NCBI GenBank assembly: GCA_038153405.1
Contig: JAYOYH010000020.1
Coordinates: 15,469-79,468 of the forward strand
DNA from: Gemmatimonadota bacterium
GTDB lineage: Bacteria; Latescibacterota; UBA2968; UBA8231
Reading direction: 5' to 3'
Length of the DNA: 64,000 nucleotides
The position numbers and the translations under genes were made by a program. Positions within the stretch are counted from its first letter, which is position 1. Each line of letters opens with the position of its first letter. Of the stretch, positions 1-64,000 are shown piece by piece. Below the pieces are notes generated by a model. The model was given only the letters and a program-made list of their open reading frames with translations. It had not been told where the DNA came from and made no database searches.

Positions 1-628
1 GAAAGCGCGGAAACTCCTCTATGACGCTTTCTAGCAATTGGCGCTGTTTGTCTCTATTGCCGAGGTGGGCGTAGCATCGAGCCGCATTCATTTTGGCCAT
101 TGCAGCCAGCGATGTTCCGGACCGGTTTGCAGCAATTTCTTCGTAGCGCTGTGCCGCTGATTCGTACTGACCCTCTGCTTCTAAGCAGGCGGCTAGCCCG
201 TTTTGCGCGGCGTTGACCAACACATCAACCGCTTCGTAATCGGATAGATAGAGCTGGAAGTAGCGTTGGGCATCGGCAATACTTCCCTGAGAGAAATGCA
301 GATTGCCCAACAGGATAGCCCCCTTTGCCGCGGCCGGGGTGCCGCCATAGGCGGTCAGCAACTGCTCGCCGAGGCGAATCGCTTCGCTGCTTTGGGCCGA
401 TTGTTCTGCTATGAGCATATCGCCCAGCAGAGCGGCGGCCTCTTCTTTGGCCAGCTCCTGCGATTCGACAAAATAGTTGACCGCAAATAGGGCTACCACT
501 AAGGCTACGGCGCCAACGGCAAAAGCCTGCGCGCGATCTTGTACATACTGCACGGCCCCCACCAACCAGTCTACAAATTCGTCATCGCGCAGCTCATCTT
601 TATCCAGTTTTTGATTTTCTTTGGCCAT
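1..628 (-). CDS. Membrane-anchored TPR protein (YfgM-like), truncated by the window edge
   Basis: Hand-translated from ATG at 628: MAKENQKLDKDELRDDEFVDW, one TM helix (AFAVGAVALVVALFAV), then TPR-like helices; open to position 1. Confidence 0.75.
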   Translation of the reverse strand, partial: MAKENQKLDKDELRDDEFVDWLVGAVQYVQDRAQAFAVGAVALVVALFAVNYFVESQELAKEEAAALLGDMLIAEQSAQSSEAIRLGEQLLTAYGGTPAAAKGAILLGNLHFSQGSIADAQRYFQLYLSDYEAVDVLVNAAQNGLAACLEAEGQYESAAQRYEEIAANRSGTSLAAMAKMNAARCYAHLGNRDKQRQLLESVIEEFPRF

Positions 629-643
629 TTAAATCCGTCCTGT

Positions 644-1162
644 TCAATAAGTAAGTAGGGCTTGGGTCTCTATCGAGGAATCGAGGCGTTCCCTTCCCTG
701 CAAAAAGCTCAGCTCCATGAGGAAGCTTATACCCGCTATATCGGCCCCTATTTCAGCCAGGAGCTCGCAGGTAGCCAACATCGTGCCCCCCGTTGCCAGC
801 ACGTCGTCCACGACGAGCACGCGCTGGTTGGCAGCGACGGCATCGGCGTGTATTTCAACGGCATCAGTGCCGTATTCCAGCGCATACGCTTTCTGCAAAG
901 TAGCAGCCGGTAGTTTTCCTGGCTTGCGCACAGGAACAAAACCGCAGCCGAGCTGGAGGGCAATGCCAACGCCGAATATAAAGCCGCGCGACTCTATGCC
1001 TACAACAGCTTCAATACCGGCGGTTTTAAAGGGCTCGGCCATGCACTCGATCGCCTTGACCAAGGCGGCTCCATCTGCTAAGAGCGGGGTAATATCCTTG
1101 AATACAATGCCCTCCTGGGGAAAGTCGGGCACATCGCGGATCTTGCGAAATAGGTCTTCCAT
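644..1162 (-). CDS. apt: Adenine phosphoribosyltransferase
   Basis: PDFPQEGIVFKDITP, ESRGF, LEYG and the VDDVLATGGT PRPP-binding motif. Confidence 0.97.
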   Translation of the reverse strand: MEDLFRKIRDVPDFPQEGIVFKDITPLLADGAALVKAIECMAEPFKTAGIEAVVGIESRGFIFGVGIALQLGCGFVPVRKPGKLPAATLQKAYALEYGTDAVEIHADAVAANQRVLVVDDVLATGGTMLATCELLAEIGADIAGISFLMELSFLQGRERLDSSIETQALLTY

Positions 1163-1163
1163 T

Positions 1164-1439
1164 TCAGTAGTTCACCTCAAATGTATCACAGCGCTTCTGG
1201 TAAGGCTGCCAGGCCACATCGCATTGGTCTACGCGACTGCCTGTAGGCCCCTGCCGCAGGAATAAGATCAGGTCTTTAAGCTGTTTTTCTTCGCCCTCAG
1301 CGTGGACCTCAACGCTGCCGTCTTCCCGGTTGCGAACAAAACCACACACGTTTAGGGACCGTGCCCTGCCTAAGACAAAATAGCGAAAACCGACGCCTTG
1401 GACACGTCCTATTATGCGTGCGCTGATGGCTTTTTTCAT
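1164..1439 (-). CDS. acyP: Acylphosphatase
   Basis: GRVQGVGFR and VRNREDGSVE motifs. Confidence 0.95.
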   Translation of the reverse strand: MKKAISARIIGRVQGVGFRYFVLGRARSLNVCGFVRNREDGSVEVHAEGEEKQLKDLILFLRQGPTGSRVDQCDVAWQPYQKRCDTFEVNY

Positions 1440-1473
1440 GTTAGGTTACATAATTTTATTTATGCGATATTGC

Positions 1474-1635
1474 CTAGAATAACGCGTAAATAAACGGCGC
1501 TGCCGCCGAACCCTGAGTCATTACGATCAATAATCCCAACAGAATCAGCGTGGTAAAAATGGGGCCTAACCACCATTTCTTGCGCACTTTCATAAAATCC
1601 CATAATTCGCGAATAATGCTAAGTCGACTGGGCAC
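1474..1635 (-). CDS. DUF5989-family small membrane protein (53 aa, not in ORF track)
   Basis: GTG start after GAAAGGGA; MPSRLSIIRELWDFMKVRKKWWLGPIFTTLILLGLLIVMTQGSAAAPFIYALF shows the RKKWWLxP...GSAxAPFIYxLF signature. Confidence 0.85.
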   Translation of the reverse strand: MPSRLSIIRELWDFMKVRKKWWLGPIFTTLILLGLLIVMTQGSAAAPFIYALF

Positions 1636-1655
1636 GAGTTCCCTTTCTCGGACAA

Positions 1656-2594
1656 TTAGATAAGGCGACTGACGGATTCGCCGTGGTGTATGGCTTTGAT
1701 AGCATCGCCAAAGATACGCGCAACCGAGAGCACCTCGATCTTGCCCCGGGGCTTGTCTTTGGGCAGGGGTATCGTATTTGTAGTCGCGAATATTTCTACC
1801 GGCGATTCGTCGATGCGTTCGAGAGCGGCTCCCGAGAACACGCCGTGCGTGCAGCCAGCCAGAATTCTGCGCACTCCCCGCTCCTTCAAAATGCGCACAG
1901 CTTCCATCATCGACCCCCCGGTCAGCACTTCGTCGTCAAATAGCAGTGCATCGCGCCCCTCAATTTCGCCGATAATATTTTGGATCACCGCTTTTTCGTC
2001 GTCGGCGTGACGCCTCTTGTCCATGATCGCTAGCGGGAGATCGAGGCGGTTGGCATAGGCGCTAGCCTCATCGGCACTGCCGACGTCAGGTGAAACGACG
2101 ACTGCATTGCTCATATCCTTGGTCCGCATATAATTGCAAATCAAGTTCGTCGCCCATAGTTGGTCGACGGGAATGCGCGCAAAAGCTACAATTTGCGGCG
2201 AGTGCAGGGTCATGGTCAAAATTCGATCGGCCCCAGCAGTATGCAATAAGTCGGCCACTAGGCGCGCACTAATCGAAATCCGCGGTTCGTCTTTTTTGTC
2301 CGATCGAACATAGGGATAATAGGGCAAGACGGCGGTAATGCGCCGCGCGGAAGCATATTTCAAGGCATCGATTATCAGCAAGAGTTCCGTCAGGTTGTCG
2401 TTGACCGGCGAGCACGACGTTTGCACAACGAATACGTCGTCTTCGCGCACGTTCTCTTGAATCTGCACCTTTATATTGTCGTTGGGACTGCGTTTTATGC
2501 TAATGCGACCCGGCAATATATCGAGGTAATCGCAAATTTCCCGTGCCAACTCGGGGTTGCTCGATCCTGCCATTATTTTGAGATAGTTCTTCAT
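1656..2594 (-). CDS. prs: Ribose-phosphate pyrophosphokinase
   Basis: ITAVLPYYPYVRSDKK, VVSPDVG, DDEVLTGGS, THGVFS; probable start is MKNYLKI at 2594. Confidence 0.93.
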   Translation of the reverse strand: MKNYLKIMAGSSNPELAREICDYLDILPGRISIKRSPNDNIKVQIQENVREDDVFVVQTSCSPVNDNLTELLLIIDALKYASARRITAVLPYYPYVRSDKKDEPRISISARLVADLLHTAGADRILTMTLHSPQIVAFARIPVDQLWATNLICNYMRTKDMSNAVVVSPDVGSADEASAYANRLDLPLAIMDKRRHADDEKAVIQNIIGEIEGRDALLFDDEVLTGGSMMEAVRILKERGVRRILAGCTHGVFSGAALERIDESPVEIFATTNTIPLPKDKPRGKIEVLSVARIFGDAIKAIHHGESVSRLI

Positions 2595-2662
2595 GAGGAA
2601 CGCTCTTGCTCTGCTAAGAAATAGATGGGATCCAAGATGGAGTAAGGACCCGGAACGAGTTC

Positions 2663-2691
2663 TTGACAAGTGAGTGATCGCATGCTAATTT
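2663..2691 (+). promoter_or_regulatory. Sigma-70 promoter of the vapBC-like pair
   Basis: TTGACA-17 bp-TAATTT with a TG extended -10. Confidence 0.7.
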
Positions 2692-2728
2692 GCGCCACTC
2701 AGACCGAAGAACGAGACGGCGAGTGACC

Positions 2729-2986
2729 ATGGCACGTGTTAACATTATGCTGCCCGACGAGCTCTTAGGGCAAATCGATCAGGTGGCAAAAGATGAAGGC
2801 GTAAACCGCAGCAAGCTGCTCCGCCTTGCCGTACTGGCCTATTTTGACCACCGCGAAGATCTCCTCGAGCGCGAACAGCGGCGCAGCGAGATTCGCGCCG
2901 CAATGGAAATCCAGGACAAATTGCGCAGAGAGGTCGGTCCCTGGGATGCGCTAAAGGCCCTGCGCGAAGAACGCCAGAAAGCATGA
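2729..2986 (+). CDS. Ribbon-helix-helix (CopG-like) antitoxin
   Basis: MARVNIMLPDELLGQIDQVAKDEGVNRSKLLR RHH pattern; ATGA overlap with the PIN gene. Confidence 0.85.
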   Translation: MARVNIMLPDELLGQIDQVAKDEGVNRSKLLRLAVLAYFDHREDLLEREQRRSEIRAAMEIQDKLRREVGPWDALKALREERQKA

Positions 2987-3411
2987 TCCAATACGCCCTC
3001 GATACATCCATTCTTCTGCGCTGGTTTTCCCTACTCCACGATGCCGATGCCGACCGCGCCCTGCGCCTGCGCGAAGAGCATCAGGAAGACCGAATCGAGC
3101 TAGCCGTATTGGATACGGCCCTCTGCGAATTATCGCACATTCTCAAAGAGGCCAGCCACTACAATCAGACCGACGTCACCGATGCGCTTGCTAGCCTCGA
3201 GTATATGCACATCAAGATCGTCCCCTACGACATGCCCCTCGCCCAGCGCGCCACGCAAATCGCCTTTGAACACGATATCAGCGTTCCGGCTGCTGGATTT
3301 GTCGCCCTAGGCGCGTGCCTACGCTGCCAGGCCATTACCTGCGACCGACTGCTCTACGCAAAAATTGCCTCTCTGCCATGGACGCTGCTGCTGGGCAATG
3401 CCAATATCTGA
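2983..3411 (+). CDS. PIN-domain VapC-like toxin
   Basis: ALDTS N-terminal Asp, CEL Glu, ITCD C-terminal Asp; 142 aa; coupled to the RHH gene. Confidence 0.85.
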   Translation: MIQYALDTSILLRWFSLLHDADADRALRLREEHQEDRIELAVLDTALCELSHILKEASHYNQTDVTDALASLEYMHIKIVPYDMPLAQRATQIAFEHDISVPAAGFVALGACLRCQAITCDRLLYAKIASLPWTLLLGNANI

Positions 3412-3417
3412 CGCGGA

Positions 3418-4602
3418 TCAAACAGCGGCCAACGCTTGCTCAATATCGCCGATTAACACTTCGGCTTCTTCAATTCCCACCGCATAGCGCACCAGTTCGT
3501 CTGAAATCCCAATCGCCAAGCGATCTTCGCGGCTCAGATCGTAATACGATATGGTGGCCGGATGCGAAACTAAAGTTTCGACGCCGCCCAAACTAGGCGC
3601 AATTTGCGGCACTTTTAGGGCGTGTATAAATTGCTTGGTCTGCGCCAGATCGCCATCGATTTCAAAGCTGATTAAGCCGCCATAACCGCGCATTTGCTCT
3701 TTAGCAATGGCGTGATCGACGTGGCTTTCCAGACCGGGGTAAAACACGCGGCGAACTTTGCTGTGTCCTTCTAAAAAGCGCGCCAGCGCAAGGGCCGTTT
3801 CGTTTTGCCGGCGAACGCGCAGTTCCATTGTCTTCAAGCCGCGAATCAATAGGTAGGCTGTATTGGGATCGGTCGTGGCTCCCGTTACGCGCTGAAATTC
3901 GCGGATGGCATCCACCAATGGCTGTGCTCCGCATATGACGCCCGCCATCAGATCGTTGTGCCCGCCCATGTATTTAGTGGCGCTATGTATGACCAAATCT
4001 ACTCCAAAGTCCAACGGCCGCTGGTTGATTGGCGTGGCCAGCGTGCTGTCGATAATCACTTTGATGCGCTGCTCTTTGGCAAAGGAGACCAACTCATGTA
4101 AATCGAGGACGTGCAGATGGGGATTGGTCGGTGATTCCGAAAATAGAATGCGCGTCTCCGGGCGCACGGCAGCGCGCAGTGCGGCGCTATCCCCCGGTTT
4201 TACGACGCTGGTTTCAATGCCAAACTTCGCTAGGCTGCGGCAGAACTTTGCCGTCATCCGATAGCAATCTTCCATGATGATGACGTGTTGCCCGGATCGC
4301 AACATGGCCAGTAGTACGGAACAGATGGCGGCCATGCCCGAAGAAAAGAGCAACGCGTCTTCCGCCCCTTCCAACGCGGCTACTTTTAGCTCGGCTACGC
4401 GCTGGGTCGGGTTGCCGTAGCGAGCGTATTCAAACGCATTGCGCTCGCCGGCTTTAAACGCCTCAAATTCATCGAGCCTATCAAAGGTAAAGGTCGCCGT
4501 TTGGGCAATCGGCGCAATCAGCGACTGGGCATATCGACCGCGCTCTTCCCCTCCGTGCACGGAGATATAGGAAGCATTATACGTATTCTCTTCGGTGTCC
4601 AT
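3418..4602 (-). CDS. metB: Cystathionine gamma-synthase (PLP-dependent trans-sulfuration family)
   Basis: YARYGNPT, SSGMAAI, ESPTNP, HSATKYMGGH (PLP Lys), SLGGVETL. Confidence 0.85.
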   Translation of the reverse strand: MDTEENTYNASYISVHGGEERGRYAQSLIAPIAQTATFTFDRLDEFEAFKAGERNAFEYARYGNPTQRVAELKVAALEGAEDALLFSSGMAAICSVLLAMLRSGQHVIIMEDCYRMTAKFCRSLAKFGIETSVVKPGDSAALRAAVRPETRILFSESPTNPHLHVLDLHELVSFAKEQRIKVIIDSTLATPINQRPLDFGVDLVIHSATKYMGGHNDLMAGVICGAQPLVDAIREFQRVTGATTDPNTAYLLIRGLKTMELRVRRQNETALALARFLEGHSKVRRVFYPGLESHVDHAIAKEQMRGYGGLISFEIDGDLAQTKQFIHALKVPQIAPSLGGVETLVSHPATISYYDLSREDRLAIGISDELVRYAVGIEEAEVLIGDIEQALAAV

Positions 4603-4656
4603 TTGGAGGCAGATCTCGCGAAAATAAATTGATCGAGTGAAGGATGGACGAAACCG

Positions 4657-6000
4657 TTAGCCTTGCAGCTGCGTTTCGATCGAATTCAAAATAGCCGCGC
4701 GAACCTGATCGTAATCAGCATCTACCTCCAGCGGCTCGTTTTTAAAGGGTGTGTCAATATTCAACTCGGCAAGCGCCCCTTCGTGGTAGCGCACCTTAAA
4801 GTCGGGGAATTTGAGACCGTGCGCGGTGGAGATGACGACGACGCGGTCGCGGGGACCAATTTCGCCCTGATCGATGAGCTTGAATAGAGCGACTAACGCC
4901 ACTCCAGTATGAGGACAGGTAAAAAGGCCCGTGCGATCGGCGCGGGCGCAGGCATTGGCCAACTCGTTTTCGCTGGCTTGTTCGACCACGCCGTCAAAAA
5001 CCTGCAGTGTGCGAATGGCCCGATCGCGACTGACCGGATCGCCTATCTTAATGGCGCTGGCCAAGGTGTCGCCGGCGCGCATGGACTCGAATGAGCTAAA
5101 GTTCTTCTTGTAGCTTCGATACAGGGGATTGGCCTGTTCGGCCTGTCCAACCGCAATGCGCGGCAAGCGGTCAATTATGCCCATCTCGCGCATTTCCAAC
5201 AGCCCCTTACCTAGGGCACTGACATTGCCCAAATTTCCACCCGGAATAATGATCCAATCGGGCACATCCCAATCAAATTGCTGCACGAGTTCGATGGCAA
5301 CCGTTTTCTGCCCCTCTATGCGCAGCGAATTCATTGAGTTGGCTAGGTATAAATTTTCCCGTTGGCTAATTTCCTTGACGAGGCGCATGCACCCGTCAAA
5401 ATCCGTGCGCAGTGAGATCGTCACCGCGCCGTTGGCAATGGGCTGTATGAGTTGTGAAGTGGTAATCATGTTTTTGGGCAATAACACGACGGCCGGTATA
5501 TGCGCAGCGGCGCAGTAGGCAGCTAGAGCCGCCGACGTGTCTCCCGTCGAGGCACAGGCAACAGCCGGTATGTGCTGCCCCTCCGATATCATCTGGTTGA
5601 CCATCGAAACTAAAACGGTCATGCCCAGATCCTTGAAGGAGCCCGTGTGACTGTTTCCACACTGCTTGATCCACAGATCGTTTAGACCAATTTCCCGTCC
5701 CAAGCGCTCCGCCCAAAACAGATTGCTCCCCCCCTCGTACATCGACACGACATTGGCGTCGTCAACGACCGGACAGACCATTTCCTTTTTGCCCCACACG
5801 CTGCTTCCGAAGGGAAATGAGGTTCGCATATAGCGCTGGTCAAAGAGGGTTTTCCACTCCTGGCCAGAGCGACATTTCAGGGCCTGGATATCGTGCTGTA
5901 CCTGCAGTAAACCACCGCACTGCTGACAGGTATAAATAATCTCTGACAGGCGGTAGGTCTCTTCGCAATCTATACATTTAAACCATGCACTAAAGCTCAT
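4657..6000 (-). CDS. thrC: Threonine synthase
   Basis: HTGSFKDLGM, CASTGDTSAA, PGGNLGN, STAHGLKF. Confidence 0.95.
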   Translation of the reverse strand: MSFSAWFKCIDCEETYRLSEIIYTCQQCGGLLQVQHDIQALKCRSGQEWKTLFDQRYMRTSFPFGSSVWGKKEMVCPVVDDANVVSMYEGGSNLFWAERLGREIGLNDLWIKQCGNSHTGSFKDLGMTVLVSMVNQMISEGQHIPAVACASTGDTSAALAAYCAAAHIPAVVLLPKNMITTSQLIQPIANGAVTISLRTDFDGCMRLVKEISQRENLYLANSMNSLRIEGQKTVAIELVQQFDWDVPDWIIIPGGNLGNVSALGKGLLEMREMGIIDRLPRIAVGQAEQANPLYRSYKKNFSSFESMRAGDTLASAIKIGDPVSRDRAIRTLQVFDGVVEQASENELANACARADRTGLFTCPHTGVALVALFKLIDQGEIGPRDRVVVISTAHGLKFPDFKVRYHEGALAELNIDTPFKNEPLEVDADYDQVRAAILNSIETQLQG

Positions 6001-6090
6001 AATGCGTCCTGGATCGATCGTAAAAATTGGTTCTATTGGGTTTTTCTAATCTATAGCCCACAGCAACTTACAGCAAGTATAACCAAACGC

Positions 6091-6136
6091 AAAAACGCCG
6101 ATTGAACGACGCATTTGCATCGCTTAATCGGCGTTT
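6091..6136 (-). terminator. Intrinsic terminator after the acidic protein gene
   Basis: Minus strand AAACGCCGATTAAGCGATGCA/TGCGTCGTTCAATCGGCGTTT hairpin ending in a T-run. Confidence 0.75.
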
Positions 6137-6158
6137 GAGACTAAAGGCTCGTTGCGCT

Positions 6159-7139
6159 CTAGCCAAAGAGCGCGTCGATCTCGTCCTGGCTCACTTGGCT
6201 GAGGCTCTCGCCGTCTTCTTCCGGCTTATCTTTGGGTTTGGCCTTTTTCACTTTAGCTTTTGCCTTTGGGACGGCTTTTTTTTTTGGCGGCGGTGGCTCC
6301 TCATCGTCTTCCTCTTCAAGCAGCGCCGTCATCTCGTCTTCAGAAATATCGGCACCGCTCCCAACGTCCTCTTCTTCGTCATCGTCGCTCAATAAGTCGT
6401 CGAGATCAATATCGTCGTCATCCGCATCGTCTTCCTCAGAAAGCAGGTCCTCTAAGTCTTCCTCTTCTTCCGCATCGTCTTCCTCAGAAAGCAGGTCCTC
6501 TAAGTCTTCCTCTTCTTCCGAATCGTCTTCATCAGAAAGCAGGTCCTCTAAGTCTTCCTCTTCTTCCGAATCGTCTTCCCCTTCGTCGAGGGGCAATTCG
6601 GCTAGTTCTTCGTCGGATTCATTCCCAATATCTTCAGGTGGCTCATCGTTGTCATCGGCAAAGAAATTTTCGATTTCTTGCGAATCTTCTTTGCCATCGC
6701 CACCTTCCGACGATCCGCTAAATAGGTCGTCAATAGCTCCCTGATCTACGGTATCTTGCCCCGGGGACGGCGGACTATCTGCCTGCATGTCGCCGTCTTC
6801 TTCCAGACCCTCTTCGTCAAAAATATCCGGGTCGAGGTCGTCTTCAAGCATCAAATCCATTTGCGTTTCTCTGTTGAGCAGAGCCTGACTCAGCAAGTCG
6901 AATCCCTCGCGCACTTCGTAGGTCTGGTCTTCGGAGAGATGTTCGGCATTTTGCACCATGTAATGGATGACTTTGTCCAGTCCAGGTAAGGCATCTTCAA
7001 AGACCGTCAGATAGGCTTTCACCTTCTCGTCTTTAATATCGCCTCTTATTTTGTCGAACCAGAGATTATTAAACAACTGAGTTAGGGATTCAAGCGCTTG
7101 CAGTCGCTCAACCACTTCGCGCAGATCGTCTTTTGTCAT
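6159..7139 (-). CDS. Acidic low-complexity protein with a helical N-terminus and CheZ/FliM-like C-terminal motif
   Basis: 326-aa ORF with its own terminator; ends VSQDEIDALFG. Confidence 0.75.
   Translation of the reverse strand: MTKDDLREVVERLQALESLTQLFNNLWFDKIRGDIKDEKVKAYLTVFEDALPGLDKVIHYMVQNAEHLSEDQTYEVREGFDLLSQALLNRETQMDLMLEDDLDPDIFDEEGLEEDGDMQADSPPSPGQDTVDQGAIDDLFSGSSEGGDGKEDSQEIENFFADDNDEPPEDIGNESDEELAELPLDEGEDDSEEEEDLEDLLSDEDDSEEEEDLEDLLSEEDDAEEEEDLEDLLSEEDDADDDDIDLDDLLSDDDEEEDVGSGADISEDEMTALLEEEDDEEPPPPKKKAVPKAKAKVKKAKPKDKPEEDGESLSQVSQDEIDALFG
6421..6579. repeat. 48-bp tandem repeat, 3 copies plus a partial, in frame
   Basis: Unit TCCG(C/A)ATCGTCTTC(C/A)TCAGAAAGCAGGTCCTCTAAGTCTTCCTCTTCT at 6421, 6469 and 6517; encodes EEEEDLEDLLS(E/D)EDD(A/S). 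Confidence 0.95.
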
Positions 7140-7215
7140 AAGTTGGGCCCCTATAGATTCAAATACCTGCCAGTACTATCGGCATGTTGGCCAATATATT
7201 TCCCACTTTTTCAAA

Positions 7216-7231
7216 AGCAATTACCATGCCT
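7216..7231 (-). promoter_or_regulatory. Putative sigma-54 (-24/-12) promoter
   Basis: Minus strand AGGCATGGTAATTGCT has GG-N10-GC spacing, ~77 bp upstream of the ATG at 7139. Confidence 0.55.
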
Positions 7232-7443
7232 TTGATTAGGCAAGACCTATTGATTTACAATATGTTGTCACTCATACCCCGAATCAACACCCCATATAGT
7301 ATGTTCCGTGCTATTCAACGCGATGGGGCCTGCCCTGCCCTACCTTTAATTTCCCTTTTGATGCAGAAGGTGCTGCCAATTTTTCCGCGTAGAATTCATG
7401 CCCGTGCACCAATCGGTCTTTCGCCGTACCTTAACGCCGAAAA

Positions 7444-7974
7444 TTAGCGTTTATTAAATGCCTTTATTACTATCTGCGACAAGGCGATACATGCGATGGT
7501 CTCAGGGATTACATAGGTGCTATTATAGCTGAGGGAATAGAGCCAAACGGCCGTATCTGCAGGCGCGTAGGCGGCAAAAAACACCATGCCCGAAACCCAG
7601 TGAATACCCAGCCGCACCACGCCCGCCAGCCCTACGCTTAGCGCGGCTTGCCAGCGTCCACTACCAGCGGCTAAACCACTTACACCTCCCATAGCTGCGA
7701 AGGCCAAGGGATAATCGAGAAGGACCTGTAGAGGGTGAAAGTAAAACGGGTTCAGGGCAAAGTCGACGAAGCCAAAAAGGCCCCCACAGGCGGCTCCTGC
7801 TGCCAGTCCGCGGCGCAGGGCTAGCACGACAATGGGCAAGATGCTCAAATTGATCGAGCCGCCGAAGGGCATTTGCACCAAGCGGGTCAACGCGCCCAAG
7901 ACAATGGCCAGCGCTATGACCACCCCAACTTCCGCCAGCAGGCGTATGCGCTCCCTTGGCGTCCCGACTGCCAC
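7444..7974 (-). CDS. thiT: ECF-type thiamine transporter S component
   Basis: MPFGGSI, HPLQVLLDYPLAF, HWVSGMVFF, YSLSYN motifs. Confidence 0.88.
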   Translation of the reverse strand: MAVGTPRERIRLLAEVGVVIALAIVLGALTRLVQMPFGGSINLSILPIVVLALRRGLAAGAACGGLFGFVDFALNPFYFHPLQVLLDYPLAFAAMGGVSGLAAGSGRWQAALSVGLAGVVRLGIHWVSGMVFFAAYAPADTAVWLYSLSYNSTYVIPETIACIALSQIVIKAFNKR

Positions 7975-7978
7975 GGCG

Positions 7979-8989
7979 TTAGTTCAGCCGCTGAATTATC
8001 ACATAGCCCATAGGTATTTCGAGGATAGCGCTAAACTCACCGACCCCGAGCTGTACGACGGACTCTTCAAATTGTGGCAGCAGTTCGCCGGGGCCGAAAA
8101 ATCCCAGGTCGCCCCCGTCTTGCGCATTGGGTGCAATGGAGAACTTTTGTGCCAGAGCGGCGAATTCTTCGCCTCCTGCTAAGCGTTGGCGAATATCGCG
8201 CGCGGCCGTCTCGGTCTTTACTAAGATATAGCGCGCTCGCATTTTTCCTTCTAATATCGCCCGCACCGCCTGTAGGTTTTCGTCGATCGCCTGAGTGACA
8301 TAGGGGTCGCTGGAGCGCGCCTGGGCCTTCTTGTAGTACTCCAGCGATTCGATGTATCGCTGCTGTTGGGCATAGAGAAAAGCGATATTATTGAAGCCTT
8401 CCACGTCTTCGGGCACTAAGAGCGCCAGCTGCTCGTAGTGTTGGACTGCGGTGTCTAAGGATTCGCGTTGGGCGTGGTAAAAACCCAATAGACGGTGGGC
8501 TTCGGGGTTGGTATCGTCCAACTGGGCGGCCGTATCTAAATGGGCCTTGGCACCATCCCACTGGCCGGCCTGCAAGAGCAAGAAAGCCAGCGCGCTGTGC
8601 ACAGCAGAGTTATCCGGGACCAGCAAACGAGCGCGATCGACCGAAGCGATGGCCGAATCGAGTTGCCCCATAGCCAGGTGCACTTCGCCAATGCGCGAAT
8701 ACAGCGTAAGCTGACCCGGCTCCTCGCGCAGCGATGCGCGCAGCACGGAAAGAGCCTGGGGATACTGCGCCGTTTGCATATACATGGCTGCCATGCGATT
8801 CAAAAAGGGCGCGCTACCCGCTCCAGCAGCAAGCGCCTTTTCATACTCGATTAAAGCCAACTGCACCCGCCCCTGCTCGAGATAGAAGTCGCCCTTGCGC
8901 ACCCATTCGACCATGCCCTCCTGCTGAGCGGATGACCTGCCAACGAGACAGATAACTGCGCTCAATAGTGCCACCGATATCCTTATCAT
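7979..8989 (-). CDS. Secreted TPR protein with a C-terminal parvulin-type PPIase domain
   Basis: Signal peptide, several TPRs, then ARYILV...FAALAQKFS...GGDLGFF...FEE rotamase motifs. Confidence 0.85.
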   Translation of the reverse strand: MIRISVALLSAVICLVGRSSAQQEGMVEWVRKGDFYLEQGRVQLALIEYEKALAAGAGSAPFLNRMAAMYMQTAQYPQALSVLRASLREEPGQLTLYSRIGEVHLAMGQLDSAIASVDRARLLVPDNSAVHSALAFLLLQAGQWDGAKAHLDTAAQLDDTNPEAHRLLGFYHAQRESLDTAVQHYEQLALLVPEDVEGFNNIAFLYAQQQRYIESLEYYKKAQARSSDPYVTQAIDENLQAVRAILEGKMRARYILVKTETAARDIRQRLAGGEEFAALAQKFSIAPNAQDGGDLGFFGPGELLPQFEESVVQLGVGEFSAILEIPMGYVIIQRLN

Positions 8990-9047
8990 CTACAAACGGC
9001 CCCTCTGCCTGGTTGCCAGGCCTTTGTTTCTGCGAATACACCCATCA

Positions 9048-10493
9048 TTACCTCCGCCAAAAACTGGGCACAAAGAGCACCAACAAGGTGCCCAATTCCA
9101 ATCGCCCTAGCAGCATGCACAAAATCAGGAACGCCTTACCAGGCGAGGGTAAATGCGCATAGTTTTCAACGGGCCCAACTTCTGCCATCCCGGGGCCGAC
9201 ATTGGCCAAACAGGCGAGCACCGACGAAAACGACGTCAATAAATCCAGCCCGAGCGAGGCCATAAATAGGCTGCCAATCAGTGTAATGCCAATAAAACTG
9301 GCAAAAAAGATAAGGATGGAGCGCACCGTTTCCTCATCTACGACGCTGCCCCCGAGGCGGACAGCCGTGCGCACCTGCGGCCGAAATACGCGCACCAACT
9401 CCACATAGGCCACTTTGAGCAGCACCACGATGCGGGCAATCTTTATTCCACCCGCCGTCGAGCCAGCACACCCCCCGATAAACATGAGGCCGATCAGCAA
9501 CATTTTGGCGAGTGATGGATACTGCATATAATCGTCGGTGCCAAAACCAGTTCCCGTAAGAATGGCCAGAGTCTGAAAGCCGGCAAAGCGCAGCGCCGAC
9601 CCCACCCCCCCGTGTAAAGGGGTGATTACCAGTGTTATAATCGCAGTCACCCCGACGACAAGTCCGATGTAAAATCGCAGTTCGGCATTGCGAAAAACGG
9701 CTTTGGAGTGTCCCCGCATCAGCAGGTAATACAGGCTAAAGTTAATACCGGCTAGCAGCATAAACGCGCTGACGATAGCGTCGACAACAACGCTGTCGTA
9801 ATGGCCAATACTCTTATTAAAGAGCGAGAATCCGCCGGTGGCAATAGTCGACATGGCATGGCAAAGCGCCTCGAAGGGAGCCACGCCAACCGCAACGAGC
9901 AATGCCACCATAAGGCCTGTGAGTAGGAGGTAAATTTTCCAGAGCGCCAGGGCTGTTTCTTTTATCTTAGGGCGCAGCCCTTCCGTAATAGGCCCAGGCA
10001 CCTCCGAGCGAAACAACTGCTTTGCACCAACACCCAGTTGGGGGAAAATCGCGACAAAGAGCACGATGATGCCCATACCGCCGAGCCAGTGGGTTATCGT
10101 GCGCCATAGCAGCAATGACTTTGGTATGGCCTCGATGTCTTCCAACACGGTGGCACCGGTGGTAGTGAAGCCCGAGACGGCTTCAAAAAAGGCATCGACG
10201 AATAGATCAAAAACGCCTCCCCAATAGAACGGGATCGCCCCCAATAAACCCGTAAGCACCCAGCCCAACCCAACGACAGCTAGGGCATCGCGCCGATAGA
10301 CCGTTTCAATACTGGCCCGTCCCCACGCAAAGAGCAATCCCCCAAGGGCGACAGTGGTCCCCATTGATGCCCCCAAAGCAAGGACTGCTTCCTTTTCGTC
10401 GTAGTAGAAGGCCATCGGCAAACAGAAGCCCATCGTGCAGCCGAGAACGGCCAGTAATATACCCAGTAAACGGGCAATTACCCGGGCATTCAC
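9048..10493 (-). CDS. trkH: Trk potassium uptake membrane subunit
   Basis: SGFTTTGAT, WLGGMGII, ATGGFS, GGCAGSTAGGIK, LGRLE. Confidence 0.95.
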   Translation of the reverse strand: MNARVIARLLGILLAVLGCTMGFCLPMAFYYDEKEAVLALGASMGTTVALGGLLFAWGRASIETVYRRDALAVVGLGWVLTGLLGAIPFYWGGVFDLFVDAFFEAVSGFTTTGATVLEDIEAIPKSLLLWRTITHWLGGMGIIVLFVAIFPQLGVGAKQLFRSEVPGPITEGLRPKIKETALALWKIYLLLTGLMVALLVAVGVAPFEALCHAMSTIATGGFSLFNKSIGHYDSVVVDAIVSAFMLLAGINFSLYYLLMRGHSKAVFRNAELRFYIGLVVGVTAIITLVITPLHGGVGSALRFAGFQTLAILTGTGFGTDDYMQYPSLAKMLLIGLMFIGGCAGSTAGGIKIARIVVLLKVAYVELVRVFRPQVRTAVRLGGSVVDEETVRSILIFFASFIGITLIGSLFMASLGLDLLTSFSSVLACLANVGPGMAEVGPVENYAHLPSPGKAFLILCMLLGRLELGTLLVLFVPSFWRR

Positions 10494-10496
10494 CGT

Positions 10497-11867
10497 CTAG
10501 CCTCGCCCGAGTAGGGGCTTGCGGAACATGCGCTCAACCTGAGGTCGCACCTGGGGCGTGGTAAAGACGATTACGGTATTGCCGGGGCGAATGACATCGC
10601 TGCCGCTAGGCACATATACGCCGGATTCACCGGCCACTGCACCAATCATGGCACCGCGCGGAAAATTGGTATCGATCAGCGGCTTGTTAACGATGCGGCA
10701 ATCTTCAGCGGCGATCAATTCGAGTATTTCACCTCGCCCATCGGCCAACACCGCAGTAGAAGCAACTTCTCCTTCGCGCACGTACTTTACAATCTGCCGG
10801 GCGGCCAGCAGGCGCGGGCTTATCGCCGCATCAATACCCAGCTGTTCGTAAATGGGGCCATAATCGGGACGGTGTACAAGGGCGACGACTTTTTTGCACC
10901 CAAGGCGTTTGGCCAGCAGGCCAGCCATCAGGTTGGTCTCGTCATCTGGGCTAACGGCGATAAATACGTCGACATTACCGGCCCCCTCTTCTTCCAACAG
11001 GGGCAAATTGGTTCCATCGCCGTTGAGGATGGTTGTCCGGTGCAGCAACTCGGCCAGTTCGTCGGCCCGATCCGTGTCGCGTTCGATGAGCACTACGTCA
11101 ATTTGTAAGCGCTCGAGTTCGCGGGCGACGGAAAAGCCGATCTCCCCTCCGCCGACCAGCATGACCCGGTGGGCAGACCGCTGGCGCGTTTTGCCAAAAA
11201 TGCCCTCGACTTCATCCATGCTCTCACAGCGACCGATCACAAAGACTTCGTCGCCTACCTGAATGGAATCGGCTCCACTGGGAATGAGCAGGGCGCCATC
11301 GCGCAGGATGCCGGCAATGCCGATGCCCCGCCCCAGCAAAAACTCCTGTGATATGTCGAAGAGAGGGCGATTAATCAGTTTGTTGTCTTCACCAATGGCC
11401 AACTGCATGAGTTCAATGCGATTATCGGCAAAATTCTCGACCATAATCGCTCCCACGCTGCGCACTTGTTTGGTGATTTCTATAGCCGTGAGCATTTCTG
11501 GGCTGATCAATAGATCGACGCCGAAGTAGTTGTAAAAAACGCCCTGCTCATTGGGCATGTGCTCGCGATTGGAAACGCGCGCGATAACGCGGCGTGCACC
11601 GATCTGCTTGGCCATAATGGACGCGAGGATATTGCTTTCGTCTTCACTAGAGGTGGCAATGACCAGATCGGCCTGGGCCGCCCGGGTCTCCTCTAAGGCG
11701 CGCAGAGTGGCTCCGTTCCCCCGCCAGGCCAGCACATCCATGCCCTCCTCAACGGCCATCAGCGCATTGGGGTTGCGGTCTACTACCGTCACGTTATTGC
11801 CTTCGCCCACCAGCACGGAGGTGATGTATTTTCCGACTTCACCAAGTCCAATGACGACGATATCCAC
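10497..11867 (-). CDS. trkA: Trk potassium uptake NAD-binding subunit
   Basis: Two RCK repeats with GLGEVG and GGGEIG Rossmann motifs. Confidence 0.95.
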   Translation of the reverse strand: MDIVVIGLGEVGKYITSVLVGEGNNVTVVDRNPNALMAVEEGMDVLAWRGNGATLRALEETRAAQADLVIATSSEDESNILASIMAKQIGARRVIARVSNREHMPNEQGVFYNYFGVDLLISPEMLTAIEITKQVRSVGAIMVENFADNRIELMQLAIGEDNKLINRPLFDISQEFLLGRGIGIAGILRDGALLIPSGADSIQVGDEVFVIGRCESMDEVEGIFGKTRQRSAHRVMLVGGGEIGFSVARELERLQIDVVLIERDTDRADELAELLHRTTILNGDGTNLPLLEEEGAGNVDVFIAVSPDDETNLMAGLLAKRLGCKKVVALVHRPDYGPIYEQLGIDAAISPRLLAARQIVKYVREGEVASTAVLADGRGEILELIAAEDCRIVNKPLIDTNFPRGAMIGAVAGESGVYVPSGSDVIRPGNTVIVFTTPQVRPQVERMFRKPLLGRG

Positions 11868-11879
11868 GGCCGCTCTCCG

Positions 11880-12638
11880 CTATGAACGCAGCTGGGTTAG
11901 CACTTCTTGTGTTATTCTCTCTACAAGCCCTCGATGCTCAACCTGTGCCTCGTCGTTGGCCAGCGGCAGCTCCGTTCGCTCACAGGACGGACGGCCGACG
12001 ATCCCAAAGCGCTCGCGCAGGTCAATGAGCTCGTTTACGTGTTGGTCGGAAAGCGTCTTTACCGACCCCAGCTGGTGTGCGACTAAGGCGATTTTGGCAA
12101 AATGTTCAACCGTTTCCATTTTGAAATGCGCATCCATAACGTGCTGGCCCAGCGTAACGGCACCGTGATTGGCCATGAGTATCGCATCGTATTCGCGCAG
12201 CAGCGGCTTCATCGGTTCGACGATATCCGGTCCACCGGGCGTGCCATAGGCCGCCAGTGGAACCCCGCCCAGACTGACTATGACTTCCGGCAGCACACAC
12301 TGCGTTAATTCAATACCCGCCACGGCAAAACCTGTTGCAGTAGGCGGATGGGCATGCACGACAGACTGGATGTCGGGGCGCAGTTTGTAAATTTCCAAAT
12401 GCATGCGAATCTCGGAGGAAATGCGCATAGAACCCGCTATCTGATTGCCTTCCAAATCGCAAATGGCCAGCATATCCTCCGTTATAAACCCCTTGCTAAC
12501 CCCCGTCGGCGTGCACAGGATGCGATCGTCTTGTAGACGAGCACTGATATTGCCGTCATTGGCCGCTACGTAACCACGCTGATAGATGCGTCGTCCAACT
12601 TCACAGATCTCTCTGCGCAATGCGTAAGCCGAATTCAT
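11880..12638 (-). CDS. Class II aldolase (fuculose/rhamnulose-1-phosphate type) with a C-terminal extension
   Basis: GNISAR, TPTG, SSEIRMH, HAHP, ANHG zinc ligands; probable start MNSAY at 12638. Confidence 0.9.
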   Translation of the reverse strand: MNSAYALRREICEVGRRIYQRGYVAANDGNISARLQDDRILCTPTGVSKGFITEDMLAICDLEGNQIAGSMRISSEIRMHLEIYKLRPDIQSVVHAHPPTATGFAVAGIELTQCVLPEVIVSLGGVPLAAYGTPGGPDIVEPMKPLLREYDAILMANHGAVTLGQHVMDAHFKMETVEHFAKIALVAHQLGSVKTLSDQHVNELIDLRERFGIVGRPSCERTELPLANDEAQVEHRGLVERITQEVLTQLRS

Positions 12639-13546
12639 TAGACTTCCTTTCTCATTTTGCATACCCGCGCGCGCAGCGCGCTGCGGCCGACCAACAGCCA
12701 TCCAAACGCACCGGGGAGGGCCACGTTTAAACCGAACACGACCAGCGAGGCGTTAAAGGCCGGCAGTGGATCCAGCCCCCTATGGGCGAAAAGCCAGACG
12801 GCGATGCCCTCGCGAACCCCCAAATCGAAGAAGCTTACCGGCAGCACCGATTTGATGGCAAAGAGGGCCGGCCCCAACAGGGCAACTTCGCGCATGCCGG
12901 CATAATAACCCCATAAGAGTACGAAAAACTGACTTAAAAATATCACATTGAACAGCAAAGACCACATGCCCGATACGCCCCAAATAGAAAGCGGCACACT
13001 CTGCCAAAGCAACGCGACCTTTTCTGCGCTCTTCCAGCCCATTTTAGCGGCGAGTAAACGCCCTCCAAATATAGCAATGGCGGCGAGTACGAGAAGAAGC
13101 AGGCCACCTAGCAGCATTTCATACATAGCTAGCCATGCCAGCGCAGCGCAGCCCAAGATGAGGGTAATCACCATGGACAGTCCGCGATCGGCCATCGTCA
13201 ATAGGGCGATTCGGGTGGGATCGCCCGACAGGACGACTCCTCGTCCCAGCTCCCCTAAACGCCCAGGCGTGATCAATCCCAATCCCAACCCTGCCAGCAG
13301 AGAAAGGAGGGCCTGAGTGCGGCCGACGCCGGGCATCGCACAGGCCAGCAAGGCGCGCCACTTTTCTGCCTGGACCAACAAGCCGACAACTGAAAGCAGA
13401 GCGGCAGCGAGGAGGTATTCCCACCTGAGTCCCGCCGCCGCAGTGTATATTCGCTCGGGTTCAAGCCACCATACGAGTCCCGCCAGCAGGATGGCCGATA
13501 CCAGAATTTGCACCGCAATAAAGAGCCTATATACAGGAGATAACAA
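12638..13546 (-). CDS. Lysylphosphatidylglycerol-synthase TM / UPF0104 flippase-like membrane protein
   Basis: KWRALL, TPGRLGELGR, DR and LGVRE motifs, multiple TM helices; start uncertain (TTG at 13546 chosen). Confidence 0.8.
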   Translation of the reverse strand: MLSPVYRLFIAVQILVSAILLAGLVWWLEPERIYTAAAGLRWEYLLAAALLSVVGLLVQAEKWRALLACAMPGVGRTQALLSLLAGLGLGLITPGRLGELGRGVVLSGDPTRIALLTMADRGLSMVITLILGCAALAWLAMYEMLLGGLLLLVLAAIAIFGGRLLAAKMGWKSAEKVALLWQSVPLSIWGVSGMWSLLFNVIFLSQFFVLLWGYYAGMREVALLGPALFAIKSVLPVSFFDLGVREGIAVWLFAHRGLDPLPAFNASLVVFGLNVALPGAFGWLLVGRSALRARVCKMRKEV

Positions 13547-13569
13547 CAGGAGGCCCGACGTCTGCTCGC

Positions 13570-13857
13570 CTAGGCGAGCGATTTGCCCTGGATGGGCAGC
13601 AGTTCGAGTAGGCCCTCGTAGGGACGGGGAATCACGTGTGACGCCAAAACCTCGCCCACGCGTTCGGCGGCTTGGACGCCAACGGCAACGGCCGCCTGCA
13701 CCGAGGCAACATCGCCTCGCACAACGGCTGTTACCAGACCGCCGCCAACCGATTGCCAGCCGAGGTACTCCACTTGGGCCGCCTTGGTCATCGCATCGAC
13801 CGCTTCGATCATGGCGACCCAACCGCGCGTTTCTACAAATCCCAACGCTCCAACCAT
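13570..13857 (-). CDS. Bacterial microcompartment hexamer shell protein (BMC-H)
   Basis: ALGFVETRG...EAVDAMTKAA...VRGDVASV...SHVIPRP. Confidence 0.95.
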   Translation of the reverse strand: MVGALGFVETRGWVAMIEAVDAMTKAAQVEYLGWQSVGGGLVTAVVRGDVASVQAAVAVGVQAAERVGEVLASHVIPRPYEGLLELLPIQGKSLA

Positions 13858-13915
13858 TTAAAGCCCTCGACGTCTATTAAAATTGCAGGGTAGGCAACCC
13901 TACACTAGCCGGTGG

Positions 13916-13944
13916 AAAATAGGTTGGACCAACTTCTCCGTCAA
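13916..13944 (-). promoter_or_regulatory. Sigma-70 promoter upstream of BMC-H, with a palindrome in the spacer
   Basis: TTGACG-17 bp-TATTTT; GTTGG-A-CCAAC inverted repeat at 13923-13933. Confidence 0.55.
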
Positions 13945-13975
13945 GCACATACAGGCGCCGGTTCGCCTCGTTCAA

Positions 13976-15067
13976 TTACCCTTTAAAAAGGAATTGAATT
14001 ACATCGCCGTCGCACACTTCATAGTCTTTGCCCTCAACTCTAAGCAACCCCTCATCGCGCAGTTTTGCCATACTCCCCGCGGCTACAAGCGCGCTGTAAT
14101 GGGCGACTTCGGCCCGTATAAATCCGGACTCCATATCGCTGTGAATGCGGCCGGCCGCCTGCGGTGCACGCATGCCGCGGGGCAGCTGCCAGGCCTGTAG
14201 TTTTTCGTTGGCCAGCGTATAGAACGTCACCAAATTGAGCAGGCCATAGCCGGCTCGAATCAGACGCTCAACGCCGTCGCTGAGCGCCCCCATTTCCTCG
14301 GCAAAGGCCAGGCGATCTTCTGCCTCGAGCTCGACCAGCTCGGCTTCGAGGCGGGCCGCCACCGCAACGACGCGCTCCGCTCCGCCATGGTCGCGAACCT
14401 GAGCGAGGCGACGGTTCGCCCATTCATCAGTGGATTCGTTCATATTGGCGACATAAAGCATCGGCTTTAACGTGAGCAATTGGATGCCTTTTAACGCTTC
14501 GCGCTCTTCCCGCGTCAGTTCGAGTTGGCGCACAGGTCTGCCCTGGTCCACGGCGTCAAACGCCCTCTCCACGGTGGCCAGTTCGAGCTTTTGCGTTGAG
14601 CGTGGATTGGACCGCACGACTTTGCCAAGGTGAGTGCGTGCACTATCCAGCGCCTTTAAATCCGCCAATAAGAGTTCCGTCTCGAGCGTTTCGATATCGC
14701 GTAGGGGGTCTAATTCTCCATCGACGTGTGCCACCTCCCCATCTTCAAAACAGCGCACGACCTGTACTAATGCATCGGCTTGGCGTATGTGCTCGAGAAA
14801 TTGGTTGCCTAATCCCTCCCCGCGATGAGCCCCCTTCACCAATCCGGCGATGTCGACAAAGCGCATGGAAGCGCCTACGCAACTGCGCGGGTTGACCAAT
14901 GCCCGTATGCCCTCTAAGCGCTCGTCTATCACATCGACAACCCCAATGTTGGGGTCGACAGTGCAGAAGGCGTAATTGGCCGCTTCGGCATGCCCATGCG
15001 TCAACGCATTGAAGAGCGTCGATTTTCCCACATTGGGCAGTCCAATTAATCCGATATCTAATGGCAT
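13976..15067 (-). CDS. ychF: Redox-regulated ribosome-binding ATPase YchF
   Basis: [38 protein letters not shown]. Confidence 0.96.
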
Positions 15068-15087
15068 ATTTCTTACTTTACATAATT

Positions 15088-16803
15088 TTAATTATGTGAA
15101 TTATCTGCCTGCGGTAGCAACTTCGGTTCGACGACAATCGTCTTCTCTCTCTTCATAATGGCCTGTCCGGGCGCTCCGCCGCGCGGCTTGCTCACGTATT
15201 TTGCCAGCGTATAAACGACGGGAACTTTCTTGGCCGATTTCCCCTTGCTCCAAAAGGCGGCAACTGCAGCCGCTTCTTCCAGCGCCTGCTTGCTCGGTTC
15301 CTCTTTGCGCCCATCCCGCTGCAGCACCACGTGAGACCCGGGATAACCGTGCGCGTGAAACCAGAAGTCATTTTGCGCAGCCATTCGATGCGTCAATACA
15401 TCGTTTTCCTTGTTGTTGCGCCCCGCCATAACGCGCCAGCCGTCACTGGTAATATATTGGCGCGGATGGGCTAATGCGCCTCCCGAAGACAGTCTCTTCG
15501 CTTGTTCGGCCCCCTTGCCTCTTTCCATTAGATACCCTTTTTCGGCCAACCAACTCTCGGTTTCCTGCGGTTCAACTTTTTCCCGTTCAAATAGTTCTCT
15601 CTGGGAATCCAACTCGCTTAAGCCGGCTACTTGCTGGCGTATGCGCTCGGGAATGAGCTGTAGCCGCCTCTGGTATTTTTGCGCGCGCTTTAGTAAGTCG
15701 GCCGCATTCTGTGCAGCAGAGACAGATGGATTGAGTTCAATTAGACAGCGGCCCTCACCCGATGGATCAAAGACGTCGACTAATTCAACCCGCTCTGCCC
15801 CAGCAGGCACCGAGGCCAGTTGCGCCAGCAGAATATGTCCCCACCGCTCCAACTCGGCCCCGTCGCTAGCTTCGTCGAGGTCTGCTTGTAGGGCGGCCAG
15901 TTTTCGCCGCCCGTTCTTTTGAGCACGGCGCAGAGCTTGGCCAATGCGCTCCCGGTGCTGCACTTCTTGCTCTTGGCGGCGGTTGGATTGCACCGCATGC
16001 GCTGATACCGCACTAATCGCCCCCCTTTGAACTTGCCCATTGCCATCGAGCCGGCGCGGTGCTAAGGCTGAAAAATGCCATCGGTTTCCCGCGGTATAAG
16101 CATATCCTTCTGCCGTTCGCGCTTCTTCAAAAAAGCCGGTCGCCACTTCCCACAGGGCATGGAGGGAGGCCGTATCGGCTACTGTATTCGGATCGATTGT
16201 GGCGCGATAAAAGAGTTCGGCTAACTGCTGGCGGTCGGAACCGACCAATAACCGACGGCAAACCCCCTCCAATTGGAGGTCTTCCTGAGCCATGGCCGCG
16301 TCGATAAACTCATCCAAGCTATCGGCGCCGGGCAGAAAGCGCCGACCACCCGTCGGTGCACTGTACGGCTGGCCTGGACGCAGGCGTTTTTCTCCCCCCC
16401 AGACGCCCAATACCTGGCCCGTGCGCTCGCTGAGCAGAGCAGCCGTCAAGTGGTTGTTGAGCATTTCAAAAAGCAGCGTGCCCCGCGAGGTCTCCCCACG
16501 GCTGTTTACTCGCTCTAGCACCAAGCGCACCACGCGATCGCGATCGCCCGCAACGGCCCCTAAAATCCGCGCCCCGCGCAGATAGCGCTCAGGGCCCTCT
16601 CCATGCCCTCCTTCACTTTGGCGCTGGCGACCTTCCAGCAGTCTCAACGTGCCCTCGCGCCTGCATTCGGCCAACAGCCCACGGGCGGCGCATTCCACAT
16701 AGAGCACCGTCCCTCGCGTATTGGCTGCAGCGATTAGCTGACCAGCTAGGGCGGCATCCAATTCGGTCGAAAGGGCGCAAACAGTGTAGTAGTCGTATGC
16801 CAT
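15088..16803 (-). CDS. rqcH: Ribosome quality control protein RqcH (NFACT/FbpA family)
   Basis: NFACT-N DR motif, coiled coil, NFACT-R GRNNKEND...WFHAHGYPGSHV. Confidence 0.85.
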   Translation of the reverse strand: MAYDYYTVCALSTELDAALAGQLIAAANTRGTVLYVECAARGLLAECRREGTLRLLEGRQRQSEGGHGEGPERYLRGARILGAVAGDRDRVVRLVLERVNSRGETSRGTLLFEMLNNHLTAALLSERTGQVLGVWGGEKRLRPGQPYSAPTGGRRFLPGADSLDEFIDAAMAQEDLQLEGVCRRLLVGSDRQQLAELFYRATIDPNTVADTASLHALWEVATGFFEEARTAEGYAYTAGNRWHFSALAPRRLDGNGQVQRGAISAVSAHAVQSNRRQEQEVQHRERIGQALRRAQKNGRRKLAALQADLDEASDGAELERWGHILLAQLASVPAGAERVELVDVFDPSGEGRCLIELNPSVSAAQNAADLLKRAQKYQRRLQLIPERIRQQVAGLSELDSQRELFEREKVEPQETESWLAEKGYLMERGKGAEQAKRLSSGGALAHPRQYITSDGWRVMAGRNNKENDVLTHRMAAQNDFWFHAHGYPGSHVVLQRDGRKEEPSKQALEEAAAVAAFWSKGKSAKKVPVVYTLAKYVSKPRGGAPGQAIMKREKTIVVEPKLLPQADNSHN

Positions 16804-16891
16804 TTCCTATCGAGGGCTTTCCCAAGCACACACAGCGAAGGGCGAAGAGCACAATGCCCCTCGCCCCTATATTACCAACGGCATCGCTCTC

Positions 16892-19657
16892 TTAGGCAAT
16901 GCGCTGCAAACTATCGCGCAGGCTCTGCAAATTATCGCTGTACTCGACCAACCGCAGACGCTCTTTCTCAACGACTTCGGCCGGTGCATTGGCGACGAAT
17001 TGTTCGTTGCCCAGCTTGCCGTTCAACCCGCTTATCAGTTTTTCAAACTTGGCGATTTCTTTCTGTAGGCGAGCGCGCTCAATATCGAGATCAATTATGC
17101 CCTCGAGAGGCACGTAAATCTCTATGTTTCCCACGACGGCGCTGCCCGAAGCGGCAGGAGGCTCGACCTCTATCCCAACCGATATCGCACTCGCCCGCAC
17201 CATGGGCGAAATAAAGGGAACCATCCGCTCCATATCGGCAGTCACATCGGCGTTGGGCACGGAAATAAGCACGGTGATTCGCGTAGAAGGCGGCACGTTC
17301 ATTTCAGAGCGGATCGTGCGCACCGCCGTGACCACCTCCTGCACGCGCGCCATATCCCGCTCAGCCTCCTCGTCTATATCGTCCTCGATGAGGCGCGGCC
17401 ATTCGGCCACGACGATGCTCTCGGGAGCGCGTTCGGGCTTGGGCAATGCCTGCCAGAGCGACTCCGTCATAAAAGGCATCACCGGATGCATCAAGCGCAG
17501 TGCCGTTTCGAGGATTTGCACCAAATTGGCCTGCACGGGTAAGCGCTCTTGCGCGCGCTCGTCCTGCAATCGCCCTTTGGCCAGCTCGAGATACCAGTCG
17601 CAGTAATCGCGCCACAAGAAGTCGTACAGGGTGCGGATCACATCGCTAAAGCGATAGGCGTGCAGTCGTTCGTCCATTTCGGCAATCGTGCGCGACAGGC
17701 GGCTCCAAATCCAGCGATCGGGCAGCAACTCGGCGCCGCGCACCGCGTGTTCCGGCGCGTAGCCTTGCAAGTTCATCAGCACAAAGCGCGCGGCGTTCCA
17801 CACCTTATTGCCAAAGTTACGCCCCATCTCGGCACTGGCCGACGACGTAACGACATTGTTTTCGATTTCGGCGTCAAAGCGAACATCCTGCACCGCCCCA
17901 GCCTGTGCCAAAAGGCAAAAGCGCGTAGCATCTGCGCCATATAATTCGACCAAGTCGAGCGGGTTGAGACCCGTTCCCAAACTCTTGCTCATGCGACGGC
18001 CATCTTTTGTCAGAATCGTCGGGTGAACGAGCACAGTTCGAAACGGGATTTGACCGCGGCATTCGACCGATGTCATCACCATGCGCAACACCCAAAGATA
18101 GAGAATGTCGCGAGCCGTAATCATCAGATCCGTCGGATAGAAGTAATCGAGCTCGGCCTCTTCGCGCGGCCAGCCCAATGTGGCAAATGGCCACAGGGCG
18201 GAAGAAAACCACGTATCCAACACATCGGGATCTTGCACCCAATCCGCCCTGCCACAGTCTGGGCACCGATCGGGCTGGCAAACGCTGACGTGCGGCTTGG
18301 CTCCATCGGCCACCGATACGCGAAAGCTGCCCTCGGCAAAAGCCTTTTCGGCATCGAGCCCACCCATGGGAATTAGACCGTCGCTACTGCAGTGCAAACA
18401 GTACCAAGCGGGTATGCGGTGGCCCCACCAGATTTGACGCGAAAGCGCCCAGTCGCGGATATTGTCCAACCACTCGACGGCGTAGCCGCGAAAGCGCTCT
18501 GGAACGTAGTTGACCTGTTCACTCGTCAGCACGGGCTTGGTCTTCTGCGCTAGCTCCTCCATATTCATGAACCACTGCTCCATGGGCAGCGGTTCAATCA
18601 CCGTCCCGCACTTGTCGTGATGGGGCACCGCGTGCAGATGGTCGACCGTATTGACCAGCAGGCCGACCTCCTCGAGTTCGGCGACAAGCTGCCTGCGACA
18701 GGCATAGCGCTCCAACCCGGCATAGCGGCCAGCTTCTTCCGTCATCACACCGTCAAAGCCAATTACTTGTATATGCGCCAAACCGTGGCGCTCGCCGATG
18801 GCATAGTCGTTGGGATCGTGGCAGGGCGTCACCTTGACGGCACCGCTCCCCATTTCGGGATCGGCGTATTCATCGGCGACAATGACAATGGAACGCTCGG
18901 CCAGCGGCAACAAAACTTGACGACCAACGGCCCCGCTCCAGCGCCCATCGCCCGGGTGCACGGCTACGGCGGTATCGCCCAACATGGTTTCTGGGCGAGT
19001 TGTGGCCACGACGACATCGGGACCGCCGTCCAAACCGGGATAGCGGATGTGCCATAGCGATCCGTTAAGCTCGCGCTCTTCGGTCTCCAGATCGGATATG
19101 ACGGTTCGACATTCGGGGCACCAGTTAATCATGCGCCGTCCGCGGTAAATCCAACCGCGCTCCTGAAAGCGCTCAAACGCCTGCAGCACGGCCTCCGCGT
19201 ACGCATCGTCGAGGGTGAAGCGCGCGCGCCGCCAATCGTAGCTCGAGCCTAGCTTGCGCAGCTGGTGGTAAATGGCATCGCCGTATTTATCGCGCCAGGC
19301 GCGTATGCGCTCGAGCAGGGCCTCGCGGCCAATGTCGTAGCGACTCAATCCCTCTTCCGCAGCTAGCTGCTGTTCCACCTTCATCTGGGTGGCAATACCG
19401 GCGTGATCCGTACCGGGTAAACAGAGCGTTTCATAGCCCTGCATGCGCTTCCAGCGAACCACCATATCGTGGATGGCGTGTTGGATCGCGTGCCCCATGT
19501 GCAGTTCTCCCGTCACATTGGGAGGCGGTATGGTAATGCAATAGGCCGGCTTGTCAGAGCGTGGATCCGCGTTAAAAAATCCGCGCTCCTCCCAGTGGGC
19601 ATACCACCTTTCTTCCGCGCTTTTGGGGTCGTAGGTCTTCTCTAGTTCTGGCACCAT
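16892..19657 (-). CDS. valS: Valine--tRNA ligase
   Basis: PPPNVTGELHMGH, DWALSRQIWWGH, RMSKS, C-terminal coiled coil. Confidence 0.98.
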   Translation of the reverse strand: MVPELEKTYDPKSAEERWYAHWEERGFFNADPRSDKPAYCITIPPPNVTGELHMGHAIQHAIHDMVVRWKRMQGYETLCLPGTDHAGIATQMKVEQQLAAEEGLSRYDIGREALLERIRAWRDKYGDAIYHQLRKLGSSYDWRRARFTLDDAYAEAVLQAFERFQERGWIYRGRRMINWCPECRTVISDLETEERELNGSLWHIRYPGLDGGPDVVVATTRPETMLGDTAVAVHPGDGRWSGAVGRQVLLPLAERSIVIVADEYADPEMGSGAVKVTPCHDPNDYAIGERHGLAHIQVIGFDGVMTEEAGRYAGLERYACRRQLVAELEEVGLLVNTVDHLHAVPHHDKCGTVIEPLPMEQWFMNMEELAQKTKPVLTSEQVNYVPERFRGYAVEWLDNIRDWALSRQIWWGHRIPAWYCLHCSSDGLIPMGGLDAEKAFAEGSFRVSVADGAKPHVSVCQPDRCPDCGRADWVQDPDVLDTWFSSALWPFATLGWPREEAELDYFYPTDLMITARDILYLWVLRMVMTSVECRGQIPFRTVLVHPTILTKDGRRMSKSLGTGLNPLDLVELYGADATRFCLLAQAGAVQDVRFDAEIENNVVTSSASAEMGRNFGNKVWNAARFVLMNLQGYAPEHAVRGAELLPDRWIWSRLSRTIAEMDERLHAYRFSDVIRTLYDFLWRDYCDWYLELAKGRLQDERAQERLPVQANLVQILETALRLMHPVMPFMTESLWQALPKPERAPESIVVAEWPRLIEDDIDEEAERDMARVQEVVTAVRTIRSEMNVPPSTRITVLISVPNADVTADMERMVPFISPMVRASAISVGIEVEPPAASGSAVVGNIEIYVPLEGIIDLDIERARLQKEIAKFEKLISGLNGKLGNEQFVANAPAEVVEKERLRLVEYSDNLQSLRDSLQRIA

Positions 19658-19801
19658 GTCATCTGCTGTTATTTTATGTTTTAAATATACTTATCATCCC
19701 AATATAGGGGGTAAACTCCCGGTTGACAACGCCGTCCTCCACACAGTGGTCTCCATATTGCTATACCTATGATGTAAACCAAACGCTCCAGGAGAAAACG
19801 C

Positions 19802-19933
19802 ATGCTAGCCATCGCCCATTCCCTCACCAAAAAGGCCTTTACGCTAACCGGTTTTATCCTCACATTGGGCGCATTTGCCCTCTTTCTGGCCGCCGTTCCC
19901 ATCCTCCTCCTTTCCCTACTCTGGCTCCATTAA
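19802..19933 (+). CDS. Small hydrophobic protein (43 aa, not in ORF track)
   Basis: AGGAG RBS then ATG; MLAIAHSLTKKAFTLTGFILTLGAFALFLAAVPILLLSLLWLH. Confidence 0.6.
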   Translation: MLAIAHSLTKKAFTLTGFILTLGAFALFLAAVPILLLSLLWLH

Positions 19934-20066
19934 GGAGAAAAACATACCCCCTCCCCCCATTCGGATCGAAGTAATTTCCCCACCGACTTTACAGGTAGAT
20001 CGCTTTTCACTTTTTTAGTCGACAAGCGGTGGATTTTCTTTAACTCACAACATCCCCTGATATACC

Positions 20067-20972
20067 ATGCCCAACTGGGCCGACTTACTCACCGAACAGC
20101 GAAACCCAGCCAGCGAGCACATCGATGAAGTGTCCACGCTGGAAATGCTGGAAATTATACATGCTGAAGACGAGCAAGTGCCCCGTGCCGTGGGCGCTGA
20201 GCTGGCCCCCATTGCCCGCGCCGTCGATCTGGTGAGCGCAGCCTTCAAGCGCGGCGGGCGGCTATTTTACCTCGGGGCCGGCACCAGCGGCCGACTCGGC
20301 ATTCTCGACGCCTCCGAATGCCCTCCAACCTTTCGCGCACCACCAGAGCAGGTTCAGGGTTTAATAGCCGGAGGCGAACGGGCCGTTTTCCGCGCGGTGG
20401 AAGGAGCCGAAGACGATCCAAACGGCGCCATCGTCCAGCTACGTGAGCGCGCTCTCGGCGCAGCTGATGTAGTCATGGGCATTGCCGCCAGCGGCGTCAC
20501 GCCCTATGTCCTGGGGGGATTGCGCTTTGCCAAAATGCAGGGGTGTTCGACGATTTTCTTTACCTGTAGTGCGGTGCGCCCTCCCGATGAAGTGGATCTA
20601 TTGATTGCTCCGCGCGTAGGCCCCGAGGTCCTCACCGGTTCCACCCGCATGAAAGCCGGTACGGCGACCAAGCTGGTGCTCAATATGATTACCACGGGGG
20701 CGATGATTCGCTGCGGCAAGACCTACGGCAACCTGATGGTCGACCTGCAACCGAGCAACGCCAAACTGCTCGACCGCAGCAGGCGTATCTTTTCTGCGCT
20801 TACCGGCACGGACGGCGAAACCGCCGCCCAGCGGCTAACCGCTGCCGATGGCGATCTAAAAATAGCCCTCGTCATGGAACTGTGCGAAATTGATCGGGGC
20901 TCGGCCAGGCTTCTCCTCGAAAACCACGGCGGCAGCGTTAAGGGAGCCGTGCGAGCGTCGCTGCAGCAATGA
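20067..20972 (+). CDS. murQ: N-acetylmuramic acid 6-phosphate etherase
   Basis: TEQRN, GAGTSGRLGILDASECPPTF, GPEVLTGSTRMKAGTA. Confidence 0.96.
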   Translation: MPNWADLLTEQRNPASEHIDEVSTLEMLEIIHAEDEQVPRAVGAELAPIARAVDLVSAAFKRGGRLFYLGAGTSGRLGILDASECPPTFRAPPEQVQGLIAGGERAVFRAVEGAEDDPNGAIVQLRERALGAADVVMGIAASGVTPYVLGGLRFAKMQGCSTIFFTCSAVRPPDEVDLLIAPRVGPEVLTGSTRMKAGTATKLVLNMITTGAMIRCGKTYGNLMVDLQPSNAKLLDRSRRIFSALTGTDGETAAQRLTAADGDLKIALVMELCEIDRGSARLLLENHGGSVKGAVRASLQQ

Positions 20973-21922
20973 TTTATTCCCTTTTGGGCTCGACTGAGTT
21001 TTCCGTTTCGCGCCTTGGTTTAGGCACCGTGCAGCTTGGCATGCCCTACGGCCTCGATGACGCACAGCCCCCCGACGACGACACCTGTATCGCCCTTGTC
21101 CGCCAAGCCATTGAAGCTGGCATCAATTATATCGATACCGCTTCGGCCTACGGGCGCAGTGAAGCGCTGGTCGGCCGTGCCTGCAGCGGATTGAGCGCGC
21201 AGCCCATCGTCTGCACCAAAGTCTCCCTGCCCGAAACCAACGAAAGCCGCGCGCTGGTCGGCCATTTCCGCGAACAATTGGACAACAGCCGTCGCCTACT
21301 CAACCGCGATGTGCTGCCCTTAGTCAAACTGCACAGCCAACAGGGCTCCTTTACCTACCCAGCCCTCTTTGAAGCCATGGATACATTTTCTGCGCTTGGC
21401 TGGGTGCAGCACTGGGGAGTGACCACCTATGGGATCCAAGCCCCCCAGTTGGCGCTGAGCTTTCCCCAATACTTCCGCGCACTGCAAATTCCCTACAATG
21501 CCCTCGACCGCTTGTCCGAAGAAGCGCTCTTTCCAACCGCGGCGGCCAAGCAAGTGGGCCTTGTCGCCCGCTCCGCCTTTTTACAGGGCATCCTGACCGA
21601 CCGCTTTGAGGTTCTTCCCCCTGCCCTCGTTCCGCTGCAACCCAGCCTGCGCGCGCTGCGCGACGTAGCCCAACAGGCCGGCCTATCTCTAGCCGAATTA
21701 GCCTTTCGCTATGTAGCCCATCACCCGGCCATCCACACGGCGCTCTTTGGCACCGCTTCGGCCACCGAACTGCGCGCCAATCTCCACTACTTTCAGCAGG
21801 GGCCCCTGCCCGATGACCTTTTGAGCGCCATTCGAGGCGTGCACGTGGCCGCGCCCGAATTGCTCAACCCGAGCAACTGGCAGCAGCCAGCCCCACCATT
21901 GCAGACGAGACGCAACGCATGA
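20969..21922 (+). CDS. Aldo/keto reductase
   Basis: SRLGLGTVQLG, IDTASAYGRSE, TK, QIPYN. Confidence 0.88.
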   Translation: MIYSLLGSTEFSVSRLGLGTVQLGMPYGLDDAQPPDDDTCIALVRQAIEAGINYIDTASAYGRSEALVGRACSGLSAQPIVCTKVSLPETNESRALVGHFREQLDNSRRLLNRDVLPLVKLHSQQGSFTYPALFEAMDTFSALGWVQHWGVTTYGIQAPQLALSFPQYFRALQIPYNALDRLSEEALFPTAAAKQVGLVARSAFLQGILTDRFEVLPPALVPLQPSLRALRDVAQQAGLSLAELAFRYVAHHPAIHTALFGTASATELRANLHYFQQGPLPDDLLSAIRGVHVAAPELLNPSNWQQPAPPLQTRRNA

Positions 21923-22311
21923 GCGAAGTAGCCTATACGAGTTGGGGCTTGATTCCCTACGACGACGATGTGCTGGCTGCAGGCCCCACCTCAACACATC
22001 CTCCCATGATCGGCAATCTGTCACTCGACAGGCATTCTAGCCTGGTGTTTCAACTAGCGGCTGCACCCGACCCACTGGGCGTACGCCTGGTCACCACGGC
22101 TTTTTCTGCCCCAGATCCCGAACGGGCATTTCAATTGTTCACCGGCTCCACAATGGACGAATACCGCCCGCTGGAGAAAACGGTATGGCAGCTCAAATAC
22201 GACGGCCCCTTTGCCCACTGCAGCACGAAGATTCAAGAAGTAGGAACGGTGATCAAGCTGCACTGTACTTCCGCTTCCAGCATCGTGATAACCAGCGTAC
22301 ATTTCTCTTAG
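21919..22311 (+). CDS. Hypothetical protein
   Basis: ATGA overlap with the AKR gene and 9 bp from the next gene; no recognisable motif. Confidence 0.6.
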   Translation: MSEVAYTSWGLIPYDDDVLAAGPTSTHPPMIGNLSLDRHSSLVFQLAAAPDPLGVRLVTTAFSAPDPERAFQLFTGSTMDEYRPLEKTVWQLKYDGPFAHCSTKIQEVGTVIKLHCTSASSIVITSVHFS

Positions 22312-22320
22312 GAGACGCGC

Positions 22321-23418
22321 ATGACAAGCGAGTTGATAGGGGCCAACCAAGATGCGATTGACACGCCCCACCTACTGCTCGACCTCGATCTTTTAGAGCA
22401 GAACATTCGATCTATGAGCGCCTTTTGCAGCCAACACCAGTGTCAGTGGCGGCCGCACAGCAAGGCGCATAAATGCCCACAAATCGCCCATATGCAAATC
22501 GCGGCCGGCGCCGTCGGCATCACCTGCGCCAAACTAGGCGAGGCCGAGCTTATGGCCCATCATGGCATAGGACAAATCCTCCTAGCCAACCAGCTCAGTA
22601 CGCCGACTAAATGGGCCCGATTAGCCGCGTTGCAGGAAGAGTCCGAAGTAATTGCCAGCGTCGATGACGAGGCGGTAATTCCCCTAGCCGAAGAGGCCGC
22701 ACGCCGCCGAGCAACACGCATCCCCCTCGTAGTTGAACTCGACATCGGCATGGGTCGGGTAGGGGTAGTCGAGGTAGACGATGTGTTGGCCCTCGCCCGG
22801 CGCATACACGAGAGCGATGCCCTCGAGTTTCGCGGACTCATGGGCTACGAGGGGCACGTCCTCGCCGTCCAGCCTGCAATGAAAAAAGAGGAGGCCTGTC
22901 GGAGCGCCGTTGGCCGCCTGCTGCAGGCTCGCGATTACCTACTGGAAAACGGCCTTGCCTGCCCCATCATCAGCGCCGGCGGCACCGGGTCGTACCGCAT
23001 TACGGCGACGATGTCCGGGGTAACCGAAGTGCAGGCGGGCGGCGGCATCTTTATGGACGCCAAATACCGGGACGAATTCCACGTCGAAGGTTTGCAAACG
23101 GCTCTGCGACTAGTGGCCAGCGTCACCAGTCGCAGAGCCGGACAAATTGTCACCGACAGCGGCTTTAAAAGCCTCTCCGCGCACCACGGCGCTCCCCAAG
23201 TCTTGAACCACACCGGCATTGAGTTGAAATACCTATCGGCAGAGCACGGCGTGTTCAATGTGGTCGAACACGCGCCTCTCCCCGCGCTAGGGGCACGCGT
23301 TGAACTCGGCTTGGGCTATACGGACTCTACGACATTTCTACACGACGTTTTTTGGGGTGTGCGCGGAGGGACCGTGGAGTCCATCCTGCCCATTCTTGGC
23401 CGGGGCCTGTTAACTTAA
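22321..23418 (+). CDS. DSD1/D-threonine aldolase-like PLP enzyme (alanine racemase fold)
   Basis: DTP, RPHSKAHK, GLMGYEGH, GGTG, SAEHG. Confidence 0.88.
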   Translation: MTSELIGANQDAIDTPHLLLDLDLLEQNIRSMSAFCSQHQCQWRPHSKAHKCPQIAHMQIAAGAVGITCAKLGEAELMAHHGIGQILLANQLSTPTKWARLAALQEESEVIASVDDEAVIPLAEEAARRRATRIPLVVELDIGMGRVGVVEVDDVLALARRIHESDALEFRGLMGYEGHVLAVQPAMKKEEACRSAVGRLLQARDYLLENGLACPIISAGGTGSYRITATMSGVTEVQAGGGIFMDAKYRDEFHVEGLQTALRLVASVTSRRAGQIVTDSGFKSLSAHHGAPQVLNHTGIELKYLSAEHGVFNVVEHAPLPALGARVELGLGYTDSTTFLHDVFWGVRGGTVESILPILGRGLLT

Positions 23419-23424
23419 AAGCCG

Positions 23425-24597
23425 ATGCATTGCCTAATCGTATCCATCGACAGTCTGCGCTTAGATTACGTCTCGCCCACCAACCGGCATATTAAAACGC
23501 CGCGTTTTGACGATCTGACGCGCGATTTTTGTTTTTACAGCGGCCTGTTTTCTGCATCCACCGCTACCCGCCCCGTCCATACCTCGCTCTTTACGGGACT
23601 CTACCCCTTTGAACACGGCGTCCTCAGCCAGCGCACGCCGTCTGCGCGCCCGGGCTTTTCACACCTTTTCGAACTACTTCAACGTGCGGGTGCAAACGTC
23701 TTTGGCTTTTCAGAGGCGCATCAACTCTTTACCGGCCTCCCGTTTGCTCCCTATATAGGCCCTTTCCAGCCCGCGGCACTGACGCGGTCCCTGCGCCCGA
23801 CCTCGCATCGCCCCCACTGCGTTTTCCTCCACTACTGGGGGGCACATACCCCCTACGGTGCGCGCGACGGATCGGCGCTAGGCGAGACGGCCCAACTGCT
23901 GCGCACGGGTCAGCTCCACGTTATTAAAGAGCGCTATATGCGCGCAATAGAGCATATTTTCGAGCGCCGCCTCGTTTCAGTCCTCGAAGCAATCGATCTA
24001 CGCGAGTGGTCTGTTTTTATTTTTTCCGATCACGGAGAAAGCTGGACACCGGAGGAACCCTACCACGGCTATACGCTGCGCAACTCGGTCCTGCGGGTGC
24101 CCCTCTACTACCACATTCCCAGCACCAACAACCTGCCGCCCTCGCGCTCCGTAGCTTCCCTTATCGATCTCTATCCCACCATACTCAACCTCTTTGAGAC
24201 TGAGAGTACCCACCCCACCTTCGCGGTGGATCTGCGCGGCGATACCGACCCCAACCCCTACAAGCTTGCCCAAATTCATCCCGATCCCATGCCTAACGAT
24301 CTTGCGCCCCCCAAAGGCTTCGCCCGTCTCCATTCACCAACTACAGGCCGTCAATGGGCCCTATTTAACCCAGCCTGTAAATACACCTATGACGAGGATT
24401 CTGCCGAGGGGCGATTGGAGCACACTCTGAGCGAAGAAAGACTGCAGCGAGACGAGCTATCGCACGCCCATTTTGAAGGCGAGTTTGCCCGATTGCAGAA
24501 CCTGTCGCCGTTGGCCAAGGGCCCCGTGGGGCAAGCCGAAGAAGGCGATGCAGCCCTCCTCGATCAGCGCCTGCGCGACCTGGGCTATCTCGACTAA
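23425..24597 (+). CDS. Sulfatase-like (alkaline phosphatase superfamily) hydrolase/transferase
   Basis: SIDSLR, TRPVHTSLFTG, HTPY, SDHGE, LRDLGY. Confidence 0.82.
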   Translation: MHCLIVSIDSLRLDYVSPTNRHIKTPRFDDLTRDFCFYSGLFSASTATRPVHTSLFTGLYPFEHGVLSQRTPSARPGFSHLFELLQRAGANVFGFSEAHQLFTGLPFAPYIGPFQPAALTRSLRPTSHRPHCVFLHYWGAHTPYGARDGSALGETAQLLRTGQLHVIKERYMRAIEHIFERRLVSVLEAIDLREWSVFIFSDHGESWTPEEPYHGYTLRNSVLRVPLYYHIPSTNNLPPSRSVASLIDLYPTILNLFETESTHPTFAVDLRGDTDPNPYKLAQIHPDPMPNDLAPPKGFARLHSPTTGRQWALFNPACKYTYDEDSAEGRLEHTLSEERLQRDELSHAHFEGEFARLQNLSPLAKGPVGQAEEGDAALLDQRLRDLGYLD

Positions 24598-24604
24598 CCG
24601 AGCA

Positions 24605-25105
24605 TCAGTTGGCGGGGATTTCAACCAATTGACCGCGCATGGAAAACAAATCGACGACATGGTAGGTGGAACGACCAAAACGCCCCATGATTTCGCCCGG
24701 GTTTAACAGCAATACGCCGTTTTGTAACAGTACTTCGTGGGCGATGTGGTCGTGGCCATAGCAAACGATATCAGACGAAGCCGATTCGGCCAGACGCCGG
24801 GCAATTTGCGGGTAGTGATTGGCCAGAATGCGGCGACCGGCCCATTCGAACTCGGCGATTTCTCCGTGCAAGGTGACATGGGCAAAACGGCTGGCCTGTT
24901 GGGTGAGTAGGAACTTGTCCCCATCGTTATTCCCCCAGACGACGTGGATGGGGCCAGCAAAACCCTCGGCCAGTTGTACAAGGGTAAACGGAGCGCAGAA
25001 ATCGCCGCAAAAAAGCAGCGCGGCCTCCTCTTGCGGGAGGCTATCTAGCGCTCGTTGCAGCGCCCAAATATTATCGTGAATATCGGAACACACAATGAGT
25101 TTCAT
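24605..25105 (-). CDS. YfcE-family metallophosphoesterase
   Basis: SDIHDN, CGD, GNND, GHDH, NPGE. Confidence 0.9.
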   Translation of the reverse strand: MKLIVCSDIHDNIWALQRALDSLPQEEAALLFCGDFCAPFTLVQLAEGFAGPIHVVWGNNDGDKFLLTQQASRFAHVTLHGEIAEFEWAGRRILANHYPQIARRLAESASSDIVCYGHDHIAHEVLLQNGVLLLNPGEIMGRFGRSTYHVVDLFSMRGQLVEIPAN

Positions 25106-25719
25106 CGCCCCGTTACCCCGCTTTCATGCGCATCGTGGTACGATGCATAATCGGTACCCAACTCGGCAAAAACGCGCTCCCATCGTCCCGCATAAGATGG
25201 GTGAGTCAAATCGGCGACAAATCCCAATTTGAGATAGGTCTTTATAGCGGGCAAGCGAAAATCGTCCGTCAGCAGGAAGATGGGACGGCGTGCCAAGCCC
25301 GTGGCGTGTTGCACTGCAGCAGCAGCCACCTGCTGGCCCAACCCCCGCCCACCGTGCTGGCCATGAGCGGCAATCCACCCAATTTCCCAGCAGGGCTGGC
25401 CGGTGCGACAGCGATCATAGACACCGGCACAGGCGACCAGCTCTTCGAAGTACACGACGAAGAATTGCCCCCCCGACACCAGGGCTCCATCCAGTTCGCC
25501 CTGAACCCGCTCAGCAGTCCACTGGCCCAACTGCCCGTTGATATTGAGCAAGGCACTCCAGCGGGTTTGATCCCCTTCGGCAAAGGCTCGCAAGAAGTAG
25601 GGAGCAGGTATCGGCCCGACGGAGGGGGCCTCTTGCGCGGGATACCACATGAGCAACTGGGGTTGGTCTCTTTTGCTCCCATTGGAGCGCAGCTTATTGA
25701 GTAAACCGCGCATCATCAC
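25102..25719 (-). CDS. GNAT family N-acetyltransferase
   Basis: HGGRGLG acetyl-CoA motif, AIKTYLKLGF. Confidence 0.85.
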   Translation of the reverse strand: MMMRGLLNKLRSNGSKRDQPQLLMWYPAQEAPSVGPIPAPYFLRAFAEGDQTRWSALLNINGQLGQWTAERVQGELDGALVSGGQFFVVYFEELVACAGVYDRCRTGQPCWEIGWIAAHGQHGGRGLGQQVAAAAVQHATGLARRPIFLLTDDFRLPAIKTYLKLGFVADLTHPSYAGRWERVFAELGTDYASYHDAHESGVTGR

Positions 25720-26132
25720 TCGGACTGTTGGCCCAAGTGCCGCTGGCGAATAAACGAGGATTTGTAGCGCTCCGGTTGGAGGGCATCAAGTACGACCACT
25801 CGACACTGGGGAAAGCGCGCGGCCAGATCCGGCGGGCAGCGCTGGTCGTATCCCAGGGCAATGATATCGGGCGTTATATCGCCGACGACCTGCAGCAGGT
25901 TTTGTCCCTCGTATCCAAGCTGCACCCAGTCGGCGATCCCCAATGAGGCTACATTGGCCCGGCGTTCCTCTTCGCGGTGGTCCGGGTAGTGTCCTTTTAT
26001 GCGGTTAACATTCTCGTCTCGAGCGACGACTACGACGAGTTCATCGCCCAGCGACGCGGCCTGGCGCAAAAAATACTCGTGACCAGGATGCAGATAATCA
26101 AACGTGCCGCAACATAAAACGCGTGTGGTCAT
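25716..26132 (-). CDS. Cytidylyltransferase-family nucleotidyltransferase, RibL (FAD synthase)-like
   Basis: GTFDYLHPGH, VVARD, PDIIALGYDQ, KSS. Confidence 0.82.
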   Translation of the reverse strand: MTTRVLCCGTFDYLHPGHEYFLRQAASLGDELVVVVARDENVNRIKGHYPDHREEERRANVASLGIADWVQLGYEGQNLLQVVGDITPDIIALGYDQRCPPDLAARFPQCRVVVLDALQPERYKSSFIRQRHLGQQSE

Positions 26133-26138
26133 AACCGC

Positions 26139-26636
26139 TTATTCGTTTTCCCTTTTATCCACCCAATATTCCATGGCGCGATCCGCCTTAAAACGCTTTC
26201 CGAAGTGCTCGGCGTCGACCTGCGTCTTGAAATATCCAATGCGAACGCGGACTTCCTTGCTGCCAGGCCGAGCGATGGCATAGGCTGGGTAACCGGCTCC
26301 GTTGAGTTCTCGAACTAGCAAATTGGCTTTGGCCGCATCGCGGTAACCTCCGACTTGAACGGTGTATTGGCCCGTGGGATCATAGGCGATTAGGGCCAGC
26401 TCATCAACCGTTCCCACCTCCAGCACAGGGGCGCGTTCGCTTTGCTCGAAGATATTGTGATTAATGGTCTGGCTCTCGTCGACCGGTTCCTGGTCCACCG
26501 GTTTTTCACCCTTTAATTCGACGACTTCAGAGTGTACGCCCTCCTCTTCGAGGCCCAATTCGTCGCGCCGATCAATTTCGCCCGCGCAGGCGATCAGACC
26601 GAATGCGGCCATCGGTATCCAAAGCCTACAGTTCAT
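26139..26636 (-). CDS. SPOR-domain lipoprotein
   Basis: Lipobox LIAC; YTVQVGGY...VRVRIGYF SPOR domain; start re-placed after hemL. Confidence 0.82.
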   Translation of the reverse strand: MNCRLWIPMAAFGLIACAGEIDRRDELGLEEEGVHSEVVELKGEKPVDQEPVDESQTINHNIFEQSERAPVLEVGTVDELALIAYDPTGQYTVQVGGYRDAAKANLLVRELNGAGYPAYAIARPGSKEVRVRIGYFKTQVDAEHFGKRFKADRAMEYWVDKRENE

Positions 26637-26652
26637 TGTCGACACCATGGCA

Positions 26653-27945
26653 CTAATGCACAGCTTTGAGCGCATCGTAGTGCACTGCAAGCGTCTTTTC
26701 AACGTCTTCATCGCTGTGTACAACAGAAGGGAACATGCATTCATACTGCGAAGGCGCCAGGTAGATGCCGCGCTCGAGACACGCCCAGAAATAGCGCGCA
26801 AACCGCTCCAAATCTACGGTGGCCAAATCGGCAAAGCTGCAGACCTTGCCCTCGACGAAAAACATGGATAGCATGCCGCCTACGCGGTTGATCGCGTAGT
26901 TCAGCCCCAATCGCTTGAGATTGGCGCGCATACCCTCTTCCAGATGGTCAGTCACAGCCATGAGACGATCGTAGATTCCCGGTTCGGAAAGCATCGTCAG
27001 CTGCTCTAGCCCCGCTGCCATGGCCAGCGGATTGCCCGACAGCGTGCCGGCCTGCGAAACCTTCATTCCCATCGGCGAAACATTGTCCATAATGTCTCGA
27101 CGACCACCGTAGGCGGCAGCCGGCAAGCCTCCACCGACGATCTTGCCCAAACAGGTCAGATCGGGTTGGACGCCATATAGATGCTGCGCTCCGCCAGGAC
27201 CGACGCGGAAACCGGTTATCACCTCGTCAAAAATCAACACGGCACCTGATTCGGTGGCCAATTGGCGCAGGGCGGCAAGAAAGCCTTCCGCTGGCGGGAC
27301 CGTCCCCATATTGCCCGCGACAGGTTCTACGATAAGGGCGGCTATTTCCTGCGGATTTTCAGCGAGGGCACGCAGGGCAGCTTCTGCATCGTTGTAGGGC
27401 ACCGTCAGCGTGTTGTCGGCGATGCCCTGCGGGATGCCCGGACTATCGGGTGCGCCCAGCGTCAACGAGGAGGATCCGGCCTTGATCAAAAAGCTATCGC
27501 CATGCCCGTGCCAACACCCGTCGAATTTAATAATCTTTTCGCGCCCGGTATAGCCGCGCGCCAGGCGGATAGCCGACATGGTCGCCTCCGTGCCAGAGCT
27601 GACCATGCGCACTTTTTCCACCGAAGGCACCATTTCGATTATCTTGCGCGCCAGCTGCGTTTCCAATAGCGTCGGCGCACCAAAACTCGTTCCCTTCGCA
27701 CAGGCTTTGCCAATGGCCTCCACCACGCGCGGATGGGCATGTCCTAAGATCAACGGTCCCCAAGAACACACGTAGTCTATATACTCGTTATCGTCGATAT
27801 CCCATACGTGTGATCCGCTGCCCCGCGCAAAAAAGCGCGGCCCCCCTCCGACGGCACCAAATGCCCGCGCGGGACTATTTACTCCGCCGGGAATGCACTC
27901 CAGCGCTTCTGCAAATGCCCGTTTTGAATTTTCCGACCCCGCCAT
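26653..27945 (-). CDS. hemL: Glutamate-1-semialdehyde 2,1-aminomutase
   Basis: PGGVNSPARAF, SGTEATMSAIRLARG, FDEVITGFR, GKIVGGGLP. Confidence 0.97.
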   Translation of the reverse strand: MAGSENSKRAFAEALECIPGGVNSPARAFGAVGGGPRFFARGSGSHVWDIDDNEYIDYVCSWGPLILGHAHPRVVEAIGKACAKGTSFGAPTLLETQLARKIIEMVPSVEKVRMVSSGTEATMSAIRLARGYTGREKIIKFDGCWHGHGDSFLIKAGSSSLTLGAPDSPGIPQGIADNTLTVPYNDAEAALRALAENPQEIAALIVEPVAGNMGTVPPAEGFLAALRQLATESGAVLIFDEVITGFRVGPGGAQHLYGVQPDLTCLGKIVGGGLPAAAYGGRRDIMDNVSPMGMKVSQAGTLSGNPLAMAAGLEQLTMLSEPGIYDRLMAVTDHLEEGMRANLKRLGLNYAINRVGGMLSMFFVEGKVCSFADLATVDLERFARYFWACLERGIYLAPSQYECMFPSVVHSDEDVEKTLAVHYDALKAVH

Positions 27946-28031
27946 TACAATCCATTCTCCTCGCTCTATTCGCGCAATTAGTTATACTTAATCTACTGCA
28001 TTCAACGGCTATAATCCACCGGGGCACGCGC

Positions 28032-28442
28032 ATGGCACGACTTTTAATCATTGACGATAGCCCGCAGAACCAGCAGTACTTAGCACGCATTATTCGCCTG
28101 CGCACCAAACACGAAGTAGCCTTTGCCAACAGTGGACCGACCGGTATCGAGCAGATTGTTGCCGATCGGCCCGACCTCATCTTTTTAGATCTGTTTATTC
28201 CGGGGATAGACGGATTTGAATTATTTAAGATTTTGCGCGACCACCCGGCCACCCACAACATACCCATCGTCATTCATACGGCCGTGCCACTGGATCAAAT
28301 TACCCGTATCCGCTTAAGGCGCGTACAATCCGACGCATTTGTGGAGTTTCCCATCGAGGCCAGCGCACTAGTGCGCGTTATCTCCACAGCTCTTCAGCGC
28401 AACAGCAGCGGAACCCGCAAATGGATTCCGCCCAAGGCCTAA
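28032..28442 (+). CDS. Single-domain response regulator (atypical receiver)
   Basis: LIIDD, PDLIFLD, PGIDG, IVIHT; the KP motif is replaced by FP. Confidence 0.85.
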   Translation: MARLLIIDDSPQNQQYLARIIRLRTKHEVAFANSGPTGIEQIVADRPDLIFLDLFIPGIDGFELFKILRDHPATHNIPIVIHTAVPLDQITRIRLRRVQSDAFVEFPIEASALVRVISTALQRNSSGTRKWIPPKA

Positions 28443-28443
28443 G

Positions 28444-29022
28444 TTAATTAGCCCTCTTATTGTCGGTCGGCGTCACTAGGCTCGTGACGCGCACGGCCAT
28501 TAAGTCCGAGACCACAACGACTTCACCGGCGCCAAAAAGCCGCCCGTTGATGCGAATCTCAAAAGCCTCGCCGGCCAGCTTGTCCAACTCGATCACTTCT
28601 TGCTCCTTGAGCTTGGCCAATTCTCCGACTGTCATTTCTTTTCGGCCCAGTTCCACTGAAATATCCACCGATACATTGTGGAGTAGATCCGGTCTCAACT
28701 GCTTTTTGGGAACGGAGGGTTCAAGCTGGGGAAAACGCACGGCGGCAATCTGGTCGTCGTCGTCGAATTCATCTAGGGTATGCCCCCCCTCTGTCCAGGC
28801 CTGAATTGCCTCTTTGACGCCCGAATCCTCGTCTACGGCTTCTTCCTCATCGCCACCGAGTTGCTCTTCCAGATGTTCGAGACCGTCGTCGTCATCCCTT
28901 TCCACATCGGCACGATCGTCGCCCTCTTGGGAATTATCCTCCCTCTCGGCGCCCTCCAATCCATCCACCGATTCTTCGTCTGCTTGCGCTTCGTTTTCCA
29001 AATCAGGATCGAGTTCAGCCAT
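28444..29022 (-). CDS. fliN: FliN/SpoA-domain protein with an acidic N-terminus
   Basis: VDISVELGR...VIELDKLAGE...INGRLFGAGEVVVV...AVRV. Confidence 0.85.
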   Translation of the reverse strand: MAELDPDLENEAQADEESVDGLEGAEREDNSQEGDDRADVERDDDDGLEHLEEQLGGDEEEAVDEDSGVKEAIQAWTEGGHTLDEFDDDDQIAAVRFPQLEPSVPKKQLRPDLLHNVSVDISVELGRKEMTVGELAKLKEQEVIELDKLAGEAFEIRINGRLFGAGEVVVVSDLMAVRVTSLVTPTDNKRAN

Positions 29023-29098
29023 TGCGATTTCCCATCGGCCAGCCAGCGGTCAATAACGACATTTCTCCAAATGCCTTAATTTACTATATATCAGCTAT

Positions 29099-30112
29099 TT
29101 ATGAAATGGTGTGGAGTTGAATAAGCTCTTGTTCGTCGATTCGTTCTAAAGCGTACAGGTAGCGTTGACGCCCCGGACTGCCCACCGGCAAGACTGCGGC
29201 AACATCCAGTGCCGTACGGTCGGCCAGCAGCGCTGCAAGCATTTCTCTACCCTCTACTTCGACTAGGGCCACTCCACCAAATGGCAATATCCGTGCCAGT
29301 TCCGCCAGCACGTGCTCTTCGCTCCCCCTGGCACAGGTGACCATAATGTGCGAGCATTCCTCCTCTAGTATCGGCAGATCGGAGCCATTCCAACAAAACC
29401 AATGCCCCTCAGCAGTGCGAGCAGGTCTCCAGACAGATCCCACGCCAGCATATACAGCAACGCCAAAGGAACGCGTCAATTCGGCCACTTCGCCGCCGTC
29501 CTTGCGCAGCCAAAGAACGCGGTCACCAGACTCGAGGCCGACCATTCTCCCCAAACAATACCCGATGGCGCGATGGCTCCCCCCCTCGGCCGACCGCAGG
29601 CGCAGACCCAAGACAGCACTGCGCCCGCGCACCTGAATCTGCAGCAACAGCCCCTTTTCCGAAGCCCCCGCGCGCAGAGAACAGTCCCGTACGAGGGCCT
29701 TTTGCACAGCGTGAACCACCTGAGCAGGACCAAAGCGGTGGTTTCCCTGAACCGTAGCCTGGACGTGAAAAGCGTCGGCAACTACACCGCGATCACAGGC
29801 TTGCGCCAAGCGCTGGGCCGCGCCCATTTCGACCTTGGCAACGTGGGCGACTATGCGCTCCAAGCCAGGGGTCCCAACCGTTATACCGCGCATATCGGCC
29901 AGCACGGCGTAGACGGCGTGCAGCGAGCGCAATTCGAGCAGGCGCAGGGGGCTGCGCTCGTACTTAAAAAATACCCGCGTGTGCACGCGGCCATTTTCAA
30001 GGCGCTCGATTTGCACGCCCGTCAGTATTTCATGCATCTCGTCGATGGCCACTTCTACATAGCCCGTGGGCACCGCAGCCCAGAAGTGAAATACCTTATT
30101 TTCTCCAGACAT
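29099..30112 (-). CDS. THUMP-domain protein with a degenerate methyltransferase-like C-terminus
   Basis: VPTGYVEVAIDEM, LLELRS THUMP-like N-terminus; no clear SAM motif I. Confidence 0.55.
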   Translation of the reverse strand: MSGENKVFHFWAAVPTGYVEVAIDEMHEILTGVQIERLENGRVHTRVFFKYERSPLRLLELRSLHAVYAVLADMRGITVGTPGLERIVAHVAKVEMGAAQRLAQACDRGVVADAFHVQATVQGNHRFGPAQVVHAVQKALVRDCSLRAGASEKGLLLQIQVRGRSAVLGLRLRSAEGGSHRAIGYCLGRMVGLESGDRVLWLRKDGGEVAELTRSFGVAVYAGVGSVWRPARTAEGHWFCWNGSDLPILEEECSHIMVTCARGSEEHVLAELARILPFGGVALVEVEGREMLAALLADRTALDVAAVLPVGSPGRQRYLYALERIDEQELIQLHTIS

Positions 30113-31386
30113 TAAACCGGGACCTGCATAGGATTGAGGTGGGCGACTCCAGCGCGCCGCGTATTCAAGCAATAGGCAAATCCGTCAGCCACATCGGCCA
30201 TGCTCAGCTGGCGCAGCAATTGGACGTAGTCAAAGGGTTGGCCCCCCAGCTGCCGAGCAGCGCTCATCATTTCGACACAGCCATCCGCACTTTCGAAGCT
30301 GCGCACGACCTGGCCATACACCTTCCGCCGAGCCCGCGTGAAATCTTCGCCCCACTCATCGCTGCGCCAATCGGCCGAAAGGGCTCGGTACACCGCCTCG
30401 ACAAAGGAATCGGGACAGTGCGTTTCGGCCGCAATCATGCAGAAACCATAGGCCTGTTCCAAATGCACCTCGGCGCTAAACGAATCGCCTAGCACCAGTC
30501 CGCTTTCGTAGAGGCGGGCAAAGGCATCGCTAGCCGGCCCCATCGCCATATCGAGAGCTATTTCTAGGGCCAATTCGCGGCCAATAGTGCGCGGTGGGCA
30601 TCTCGGCCCCCCGTCGGGAAACGCCATAAACACCTGCGGATAGCGCACGGCAGCCGGGGTGCTTACAGCCGGTAGCGCCCCATCTGGGGGCTCGGCGCGT
30701 GGGCTGGACCGGCGAGTGCCTGCTCTAAGCTCTTTGCCATGGCGACGCAGCGCCTCTTCAAAGACAACGACCACGCGATGGGGATCGACGTTTCCCGAGA
30801 CAAAGAGCGAGGTGTTTTCGGGTCTGTAATAAGCGGCGTGCCAGCGCTGTAGCAGATCGGCATCTAAGCCGCTGAGCAGCGCCTCGTCACCAGCAATCTC
30901 CCGCACTATCGCCTGCTCTCCATAAGCGCTGTACAAACAGGAGTGATAGCCCACCCAATCGGGATCGTCCTGGTAGAGTTTTATTTCACTGGCAACGATA
31001 TCGCGCTCGCGCGCAATGGCCTCCCCATCCCAATACCCTGCAAAAACGAGTTCGCAGAGCATATCGATATGCTCTTCCCAATGGCTGCTACAGCTCACGG
31101 TGTAGTCCGTGCTTGCCAGTCCAGTGCTGGCATTGACATCGCCGCCCAGAGCGGCAAAGCGGTCGGACATATCGCCGTAGGCCTTTTCAAATAGGCGATG
31201 TTCTATGAAGTGGGCGATACCCATCGCATCGACGCCGTCAAGGCGATGTAACCCTCCCAAACCCACCCGCAGTTGGACGACGATCTGACGCGCATGCCCT
31301 TTGGGAATGATCCACACCTCAGCGCCCTGTGCACAGCGCCCTGCATAAAATTCTTCATCGATTTCGTGGCACGCGCTGCGCCTCAT
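30112..31386 (-). CDS. M16 family zinc peptidase, catalytic subunit (YmfH-like)
   Basis: GIAHFIEH (HxxEH), NAST, ERDIVASEIKLYQDDP. Confidence 0.88.
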   Translation of the reverse strand: MRRSACHEIDEEFYAGRCAQGAEVWIIPKGHARQIVVQLRVGLGGLHRLDGVDAMGIAHFIEHRLFEKAYGDMSDRFAALGGDVNASTGLASTDYTVSCSSHWEEHIDMLCELVFAGYWDGEAIARERDIVASEIKLYQDDPDWVGYHSCLYSAYGEQAIVREIAGDEALLSGLDADLLQRWHAAYYRPENTSLFVSGNVDPHRVVVVFEEALRRHGKELRAGTRRSSPRAEPPDGALPAVSTPAAVRYPQVFMAFPDGGPRCPPRTIGRELALEIALDMAMGPASDAFARLYESGLVLGDSFSAEVHLEQAYGFCMIAAETHCPDSFVEAVYRALSADWRSDEWGEDFTRARRKVYGQVVRSFESADGCVEMMSAARQLGGQPFDYVQLLRQLSMADVADGFAYCLNTRRAGVAHLNPMQVPV

Positions 31387-32696
31387 GTGCTATTTTTCCC
31401 CACCGCGGAACGATCGTGCAGTAAATAAGCCAAGGAAAAGACCACCTGGCGGGCGGCAATGGCCATATCCCGAACGGATAGAGCACCGACGAGGCGCAGC
31501 AGCTCTTCGCCGCCCATTCGCATTCCAGCAAAATGGCCGCGCAGATTCATGCGGATCAGGGCATCGCGATCCTCGCAGAGGGCGGCGATGCGGTGCTGTA
31601 AGAGAGCCCGTCCCTGCTCAAATCCGCTCTCCTCAATCGACTCATTGGCCACGTCCTCTAGTGCGCGGTCGATTTCCTCTACGACGCGACTATAGTCCTG
31701 GCGGTCAATGCCGGCCAGGACGTAGGCCCGACCGGCAAACGCATCAATCTGGGAGTCGATATAATAGCAGAGACCGCGCTCTTCACGCAGTCGACGAAAG
31801 AGCAGCGATTGGGCTTCGCCCCCCCAAATCGTGTTGAAGAGCAGCAGGCGCGCGTAGTCCGCTGCGCTGTCGGGGAGGGCTACGCCATAGCCGCAGACGA
31901 GCCGACTTTGATTGACTTCGCCGCATTCAAAAACGCAGCGGGCGGCAGGCGCCTCCACCGGGCTGACGGAACCAACGACGGGGTTGGGCCGGGCTTGCCG
32001 CCACGTTTGCACCCGCTCAGCGATTGTTGAAATCTGTGCGGGATGGATCCAACCGCTCGCGTAAAAATGGATTTCGCCGTTGCGCATGAGTTCCGTTTGA
32101 AAATCCCACAGATCCGGGGGGTCTACGGCGGCCACATCCTCTACCTGCGCCGGCAGTCCGGCAAAGCAGTCACCGTCCATTTCCCGCGCACAGCGCCACT
32201 GGGCATAAGCCATTTTATCGTTGTAAAGCGAATGAATGTGCGCCGTCAGTGCGCGCTTTTCCTGCTCCAAATAGGAGGCTTTATAGCCGTCGCCTTCACG
32301 TAGCGGATCCATCGCGATCTGGTGCACCATATCCAGAGCGCGCAGCAACAACTCCTCGCGCTCGCCCGCTGCTACAAAACGCGGGTCGAGTAACTCTAGG
32401 GCAACGTGTAGAAACTGGCGGTCGGCCATGGAGCCGATATCGACGGTATAATAGGCCCCATAGAGATTGTCCGCGGCACGGTTCAGGCTCTGCATATCGG
32501 GCAGCAGGCGCGTACCGCGTTCGCACAGTCTTCCAACCAGCGCGAGGTGCGCATTGTCCGGACGTCGTAGGGGATGGCTAATTACGAAATCAAACCGCAG
32601 CGTTTTGTAATTGGGCGTGCGCTGCCAGTGCAGGTATAGACCCCGCCCCAAATACAGATCGACATAGCGTGCAAAGCGTTCGTTGCCCTGTGGCAT
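31383..32696 (-). CDS. M16 family peptidase-like inactive subunit (YmfF-like)
   Basis: YKT, NLYGA, SLLFRRLREERGLCY; no HxxEH. Confidence 0.85.
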   Translation of the reverse strand: MPQGNERFARYVDLYLGRGLYLHWQRTPNYKTLRFDFVISHPLRRPDNAHLALVGRLCERGTRLLPDMQSLNRAADNLYGAYYTVDIGSMADRQFLHVALELLDPRFVAAGEREELLLRALDMVHQIAMDPLREGDGYKASYLEQEKRALTAHIHSLYNDKMAYAQWRCAREMDGDCFAGLPAQVEDVAAVDPPDLWDFQTELMRNGEIHFYASGWIHPAQISTIAERVQTWRQARPNPVVGSVSPVEAPAARCVFECGEVNQSRLVCGYGVALPDSAADYARLLLFNTIWGGEAQSLLFRRLREERGLCYYIDSQIDAFAGRAYVLAGIDRQDYSRVVEEIDRALEDVANESIEESGFEQGRALLQHRIAALCEDRDALIRMNLRGHFAGMRMGGEELLRLVGALSVRDMAIAARQVVFSLAYLLHDRSAVGKNST

Positions 32697-32738
32697 AGTT
32701 CCCGGTTTTGCTTGCGAAAACCACCGGGGAACGCCGCA

Positions 32739-33887
32739 TTAAAACTCCTTGCCGAACTGTCCCAGTGGATAAAAAGATACGTGATCAAAATGGTGAAATC
32801 CGGGATGGAGCGCAAAGGTATGGCCCAAACTGACGAGAAAGCGATCGCGCACCAGCGTTTCGAGCACCGCATCGAGAAAGGTCGGCGAAAAGCGAGCCGA
32901 TTTTCCGATGTGGGGCGAAATACTCTGGCGGCGATGAAGTTCGTCCCATCCAAAATAACGCCCCATCTCCGGCTGCATATTCTCGTCGAAGAATAGATAG
33001 AGCACGCCCACCTGATTGGGCGATAAATGGCGCACTAAATCGTCCTGCAAGACCCCGATACCACCAAAGCGCCGACTGGCCCTTTCGTAGTCTTTTAGGC
33101 CGACATACTGGCTGCGTTCCTGCTGAAACTGCGCCGGTTCGACAAAGGCCGGCCGGATCTCCGTATACCCCTCGACAAAAGCTTCAACGCTGCGATCGCG
33201 CGTCTCCCCGGTGTAGACGAAAGCAATTTCGGGAATAGCGCCCTCCACTTTGTTCGGGCGAACGTAGAATTTGAAATTCTCGTAGCGGCCCACCTCTTGG
33301 TGAATATGGCGCAGAAGCACTTCAATCGAATCGCGGTGGGCGCTGTGGAAACGCCCATCTTCGCGCATAAACTGCACGATGCTCTGATAGACAACGCATT
33401 GTCCCAACTCGAGCTGGCTCTGATCGATGGATAGAAACGAACAGGGAGGCCCACCAAAGACCTCATGGTACGCACTGCGCACTTGCGCTCGCTCCTTTTC
33501 GCGCAGCACGGCTTTGGGAAAGCGCACCAACAACCGTTCGACCTTGCCCGAACTAAGCTCCAACTCTCCGGCGGCCTTGCACAGCTCAAACGCAGAGTGC
33601 AGCTGTTCGCGCTGCTTGCCCTCGCGCAGGGAGAGCCGCCCCACCTCCAAGCGGGTGGCCAATCCGATGCCCTGAATATCGGTTTGCATGCGCGCCTTCC
33701 CACCGTGGCTGCCCAGCAGCCAGGTCGACTGCGCGTGCTTGCTCGCCAACTCATCGAAATCGTTGCGGATTTTCCGGGTAAAGCGAAAGTGCGCACTCGG
33801 CTCGTAGTACACAGTAATATCAAAGACTTTCGGCATAGATATAATCTGCCCACTCAGGTGGCGTATCGTATGGCTTATGGCGGTCAT
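32739..33887 (-). CDS. Hypothetical protein (382 aa)
   Basis: Long ORF with AGGAAG RBS, 12 bp after the ABC gene; family not recognised. Confidence 0.7.
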   Translation of the reverse strand: MTAISHTIRHLSGQIISMPKVFDITVYYEPSAHFRFTRKIRNDFDELASKHAQSTWLLGSHGGKARMQTDIQGIGLATRLEVGRLSLREGKQREQLHSAFELCKAAGELELSSGKVERLLVRFPKAVLREKERAQVRSAYHEVFGGPPCSFLSIDQSQLELGQCVVYQSIVQFMREDGRFHSAHRDSIEVLLRHIHQEVGRYENFKFYVRPNKVEGAIPEIAFVYTGETRDRSVEAFVEGYTEIRPAFVEPAQFQQERSQYVGLKDYERASRRFGGIGVLQDDLVRHLSPNQVGVLYLFFDENMQPEMGRYFGWDELHRRQSISPHIGKSARFSPTFLDAVLETLVRDRFLVSLGHTFALHPGFHHFDHVSFYPLGQFGKEF

Positions 33888-33899
33888 ATACGACTTCCT

Positions 33900-35687
33900 T
33901 TAAGCAACTTCTGCTAGTTGGCGAATGCGCTCATCGCGCTGGCGATTGCGCTCTTTGGCCCACTCTGGATCGTAGAGTTCGCGATACAACCCATCGGCTT
34001 CAATAAGTTCTTCGTGGCGTCCGATTTGTTCGACGTGTCCCTCCTTTAGGACGACGATCTTATCGGCATTGCGCACCGTGGATAGGCGATGGGCTATGAT
34101 GAAGGTGGTTCGGTCCTTCATCAGGTGATTGAGGGCCTCTTGCACCTTGGTTTCCGACACGGTATCAAGGGCAGAGGTCGCTTCGTCGAGGATGAGTATG
34201 CGGGGGTTGCGGATGAGCGCACGGGCGATGGCAATGCGCTGGCGCTGTCCCCCGGAAAGGCGGGTGCCGTTGGACCCGAGCAGCGAGCGATAGCCGTCGG
34301 GCAACGAGCAAATAAATTCGTGGGCGTTGGCCTGGCGAGCCGCCGACTCGATCTCGTCCATGGTCGCATCGGGCTTGCCATAGCGAATATTGTCCAGGAT
34401 CGTTCCGCGAAAGAGATGCGTTTCCTGTAGCACCATGCTCATCTGTTCGCGCAGTGCTAAGAGGGCGTATTCCTGTATATCGCGTCCATCAATGCGAATA
34501 GTGCCCGAATCCCGATCGTAAAAGCGCGCGATGAGGTTGGCAATGGTCGTCTTGCCAGACCCGCTAGGACCGACAAAGGCCACAACCTCTCCCGGACGCG
34601 CGATGAAGCTGACCCCCGACAGCACGCTGTCACCGCGGTCGTAGGCGAAGGAGACCTGATCGAACTCGATCTCGCCGCGCAGGTCTTCGCGCAGCCCATC
34701 GGGGTCGTCCTCGACTTCAGGTGCCGTATCAAGTACTTCAAAAACGCGGCGAATACCCACTTTCGCTGGCAAAATCTGCTGCACGACCCCGATGAGCTCT
34801 GAAACCGGCGCATAGAGCATGGCCACATAGCTCATCAACAAGATGTATTCGTCGAGGCGCAACTCCTGTCCGAGGACGGCCGTTCCGCACACCAGCATGA
34901 CGAGCACCTCGCCGACATAGCTAATATTGCCGGTGACCTGTCCCCAAATACTGGCCAAATTACCCGAGTAGAGATCGATGTCGTAATTCTCGCGCATCTG
35001 GCCAATGAGCGAACGGCTCTCGCGGCGCTCCCCCGAGTGCGACTTGACCATCTTTATGGCCCCAACCACTTCGCTGACCTTGCCATAGATCTGCGACATC
35101 TTCTCCGTCGACTTCCAGGCATAGTGGGAAATGCGGGCGCGGAAAAAGAAATAGCCGAGAAAGTGGAAGGGCAATACGACGAGGGCTACGGTTGCCACCA
35201 GGGGGCTCGTATAGAACAGCACGCCAATGAGGAAAATTGCTTTTACGGAAGAGATAACCGTATTGATGACCGTGCCCGTAACCAATGAGGTTACCGAATG
35301 GACGTCGTTCATCATGCGAGAAATAATTTCACCGGAGCTACGCGATTCGTAAAAACCCAGCGAAAGGCGCTGCAAATGGTCGTACATGCGGCGGCGCAGA
35401 TCAAAAACAAGACGTCCGCCGAGTATGCGCATTTGGTATGAATAGGCGAAGGAAATGATGCTGGTGGTCACGCGCAGGGCGACCAGCATGATAACGCATT
35501 CGAGAAAGAGCGCTCGGTCGCCCTCGGGCAACGCCAGACCGACCAGTTTAGATCCCCAAATGGGTGGCAATAGCCCCAACCCGGTCAACACCAAAAGCGT
35601 TATTAGGGAGAGAACTAACTTGGCCCTATAAGGTTGTATTATCTCGTATACTCTAAGCCACAGATTGCGCTTCATTCGCTGCCACAT
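33900..35687 (-). CDS. ABC exporter, fused permease/ATPase (MsbA/MdlB-like)
   Basis: TM domain, GPSGSGKT, LSGGQRQR, ILDEATSALD, IAHRLST. Confidence 0.95.
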   Translation of the reverse strand: MWQRMKRNLWLRVYEIIQPYRAKLVLSLITLLVLTGLGLLPPIWGSKLVGLALPEGDRALFLECVIMLVALRVTTSIISFAYSYQMRILGGRLVFDLRRRMYDHLQRLSLGFYESRSSGEIISRMMNDVHSVTSLVTGTVINTVISSVKAIFLIGVLFYTSPLVATVALVVLPFHFLGYFFFRARISHYAWKSTEKMSQIYGKVSEVVGAIKMVKSHSGERRESRSLIGQMRENYDIDLYSGNLASIWGQVTGNISYVGEVLVMLVCGTAVLGQELRLDEYILLMSYVAMLYAPVSELIGVVQQILPAKVGIRRVFEVLDTAPEVEDDPDGLREDLRGEIEFDQVSFAYDRGDSVLSGVSFIARPGEVVAFVGPSGSGKTTIANLIARFYDRDSGTIRIDGRDIQEYALLALREQMSMVLQETHLFRGTILDNIRYGKPDATMDEIESAARQANAHEFICSLPDGYRSLLGSNGTRLSGGQRQRIAIARALIRNPRILILDEATSALDTVSETKVQEALNHLMKDRTTFIIAHRLSTVRNADKIVVLKEGHVEQIGRHEELIEADGLYRELYDPEWAKERNRQRDERIRQLAEVA

Positions 35688-35692
35688 GAAGT

Positions 35693-35994
35693 TTGTAAGT
35701 CTCTGTGCAACTCAAACTTAGCTAGGTATCATCCATCCGATGTAGACCTTCTCCATCAGGTGGAAGTCAGCTACGCGAGTACGCGACCGGAGCCATACAA
35801 ACCGGTTATTAGTGATGTCAGGGTGGAAATGCAGAAAGGTTGGAGCTGATGTTCTCCCGAAGAACGGTGCGTTCTTCTGCCGCAAAGCGGTTAAATTGTT
35901 GGGAGGTTAAGTACGCGTAGGAAGGTTCCCTATCCAATCAAAAGGGGGAGTTCAATCTATCAAGGGGTAACCGTTTGAGAAATGTACAGACAAG
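35693..35994. ncRNA. Candidate structured ncRNA, possibly 6S-like
   Basis: Many nested complementary helices across the intergenic region (see findings). Confidence 0.45.
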
Positions 35995-36086
35995 CACCCA
36001 AAACGGCAAGCGGAAAGTCGGACTTTATTGGCCCATACGCGGAAGTCGCCTATCTTATTCACCCATTTAATCAATGGGAGTTCGCC

Positions 36087-36848
36087 TTGAGTCAACTAGC
36101 AGGGGTGCGAATCGTACTGGTCGAACCCGCCTCTTCGGGCAATATCGGTTCGGTTGCACGGGTCATGAAGAATACGGGAATCGGCCAGCTCACCTTGGTC
36201 AATCCCCGCTTCGATTGGGATGTAGACGAAACGCGTGCGCTGGCCCACGGCGCAGGTGAAATCCTCGACGGCGCGGTGCGGGCGGACGATCTACAAAGCG
36301 CGGTAGCCGACTGTCATCTCGTCGTTGGCACGACGCATCGCGATGGACGACAACGCGATGCCATTCATCCCCCCGAACGCATCGTCGAAAAGATCGCCCC
36401 CCAACTGCCCAACGGCACGGTCGCTATTGTTTTTGGCCGCGAGAAAGACGGTCTGTGGCAGGAAGAATTGCGCCTCTGCCGGTATTTGGTGCGCTTTCCC
36501 TCTGCCGTTTCCCATCCCTCTTACAACCTTTCGCACGCCGTGCTGCTCTTCGCCTATGCCCTTTTCTGCTCTACGCAAACGGCGCCAAATCCCCCTTCTC
36601 CGTCGCCTGCAGTGCCCCACGCCGAGCGAGAACGGTTATTCGACACCTTGGAAAAAGCCTTGCAGAGCATAGGTTTTGTGCACTATAACCGAGATCCGCA
36701 GCATTTTATGGACGCAGTGCGGCGCTTTTTCAACAAGATTGACCTCGGCGAGCGCGACGTCCGCGTCGTACTAAAGATCTGCCAGCAGATACAGCGCTTT
36801 AGTCGGCGGCAGCGCTCTGTTCGGGAAGATCGATCAGCCAACGGGTAA
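36087..36848 (+). CDS. trmJ: tRNA (cytidine/uridine-2'-O)-methyltransferase (SPOUT)
   Basis: IVLVEP...GNIGSVARVMKN, VFGREKDGL, SYNLSHAV; TTG start after GGGAG. Confidence 0.88.
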   Translation: MSQLAGVRIVLVEPASSGNIGSVARVMKNTGIGQLTLVNPRFDWDVDETRALAHGAGEILDGAVRADDLQSAVADCHLVVGTTHRDGRQRDAIHPPERIVEKIAPQLPNGTVAIVFGREKDGLWQEELRLCRYLVRFPSAVSHPSYNLSHAVLLFAYALFCSTQTAPNPPSPSPAVPHAERERLFDTLEKALQSIGFVHYNRDPQHFMDAVRRFFNKIDLGERDVRVVLKICQQIQRFSRRQRSVREDRSANG

Positions 36849-37785
36849 ACCACTGCAACGCATCGCGCTGCATATCCCAGCTGAAATTGTGTCCGATCCC
36901 GGCAAACTCGCGTAAGACCACGCGCTCGCCCTGCGCCCCGTAGAGCGGTAGCGCCACCTCGAAGAGCTTGCGCGTAGCCGCTAGCGGTATGTAGGTATCG
37001 TCTTCTCCGACGATGAGCATAAGCGGGCGGGGGGCCACGTGCGCCACCGCCCGCTTGGCATCGACGTCTTCGAGCCCGGGATAGGCCATAAAAAACGCGT
37101 GGCGCACGGCTTGTCCTTGTGCGCCTTTGCGCACCATTTCCTGGCGTGCAGGCAGCCCCCTAAAGATCCACTGCCAGGCATCGCTGGCAAAGATCTCATC
37201 CCAGACCAAATGGCCGGCCACGGAGACGACGACGTCGACGCGCTCGTCGATGGCAGCCAACCACAGCGCCTCTACCCCCCCCATCGAAAGACCGAGCATG
37301 CCGAGGCGCTCAGCATCGGCTTCTGGTCTGGACTCGGCATAGTCGATGGCGCGCATTAAATCGTAAAGTGACTCGCCCCACACCGCGACCAACCCCTTTT
37401 GCTCTAAGGCTTCGGCAAAGTTGCCTTCCCGCTGGCCGTGGTAAGGTCGATCAATGCTAATGGTGAAAAAACCCCGGTCGGCCCATTCCCGCAATATGCC
37501 GATGCGGTTTAGCAGGTCCTCTTTGACGTTTGGACTACCCGGCATGCACAGGAGCACCGGTAGGGGTTGGGCGTAGGCGAGTTCAGAGAAGGCCATCAGG
37601 GCGGGAATGCGTTCGCCGTAGCGCCCCTGAAAAGTGACCTTTTCAAAAACGATATCGCGCTCTTTCCAGACTTGTTGGGTCAGTGGATCAAGCGAGTTGC
37701 GAAAGTGCGGCACGGCAAATACTGCGCGCAGATCGCCCGGAGAAGGAGACGGCGGTGAAGCAGGTTGAGAGCAGCCATACCACAA
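36799..37785 (-). CDS. Alpha/beta hydrolase (dienelactone hydrolase/esterase-like), probable lipoprotein
   Basis: GLSMGG nucleophile elbow, GEDD, GIGH; in-frame upstream codons give IRAILLLIGLWYGC, so the true start may be a little upstream. Confidence 0.82.
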   Translation of the reverse strand: MWYGCSQPASPPSPSPGDLRAVFAVPHFRNSLDPLTQQVWKERDIVFEKVTFQGRYGERIPALMAFSELAYAQPLPVLLCMPGSPNVKEDLLNRIGILREWADRGFFTISIDRPYHGQREGNFAEALEQKGLVAVWGESLYDLMRAIDYAESRPEADAERLGMLGLSMGGVEALWLAAIDERVDVVVSVAGHLVWDEIFASDAWQWIFRGLPARQEMVRKGAQGQAVRHAFFMAYPGLEDVDAKRAVAHVAPRPLMLIVGEDDTYIPLAATRKLFEVALPLYGAQGERVVLREFAGIGHNFSWDMQRDALQWFTRWLIDLPEQSAAAD

Positions 37786-37814
37786 GCCGATAAGGAGCAG
37801 GATGGCGCGGATGA

Positions 37815-38798
<984 letters not shown>

Positions 38799-41666
38799 CT
38801 AGGTATATGCCTCTAACGGTGAGCAGGAGCAGATCAGCGTGCGATCGCCCTGCGCATTGTCTAAGCGTCCGACACTGGGCCAAAACTTACCCTCAATTTG
38901 CCAGGGAGCGGGCGTGGCAGCCATCGAACGCGAATAGGGGTGATCCCATGGTTCGCCCACGATCATGGCCAGCGTATGCGGTGCATTTTTTAACGGGTTA
39001 TCTACGCGGTCGGAGCTACCATCTATAATCGCATCAATTTCACTGCGTATCGATATCATCGCCTGGCAAAACCGCTCCAATTCACCCAAGTCTTCGCTCT
39101 CTGTAGGCTCGACCATCATCGTATCGGCGACCGGGAAGGAGGCCGTGGGCGCATGAAAGCCGTAGTCCATGAGGCGCTTGGCGACATCTTCGACCGTAAT
39201 GCCGGCCTCGCGCTTGCACCAGCGCAGGTCGAGAATGCACTCATGGGCAATCCACCCCGTCTCTCCCTTATAAAGAATGGGAAAATACGGATCCAGGCGG
39301 CGAGCTACGAAATTGGCATTGAGAATGGCCACTTGCGTAGCTTCGGCCAGATGCTCTCCCATCAATTTCAGGTAAGCCCAAGATATGAGCAAGATCAGCG
39401 CACTGCTCCAGGGCGCGGCGGCAATCGGACCAATCGCCTTTTCCCCACCCACGTCGACGACGGGGTGTCCCGGCAAGAAGGGAGCCAGTTCGGCGCGCAC
39501 GGCAATCGGCCCCATGCCCGGCCCGCCACCGCCGTGGGGTATGCAAAAGGTCTTGTGCAGGTTGAGGTGGCAGACGTCCATGCCGATATCGGCCGGGCGA
39601 CAGAGCCCGACCAGCGCATTCATATTGGCGCCATCCATATAGACCATACCACCGTGCGCATGTATGATATCGCAGATGGTGCCGATCTGGCGCTCAAAGA
39701 CGCCGTGCGTAGAGGGATACGTCACCATGAGGGCAGAAAGCGAATCTCCATATTGCTGTGCTTTGGCCTTTAGATCTTCGACGTCGATATTGCCCCACTC
39801 ATCGCAGGCCACCACCACGACCTGCATGCCCGCCATCACTGCACTGGCCGGGTTGGTTCCGTGCGCAGAGGCGGGTATAAGACAGACGGCGCGGCGACCT
39901 TCTCCCCGCTCGGCATGGTAGCGCTGTATAACGCGCAGCCCTGCATATTCTCCCTGTGATCCGGCATTGGGCTGCAGTGAAACGGCGGCAAATCCGGTGA
40001 TTTCTCTGAGCATGTGCTCGAGTTCATCGAATATCGCCCGGTAACCAAGCGCTTGATCAAGCGGCGCAAATGGGTGCAGCGAAGCAAAACTGGGCCAGGT
40101 GATGGGCATCATCTCCACACTCGCATTGAGCTTCATCGTGCACGAACCCAGCGGAATCATCGAATGGGTGAGGGAAAGGTCGCGCGCCTGCAGCCGGTGG
40201 ATATAGCGCAGCATTTGCGTTTCCGAACGGTGTGCTGAAAAAACCGAATGCTGCATATAGGGCGATGTGCGCTGACTGGGGACGGGAATCCCACCGGCCC
40301 AGGCATCCGCGGCGAACGCTTCAACCTGGAAGGACTTCGCCGTCAGCACATAGGCTATTTTTTGCAGATCGGCGACGCCCGTCGTCTCGTCGATCGCGAT
40401 CCCCCAGTCGCCGTCCTCGTAAGCGCGCAGGTTGATGGACGCCTCCGCTGAGCGGGCAGCTACCGCTGTCCCCTCTTCTTTAGCCAACGCTACGCGCAGC
40501 GTATCAAAAAACGCGGCGTGGCGAATGCTGAGGCCAGCGCGAGCCAGCACCGCAGCCAGAGCCCGCGCCTTGGCGTGCACCTCTTCGGCGATGCGCTGTA
40601 ACCCATCGGCGCCGTGATACACGGCAAACATGCTGACCACCACTGCCGGAAGAACCTGTGCTGTACAGATATTGCTCGTTGCGCGTTCGCGCTTGATGTG
40701 CTGCTCGCGCGTCTGCAGAGCCATGCGCAGAGCCACGCGCCCATGAACGTCGCGCGAAACGCCGATCACCCGACCGGGCAACTGCCGTTTGTATTCGGCG
40801 CGGGTGGCAAAGAAAGCGGCGTGCGGACCGCCATACCCCATGGGCATGCCCAAGCGCTGGCTATTGCCCACCACGGCGTCGGCTCCCATTTCACCCGGGG
40901 GACGCAGCAGACAGAGTGCGAGGGGATCACAGGCAAAAGCGACGAGAAGCCCGCCCTCGTGCGCCTCCTCGACAAAGGAAGAGTAGTCGATGATTCGGCC
41001 ATCGCTAGTGGGATACTGCACCAGACAGCCAAAGTAGCCGGCGCTGAAATCGCATTCTTCGCATGGACCAATATCGCAGTGCCAACCGCGCCCTTCCGCT
41101 CGGGCTGCTACGACGGCGATGGTCTGTGGATGACAGCGCTCATCAATAAAAAAACGCGTGGAAGCCTTTTTTCCCTGTACGGCAAAAAACATGGCCATGG
41201 CCTCTGCCGCGGCCGTCCCTTCGTCGAGCAACGAAGCATTGCTCAACTCCATACCCGATAGGTCGCATACCATAGTTTGGAAATTGAGCAGGGCCTCTAG
41301 ACGGCCTTGGGCAATTTCCGACTGGTATGGCGTATACTGGGTGTACCAGCCGGGATTTTCAAGAATATTGCGCTGGATTACCGGCGGCGTAAAGCAGTCC
41401 GCATACCCCATGCCAATAAAGGAGCGGTAGCTTCCGTTTTGCTCGGCGAGCACTCGCATCCGCGCCAAGAGGTCGCTTTCTCCTAGCGCCTCTCCCCAAT
41501 CCATTGTTCCGCGATAGCGAATATCCTCGGGAACCGCCGCATCGACGAGTTCTGCAAGCGACTCGACTTCAATCGCCCCGAGCATTTTTTCTATCTCGTC
41601 GGCACTAGGCCCTATATGGCGTCTATAAAACGCACTACTCCCCTGTCGACCGAACTGCATCTGCAA
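38799..41666 (-). CDS. gcvP: Glycine dehydrogenase (P protein)
   Basis: YTPYQSEIAQGRLE, ATSNICTAQ, HLNLHKTF, GGGGPG. Confidence 0.98.
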   Translation of the reverse strand: MQMQFGRQGSSAFYRRHIGPSADEIEKMLGAIEVESLAELVDAAVPEDIRYRGTMDWGEALGESDLLARMRVLAEQNGSYRSFIGMGYADCFTPPVIQRNILENPGWYTQYTPYQSEIAQGRLEALLNFQTMVCDLSGMELSNASLLDEGTAAAEAMAMFFAVQGKKASTRFFIDERCHPQTIAVVAARAEGRGWHCDIGPCEECDFSAGYFGCLVQYPTSDGRIIDYSSFVEEAHEGGLLVAFACDPLALCLLRPPGEMGADAVVGNSQRLGMPMGYGGPHAAFFATRAEYKRQLPGRVIGVSRDVHGRVALRMALQTREQHIKRERATSNICTAQVLPAVVVSMFAVYHGADGLQRIAEEVHAKARALAAVLARAGLSIRHAAFFDTLRVALAKEEGTAVAARSAEASINLRAYEDGDWGIAIDETTGVADLQKIAYVLTAKSFQVEAFAADAWAGGIPVPSQRTSPYMQHSVFSAHRSETQMLRYIHRLQARDLSLTHSMIPLGSCTMKLNASVEMMPITWPSFASLHPFAPLDQALGYRAIFDELEHMLREITGFAAVSLQPNAGSQGEYAGLRVIQRYHAERGEGRRAVCLIPASAHGTNPASAVMAGMQVVVVACDEWGNIDVEDLKAKAQQYGDSLSALMVTYPSTHGVFERQIGTICDIIHAHGGMVYMDGANMNALVGLCRPADIGMDVCHLNLHKTFCIPHGGGGPGMGPIAVRAELAPFLPGHPVVDVGGEKAIGPIAAAPWSSALILLISWAYLKLMGEHLAEATQVAILNANFVARRLDPYFPILYKGETGWIAHECILDLRWCKREAGITVEDVAKRLMDYGFHAPTASFPVADTMMVEPTESEDLGELERFCQAMISIRSEIDAIIDGSSDRVDNPLKNAPHTLAMIVGEPWDHPYSRSMAATPAPWQIEGKFWPSVGRLDNAQGDRTLICSCSPLEAYT

Positions 41667-41676
41667 CCTACTCTCG

Positions 41677-42789
41677 CTAGGGTGCTCGCTTTACCTTCGA
41701 TTTAACAAACGGCAGGCGCACGACTTGGGCAGCGAGCGTTCGACCCCGCACAGAAAGGTAGACTGCGCTGCCGATGTGCGCCCATTCCCGCTGCAAAAAG
41801 GCCAGACCGATACCCCGCTTGAGCGATGGCGATTGCGTGCCGCTGCTGACGATACCAATCGATTGGCCACTGGCATCCTCGACCATATATCCCGTTCTGG
41901 GTATGCCCTTGTCAATCATTTTAATTCCGCGCAGCAGGCGATGCGAACCCTCTTTCTTAGCGGCGCTAAGCGCCTCTCTGCCGAGGAAGTGGGCGGGTTT
42001 GTTCCAGTCTATAGTCCAGCCAATGCCGGCTTCAAGCGGCGTTATATCCTCCGTCAACTCGTGGCCATATAGCGGGAAACCCATTTCCGTGCGCAGCGTA
42101 TCTCTCGCTCCTAAGCCACAGGGCACAGCTCCGGCCGAAGCCAGTGCATCCCACACCGCTGCGGCCCATTGGGCATCGCACATAATTTCAAAGCCATCTT
42201 CCCCCGTATACCCACAGCGACTCAGCACGATGGGACACCCATTCATTGCCGTATTGCAAAAGCGGTAATAGGCCAAATCGGTCAAAAGACCGGGTTCGAT
42301 CATTGCAGAAAGGATGCCTTCTGCGGCGGGCCCCTGCAGCGCGATCATCGCCGTTTGAGCGCTTTCATCTTGCAGGTCTACGCCGTCAACCATCTGCCCC
42401 CGCTGGACAATCCAACGCCAGTCGGCCTGCGCACGGCCGGCATTGACGACAAGCAAAAAGGCTTCGGCAGAAGAGCGATAGACAATTAAATCATCAATGC
42501 ACCCACCCTTCTCATTACACATTGGCGCATAGAGCATCTGTCCATCGCCCAAGCACCGCACGCTGGCGGGCAAAAGGTCGTCGAGAAAAGCAAGGGCTGC
42601 CTCACCGCGAACGGCAAACTGGCCCATATGCGACACGTCGAACAGACCGGCACCTGTTCGCACGGCCAGGTGCTCCTCAGTGATACCTCGATAGTCGACG
42701 GGCATATGCCAACCGGCAAAATCTACCAAGCGACCTCCACCGCGCTGATGCTCCGCGTGCAATGGTGTTTGACGCAGCCTAGCGCTCAT
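41677..42789 (-). CDS. gcvT: Glycine cleavage aminomethyltransferase (T protein)
   Basis: [37 protein letters not shown] overlap with coaE. Confidence 0.96.
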
Positions 42790-43397
42790 CGTCCCATTTT
42801 CCATAGCCCGCTCTCCAATTTCTTCCACAGCGCCTCAGCGCGGCATTCGAGATCTTGTAGGGATCCGCTATTGTCTACGACATAATCGGCGCGGTTTTTT
42901 TTGTGGTTTGAGTCCAACTGCAAATCCATGCGCCGTTCGATTTCGTCGGGCATCAGACCGCTGCGCTGCATGATGCGGTCTATGCGCACAGCACGATCGG
43001 CATCGACGACAACGACGCAATCGACCCAACTCTCGATGCCCCACTCGTAAATCAGCGGTGCATCAAATACGACGATGGTATGTGGGGAGGTCTCCACGGC
43101 ACGATCCAACTCGGCGCGCAGCGCACGTTCGAGTTCGGGTCGTATAATGGCGTACAGTCGCTGCACACTAGCGCGATTGACCAGCGCCTTCCGCCCCAGA
43201 AGACGGCGATCCAACTGCCCGTTGGCATTCACTATTTCAGCGCCAAACGCGCCAACCAGAGCCTGGCGACCGACGCCTTCGCCGAGCAGGCGATGCGCAA
43301 TGGCATCGGCATCGACAACGCGTGCACCGCGCTTGCTCAAATACCGACTAAGCTCTGTTTTTCCGGATCCGATGCCACCGGTTACCCCCACTATCAT
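42786..43397 (-). CDS. coaE: Dephospho-CoA kinase
   Basis: GVTGGIGSGKT, DAD, DAPL. Confidence 0.95.
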   Translation of the reverse strand: MIVGVTGGIGSGKTELSRYLSKRGARVVDADAIAHRLLGEGVGRQALVGAFGAEIVNANGQLDRRLLGRKALVNRASVQRLYAIIRPELERALRAELDRAVETSPHTIVVFDAPLIYEWGIESWVDCVVVVDADRAVRIDRIMQRSGLMPDEIERRMDLQLDSNHKKNRADYVVDNSGSLQDLECRAEALWKKLESGLWKMGR

Positions 43398-43471
43398 GGG
43401 GTTTATGTACGAGGCTTCGGCGCCGGCGTTCGTGTAGAACGCGGCAATGTAGTCTGCTTTCTGTCAGCGCG

Positions 43472-44326
43472 TTACTTACCCTTTAGCAATCTGAAAAAAT
43501 CGCCATCGGCAGGCAGCACGATATGCGTTTTTTCTCCAAGCGCCTTTTCGTAGGCTTCAAGGGTGCGAGAAAATTCGTAAAACGCGGTAGCACCCGTATA
43601 GGCCTCAGCGTAGATCTGCAGCGCTTCGGCATCGCCGGCACCGCGTATGCGCTGCGCTTCCTCTTCGGCCTCAGCGCGGATTTGGGAGGCGCTCAGATCG
43701 GTTTCAGCGCGGATCGTCAACGCCTGCTCTTCGCCCTCTGAGCGATAGGTCTTGGCTTCGCGCGCACGCTCAGCGCGCATGCGATTGAAAACCGCCGATT
43801 CATTTTCGGGCGGCAAATCTGCCCGTTTAATGCGCACGTCGACCACTTCAATACCGTAACTGCGCGCTGCTTCGTCCGAACGCTCGGTAACTAAATGCAT
43901 CAGCGCCTCGCGATTTTCCGATACGATTTCCGAAAGCGTATGCTGACCTAACTCCTTGCGCACCTCAGAGTAGATAATGTCATCGAGACGGGCCAAGCCT
44001 TGTTCTTTTGTACGCAGCGCACGCATGAATATCAGCGGATCGATAATGCGCCAACGCGCGTAATTGTCGAGCATGAGGATTTTCTTGTCGCGCGTGTAAA
44101 TCGGCTCCGGCGTCGAGTCATAGTCCAACAGCCAGCGCTCAAAGCGAGTGGTTTTTTGGATCGGATCGGGCATTTTGAAATAGAGCCCAGGCTCTCTTAT
44201 CACTCGCACCGGTTCACCAAATTGCGTGACGACGACCTGCTCTACTTCGTTCACGGTAAAAAGGACCAGATTAGCAACAAATAGGGCCGCAACAAACGCG
44301 ATAATGCCAACCATGGGCGCTTTCAT
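43472..44326 (-). CDS. hflC: FtsH modulator HflC
   Basis: QFGEP, PGLYFK, DVRIKRADLP, RMRAER. Confidence 0.95.
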   Translation of the reverse strand: MKAPMVGIIAFVAALFVANLVLFTVNEVEQVVVTQFGEPVRVIREPGLYFKMPDPIQKTTRFERWLLDYDSTPEPIYTRDKKILMLDNYARWRIIDPLIFMRALRTKEQGLARLDDIIYSEVRKELGQHTLSEIVSENREALMHLVTERSDEAARSYGIEVVDVRIKRADLPPENESAVFNRMRAERAREAKTYRSEGEEQALTIRAETDLSASQIRAEAEEEAQRIRGAGDAEALQIYAEAYTGATAFYEFSRTLEAYEKALGEKTHIVLPADGDFFRLLKGK

Positions 44327-45321
44327 TTAGCTCCCTCCTTACCGCCTAAATTGAGCACGTTAATCAGGCCTCCCCTACCGTCATTTTCCACTATATATTT
44401 CTCCATTTGCGGTAATATGCGCTCCATCGTTTCCAAATAGAGGCGCGTCTCCGTTACCTTGGGTGCCTTGCGGTACTCGGTATAAACTTGCTTAAAGCGG
44501 TCGGCATCGCCCTGGGCACTGCGAACGCGTTCCACTTGGTAGGCGTCGGCTGCGCGCAGAATGCGCTGCGCCTCGCCACGCGCCTGTGGAATCACTTCGT
44601 TTTGGTAGCCGCGCGCTTCGTTGACAAGGCGTTCGCGGTCCTCTTTGGCGCTAGCTACGTCCTTGAACGCAGCATCGACCTGTTCAGGAGCGCTCACCGT
44701 TTGCAATTGCACCGTCTCTACCGCCAAGCCGCAGTCGTAAATATCGAAGATTTCCTGCAGCTTATCCTTTATTTCTATTTGAATTTCGAGCTTTCCCTCG
44801 GTCAGGGCTTCGTCAATGGTGTGACGCCCTATGACCTGGCGCAGGGCCGCTTCTGACGCATCGTGCACCAGTCCAAAGCTGCCGCGTTCAAAAACGCCCA
44901 AGCCCTCGGCGGAAAAGAGCGTTTTCTCGACGTTGGTTACGCGATACTGCACGACCATTTCCACGTCAATTATATTTTCGTCGCCGGTCAGCATCAGCGA
45001 CTCTTTTGCCCGCTTGCTGTAGCGGGCCGGAGGACCCGGGTCGACTGTGCGAAAGCCAATTTCGTCGCGGTAAACCTGTGTAACCGAACGCACCAACGGC
45101 ACTTCCATCGGCGAAGGCAGGTGGTAGTGCAGTCCAGGATCCACGATGGAATGCACTTTGCCAAAGCGTAGAACAACCGCTTGCTCATCGGGCTCTACCG
45201 TATAGACTCCGCTCAATCCCCACAGCACGATGAGCACCCCGATAATGGAGTAGACCGTACGAGGGGTGAAGTTGATGGGCGGGGTACCAGAGCGCTTAGG
45301 GAATTCAAATTGTTGAGACAT
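44323..45321 (-). CDS. hflK: FtsH modulator HflK
   Basis: VVLRFGK, MLTGDENI, RLYLETME. Confidence 0.95.
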   Translation of the reverse strand: MSQQFEFPKRSGTPPINFTPRTVYSIIGVLIVLWGLSGVYTVEPDEQAVVLRFGKVHSIVDPGLHYHLPSPMEVPLVRSVTQVYRDEIGFRTVDPGPPARYSKRAKESLMLTGDENIIDVEMVVQYRVTNVEKTLFSAEGLGVFERGSFGLVHDASEAALRQVIGRHTIDEALTEGKLEIQIEIKDKLQEIFDIYDCGLAVETVQLQTVSAPEQVDAAFKDVASAKEDRERLVNEARGYQNEVIPQARGEAQRILRAADAYQVERVRSAQGDADRFKQVYTEYRKAPKVTETRLYLETMERILPQMEKYIVENDGRGGLINVLNLGGKEGAK

Positions 45322-45365
45322 AGGTGACCTTGTGTAAAAGTGAACGACTGTCGGCGCTTAGGCAG

Positions 45366-45394
45366 AATGTATTGTTTGCTGAAGGGAGTGTCAA
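45366..45394 (-). promoter_or_regulatory. Sigma-70 promoter for hflKC
   Basis: TTGACA-17 bp-TACATT on the minus strand. Confidence 0.65.
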
Positions 45395-45416
45395 CGAAAA
45401 CAGGTTGGCCGTTCTA

Positions 45417-45445
45417 TTGACAGCAATGGGCTTTTCCGGTACTCT
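45417..45445 (+). promoter_or_regulatory. Sigma-70 promoter for clpP
   Basis: TTGACA-17 bp-TACTCT. Confidence 0.65.
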
Positions 45446-45484
45446 CTACGGGCAAAAAAAATTCCTATAATGAGGACCCCGGTA

Positions 45485-46093
45485 ATGGCCATTGTTCCCG
45501 TAGTAATAGAGCAAACGGGGCGCGGCGAACGCGCCTACGACATCTTTTCCCGCTTGCTAAAAGAGCGCATCATTTTCATCGGTACGCCCATCGACGATAG
45601 CGAAGCCAACCTCATCATTGCGCAGCTCCTCTTCCTGGCATCGGAAGACCCCAAAAAGGACATTTCGCTCTACATTAACAGCCCGGGGGGCAGCTTGACT
45701 GCTGGGCTGGCCATCTACGATACCATGCAGCACGTGCCCTGCGACGTGGCCACCCTGTGCATCGGTCAGGCCTACAGCATGAGTGCGATCTTGCTTTCTG
45801 GGGGCACCAAGGGCAAACGGCACGCGCTGCCCCATGCCCGCCTCATGCTTCACCAGCCTTGGGGCGGTGTGGGTGGACAGGCTTCAGATATTGAAATCCA
45901 TGCGCGCGAAATCATGAACTGGCGCACTCGGCTCAACGAAATTATTGTCGCCGACACCGGCCAACCCCTCGAGCGGATCGAAATGGTGACGGAGAGAGAT
46001 TACTTTCTATCGGCCGAGGAAGGCATCGAATTCGGCCTTATCGATGCCCTGTTGACCAGCGCGACCGAAGTGGAAAAGGAAGTCCGCTCTTAG
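45485..46093 (+). CDS. clpP: ATP-dependent Clp protease proteolytic subunit
   Basis: [23 protein letters not shown] (Ser), HQP (His), ERD (Asp). Confidence 0.96.
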
Positions 46094-47373
46094 CCCTGCA
46101 TGGGAAAGGCGATGACTTGGTCAATGTGCTGGGCGTTCGTTACCAACATGACCAAGCGATCTACTCCGAGGGCCATCCCACCCGCTGGCGGTAGCGCGCA
46201 TTCCAATGCCGCCAAAAATTCTTCATCAATCGGCTCATTGGGGCGCGCGCTGCGCGCTTCAACAAAGCGCTTTCGCTGCTCGATCGGATCGTTTAACTCG
46301 CTGTAGCCGTTGGCCAGCTCTATCCCTCCGATATACAGTTCTGCGCGCTCCACCCACGCCGAGTTGTTGCCCTTTGGGTTGGCCATTGCCCCGAGTTGCG
46401 CTGGATAGTCGACGAGAAAAGCCGCGCCCATTCGGGCCATCTCGGGTTCGATTTTTTCGATTAATACTTTGTGGAATAGATCGTCCCACGAATCATCGGG
46501 TTGCGCACTGCCATACCCCAAACGCCGCATTTCCGCGAAAAGGCTTTCGGCATCGCCATAGCGAGCCAGGTCTATGTGCCCCCAGCGCAAAAAGGCTTCC
46601 CCAACGCTAATGCGCGGCCAAGGAACCGCCTCGGCCAGAACGCCCCACTGTTTGGACTGTGCGGATGCCTGCAGCAGCACCTCAATGACCAACTCCTCTG
46701 TCTGTTGCATGAGGTCCTCGTAGCTAGCATAGGCTCGATACCACTCGAGCATGGTAAATTCTGGGTTGTGCAGCGGAGAGATTTCGCCGTTGCGAAAACA
46801 GCGGCCGAGCTGGTAAATGCGCTCCATGCCGGCTGCAAGCAGTCTCTTCATATGCAGTTCCGGCGAGGGAGCCATAAAGAGCGTCTTTGTTTTTTCACCG
46901 GCGATATAGTGAGTTTCAAACTGATCGATATGAATTTCACAACCGCGAAAGGACAGGAGCTGCGGCGTCTCGACTTCGGTATAGCAGCGCAGTTCAAAGT
47001 GCGAGCGAATAAGCGACAGCACGTGCGCCCGTGCGCGCATATTGTCCAATATCGCCCGGTCGCTCTCATTAAACCGCTCCCAATCTCCCCCGCTAAGCGG
47101 GCGCAGTGCGGGGGCCAGCACGCGCAGTTCCCAAGCACTTAACCGGCCATCGGACGCAACTGCGCCCCGCACTTCAACCAGATCGCCAATGGCCCACTCG
47201 ACTTCTAACGGACTCGTAAACCGCACCCGTCCGGTTGCGTCACCCAGGACACCTTGCCGACCGTCGCCGGCAATCACGCGACCGCGCACCAATACCTCAC
47301 AGTTTCGATCCAACGAGCCCATTGCCTGGTGTTCCCCTGGACAGCGGCTGGGATATCGGTCCCTTCTTGACAT
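46090..47373 (-). CDS. epmA: EF-P lysine aminoacylase with an N-terminal OB-like extension
   Basis: [41 protein letters not shown]. Confidence 0.88.
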
Positions 47374-47387
47374 ACTGAAACTCCTAC

Positions 47388-47426
47388 AAAAATCCCCGCA
47401 AGAAGCCGGGGCGACTTGCGGGGAAT
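47388..47426 (-). terminator. Intrinsic terminator after clpX
   Basis: TCCCCGCAAG...CTTGCGGGGA followed by TTTTT on the minus strand. Confidence 0.75.
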
Positions 47427-47450
47427 CGGATCGGATAGTGGACGTGCCGT

Positions 47451-48674
47451 TTAGGCGCGCTTGCGATTAAAAACGTAGGTGGGCGGACCTTTGCGCTCAA
47501 TAAAATCGCGCGTGATAACGCAGGCCTGCACATCGTCACGGGAGGGAAGTTCAAACATGATTTCAAACATCACGGTTTCGAGAACAGCGCGCAGCCCGCG
47601 CGCGCCCATTTCCTTCACCTGCGCCATTTCGACGACTTTAGTCAGCGCGTCGTCTTCAAAGCGCAGCTCAACGCCGTCCATTTCAAATAGCTTTTGGTAC
47701 TGTTTTATCAGCGCATTGCGGGGCCGATGCAAGATATCGAAAAGCGCTTTTTCTCCCAGTGGATGCATCGTGCTGAGCACGGGTAGGCGCCCGATCAGTT
47801 CGGGTATTAAGCCGAATTGGACCAGATCTTCGGGTTCGACATAGGCGAGCAAATTATCGTTGGCAACAGTTCGACGCTCTTCGCTTACACTGCCAAACCC
47901 CATGGCGCGATGGCCGATGCGGTGGCTGATAATCTTATCCAATCCATCAAAGGCCCCGCCGCAGATAAAGAGGATGTTGCGCGTATTAATCTGCACTAGC
48001 GGTTGTTCGGGATGTTTTCTGCCGCCCTTAGGGGGGACGCCCGAGACGGTACCCTCGAGGATTTTGAGCAACTCTTGCTGCACGCCCTCGCCCGAAACAT
48101 CGCGCGTTATGGAGGGATTACCCGATTTGCGGGCAATTTTATCGACCTCGTCAATAAAGAGGATACCGCGCTCAGCTTGGCTGACGTCGTAATCTGCCGC
48201 TTGCAGTATGCGGACCAGAATATTCTCAACATCTTCCCCAACGTAGCCGGCTTCGGTAAGAACGGTGGCATCAACTATGGCAAAGGGCACCTGTAAGACG
48301 CGAGCCAGCGTCTCGGCAAGGAGCGTTTTGCCGGTTCCAGTCGGGCCGATGAGTAGTATATTGCTCTTGGACAACTCGACATCCGAAGCGCCCGAATACA
48401 CTCTCTTGTAGTGGTTGTATACGGCGACGGAAAGCGCTTTCTTCGCGCGCTCCTGGCCGATGATATGCAGATCGAGGTGCTCTTTGATCTCGGCAGGTTT
48501 GGGCAGCGGCCCGCCGTTGACATTGGGTTCCTGATGGGACTCCTCCTGCAGGACTTCGGTGCACAGCCCCACGCACTCGTTGCAAATGTGCACAGAGGGC
48601 CCTTGTATGATCTTTTCGACCTGATCGACGTCTTTACCACAAAAGGAGCAGGTCACGCGCGGTTTTTTTAGCAT
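47451..48674 (-). CDS. clpX: ATP-dependent Clp protease ATP-binding subunit
   Basis: CSFCGK zinc finger, [31 protein letters not shown]. Confidence 0.98.
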
Positions 48675-48700
48675 GCGATTACCGGAGATCTCCTTGGGCC

Positions 48701-49378
48701 TTAGTAGACGCGCGGCTCATTGTCGTCCTCCTCCTCCTCCTCATCGACCCAATCTCCTTGGCCGCTCTCCTCGGCATATGCGCCGTCATCGGAGGCACCG
48801 TCAACGCCATCCTCAGCCTCGTCGCCTTCGTCAAATTTATCCGTCGAGCTCTCATCGATCCCTTCTTCACCGCTGCTTTCGTCTCCTCCGGCTTTCATAA
48901 CGTTTATCGCCTGAAAGCCCTTAGCCGTGCGCGTCACCATAAATTCGACCTCGTCGCCCTGCTGCAAACTGCGATCCCACGAGGAAATATCGCGCCAGTG
49001 CACGAACACATCGACCTGGCTATCGGTAGAAATAAATCCGTATCCCTTGTCGTTGTTAAACCACTTCACAGCCCCTTTGATCCAGGTATTCTCCGCCAGG
49101 CTATCCGCCTTGGACTCGGCTTGGGCGGCGCTGACCGGCGCGATGCGAGGCGCAGACTGCGTGCTGGTCACCACCGGGCGGCTTTCAAGGCGACCGTGCA
49201 ATGCCGCCAACACGGCCGTACCCCCATCGGCCGAGTCGGCCAACCATTCAAAAGCGGTCATCATTCCTATTACATACGAACTGTCCTGTCCATAGAGTTT
49301 TCGCGCGGTATTGATTCGCTCTGCAAGTTGTTCAATCAGTGAATTGTCCAGGTGTAGTGAATTGCTCAATGTGCGCAC
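48701..49378 (-). CDS. Cold-shock-domain protein with N-terminal extension and acidic tail
   Basis: [16 protein letters not shown] (RNP1), DVFVH (RNP2). Confidence 0.88.
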
Positions 49379-49457
49379 CTCCTAGCGTATCCCCATCCCG
49401 AATGTAAGGGGTAAAAATATGGTACTAAGTAGCACGTTTATAGTAATTTGTCAACTG

Positions 49458-50918
49458 CTATTGCAGGCGGTAACCGCGCAGCCCTTCATAGGCCGTCTGC
49501 ACGCTAACCTTGAGTATACCCGTGAGGGGCACGGCGATCAACATTCCGACGATTCCCATCAATTGACTGCCCACCATAACGACAAAGAGCACCATCAGTG
49601 GATGCATTTCAACGCTCTTGGCCACCACCGTCGGCTGGATGAGCACGTTGTCGATCAGTTGGATGATCAAGAAGATGACGACGACCTTGCCAACCAGCGT
49701 CATGGCCAGTTCACCGCCCGTAGCCAAGGCGACAATAGAGGCAGCAATAATGCCGATAAGCGGACCAAGAAAGGGAATCATATTGGCAAATCCCGCCAGG
49801 AGCCCTACCGGCAGGGCGTATTTTAGGTCGATAACCGATAGGGCTGAAATGGCCAGAGTGGCCACCACGCTGGTTGCCAATATCTGACCGCGTATATAAC
49901 CTCCGATTTGACCATTGATTTGGTGTAGGAGATTCAAACAAAGTTCGAAATAAGCGTTGGGGACCCATTCGATCAGATTTCGCGTGATCTGGCTGCCCTC
50001 TTTTAAAAAGAAAAAGGCGACAAAGGGGACGATGACGACAAAGGTCAGACCGGAAACCACCCCACCGAGAAAGACCGTGGTGCTGCCCAGCAGCGTATCG
50101 ATCAGCGTATCGCCCTGCTCTTTGACGAGGGCTACCAGGTCGAGGTCGTTCCCCCAGTACTTTTGAATGGTCGGTTGCACCGCCTCGGCGCTCTTGGCCA
50201 AATCGGTAAAGACATTAGGGCCGGCTTCCCCCATGTCCACAAACGGTGGCTGCACTTCGATCCCGGCCTCGCGCAGTATAGCCGATCCCCCCTCTTGCAA
50301 GGGGATATCGCGTCCACCAGCTCTTCCCATATTGCCAACTACGGGTAGGGCTATAACCTGACCGCTGCGATCGCCGCCAACCTCAAGGTGCAACACGGCC
50401 CGCATTTGCACGAGGGAGTCGGGTTTGAATAGCAGATACACTTCGCGCGCTTCGCTGGGCGCGATCACGAAATGCCCTCCGGCTACACTATCGCGCAGGG
50501 CAAAGGGCCGGTTGCTATTAAGGATCCCGCTATAATCCCAACGCACGCTTTCTATCAGCAGAGGTTGGTCGCTGCCGTTTACAATGGAGAACGAACGCAT
50601 AGTGGACTCATCGCGCTGCATCCGCTCGCTCAGTTCGCTCATTTCCCCGCTCAGTTTATTGCCGGCCTTAAAAGCGATAAAGCCAAAGGCCGTAAAAACG
50701 AGTAGGAAGACGAGTAAAATACTCGAGGTGCGCCCCATGCCACTACCCTCCATCCGGTCGACAATGGGGCCCAATATATAGGCGAGGATAAAGGCCAGTA
50801 CAAATGGGGCTAACACGCCGCGGATTTCGTAGAGGAAGAGGACGGAACCAGCTAGGAACAGGAAAAAGGCCAACACTTTGACCGGCTGGGGAATGGCAGA
50901 GGATTTTGTATCCATCAC
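49458..50918 (-). CDS. AI-2E family transporter with an inserted soluble domain
   Basis: LAYILGPIV, YIRGQ, IPFLGP, QLIDN, MHPL, AVPL. Confidence 0.88.
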   Translation of the reverse strand: MMDTKSSAIPQPVKVLAFFLFLAGSVLFLYEIRGVLAPFVLAFILAYILGPIVDRMEGSGMGRTSSILLVFLLVFTAFGFIAFKAGNKLSGEMSELSERMQRDESTMRSFSIVNGSDQPLLIESVRWDYSGILNSNRPFALRDSVAGGHFVIAPSEAREVYLLFKPDSLVQMRAVLHLEVGGDRSGQVIALPVVGNMGRAGGRDIPLQEGGSAILREAGIEVQPPFVDMGEAGPNVFTDLAKSAEAVQPTIQKYWGNDLDLVALVKEQGDTLIDTLLGSTTVFLGGVVSGLTFVVIVPFVAFFFLKEGSQITRNLIEWVPNAYFELCLNLLHQINGQIGGYIRGQILATSVVATLAISALSVIDLKYALPVGLLAGFANMIPFLGPLIGIIAASIVALATGGELAMTLVGKVVVIFLIIQLIDNVLIQPTVVAKSVEMHPLMVLFVVMVGSQLMGIVGMLIAVPLTGILKVSVQTAYEGLRGYRLQ

Positions 50919-51469
50919 GCGCCTCCTCCCTCCCCTTTTTTAGCATCCTTTTCCAACTGGTGCTGGCGCTGGCGCGTCTCCTTTAACAGCGCGTTGGTTT
51001 GGCGCAGTCGCGTCGAGATCATCTGCGAGAGCCGCATCACGATCTTGAGTCCAAGACGCGGATTACTTTCGATGATTTCCATTAGATCAGGTCGAAAAAA
51101 ACCAATAGCCGAACACGGTTCAACTGCGATGGCCGAGGCCGTTCTAGGCGACTGGTCGAGCAGGGCCTGTTCGCCAAAGAAGTCGCCGCCCACTAGGGTC
51201 GCCAGCTGCTGCGCGCCGCCATCATCCCCCTGCTGGACGATCTTCACCTCACCGGAGACGATGAGGTACATTCCAACGCCGGGATCGCCCTCCTGCACAA
51301 TTACCTCATCAGTACCCCAACTGCGCCGGTGGAGAATGCTTTGGATTTTGTGAAATTCGCGGCGATTCAAGTCTTGGAAAATAGGAACGGACTTGAGCAG
51401 CTCGTAAAAGGCCTTGTCTTCTGCCCCCAAGCTCTTGAATACATTGCTCCAGAATGGATCTCCTGCCAT
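50915..51469 (-). CDS. Stand-alone cyclic nucleotide-binding domain protein
   Basis: EGDPG, GDFFGE, PRTASA; no HTH. Confidence 0.9.
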   Translation of the reverse strand: MAGDPFWSNVFKSLGAEDKAFYELLKSVPIFQDLNRREFHKIQSILHRRSWGTDEVIVQEGDPGVGMYLIVSGEVKIVQQGDDGGAQQLATLVGGDFFGEQALLDQSPRTASAIAVEPCSAIGFFRPDLMEIIESNPRLGLKIVMRLSQMISTRLRQTNALLKETRQRQHQLEKDAKKGEGGGA

Positions 51470-51557
51470 CGTTAACTCTTCTACTGGGTAGCACGCAAAA
51501 CGACCCCAAGCACCAAACCAGAGGCCGTTTTAACCATTGCGCAGAGAACCAGGTTGA

Positions 51558-51887
51558 CTAGTCCGTCAAGGCGGAATCGATTTTGGCAGCTATTTGTTCT
51601 TTGGGAACCGCGCCAATGATTTGATCGGCCACCTTGCCATCCTTAAAGAGCAAGAGCGTTGGGATGCTGCGTATGCCAAAGCTCCCGGCCGTCTTTTGCG
51701 CCGTGTCGACATCCAACTTACCCACTTTGACCCGGCCATCGTATTCCTCGCTCAATTGTTCGACGATGGGGGCAATCATTCGGCAGGGACCACACCAAGT
51801 GGCCCAAAAATCAACGAGGACGGGCAGAGACGATTCCAACACTTCGCCGGTAAAATTATCATCCGTTAGAACAATGGGGCCTGCCAT
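51558..51887 (-). CDS. trxA: Thioredoxin
   Basis: WCGPC active site. Confidence 0.97.
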   Translation of the reverse strand: MAGPIVLTDDNFTGEVLESSLPVLVDFWATWCGPCRMIAPIVEQLSEEYDGRVKVGKLDVDTAQKTAGSFGIRSIPTLLLFKDGKVADQIIGAVPKEQIAAKIDSALTD

Positions 51888-51956
51888 GGTCTTTTTTCCT
51901 CTCTCTTCCGATTCATAAAAATAATATTAACAGTAGGTTAAACTGATTACTTCTCT

Positions 51957-51986
51957 AATATAGAATGGCCGAATGTGCCGTGTCAA
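51957..51986 (-). promoter_or_regulatory. Sigma-70 promoter for trxA
   Basis: TTGACA-18 bp-TATATT. Confidence 0.5.
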
Positions 51987-53032
51987 GCCCCGCTGCCCTT
52001 TCTTTGGGCACACAGCTTTACCATCAATTGATCCATAACGTTGCGCTCCTGCCTGCGACCGAGCGAGCGCAGCTGCCAATCGGCAGCGCGCAGCATACCC
52101 ATATTTCTCCACAGTCTTGCCGCACTATACGCGTTGGCCTGCTCAACATAGGAATTCATAAAAAAGGGCGAGACACCGAGTGCGCGGGCCATCGCATCGC
52201 TGGCCGCGCCCCTTTCCTGATGCACTTTTATGCGCAGCAGAAGGCCGTAATGGCGCGCGATCATCGCCAGTGCCCGACTCGCCTCTTCTCCCTGATCCAA
52301 ATAGCGGTTCAGCAACCGCAGGGCAACGCGCCCGTTTAGGGAACCTACGGCATCTGCCAACTCAAATACATTCACCGAGCGCGAAGCTGCTACGACTTCT
52401 TCGGCGGCCTGACGCGTAATGGGGATACCCTTGCCCCCCACATACGTTGCCAGTTTTTCCATTTCGCCGACGAGTTCGCGCGGATTGTTGCCGATGTACA
52501 TGCGCAGCACGTCCACTGCGCCCGCTTCGACCTTAAGTCCCATTGAGCGCGCCTGTTGCTGAATCCACTTCGGCACCTCCCGATCGTAGGGCGGTTTAAA
52601 CTCTACCGCTGCGCCCATTTTACCCATGTGCTGAAAGAGCTTTCTGCGCAGGTCAACCTTGCTGCCTACCAGAACAAGGCAGGAGCTGTCCATGGGTCTA
52701 TCAACTACCCGTTCGAGTGCTCGGCATTGGTCGGGATTTAAGCCTTCGCCGTCGCGCAGCACCAGCAGGCGCCTCTCAGCCATCATGGGGTAAGAATCGT
52801 ATATGTGTAAGAAATCCAGTGGATCAAAGCGATCGCCATAGAAGACATCTACGTTAAAATCGCGCGCCTGCTGCGGGGCGAGTTGCTCAATCAACCAATG
52901 GGCAAAAAACTCGCGCCCGTATTCCTCCATGCCGTAGAGCAGATAAAAAGGGGCCACTTGCCCCCCCTCAATCTGAGTGCGCACGTGCTCTGCACTGAGT
53001 GCTGCACCTTTGCCCTTCGCGCGCCTATTCAC
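51983..53032 (-). CDS. holA: DNA polymerase III delta subunit
   Basis: YLLYGMEEY, PMMAERRLL, EMEKL, VFELADA. Confidence 0.92.
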   Translation of the reverse strand: MNRRAKGKGAALSAEHVRTQIEGGQVAPFYLLYGMEEYGREFFAHWLIEQLAPQQARDFNVDVFYGDRFDPLDFLHIYDSYPMMAERRLLVLRDGEGLNPDQCRALERVVDRPMDSSCLVLVGSKVDLRRKLFQHMGKMGAAVEFKPPYDREVPKWIQQQARSMGLKVEAGAVDVLRMYIGNNPRELVGEMEKLATYVGGKGIPITRQAAEEVVAASRSVNVFELADAVGSLNGRVALRLLNRYLDQGEEASRALAMIARHYGLLLRIKVHQERGAASDAMARALGVSPFFMNSYVEQANAYSAARLWRNMGMLRAADWQLRSLGRRQERNVMDQLMVKLCAQRKGSGA

Positions 53033-53205
53033 GTTTCGCCGCGCCCCTCACCATCGACTTCGCGAAACTCCGCATCTTCAATTTTGCTCGTATCAAAGCG
53101 GTGACGTCGCTCCTTGGGCGGCCGCTGCGCATGAACGCGCCTCAGACGATTCCAACTTCGATAAAGGAAATACAGCAATGCCAAAAAAAGGAGTAGTTTT
53201 ACCAT
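53029..53205 (-). CDS. Small single-pass membrane protein (58 aa)
   Basis: GAGGAGG RBS; MVKLLLFLALLYFLY...KIEDAEFREV; GTGA overlap with holA. Confidence 0.75.
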   Translation of the reverse strand: MVKLLLFLALLYFLYRSWNRLRRVHAQRPPKERRHRFDTSKIEDAEFREVDGEGRGET

Positions 53206-53221
53206 GTCCGCCTCCTCACCA

Positions 53222-53250
53222 AACATAGACCCCGTCCCAGACGGCGTCAA
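53222..53250 (-). promoter_or_regulatory. Sigma-70 promoter for the small ORF-holA unit
   Basis: TTGACG-17 bp-TATGTT. Confidence 0.6.
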
Positions 53251-53332
53251 TCGATTGCAGGGCGTATTTCATCGCCCTTTTTCACAGAGAAATTCGCGTA
53301 TAGGGTTTCTACGCCCTGCCCGCAATTTGCTC

Positions 53333-55552
53333 TTATTGCCTTTTTTTCTTCCTGCTCGCTTGGCCCTTATGCGAGCGTTTGGCGGTCCGCTTTTTTTTGC
53401 TCCCTCTGCCGGGCATAATGCGGCGGCTGCCCGCAGGCAAACTCGTTTCATCTAAGCTCAAATCCATTTCTAATGCGATGAGATCAACCGCGCATACGAC
53501 AACGCGCACCGGCATGCCCAAGCGGATGGTCCGGCGCGATCGACGCAGCACTAAGCTGTGCCGCTCCTCGTCGAAATCTACCGGCTCGTCAAAATCGCTC
53601 GCACGGCAAAAGCCATCGACGAGATACATGCCGATCTCGACAAAAAAACCACTCCGCAAGACCCCGGAGACCACGCCATCAAAAGACTCGCCCAAGTGGC
53701 GCTCCATAAAGCGCATCTGTTTGATCCTCACATAGGCGCGCTCTGCCGACTCAGCCCGTCGCTCTAGGGTAGAGCAAGTTCGCCCGATATCGGCTACCTT
53801 GTCGCGCATAAGGCGGTCTCGTTCCCCATTCCAACGACCCGTCAAAAATGCTTTTAAAACGCGATGTACCAACAGGTCTGGGTAGCGGCGAATGGGCGAG
53901 GTGAAATGGAGGTAGTTGGAACAAGCCAACCCAAAGTGACCGCCATCGACCGCAGTATACTCGGCGCGCGACAGAGATCGCAGCAGCAATTTACTAATGA
54001 GATTGGCGTTGGGCAGATGGCTTGCTTGTTCGAGCATGTTTTGAAAGTCGCGCGGCGTCAGGGCCTGTGCGCGCGACGGCGCATCGGATCGACGCTGTCC
54101 CAATAGGGCGAAGACCGGCTCCAACTTGGCTCCAGTGGGAGGCATATGCACGCGATAGAGGACGGGCAGGTTATTGCGACTGCAAAAATGGCCCACACAC
54201 TCATTGGCCAATAGCATGCACTCTTCGATAATTCGATGGCTCTCAAAGCGCTGATATAAGCCAATTTGCACGGGCTCACCCTCTGGATTCAACTCGACCT
54301 GAGCCTCCGGCATATTCAGTTCGAGGCTTCCCCTGCCGTTGCGAATGCGCTGGCGCAGCACGCTCAGTTCGGCCAAGCAGGCCAATTGATCTCGCCAGCG
54401 AAATGCCTCCTCGTCTTTGGCACCCTCGTCTTCGAGAACGGCTTGCACCTGCCGATAGGTTAGGCGTGCAGCGCTGCGAACAATCGACTCATACAGCTGG
54501 CTGTCGATATACTGACCGTTGCTGTCGAGAATAATATCTGCCGTTAGCGTTAGACGATCTCGTTCGGGGACGAGACTGCACTGTTGGGCGGCTAAGCCCT
54601 CGGGTAACATGTGGACGACACGGTCAATTAGGTACGTGCTCGTACCGCGATCATAAGCCTCCCGATCGAGCGCCGATCCCTCGGCGACAAAATGGCTCAC
54701 GTCGGCAATGTGAACAAGCAGGCGATATCCCCCTTCAGCCCTTGGTTCAATCGCTACGGCATCGTCGTGGTCGCGGGCCATTTCGGGATCGATGGTAATG
54801 CAGGGCATGGCGCGCAGGTCTCGTCGCCGTTCGATTTCTCTTTCTATGCCGGCATCGGCCGCACTATCGGCCAAGGCGGCTTCAGAAAAGGTCTGCGGAA
54901 TAGCAAAACGTCGAATGACCGTATCAAAGTCGAGTGCAGCCGAGCGCGGATCTCCGAGCACATCGACGATAGTGCCCTTCACTCCGCGATAACCGGCTGC
55001 GCGCTTAACGATCCGTACGACGACCCGATTTCCTTCCGGAATAGACTCGGCCTCAGCGTCGTCAATGATCACGTCGCGCGACAGCTGTAGATCCTCAACA
55101 TCGACGACCCATTGCTGGGAGCGACGCCGCAATAAACCGACAAACTCCTTCTGGCTCTCGGCGATCACTTCGACTATGGCGCCCTGTGCAAGCCCCTCGC
55201 GCGACCATCTGCCATTGCGTTCTATGCGCACCGTATCCCCATCGAAAGCGCCGTTCATTTCTTCTCGGCCAATAAAGACGTCGCTGGTAGCACCGTGTAG
55301 GCTAACAAAGCCAAAACCGCTGCGGTGAACGCGCAACAGGCCCACTTCATTGCCCACGCGATCGGGCGATGCGTAGCGATTGCCCATAGTCTTTACCAAC
55401 ACTCCCCCATCGACCATCTCGCGTACGAGGGCGCGAAAAGAACGGTAGTCGTCCTGTGGTATTTCAAAGAGACGCGCGATCTCTTTCATTTTTGCAGGTC
55501 GGTATTGATCCTGATTTAAACGGCGAAGAATTTGGTCCGTAGTGGGCAGCAT
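53333..55552 (-). CDS. rnr: Ribonuclease R
   Basis: TIDPEMARDHDDA, HIADVS, HFTSPIRRYPDL, S1 domain, basic tail. Confidence 0.95.
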   Translation of the reverse strand: MLPTTDQILRRLNQDQYRPAKMKEIARLFEIPQDDYRSFRALVREMVDGGVLVKTMGNRYASPDRVGNEVGLLRVHRSGFGFVSLHGATSDVFIGREEMNGAFDGDTVRIERNGRWSREGLAQGAIVEVIAESQKEFVGLLRRRSQQWVVDVEDLQLSRDVIIDDAEAESIPEGNRVVVRIVKRAAGYRGVKGTIVDVLGDPRSAALDFDTVIRRFAIPQTFSEAALADSAADAGIEREIERRRDLRAMPCITIDPEMARDHDDAVAIEPRAEGGYRLLVHIADVSHFVAEGSALDREAYDRGTSTYLIDRVVHMLPEGLAAQQCSLVPERDRLTLTADIILDSNGQYIDSQLYESIVRSAARLTYRQVQAVLEDEGAKDEEAFRWRDQLACLAELSVLRQRIRNGRGSLELNMPEAQVELNPEGEPVQIGLYQRFESHRIIEECMLLANECVGHFCSRNNLPVLYRVHMPPTGAKLEPVFALLGQRRSDAPSRAQALTPRDFQNMLEQASHLPNANLISKLLLRSLSRAEYTAVDGGHFGLACSNYLHFTSPIRRYPDLLVHRVLKAFLTGRWNGERDRLMRDKVADIGRTCSTLERRAESAERAYVRIKQMRFMERHLGESFDGVVSGVLRSGFFVEIGMYLVDGFCRASDFDEPVDFDEERHSLVLRRSRRTIRLGMPVRVVVCAVDLIALEMDLSLDETSLPAGSRRIMPGRGSKKKRTAKRSHKGQASRKKKRQ

Positions 55553-55566
55553 TTTTTTACCAATAG

Positions 55567-55599
55567 AAAACAGCCCCTCCACCAGGGAGAGGCTGTTTT
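55567..55599 (-). terminator. Intrinsic terminator (bidirectional-looking) between the lipoprotein gene and rnr
   Basis: AAAACAGCCTCTCC/GGAGGGGCTGTTTT hairpin. Confidence 0.7.
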
Positions 55600-55632
55600 A
55601 GCAAGGAAGGAATGATAATGTATGAAACGCGA

Positions 55633-56112
55633 TCAATCTAAATCTTCGAAATTCCATTTGAGCGGAAAGGCTTCGGCTTTCTCTTCCTCAACCCAGAGCT
55701 TTTCCACATTGTTGTGGATGACGACGAGCTCTTCCATGATCATCTTAATTGCGCTCTGCGCATTAGGGACAAAGGTAGCAACGCTGGGTTCAACGAGTTT
55801 GCGTCGAGCACCCGCGCTGTCGCTGTCGCCAATCGTGCGTTTGAGCTCGTTGTTCAACGCCCTGATTTTCTTGTTATCAATCTCTGGGTAGGCGGCTAGT
55901 TCGTCGTGAAATTCTTTTAAGAGCATCTGAATATCACCCGCTTTTTGATCCATTCCAGGCGTGCTCAAATAGCCCTTGTACTCGACGAGCTTTTTAACGT
56001 ATTTCTGATCGACTTCCAGCAGTTTTTGCACATAGGGCCCGAGTTCGTCTTGCTTAGCCTCTCCACAAGCGAACACACCTACTGCCAATAATGCGAGCGC
56101 AAATACTTTCAT
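55633..56112 (-). CDS. Hypothetical lipoprotein
   Basis: GGAGGG RBS, MKVFALALLAVGVFAC lipobox, helical body. Confidence 0.8.
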   Translation of the reverse strand: MKVFALALLAVGVFACGEAKQDELGPYVQKLLEVDQKYVKKLVEYKGYLSTPGMDQKAGDIQMLLKEFHDELAAYPEIDNKKIRALNNELKRTIGDSDSAGARRKLVEPSVATFVPNAQSAIKMIMEELVVIHNNVEKLWVEEEKAEAFPLKWNFEDLD

Positions 56113-56225
56113 GGTTACCCTCCATTTGACATAATCGCATCGGCCTTGGACTGGCTCAACCTACGAACAGGCCCGATGCAAGTCAAGCAGAAATCACGGT
56201 CTATACGGCCCGTTTTTTCGGCCGA

Positions 56226-57071
56226 TTAGCGACTCTTGCCGCGGCCGTAGTCGCGGACAGCTGCATTTAACTCCCCTCCCAGGAGAAGGGTGAATGCAAT
56301 TAAATAGGCCGAGAGCAAAATGACGATAACAACGCCGAGAGCCCCAGAAACGAGATTGTAGTAGCTAAAGCTGTGAACGTAGTAGCGAAATCCAGTGACA
56401 ATGGATGTCCACAGCAGTAAAAACAGCAGGCTTCCCGGCATAACGCCGTACCAGGACTGGCGCTGGGACGGCACGTATCGATAGATACTGGACGCGGCAA
56501 CCACGGCCCCAACGATGCCCGACAGTCTTCCCAACGCGGCTGTAAGTGAAGGGAAAGACTGTAGAAGCGGCCACTGGGCCCGCAACCAGGCCTCAATTTG
56601 TTCGCTGAAAACAATCAAGTTCGACAGGATGAGCAGGGAAACGCCAAAGGCGAGTACAAGGGCGATAGAGAGGATTCTGCGCTGCCAAAAAGAGCGCACC
56701 TCTTCCAAGCCGAGTGCTCGGTTAAGCGCCGTCATCGTCGTCGACATGCTGGCCGAGGCGGGCCACAACACGCCGATTATACCAATCGCCAACAGACTCT
56801 GGGACGAATCGACTAGGTGATTGATATTGTCCTCGACGACGTTGATCAACTCGGCCGGAAGGACGATACCCAAATCGTCCAGAAGACGAGCAAAATCGTC
56901 GGGAGAAATGCCCAAAGCACCGATAAATGCAGATAGGACGAGCAGGGCGGGAAATACGGCGAAGACAAAGTCAAATGCCATCGCAGCAGCAGCATCGGTG
57001 CAATCGTGCTCACGAGCCGTTCTCAGCGTCGTGCGGACAAGGCGCCATCCGCGATCTATATGCTGACGCAC
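56226..57071 (-). CDS. YihY/BrkB family membrane protein
   Basis: AAAMAF...FP, ALN, YRYVP, PG, LLGGELNA. Confidence 0.9.
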   Translation of the reverse strand: MRQHIDRGWRLVRTTLRTAREHDCTDAAAAMAFDFVFAVFPALLVLSAFIGALGISPDDFARLLDDLGIVLPAELINVVEDNINHLVDSSQSLLAIGIIGVLWPASASMSTTMTALNRALGLEEVRSFWQRRILSIALVLAFGVSLLILSNLIVFSEQIEAWLRAQWPLLQSFPSLTAALGRLSGIVGAVVAASSIYRYVPSQRQSWYGVMPGSLLFLLLWTSIVTGFRYYVHSFSYYNLVSGALGVVIVILLSAYLIAFTLLLGGELNAAVRDYGRGKSR

Positions 57072-57104
57072 GTTGCCCTCACCCCTACCTTCGCATGGCC
57101 GCTC

Positions 57105-57875
57105 TTACGGCTTGAGGTAGTGGTCAATGGCTGGCAGCAAAAGACCGTTAGTTGAAAAGGCGTCTTTACCGCGTATCGTCGCCTCGCCCTGCCAATCGGT
57201 AAATGTGCCTCCCGCCTCTTCCAAGATGGGCAATAATGGACCACAATCCCAGGGATTCATAATGGGATCAAAGCTCGCTTCAGCCCGGCCCGTAGCGACG
57301 AGGATATGTCCATAGCAATCCCCCCACCCACGCACCAACCGCGCCTGTGCAACGAGATTTTCCCACTGCTCTGTCCGGCCGTTTTCGGCAAAGCTTTTCC
57401 ATGAAGTAAAGCAGATGCAGGCTTCCCCGAGGGTCCCTATGGAAGAAACGCGCGCCCGGCGGCCGTTCCACCAGCAGCCCTCGCCCCGCCCCGCCCACAC
57501 CATCTCTTCTAGTGCGGGCAGATATACGCATCCCACGTCGACTCCGTCGGGCCCCTCGCGGGCCAGCAGTACGCCATACAGCGGCACGCCCTGCACAAAG
57601 GACTTGGTCCCGTCAATGGGATCAATTAGCCAGCAAAAACCCGACGTGCCTTCTTCGCGTCCGTACTCCTCTCCCTCGATGCCGTCTTTGGGAAAACGTG
57701 CGCGTATCAGGTCACGCAGCGCGCGCTCGGCCTCACGGTCGGCAACCGTAACCGGGGATTGATCGGCCTTCGCATCAACTTTGACGCCGCTACCGAAATA
57801 GCGCAGCGTAATCCTTCCAGCGCGCCAGGCAGCGTCGACGGCAAATTCCATACACGAGCGCACACTGTCAGCCAT
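57105..57875 (-). CDS. hisN: Inositol monophosphatase family protein (histidinol-phosphatase HisN-like)
   Basis: SPVTVADR, GEE, WLIDPIDGTKSF, GDCYG, WD. Confidence 0.75.
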   Translation of the reverse strand: MADSVRSCMEFAVDAAWRAGRITLRYFGSGVKVDAKADQSPVTVADREAERALRDLIRARFPKDGIEGEEYGREEGTSGFCWLIDPIDGTKSFVQGVPLYGVLLAREGPDGVDVGCVYLPALEEMVWAGRGEGCWWNGRRARVSSIGTLGEACICFTSWKSFAENGRTEQWENLVAQARLVRGWGDCYGHILVATGRAEASFDPIMNPWDCGPLLPILEEAGGTFTDWQGEATIRGKDAFSTNGLLLPAIDHYLKP

Positions 57876-58716
57876 TGGCCCCCAAAATTTTCTCGCGCAG
57901 CTGTTCTACGAGTCGCAGAGCTGCTGCGATATCGCCGGCTTGATCGGGCGCATACTCGCGTTCTATCGTCAACGGGCCCTGGTAACCCAGCGCCTCGAGT
58001 TTGCCCAAAAACGCCTCAATGTCCACATCACCCGCACCAAGGGGCGCATCATCGGCCCAGTGCTGGCCGGGTTTTCTCTCGTAGCTTGCATCCTTGCAAT
58101 GAACGCTGCGCACGTAGCGGCCCACCTTGTCCAACGCTTCGAGCGGATTCCCCGCTCCATAGAGAATCATGTTGGCAGGATCGAAGTTAACGGCGAGGTT
58201 GGAACGATCGACAATCTCGATAAAGTGCAGCAGTTCATCAGCGGTTTCCTGCCCCGTTTCCAAGTGAAAGTACTGCCCATTTTGGGCGCAGTGGTCGCAT
58301 ACCGCCCGAGTAATTTCGACGAGTTCAGCAAAGGCCGCACTGCTCCCATCGGGATCGACAAAACCGAGGTGCATGCCGATTGCATCCACGCCCAAATCGC
58401 GGGCAAAGTCGGCAATTAGCAGCGTTTCGCGCAGGCGCTCGGCGCGCAGGTCGGGCGGAACGAGCCCAACGGAAGCCTTCACGGTCTCCACCGTCGCATA
58501 GTTGTCCTCGGGAAAACCGACGAATACTACGGTGATTTCGACGCCGGCAGCCGCAAACTCATCGCGAATACTGCGCGCGCGCTCCGGCACCCGATTAGCG
58601 GCCGCAGGTGCGTGTAAATGCACGGTCCCAACCCCTAGGTCGCGAACGACATCTAACCCCGCGCCCAGCCCTTCCTCGTCAATGGAGGTAAAAATACCCG
58701 TAGCCCACTTGCTCAC
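57868..58716 (-). CDS. Sugar phosphate isomerase/epimerase (AP endonuclease 2 TIM barrel)
   Basis: LETGQE, NFDPAN, HCKD, TIERE. Confidence 0.88.
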   Translation of the reverse strand: MSKWATGIFTSIDEEGLGAGLDVVRDLGVGTVHLHAPAAANRVPERARSIRDEFAAAGVEITVVFVGFPEDNYATVETVKASVGLVPPDLRAERLRETLLIADFARDLGVDAIGMHLGFVDPDGSSAAFAELVEITRAVCDHCAQNGQYFHLETGQETADELLHFIEIVDRSNLAVNFDPANMILYGAGNPLEALDKVGRYVRSVHCKDASYERKPGQHWADDAPLGAGDVDIEAFLGKLEALGYQGPLTIEREYAPDQAGDIAAALRLVEQLREKILGANG

Positions 58717-58726
58717 GTCTCACTCC

Positions 58727-60517
58727 TCAGAATTTAGTCGCGTTAAACATTTCTACTGTGTTGCCACCCTTTTCTTTTGCTTTGGCAAGCGACTGCATGA
58801 GCGCCTCGTAAATTTTGTTGGCTACGTCACCAAACGAGTCGGATAGCGCCCTTTCCACCGTGACGACACCAATGCTGGGCATCAGCGGCATTTGCGTCTG
58901 ATCCACTTGGACACTGACCTTGGAAAGCCGCCGGCGCATGTCGGCCGAGCGCTGCCGCGCGGTGTTGTTATCCCCGCGCGACAAGAGGGCAAAATGAGCC
59001 CCATCCAATCGGTACCACTCATCGCCTTCGGCTTCCTGAGACAACTTGCGCAGGTTGCGTGCACTTTCTTTGAGCATTTTGTCGCCTACAGACCAACCGT
59101 GTCCATCGTTGACGCGTGCAAATTCGTCAAAGCTGATCGCATAGCAAGAATAAGGACCGGACTTGGGCAACAGCTTCAATAGCTTGGGCAGAGCGAAACG
59201 GACGAGCATGACCTTCGACGAAAAACCGGTCAGCGCATCGCGTCCGGCCAACTGCCGCCACCGTTTGTTTTCTTCTTCGAGTTCCTTAACGCGATCCTGT
59301 AAGCGATCTACCTCTTCCTTCATAATAGCTGTCTGACGGACAGACTGACCTGCGTCCACTCCGGCTTGGGCCTTTGGAGCCGCAGCAGGAGCCTCCGCTG
59401 TCTTGGGAACTTTTGCTTGCACCTTTGCAGATTGTCCGTTGCCCGTAGGGGCAACTACAGCCTTCTTTCCCTTTACCTTGGCCTTTTCTGGTTTGCCCTT
59501 TTCTGGTTTGGCTTTTTCCGATTTGGCCTTTTTTTCGCCGGCCCCCTCTTCCTCCTCATCGAACTCTCCATCTCCCCCTCGGCTCTTGTTCAGAGCCCGC
59601 AGTTCACGGCCTCGCTCACCCGCCTTTTCTAACATTTCTTTGGCGCGATTTACCGCCCCACCTACGACCGATTTGTCGGAGATAATGCTTAGACACTTTT
59701 GCATTGTGCCACTAAAAAATGCCGCAGCCTTTTTAAAGTCATCAGGGGCACCGGTCAGTTCGTAGAGACGATAACCGATTTCCGCCATGAGATAGCGCAG
59801 TCGCAGTTCGTCTTCGGGCTTTGCCTCGCGCAGCAATTCGTAGTTGCGCTCAAAATAAGCGCGCGCAAAACGCAGCGCTCCCTCTTCGCTCAGGGCTAAA
59901 CCCGGCTCTACCGGATAATCGCTGTTCTTGGGCAGTTCCCCTTTAAACCGCTTGGCGAGCTTGTCAAATTTACCCTCAATCTGCTGCAGATCCGAGTCGG
60001 GATAGTACTTTTTTTGGTCCCTATAAACCCAGGCTAAGCGAAGATAGTACCGCGCGATATTCCCCGGAGAGATTTTTTGGCCCAAACAGTGACTGAAAAT
60101 ACCGAGGTGGAACTGCGCGACAACCACGACGAGAGGATCTGCATCGCCTAGGCGCTTTCCCAATAACTGCGTAAGACCGCTGCCAGTGGATAGCCCCGTT
60201 AGCATGTTGCGCAATCCATCGGCGTCCAGTCCTTCGCGGAATCCCTTTATGTCGCGCTCCGCCTGACGGAACTGCGCGTCGTCGAGTTCGCCCGTATAGC
60301 GACATTTACTGCATACCCCCCAGAAGAAGTCAAGCGGATTGATCCCATCAAAACCAGGCTTGTTCCACTTGTACTCTATGGCATGGCCATCGCCTTCGGT
60401 TTTTGCTGGGCGAACAATGTCCCGCGCTAGGCGAAAATGGTCATTTCCCGTTTCACAAATCCCGCATTTGAGTTGGTACTTTCTACAGATTTGCAGCACT
60501 TCTTCTTGGCTAAGCAT
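58727..60517 (-). CDS. DUF2225-like zinc-finger/helical domain fused to a degenerate GGDEF domain
   Basis: CGIC...NPL...VCSKCRY, LRLAWVYR; coiled coil, RDALTG, VNDGHGWSVGD, RLDGAHF. Confidence 0.8.
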   Translation of the reverse strand: MLSQEEVLQICRKYQLKCGICETGNDHFRLARDIVRPAKTEGDGHAIEYKWNKPGFDGINPLDFFWGVCSKCRYTGELDDAQFRQAERDIKGFREGLDADGLRNMLTGLSTGSGLTQLLGKRLGDADPLVVVVAQFHLGIFSHCLGQKISPGNIARYYLRLAWVYRDQKKYYPDSDLQQIEGKFDKLAKRFKGELPKNSDYPVEPGLALSEEGALRFARAYFERNYELLREAKPEDELRLRYLMAEIGYRLYELTGAPDDFKKAAAFFSGTMQKCLSIISDKSVVGGAVNRAKEMLEKAGERGRELRALNKSRGGDGEFDEEEEGAGEKKAKSEKAKPEKGKPEKAKVKGKKAVVAPTGNGQSAKVQAKVPKTAEAPAAAPKAQAGVDAGQSVRQTAIMKEEVDRLQDRVKELEEENKRWRQLAGRDALTGFSSKVMLVRFALPKLLKLLPKSGPYSCYAISFDEFARVNDGHGWSVGDKMLKESARNLRKLSQEAEGDEWYRLDGAHFALLSRGDNNTARQRSADMRRRLSKVSVQVDQTQMPLMPSIGVVTVERALSDSFGDVANKIYEALMQSLAKAKEKGGNTVEMFNATKF

Positions 60518-60578
60518 TGCTCTTTTCCTCGGAAATTTTCTTACAAACTACTAAAGCATCAGACAATTTACAACAAAC

Positions 60579-60613
60579 AAAGAGAGGGGATGGATTCCCA
60601 TCCCCTCTCTTTT
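60579..60613. terminator. Intrinsic terminator with a perfect stem
   Basis: AAAGAGAGGGGATGG-ATTC-CCATCCCCTCTCTTT. Confidence 0.85.
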
Positions 60614-60629
60614 AACGCCGCCTGTTCGT

Positions 60630-60788
60630 TCAGGTACTCGCCCCTCCATCCCCTCGCCCTGCGTCTGCATCCCCATTCCGCTGCAAATCGGAAAGGACTG
60701 CCTGCACCCGCTTGCGGAAATCGTGTAATTTGGCATCTATCTCATCTATCGATCGCAACAACTCCTCTTCCATTACATCTTCTGACAT
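60630..60788 (-). CDS. Small coiled-coil protein (52 aa, not in ORF track)
   Basis: AGGAGG RBS; MSEDVMEEELLRSIDEIDAKLHDFRKRVQAVLSDLQRNGDADAGRGDGGAST; followed by a terminator. Confidence 0.7.
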   Translation of the reverse strand: MSEDVMEEELLRSIDEIDAKLHDFRKRVQAVLSDLQRNGDADAGRGDGGAST

Positions 60789-60847
60789 CAAGCCCTCCTG
60801 CTAAAACAAACGGGGAGCAGGGAAAAAACACCGTGGGAAGGGAGAAT

Positions 60848-61708
60848 TTAGGCATTGCTATAGGTCCGCAACTGATCACAGCGACTGGGATGGCGCAGAC
60901 GCAGCAGCGCCTTTTCCTTAATCTGGCGAACGCGCTCTCGAGTAAGCCCGAAACGCGCCCCAATCTGGTCTAGCGTCATGGGCTCTTCGCCATCCAAGCC
61001 GAAGTAGAGGCGAATAATCTCGGCTTCGCGGCCAACTAGGCTGCCCAGAGCCGAATCGATCTGACCGCGCAAACAGCCGCGCATGACTTCATTCTCGGGA
61101 GACTCCTGTCGATCGTCAGCCAGCACGTCGAGCAGGCTCTGATCCTCTTCTTCGCGAAATTTCGCGTCCAGCGAGCGCACCGAACGGCCACAGAGCATGG
61201 TCTCCTTAACTTCGTCCACGGAAACTTCGAGCTGTTGGGCTATTTCCTCGGGGTTGGGATCATCTGCGCGCTCTTGCTGAAGCAGGCGAGAAGCTTTCGA
61301 TATCTTATAGAGCAGGCCAATCTTATTTAACGGTAGGCGCACCGTGCGCGACTGCTCGGCAAGCGTCTGCAGGATCGCCTGGCGAATCCACCATACGGCG
61401 TAGGATATGAACTTGAATCCCTTGTCCTCGTCAAAGCGCTCGGCGGCTGTGATTAGCCCCATATTTCCGGCACTGATCAGATCGGCGAGGGGAACGCCGC
61501 GATTCTGATACTCCTTGGCGACGCTGACGACAAAGCGCAAATTGGCCTCGACTAGCCGATTGCGCGCAGTGTCGTCCCCGGCCTTTATGCGCCGCGCTAG
61601 CTCGACTTCGTCTGCGGCAGACAGGGGCTTTGAGCCAGAGATTTCGGTTAAATAACTTCCCAAAGAGTCTTCCATGTCCCAAAATGAAGCTGTGGTCATC
61701 TCCGCCAT
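60848..61708 (-). CDS. RpoD/SigA-family sigma factor lacking region 1.1
   Basis: NLRFVVSVAK, FISYAVWWIRQAI, RTVRLP, TRERVRQI; 286 aa. Confidence 0.93.
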   Translation of the reverse strand: MAEMTTASFWDMEDSLGSYLTEISGSKPLSAADEVELARRIKAGDDTARNRLVEANLRFVVSVAKEYQNRGVPLADLISAGNMGLITAAERFDEDKGFKFISYAVWWIRQAILQTLAEQSRTVRLPLNKIGLLYKISKASRLLQQERADDPNPEEIAQQLEVSVDEVKETMLCGRSVRSLDAKFREEEDQSLLDVLADDRQESPENEVMRGCLRGQIDSALGSLVGREAEIIRLYFGLDGEEPMTLDQIGARFGLTRERVRQIKEKALLRLRHPSRCDQLRTYSNA

Positions 61709-61767
61709 GGATCCATCCTCTTCGTTATGAGTGGGGAGGGCAAAGCCCGCTAACAGGGATAAGGTGT

Positions 61768-61796
61768 AACGTAAAAAGGTGTTTAGGAAGTGTCAA
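61768..61796 (-). promoter_or_regulatory. Sigma-70 promoter for the sigma factor gene
   Basis: TTGACA-17 bp-TACGTT. Confidence 0.65.
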
Positions 61797-61815
61797 GAAT
61801 TTTTATTGCCCGTTT

Positions 61816-62547
61816 TTAAGCGCTCCCAGTCTCCTCCAACGATGCGCGTTGAATGCGCATTAACTCTTCGATTCCCCCCGCGGCAAAGTCGAGCATTTCC
61901 TCGGCCTGTCCCCGATTAAATGGGGCTCCCTCAGCCGTCCCTTGTATTTCGATGATCCCGCCGTCTTCCGTCATGACCACATTCATATCCGTCTCTGCGC
62001 GCACGTCCTCTTCGTAGCACAGGTCCAACATGACGCTTCCATCGATGACGCCGACGCTTACGGCGGCGACGGGGCGAACGATGGGATTGGCGACGAGTAG
62101 GCCATCGGCTATCAACTGCTCCACGGCCGCTCCCAGCGCGATATAGGCGCCCGTAATCGAGGCGGTGCGCGTGCCCCCATCGGCCTGAATCACGTCGCAA
62201 TCGATGTATAGTGTGCGCTCGCCCAACGCCTCCAAGTCAACCGCAGCACGTAGGGAGCGCCCTATCAGACGCTGAATTTCGCGCGAGCGACTATTGACGC
62301 GCCCCGTGGCTCCTTCGCGCGAAACGCGGCGCGGCGACGACCCGGGCAGCATGGCGTACTCGGCTGTCAACCACCCCTTGTTCGCACCGACGAGAAAGGG
62401 CGGAACGCGCTCCTCGCAGCTGACGGTGCAAATAACCTTGGTTTGTCCCATCTCCATAAGGACGGCACCTGGGGCGGTGTTTACATAGCCCCTTTGCACG
62501 CGCACGGGCCTGAGTTGGTCTACCTTACGTCCATCTGTTCGCTGCAC
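61816..62547 (-). CDS. rph: Ribonuclease PH
   Basis: [43 protein letters not shown]. Confidence 0.97.
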
Positions 62548-62559
62548 GCGTTTCCCCTT

Positions 62560-63405
62560 TCACCGCACCGTTTGCATATGCTGGCGGTAGTCTTCCCCCT
62601 GCATGGGTATTAAATAGCACATTTCGACTAAGCGCGAATAAATCCGTCCGCGAGATAGTTTTTTTATTTCTTCGATATCTTGGTTGGTCGTAATTACCGT
62701 AAAGCGCTCCTCGGCATAGCGCGCATCGACCAGTTCGTAGAGCATCTCCATTTCCCATTCCGTTCCCCGTTGAATACCAAAATCGTCCAGCATGAGGAAG
62801 GGCATATTGCAGAGCTCTTCTATGATGTGCCAGCTCCGACCGTACTCGTCACTGTCCTCCGAGAAGGTGTCGCGTAGGCGCTGAAAGTACTTGCGCGACA
62901 GGTTGAGGAAACGACCCGGCTTACCCCAGCGCAGAATCAGCTCATTGAGCATGATCGCCCCCAGAAGAGTCTTGCCGGTGCCGGGGTTGCCGTGCAGGAG
63001 AAACCCTCTTTGGGGTTCCGTTGCCACTTCGCTATCCACGATAGTGTTCACTGTTTCCAAGGCTCCGTTGACGTAGGGCAACACCGTTCCGTCGGGGGCT
63101 GAGCGGCGAAAGTCAGCAATGAATTTCCAGCGATAGCGCTCCGGTATGTCGGCTTCCTTGTACAGCCGATTGGTTTCGGCAAGGCGCCTGCGATAGGAGC
63201 GACAGGGACACCAGTGCCGCTCTCCCTGACCATCCCAGTGCTGAAAGGGTGGCTCACCTGAACAGGAACACTGATCCATAACGCAAGAACACAGCCGCAG
63301 TTGTCCGTGGCGCCCGGCTTGAACGGCGCCGTCAAAGTAAATGCCAACACCGACGCATTGAGGACAATCGGTCGACTGCGTGGGTTGCCTGCGCAGCTGA
63401 GTCAT
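62560..63405 (-). CDS. DnaC/IstB-like AAA+ ATPase with a Cys-rich N-terminus
   Basis: GNPGTGKT Walker A, LMLDD Walker B, VDARY, ITTN, RIYSRL, GEDYR. Confidence 0.88.
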   Translation of the reverse strand: MTQLRRQPTQSTDCPQCVGVGIYFDGAVQAGRHGQLRLCSCVMDQCSCSGEPPFQHWDGQGERHWCPCRSYRRRLAETNRLYKEADIPERYRWKFIADFRRSAPDGTVLPYVNGALETVNTIVDSEVATEPQRGFLLHGNPGTGKTLLGAIMLNELILRWGKPGRFLNLSRKYFQRLRDTFSEDSDEYGRSWHIIEELCNMPFLMLDDFGIQRGTEWEMEMLYELVDARYAEERFTVITTNQDIEEIKKLSRGRIYSRLVEMCYLIPMQGEDYRQHMQTVR

Positions 63406-63887
63406 CGCGTGCGATCCTTCAGGGCGCGCTCCACTTCGCGTTGAGCCTGGCGCTCAGCTAGCGCGTGGCGCTTGTCATACTGCTTTTTGCCCTTGGCCAA
63501 GCCCAACTCCACTTTCACCCTGCCTCGGCGAAAGTAAATGCTCAGCGGCACCAGCGTTAGGCCCTGCTGCTGTGTGCGACCGGCCAGACGGCGAATTTCG
63601 CCGCCGTGCAAAAGCAGTTTACGCCGGCGCTCCGGTTCGTGATTGTAGTGAGTGCCCTCCTCGTAGGGACTGATATGCACCCGGTGCAAAAACACTTCAC
63701 CCGCTTCGACCAGCGCGTAGCTATCCTTGAGGTTTACCCGCCCTGCGCGCAGAGATTTGACCTCAGTACCGACTAGCACAATGCCCGTTTCAAAGCGGTC
63801 GACAATATCGTAGTCGTGCCGAGCTTTGCGGTTTTGCACCACAATTTTCTTGCCTTCGGTCTGATCTTCTAGTATTTGCTTTGCCAT
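63402..63887 (-). CDS. smpB: SsrA-binding protein
   Basis: NRKARHDY, GTEVKSLR, RKLLLH, GKKQYDKR. Confidence 0.97.
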   Translation of the reverse strand: MAKQILEDQTEGKKIVVQNRKARHDYDIVDRFETGIVLVGTEVKSLRAGRVNLKDSYALVEAGEVFLHRVHISPYEEGTHYNHEPERRRKLLLHGGEIRRLAGRTQQQGLTLVPLSIYFRRGRVKVELGLAKGKKQYDKRHALAERQAQREVERALKDRTR

Positions 63888-63946
63888 GAAATGCGCACTA
63901 TGGGACTTGACGCATGCCCAGTAGCCCTTTAGTTTTTACGCCTGTT

Positions 63947-64000
63947 GCCGAAGTGGCGAAATTGGTAGACGCGCTAGGTTCAGGACCTAGTGGGCATTAG
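63947..64000 (+). tRNA. tRNA-Leu(CAG), truncated by the window end
   Basis: GCCGAAGTGGCGAAATTGGTAGACGCG acceptor/D arm; anticodon arm CTAGG-TTCAGGA-CCTAG; upstream TTGACG-17-TAGTTT promoter. Confidence 0.92.

Follow-up and report, generated by a model that had tools for sequence, protein, structure and literature searches.

The gap at 35693-35994 of the window (the whole 64,000-nt stretch of DNA analyzed here) separates a minus-strand ABC exporter gene from the plus-strand trmJ gene, and the comparison of homologous loci indicates that its minus strand carries a real, undescribed and lineage-restricted structured leader RNA. On balance we favor, with some reserve, its reading as a conserved, partly folded cis-regulatory leader of the ABC exporter operon; a cis-acting leader is preferred because of its position, strand, single copy and linkage to the ABC gene. 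A search of the literature on Latescibacterota riboswitches, 6S RNA and noncoding RNA motifs found no description of it (subscription journals and supplements lay outside the search). An earlier note on this DNA had taken the whole gap for a long folded rod and had named a leader riboregulator among its possible identities; the latter option agrees with what we observed, a conserved structured RNA element ahead of the ABC gene. The element adds a covariation-supported RNA motif with a clear regulatory target from an uncultured phylum, and if it senses a ligand it would be a predicted orphan riboswitch candidate for an exporter.

Minus-strand promoter, predicted transcript and neighboring genes

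A sigma70-type promoter is present on the minus strand at 35981-36009, with a -35 element TTGCCG (36009-36004), a 17-nt spacer and a -10 element TACATT (35986-35981). It was found by locus comparison and not by single-sequence scanning; a simple promoter and terminator scan of the region found nothing. The comparison included 30 loci: the window, three congener loci and the upstream DNA of 26 ABC-positive family genomes (G029 has no upstream DNA), with trmJ as the divergent neighbor in 26 of the 30. The strict pattern TTGCnn-17-TACATT occurs in 20/30 loci and a promoter weight-matrix score of 17 or higher in 26/30, and the promoter is missing or weak only in truncated or AT-rich loci. A metagenome scan yielded 44 further loci, 42 of which were examined, and the promoter was found in 34 distinct leaders from these 42. 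Removal of near-duplicates left 47 homologous leaders of 159-418 nt.

From the promoter spacing, transcription is predicted to start at about 35974-35976, giving a 5' leader RNA of 300 nt (35676-35975, minus strand) that extends from the promoter to the conserved ATG of the ABC gene. Metatranscriptome contigs from four runs in two studies match the region at 99% identity or higher and cover 35657-35955 and 35804-35965; they attest presence in RNA libraries only, with strand, ends and level not shown and DNA carry-over uncontrolled. One of them reaches 19 nt into the ABC coding region, too short for a bridge. Positions 35966-36126 are uncovered and the depth is 7 vs. 2-5 nearby, figures from which neither ends nor level can be read. 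The earlier note had preferred the plus strand. Judged from sequence, transcription is likely from the minus strand, as indicated by the conserved promoter and by the G-U pairs of the covarying helices described below. The TATCAT -10 box at 35727 that had been cited for the plus strand is present, but its conservation was not found in the congener alignment.

The first gene of the operon (33900-35675, minus strand) encodes an MsbA-like ABC exporter with fused permease and ATPase (PF00664 and PF00005, both above the Pfam cut-off; no NCBIfam equivalog above cut-off). Its start was set at 35675 by homology, the homologues beginning with MKRN or MRQN. The second gene (32739-33887, minus strand) encodes a lineage-restricted protein of 382 aa with no Pfam, NCBIfam or PDB match and with Atlas matches all below 0.9; 105 of its 106 homologues likewise have no Pfam match. 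This gene is apparently limited to the window's lineage and lost along with the ABC gene. The YfmF-like and YfmH-like genes (30112-32696, minus strand; NF047422 at 241.6 bits with a cut-off of 285, NF047421 at 229.2 bits with a cut-off of 250) probably make up the remaining operon, and their spacing suggests that they are probably co-transcribed with the ABC gene. In NCBIfam this pair is associated with EF-P modification, and here it is found outside Firmicutes. A 357-aa ORF without Pfam match lies at 29099-30172 (minus strand).

On the other side, the trmJ-family RNA methyltransferase gene (36087-36848, plus strand; TIGR00050 above cut-off) has a TTG start at 36087 placed from the extent of the alignment. 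Homology begins near TTG 36087, and the start listed for the trmJ ORF, at 35982 and overlapping the -10 box of the minus strand, is probably spurious. By its sequence trmJ likely has its own promoter, TTGGCC-17-TATCTT (36028-36056, plus strand), weakly supported by a simple pattern found in the window and 6 of 29 other loci. Since this promoter lies downstream of the element, the element would not be part of the trmJ transcript.

The long rod, the conserved core and the G-poor stretch

The complementary pairs reported in the earlier note all exist in 35693-35994, exactly or within 1 nt of the positions given there, including the inner pair GAAGAACG/CGTTCTTC (35859-66/35870-77). Their simultaneous formation as nested helices of one fold, however, was not borne out by the ensemble of the region. 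Whichever strand is folded, the GACCTTC/GAAGGTT helix has a pair probability of 0.00 and the CTACGCG/CGCGTAG helix one of 0.14-0.15; for the two outer helices the values are 0.78-0.99. One arm of the outermost helix (35983-35990) shares positions with the -10 box of the conserved promoter on the minus strand, and the CTC of the CTCAAAC helix sits upstream of the predicted minus-strand start, so neither outer helix would be in the predicted RNA. That so many helices are unlikely by chance found little support: the 302-nt region just marginally beats dinucleotide shuffles (plus strand z -1.70, 5/100 shuffles equally good; minus strand z -1.38, 9/100). BLAST against 61 related genomes found the region in three congeners, with the alignment limited to 35820-35905; the rod as a whole is not conserved. 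We concluded that the long rod is incidental. Scanning the window region together with 28 homologous loci against Rfam returned nothing beyond chance matches at the element. Among homologues the minus-strand core hairpins covary.

The conserved core (35854-35905, minus strand) consists of a closing helix CTCCC/GGGAG around the hairpins H3 (35890-35880) and H4 (35877-35859), and ends in GGAG. Pair probabilities in the window are 0.98 for H4, 0.96 for H3 and 0.79 for the closing helix. In 11 sequences of the window's genus group H4 is 100% paired with two compensatory pairs, H3 is 76% paired in an imperfect alignment register, and whole-structure covariation exceeded all 500 shuffles; five H4 stem pairs are invariant in sequence in 11/11 group-A sequences. 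A sister group of nine sequences shows five helices with compensatory change in seven pairs, and these helices are 86% paired vs. 39-52% for slid controls. All these covariation counts come from related sequences and should not be read as probabilities. Where only one side of a pair has changed, in H4 and in the sister-group helices, a G-U pair results on the minus strand, and this settles the strand. A further hairpin, H2 (35918-35932, minus strand), is short here and has a C-rich loop in homologues; in the window it forms when the core alone is folded and is absent from the full-transcript fold, and in the sister group two of its six pairs show compensatory change.

Most leaders share a common order of 5' hairpins, H2 with its C-rich loop, a junction with H4, a near-invariant GGAG, a G-poor stretch and a variable 3' domain. 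The GGAG follows a hairpin in most of the 47 leaders, and the 5' domain keeps a length of about 120 nt despite sequence divergence. Invariant columns across groups are few, 1-nt indels occur within the core, and six g13-type leaders (159-176 nt) have no core. The 95-nt core folds with a z of -2.59 and the predicted transcript (35975-35676) with a z of only -0.60; a whole-leader z of -2 or lower was obtained in 7 of the 20 full-length leaders computed. Long-range pairing of the first 16 nt, as expected of a 5'-3' closing stem, was not above shuffled controls in the 47 leaders, and the pairing partners are scattered. Occlusion of the ribosome-binding site is not distinctive (median unpaired 0.42).

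The stretch at 35808-35845 (minus strand) is G-poor, C/U-rich and mostly unpaired (mean unpaired probability 0.73), which makes it a candidate site for Rho loading (rut) or for a nuclease. The G-poorest 40-mer starts at +115-140, an interval picked after data inspection, in 26 of the 40 leaders that have at least 250 nt, compared with a mean of 3.3 and a maximum of 9 in 50 shuffles. Positions +128-165 are less paired than the remainder in 34 of these 40. The stretch is about 40 nt long, and composition alone is no proof of a rut site.

Linkage to the ABC gene and the RNA of sister families

The ABC gene is present in at least 31 of 76 family genomes, the window genome included (17 candidates were scored per genome, and misses are possible), and trmJ in 123 of 132 class genomes; trmJ flanks were inspected in 60 further genomes. 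Model R2 found the RNA in 16/132 class genomes, as one copy per genome and each time upstream of the ABC gene; it overlooks most of the divergent groups, and absence is well tested only in g14. In that group 5 of 31 genomes are RNA-positive, the same five that are ABC-positive, and the window genome itself has a single copy of the element. In each of the 16 g14 genomes without ABC gene that were examined, and in ABC-negative genomes of g18, g15 and g12, trmJ directly adjoins the yfmF-like gene and hardly any leader, or none, is left between them; the ABC gene, the 382-aa gene and the RNA have disappeared together. Three g16 genomes (L065-L067) have lost the ABC gene and kept the promoter with a remnant of about 100 nt, carrying a CTCC/GGGAG hairpin and a C-rich stretch, before the yfmF-like gene. 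Two genomes, G023 and G010, have the ABC gene away from trmJ, and there the promoter and leader accompany the ABC gene. The losses represent few events among kin (in g14 probably one), and any element situated between trmJ and the ABC gene would be expected to go with the latter. In another genome (L058 of G017, 427-1183) a group II intron (RF00029, 68.5 bits) lies between trmJ and the yfmF-like gene, and leader and ABC gene are missing.

In four genomes of sister families (G101, G102, G103, G120) trmJ faces another ABC exporter. Of five genomes tested, four have the sister ABC protein as the best match of the window's ABC protein, at 26-27% identity. In the opposite direction the window's ABC gene comes seventh in its genome, so that orthology is insecure. 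Upstream of the sister ABC gene, also in G038, G040 and G042, a promoter is followed by an RNA of 243-252 nt, an arrangement that occurs in three sister families. This RNA begins with hairpins and ends in an intrinsic terminator; it includes a pyrimidine-rich strand and a long helix with a branched domain on top. The helix has 13 pairs, with an internal loop adjoining the pyrimidine-rich strand. A terminator-like hairpin with U-tract ends 6/6 sister leaders tested vs. 1/44 in the window's family. The distance from the terminator to the ABC ATG is 6-80 nt, and about 300 nt in G042, where the extra nucleotides between leader terminator and ABC start include a second terminator-like hairpin (L108). 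In the single-contig genome G056 (L215) a sister-type RNA with its terminator is intact before an ABC stub of about 22 codons, away from trmJ.

The four-sequence sister alignment did not show covariation above shuffles (88/500). Models R2 and R3 (the latter for the sister families) did not cross-detect, and R3 was built with its 3' helix side 8-9 columns off register, so its misses are weak evidence. Matches of R3 in g22 and G138 fall inside long ORFs and one in G059 is unconvincing; all were dropped. Homology of the window-family core to the sister RNA is suggested by position, by the one-way best ABC match (27% identity) and by short motifs.

Proposed mechanism, alternatives and known systems

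The sister terminator stands directly ahead of the ABC start codon, and we infer from this that the leader would control read-through. A Rho step is proposed because the terminator is absent in the window's family, rho is present (above cut-off), and a C-rich, G-poor unpaired stretch follows the conserved domain at a fixed distance. RNA polymerase would start near 35975 on the minus strand, and the H2/H3/H4-GGAG domain would form from the first 120 nt or so. Behind it, the unpaired C/U-rich stretch may serve as Rho-loading site, replacing the ancestral intrinsic terminator. A ligand or protein on the 5' domain could expose or mask this site. The leader likely sets how much transcription reaches the exporter gene, probably through conditional premature termination; that Rho carries out this step, acting at the G-poor stretch under control of the 5' domain, is a tentative proposal that we consider possible. 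According to PMC12360218, Rho binds single-stranded YC-containing RNA and gates many leaders; regulation by Rho within 5' leaders is established, and examples include rut sites gated by a riboswitch or by a protein. The G-poor stretch fits an RNase site or an RNA polymerase-binding bubble equally well as a rut site. In eight sister-type leaders the best terminator-free fold costs 3-18 kcal/mol (the L102 arm was wrongly delimited), and the leaders show no antiterminator in common. Unpaired positions that never vary, a feature of ligand-binding aptamers, are few. For a metabolite riboswitch, no known aptamer family was found in Rfam and few columns are invariant across groups; a likeness to glycine, cobalamin, lysine and T-box elements was also considered and dropped, their other motifs being absent and Rfam giving no matches.

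As an alternative to a cis-acting leader, the locus might produce a stand-alone RNA, enlarged and branched, that binds RNA polymerase as an open-promoter mimic in the manner of 6S or Ms1, the ABC operon being read through from its promoter. RF00013 matched 0/76 family genomes and gave no convincing match in 26 further genomes of the class, whereas 6S does occur in other classes of the phylum; the same model detected 6S in only 4-5 of 14 known genomes used as control and misses divergent 6S. The sister RNAs would suit such a role with their own promoter and terminator, constant length and internal loop next to the pyrimidine-rich strand. By eye, their 3' strand resembles the RF00013 consensus and GGGAG..CC/GGCACC in the window-family core resembles GGGagcc/ggcaCCC of RF00013. 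Ms1 is described in PMC4191392 as one long hairpin that contains a bubble and has a short hairpin at either end, and the sister-family RNA resembles it in outline. However, neither the window nor any of 28 homologous loci matched RF00013, even when 256-260 nt were searched, and the 47 leaders have no conserved 5'-3' closing stem; both results also speak against the expanded 6S RNA suggested earlier. The length of 159-418 nt (300 nt predicted here) compares with about 160-200 nt for 6S (PMC8414754). The RNA disappears along with the ABC gene and follows it to other places, and the sister alignment lacks covariation above shuffles. Some sister folds have a bubble with a short outer helix of 4-6 bp, which is absent from the window-family consensus. 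We regard the stand-alone RNA as unlikely. Much the same holds for a combined scheme in which the locus replaces 6S in the class: an enlarged, branched RNA polymerase-binding RNA, clearest in the 243-252-nt sister form, would double as ABC leader and would have been remodeled here into an orphan riboswitch-like element with Rho- for intrinsic termination, a scheme of low probability. RNA polymerase binding, if real, would fill the 6S gap of the whole class. Model R1, for which two of the phylum's canonical 6S RNAs were used, gave no match in the window's class but also failed on E. coli 6S (5.5 bits), so that its negative result carries little weight; 6S-Flavo was not found either. Near-canonical 6S RNAs of other classes of the phylum (L132 1501-1680, plus strand; L133 1501-1676, minus strand; L189-L193) were observed, with scores of 43.2 and 33.5 bits that lie below the Rfam cut-off.

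A processing or stability leader is also improbable in our estimate. Here the 5' hairpins would protect the message and the unpaired A/U/C-rich stretch would be a nuclease site, and cleavage may free a small RNA of about 125 nt whose C-rich loops pair with the ribosome-binding sites of other mRNAs. The fixed length of the 5' domain despite sequence divergence, the C-rich loops in H2 and H4 homologues and the fact that the window's family has neither an intrinsic terminator nor a conserved uORF are consistent with it, but the sister terminator directly before the ABC start calls for termination control, and the loops differ in length and letters. We find it quite improbable that the core acts as DNA, its inverted repeat GAAGAAC..GTTCTTC being an operator or roadblock about 100 bp downstream of the promoter and the other folds being incidental to a long UTR. 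The invariance of five H4 stem pairs and the modest whole-leader z values point in this direction; yet the spacer between the arms varies in length, the H4 stem shows compensatory and G-U changes, further helices covary, and the inverted-repeat motif is single-copy in the genome.

Attenuation by ribosomes that translate a leader peptide, known for ABC exporter operons from B. subtilis bmrB-bmrCD, is very improbable here: the window has no uORF with a ribosome-binding site or leaderless start, none is common to the 47 leaders, leader open frames of at least 15 aa are unrelated between genomes, and 1-nt indels occur inside the core. Sister families resemble bmrB-bmrCD in having a terminator-bearing leader ahead of an ABC exporter; unlike bmrB-bmrCD, the element has no conserved leader ORF. 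The yfmF- and yfmH-like genes suggested a proline-rich uORF sensing EF-P, but a search for one gave none. The absence of both tmRNA and RNase P RNA from the searches of the 93%-complete window genome made them candidates too; neither matches at the locus, and G006 carries the element yet has both elsewhere. Both are present in the congeners, and their absence from the window genome (G000) probably reflects assembly gaps. SRP RNA does not match at the locus and lies on another contig of the window genome.

Turning back to the conserved cis-regulatory leader, the element shares with 6S (RF00013) a sigma70 promoter, intergenic position, single copy and the likeness to the GGGAG..CC/GGCACC motif, and differs from it in being branched, without Rfam match, and linked to one operon and lost with it. 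The sister RNA recalls the outline of Ms1 of Actinobacteria (PMC4191392) through its hairpins at the ends, its unpaired pyrimidine-rich strand, its long helix and its terminator; the window-family version differs from Ms1 in having no long helix, terminator or Rfam match, and the element is not kept independently of the neighboring gene. A parallel is offered by the Rho-dependent E. coli ribB, lysC and pgaA and Salmonella mgtA and corA leaders listed in PMC12360218, with which the element shares a folded 5' domain followed by a C-rich, G-poor stretch. The element lies within the predicted 5' leader of a linked gene (start inferred), its stretch is C-rich, G-poor and single-stranded, and like those leaders it has no intrinsic terminator in a genome with rho. 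Unlike them, it has no known aptamer, uORF or Rfam match, and the sister families of the window's family use an intrinsic terminator at the same place. This provides a natural comparison, in which the sister families end the leader by an intrinsic terminator and the window's family has a rut-like stretch.
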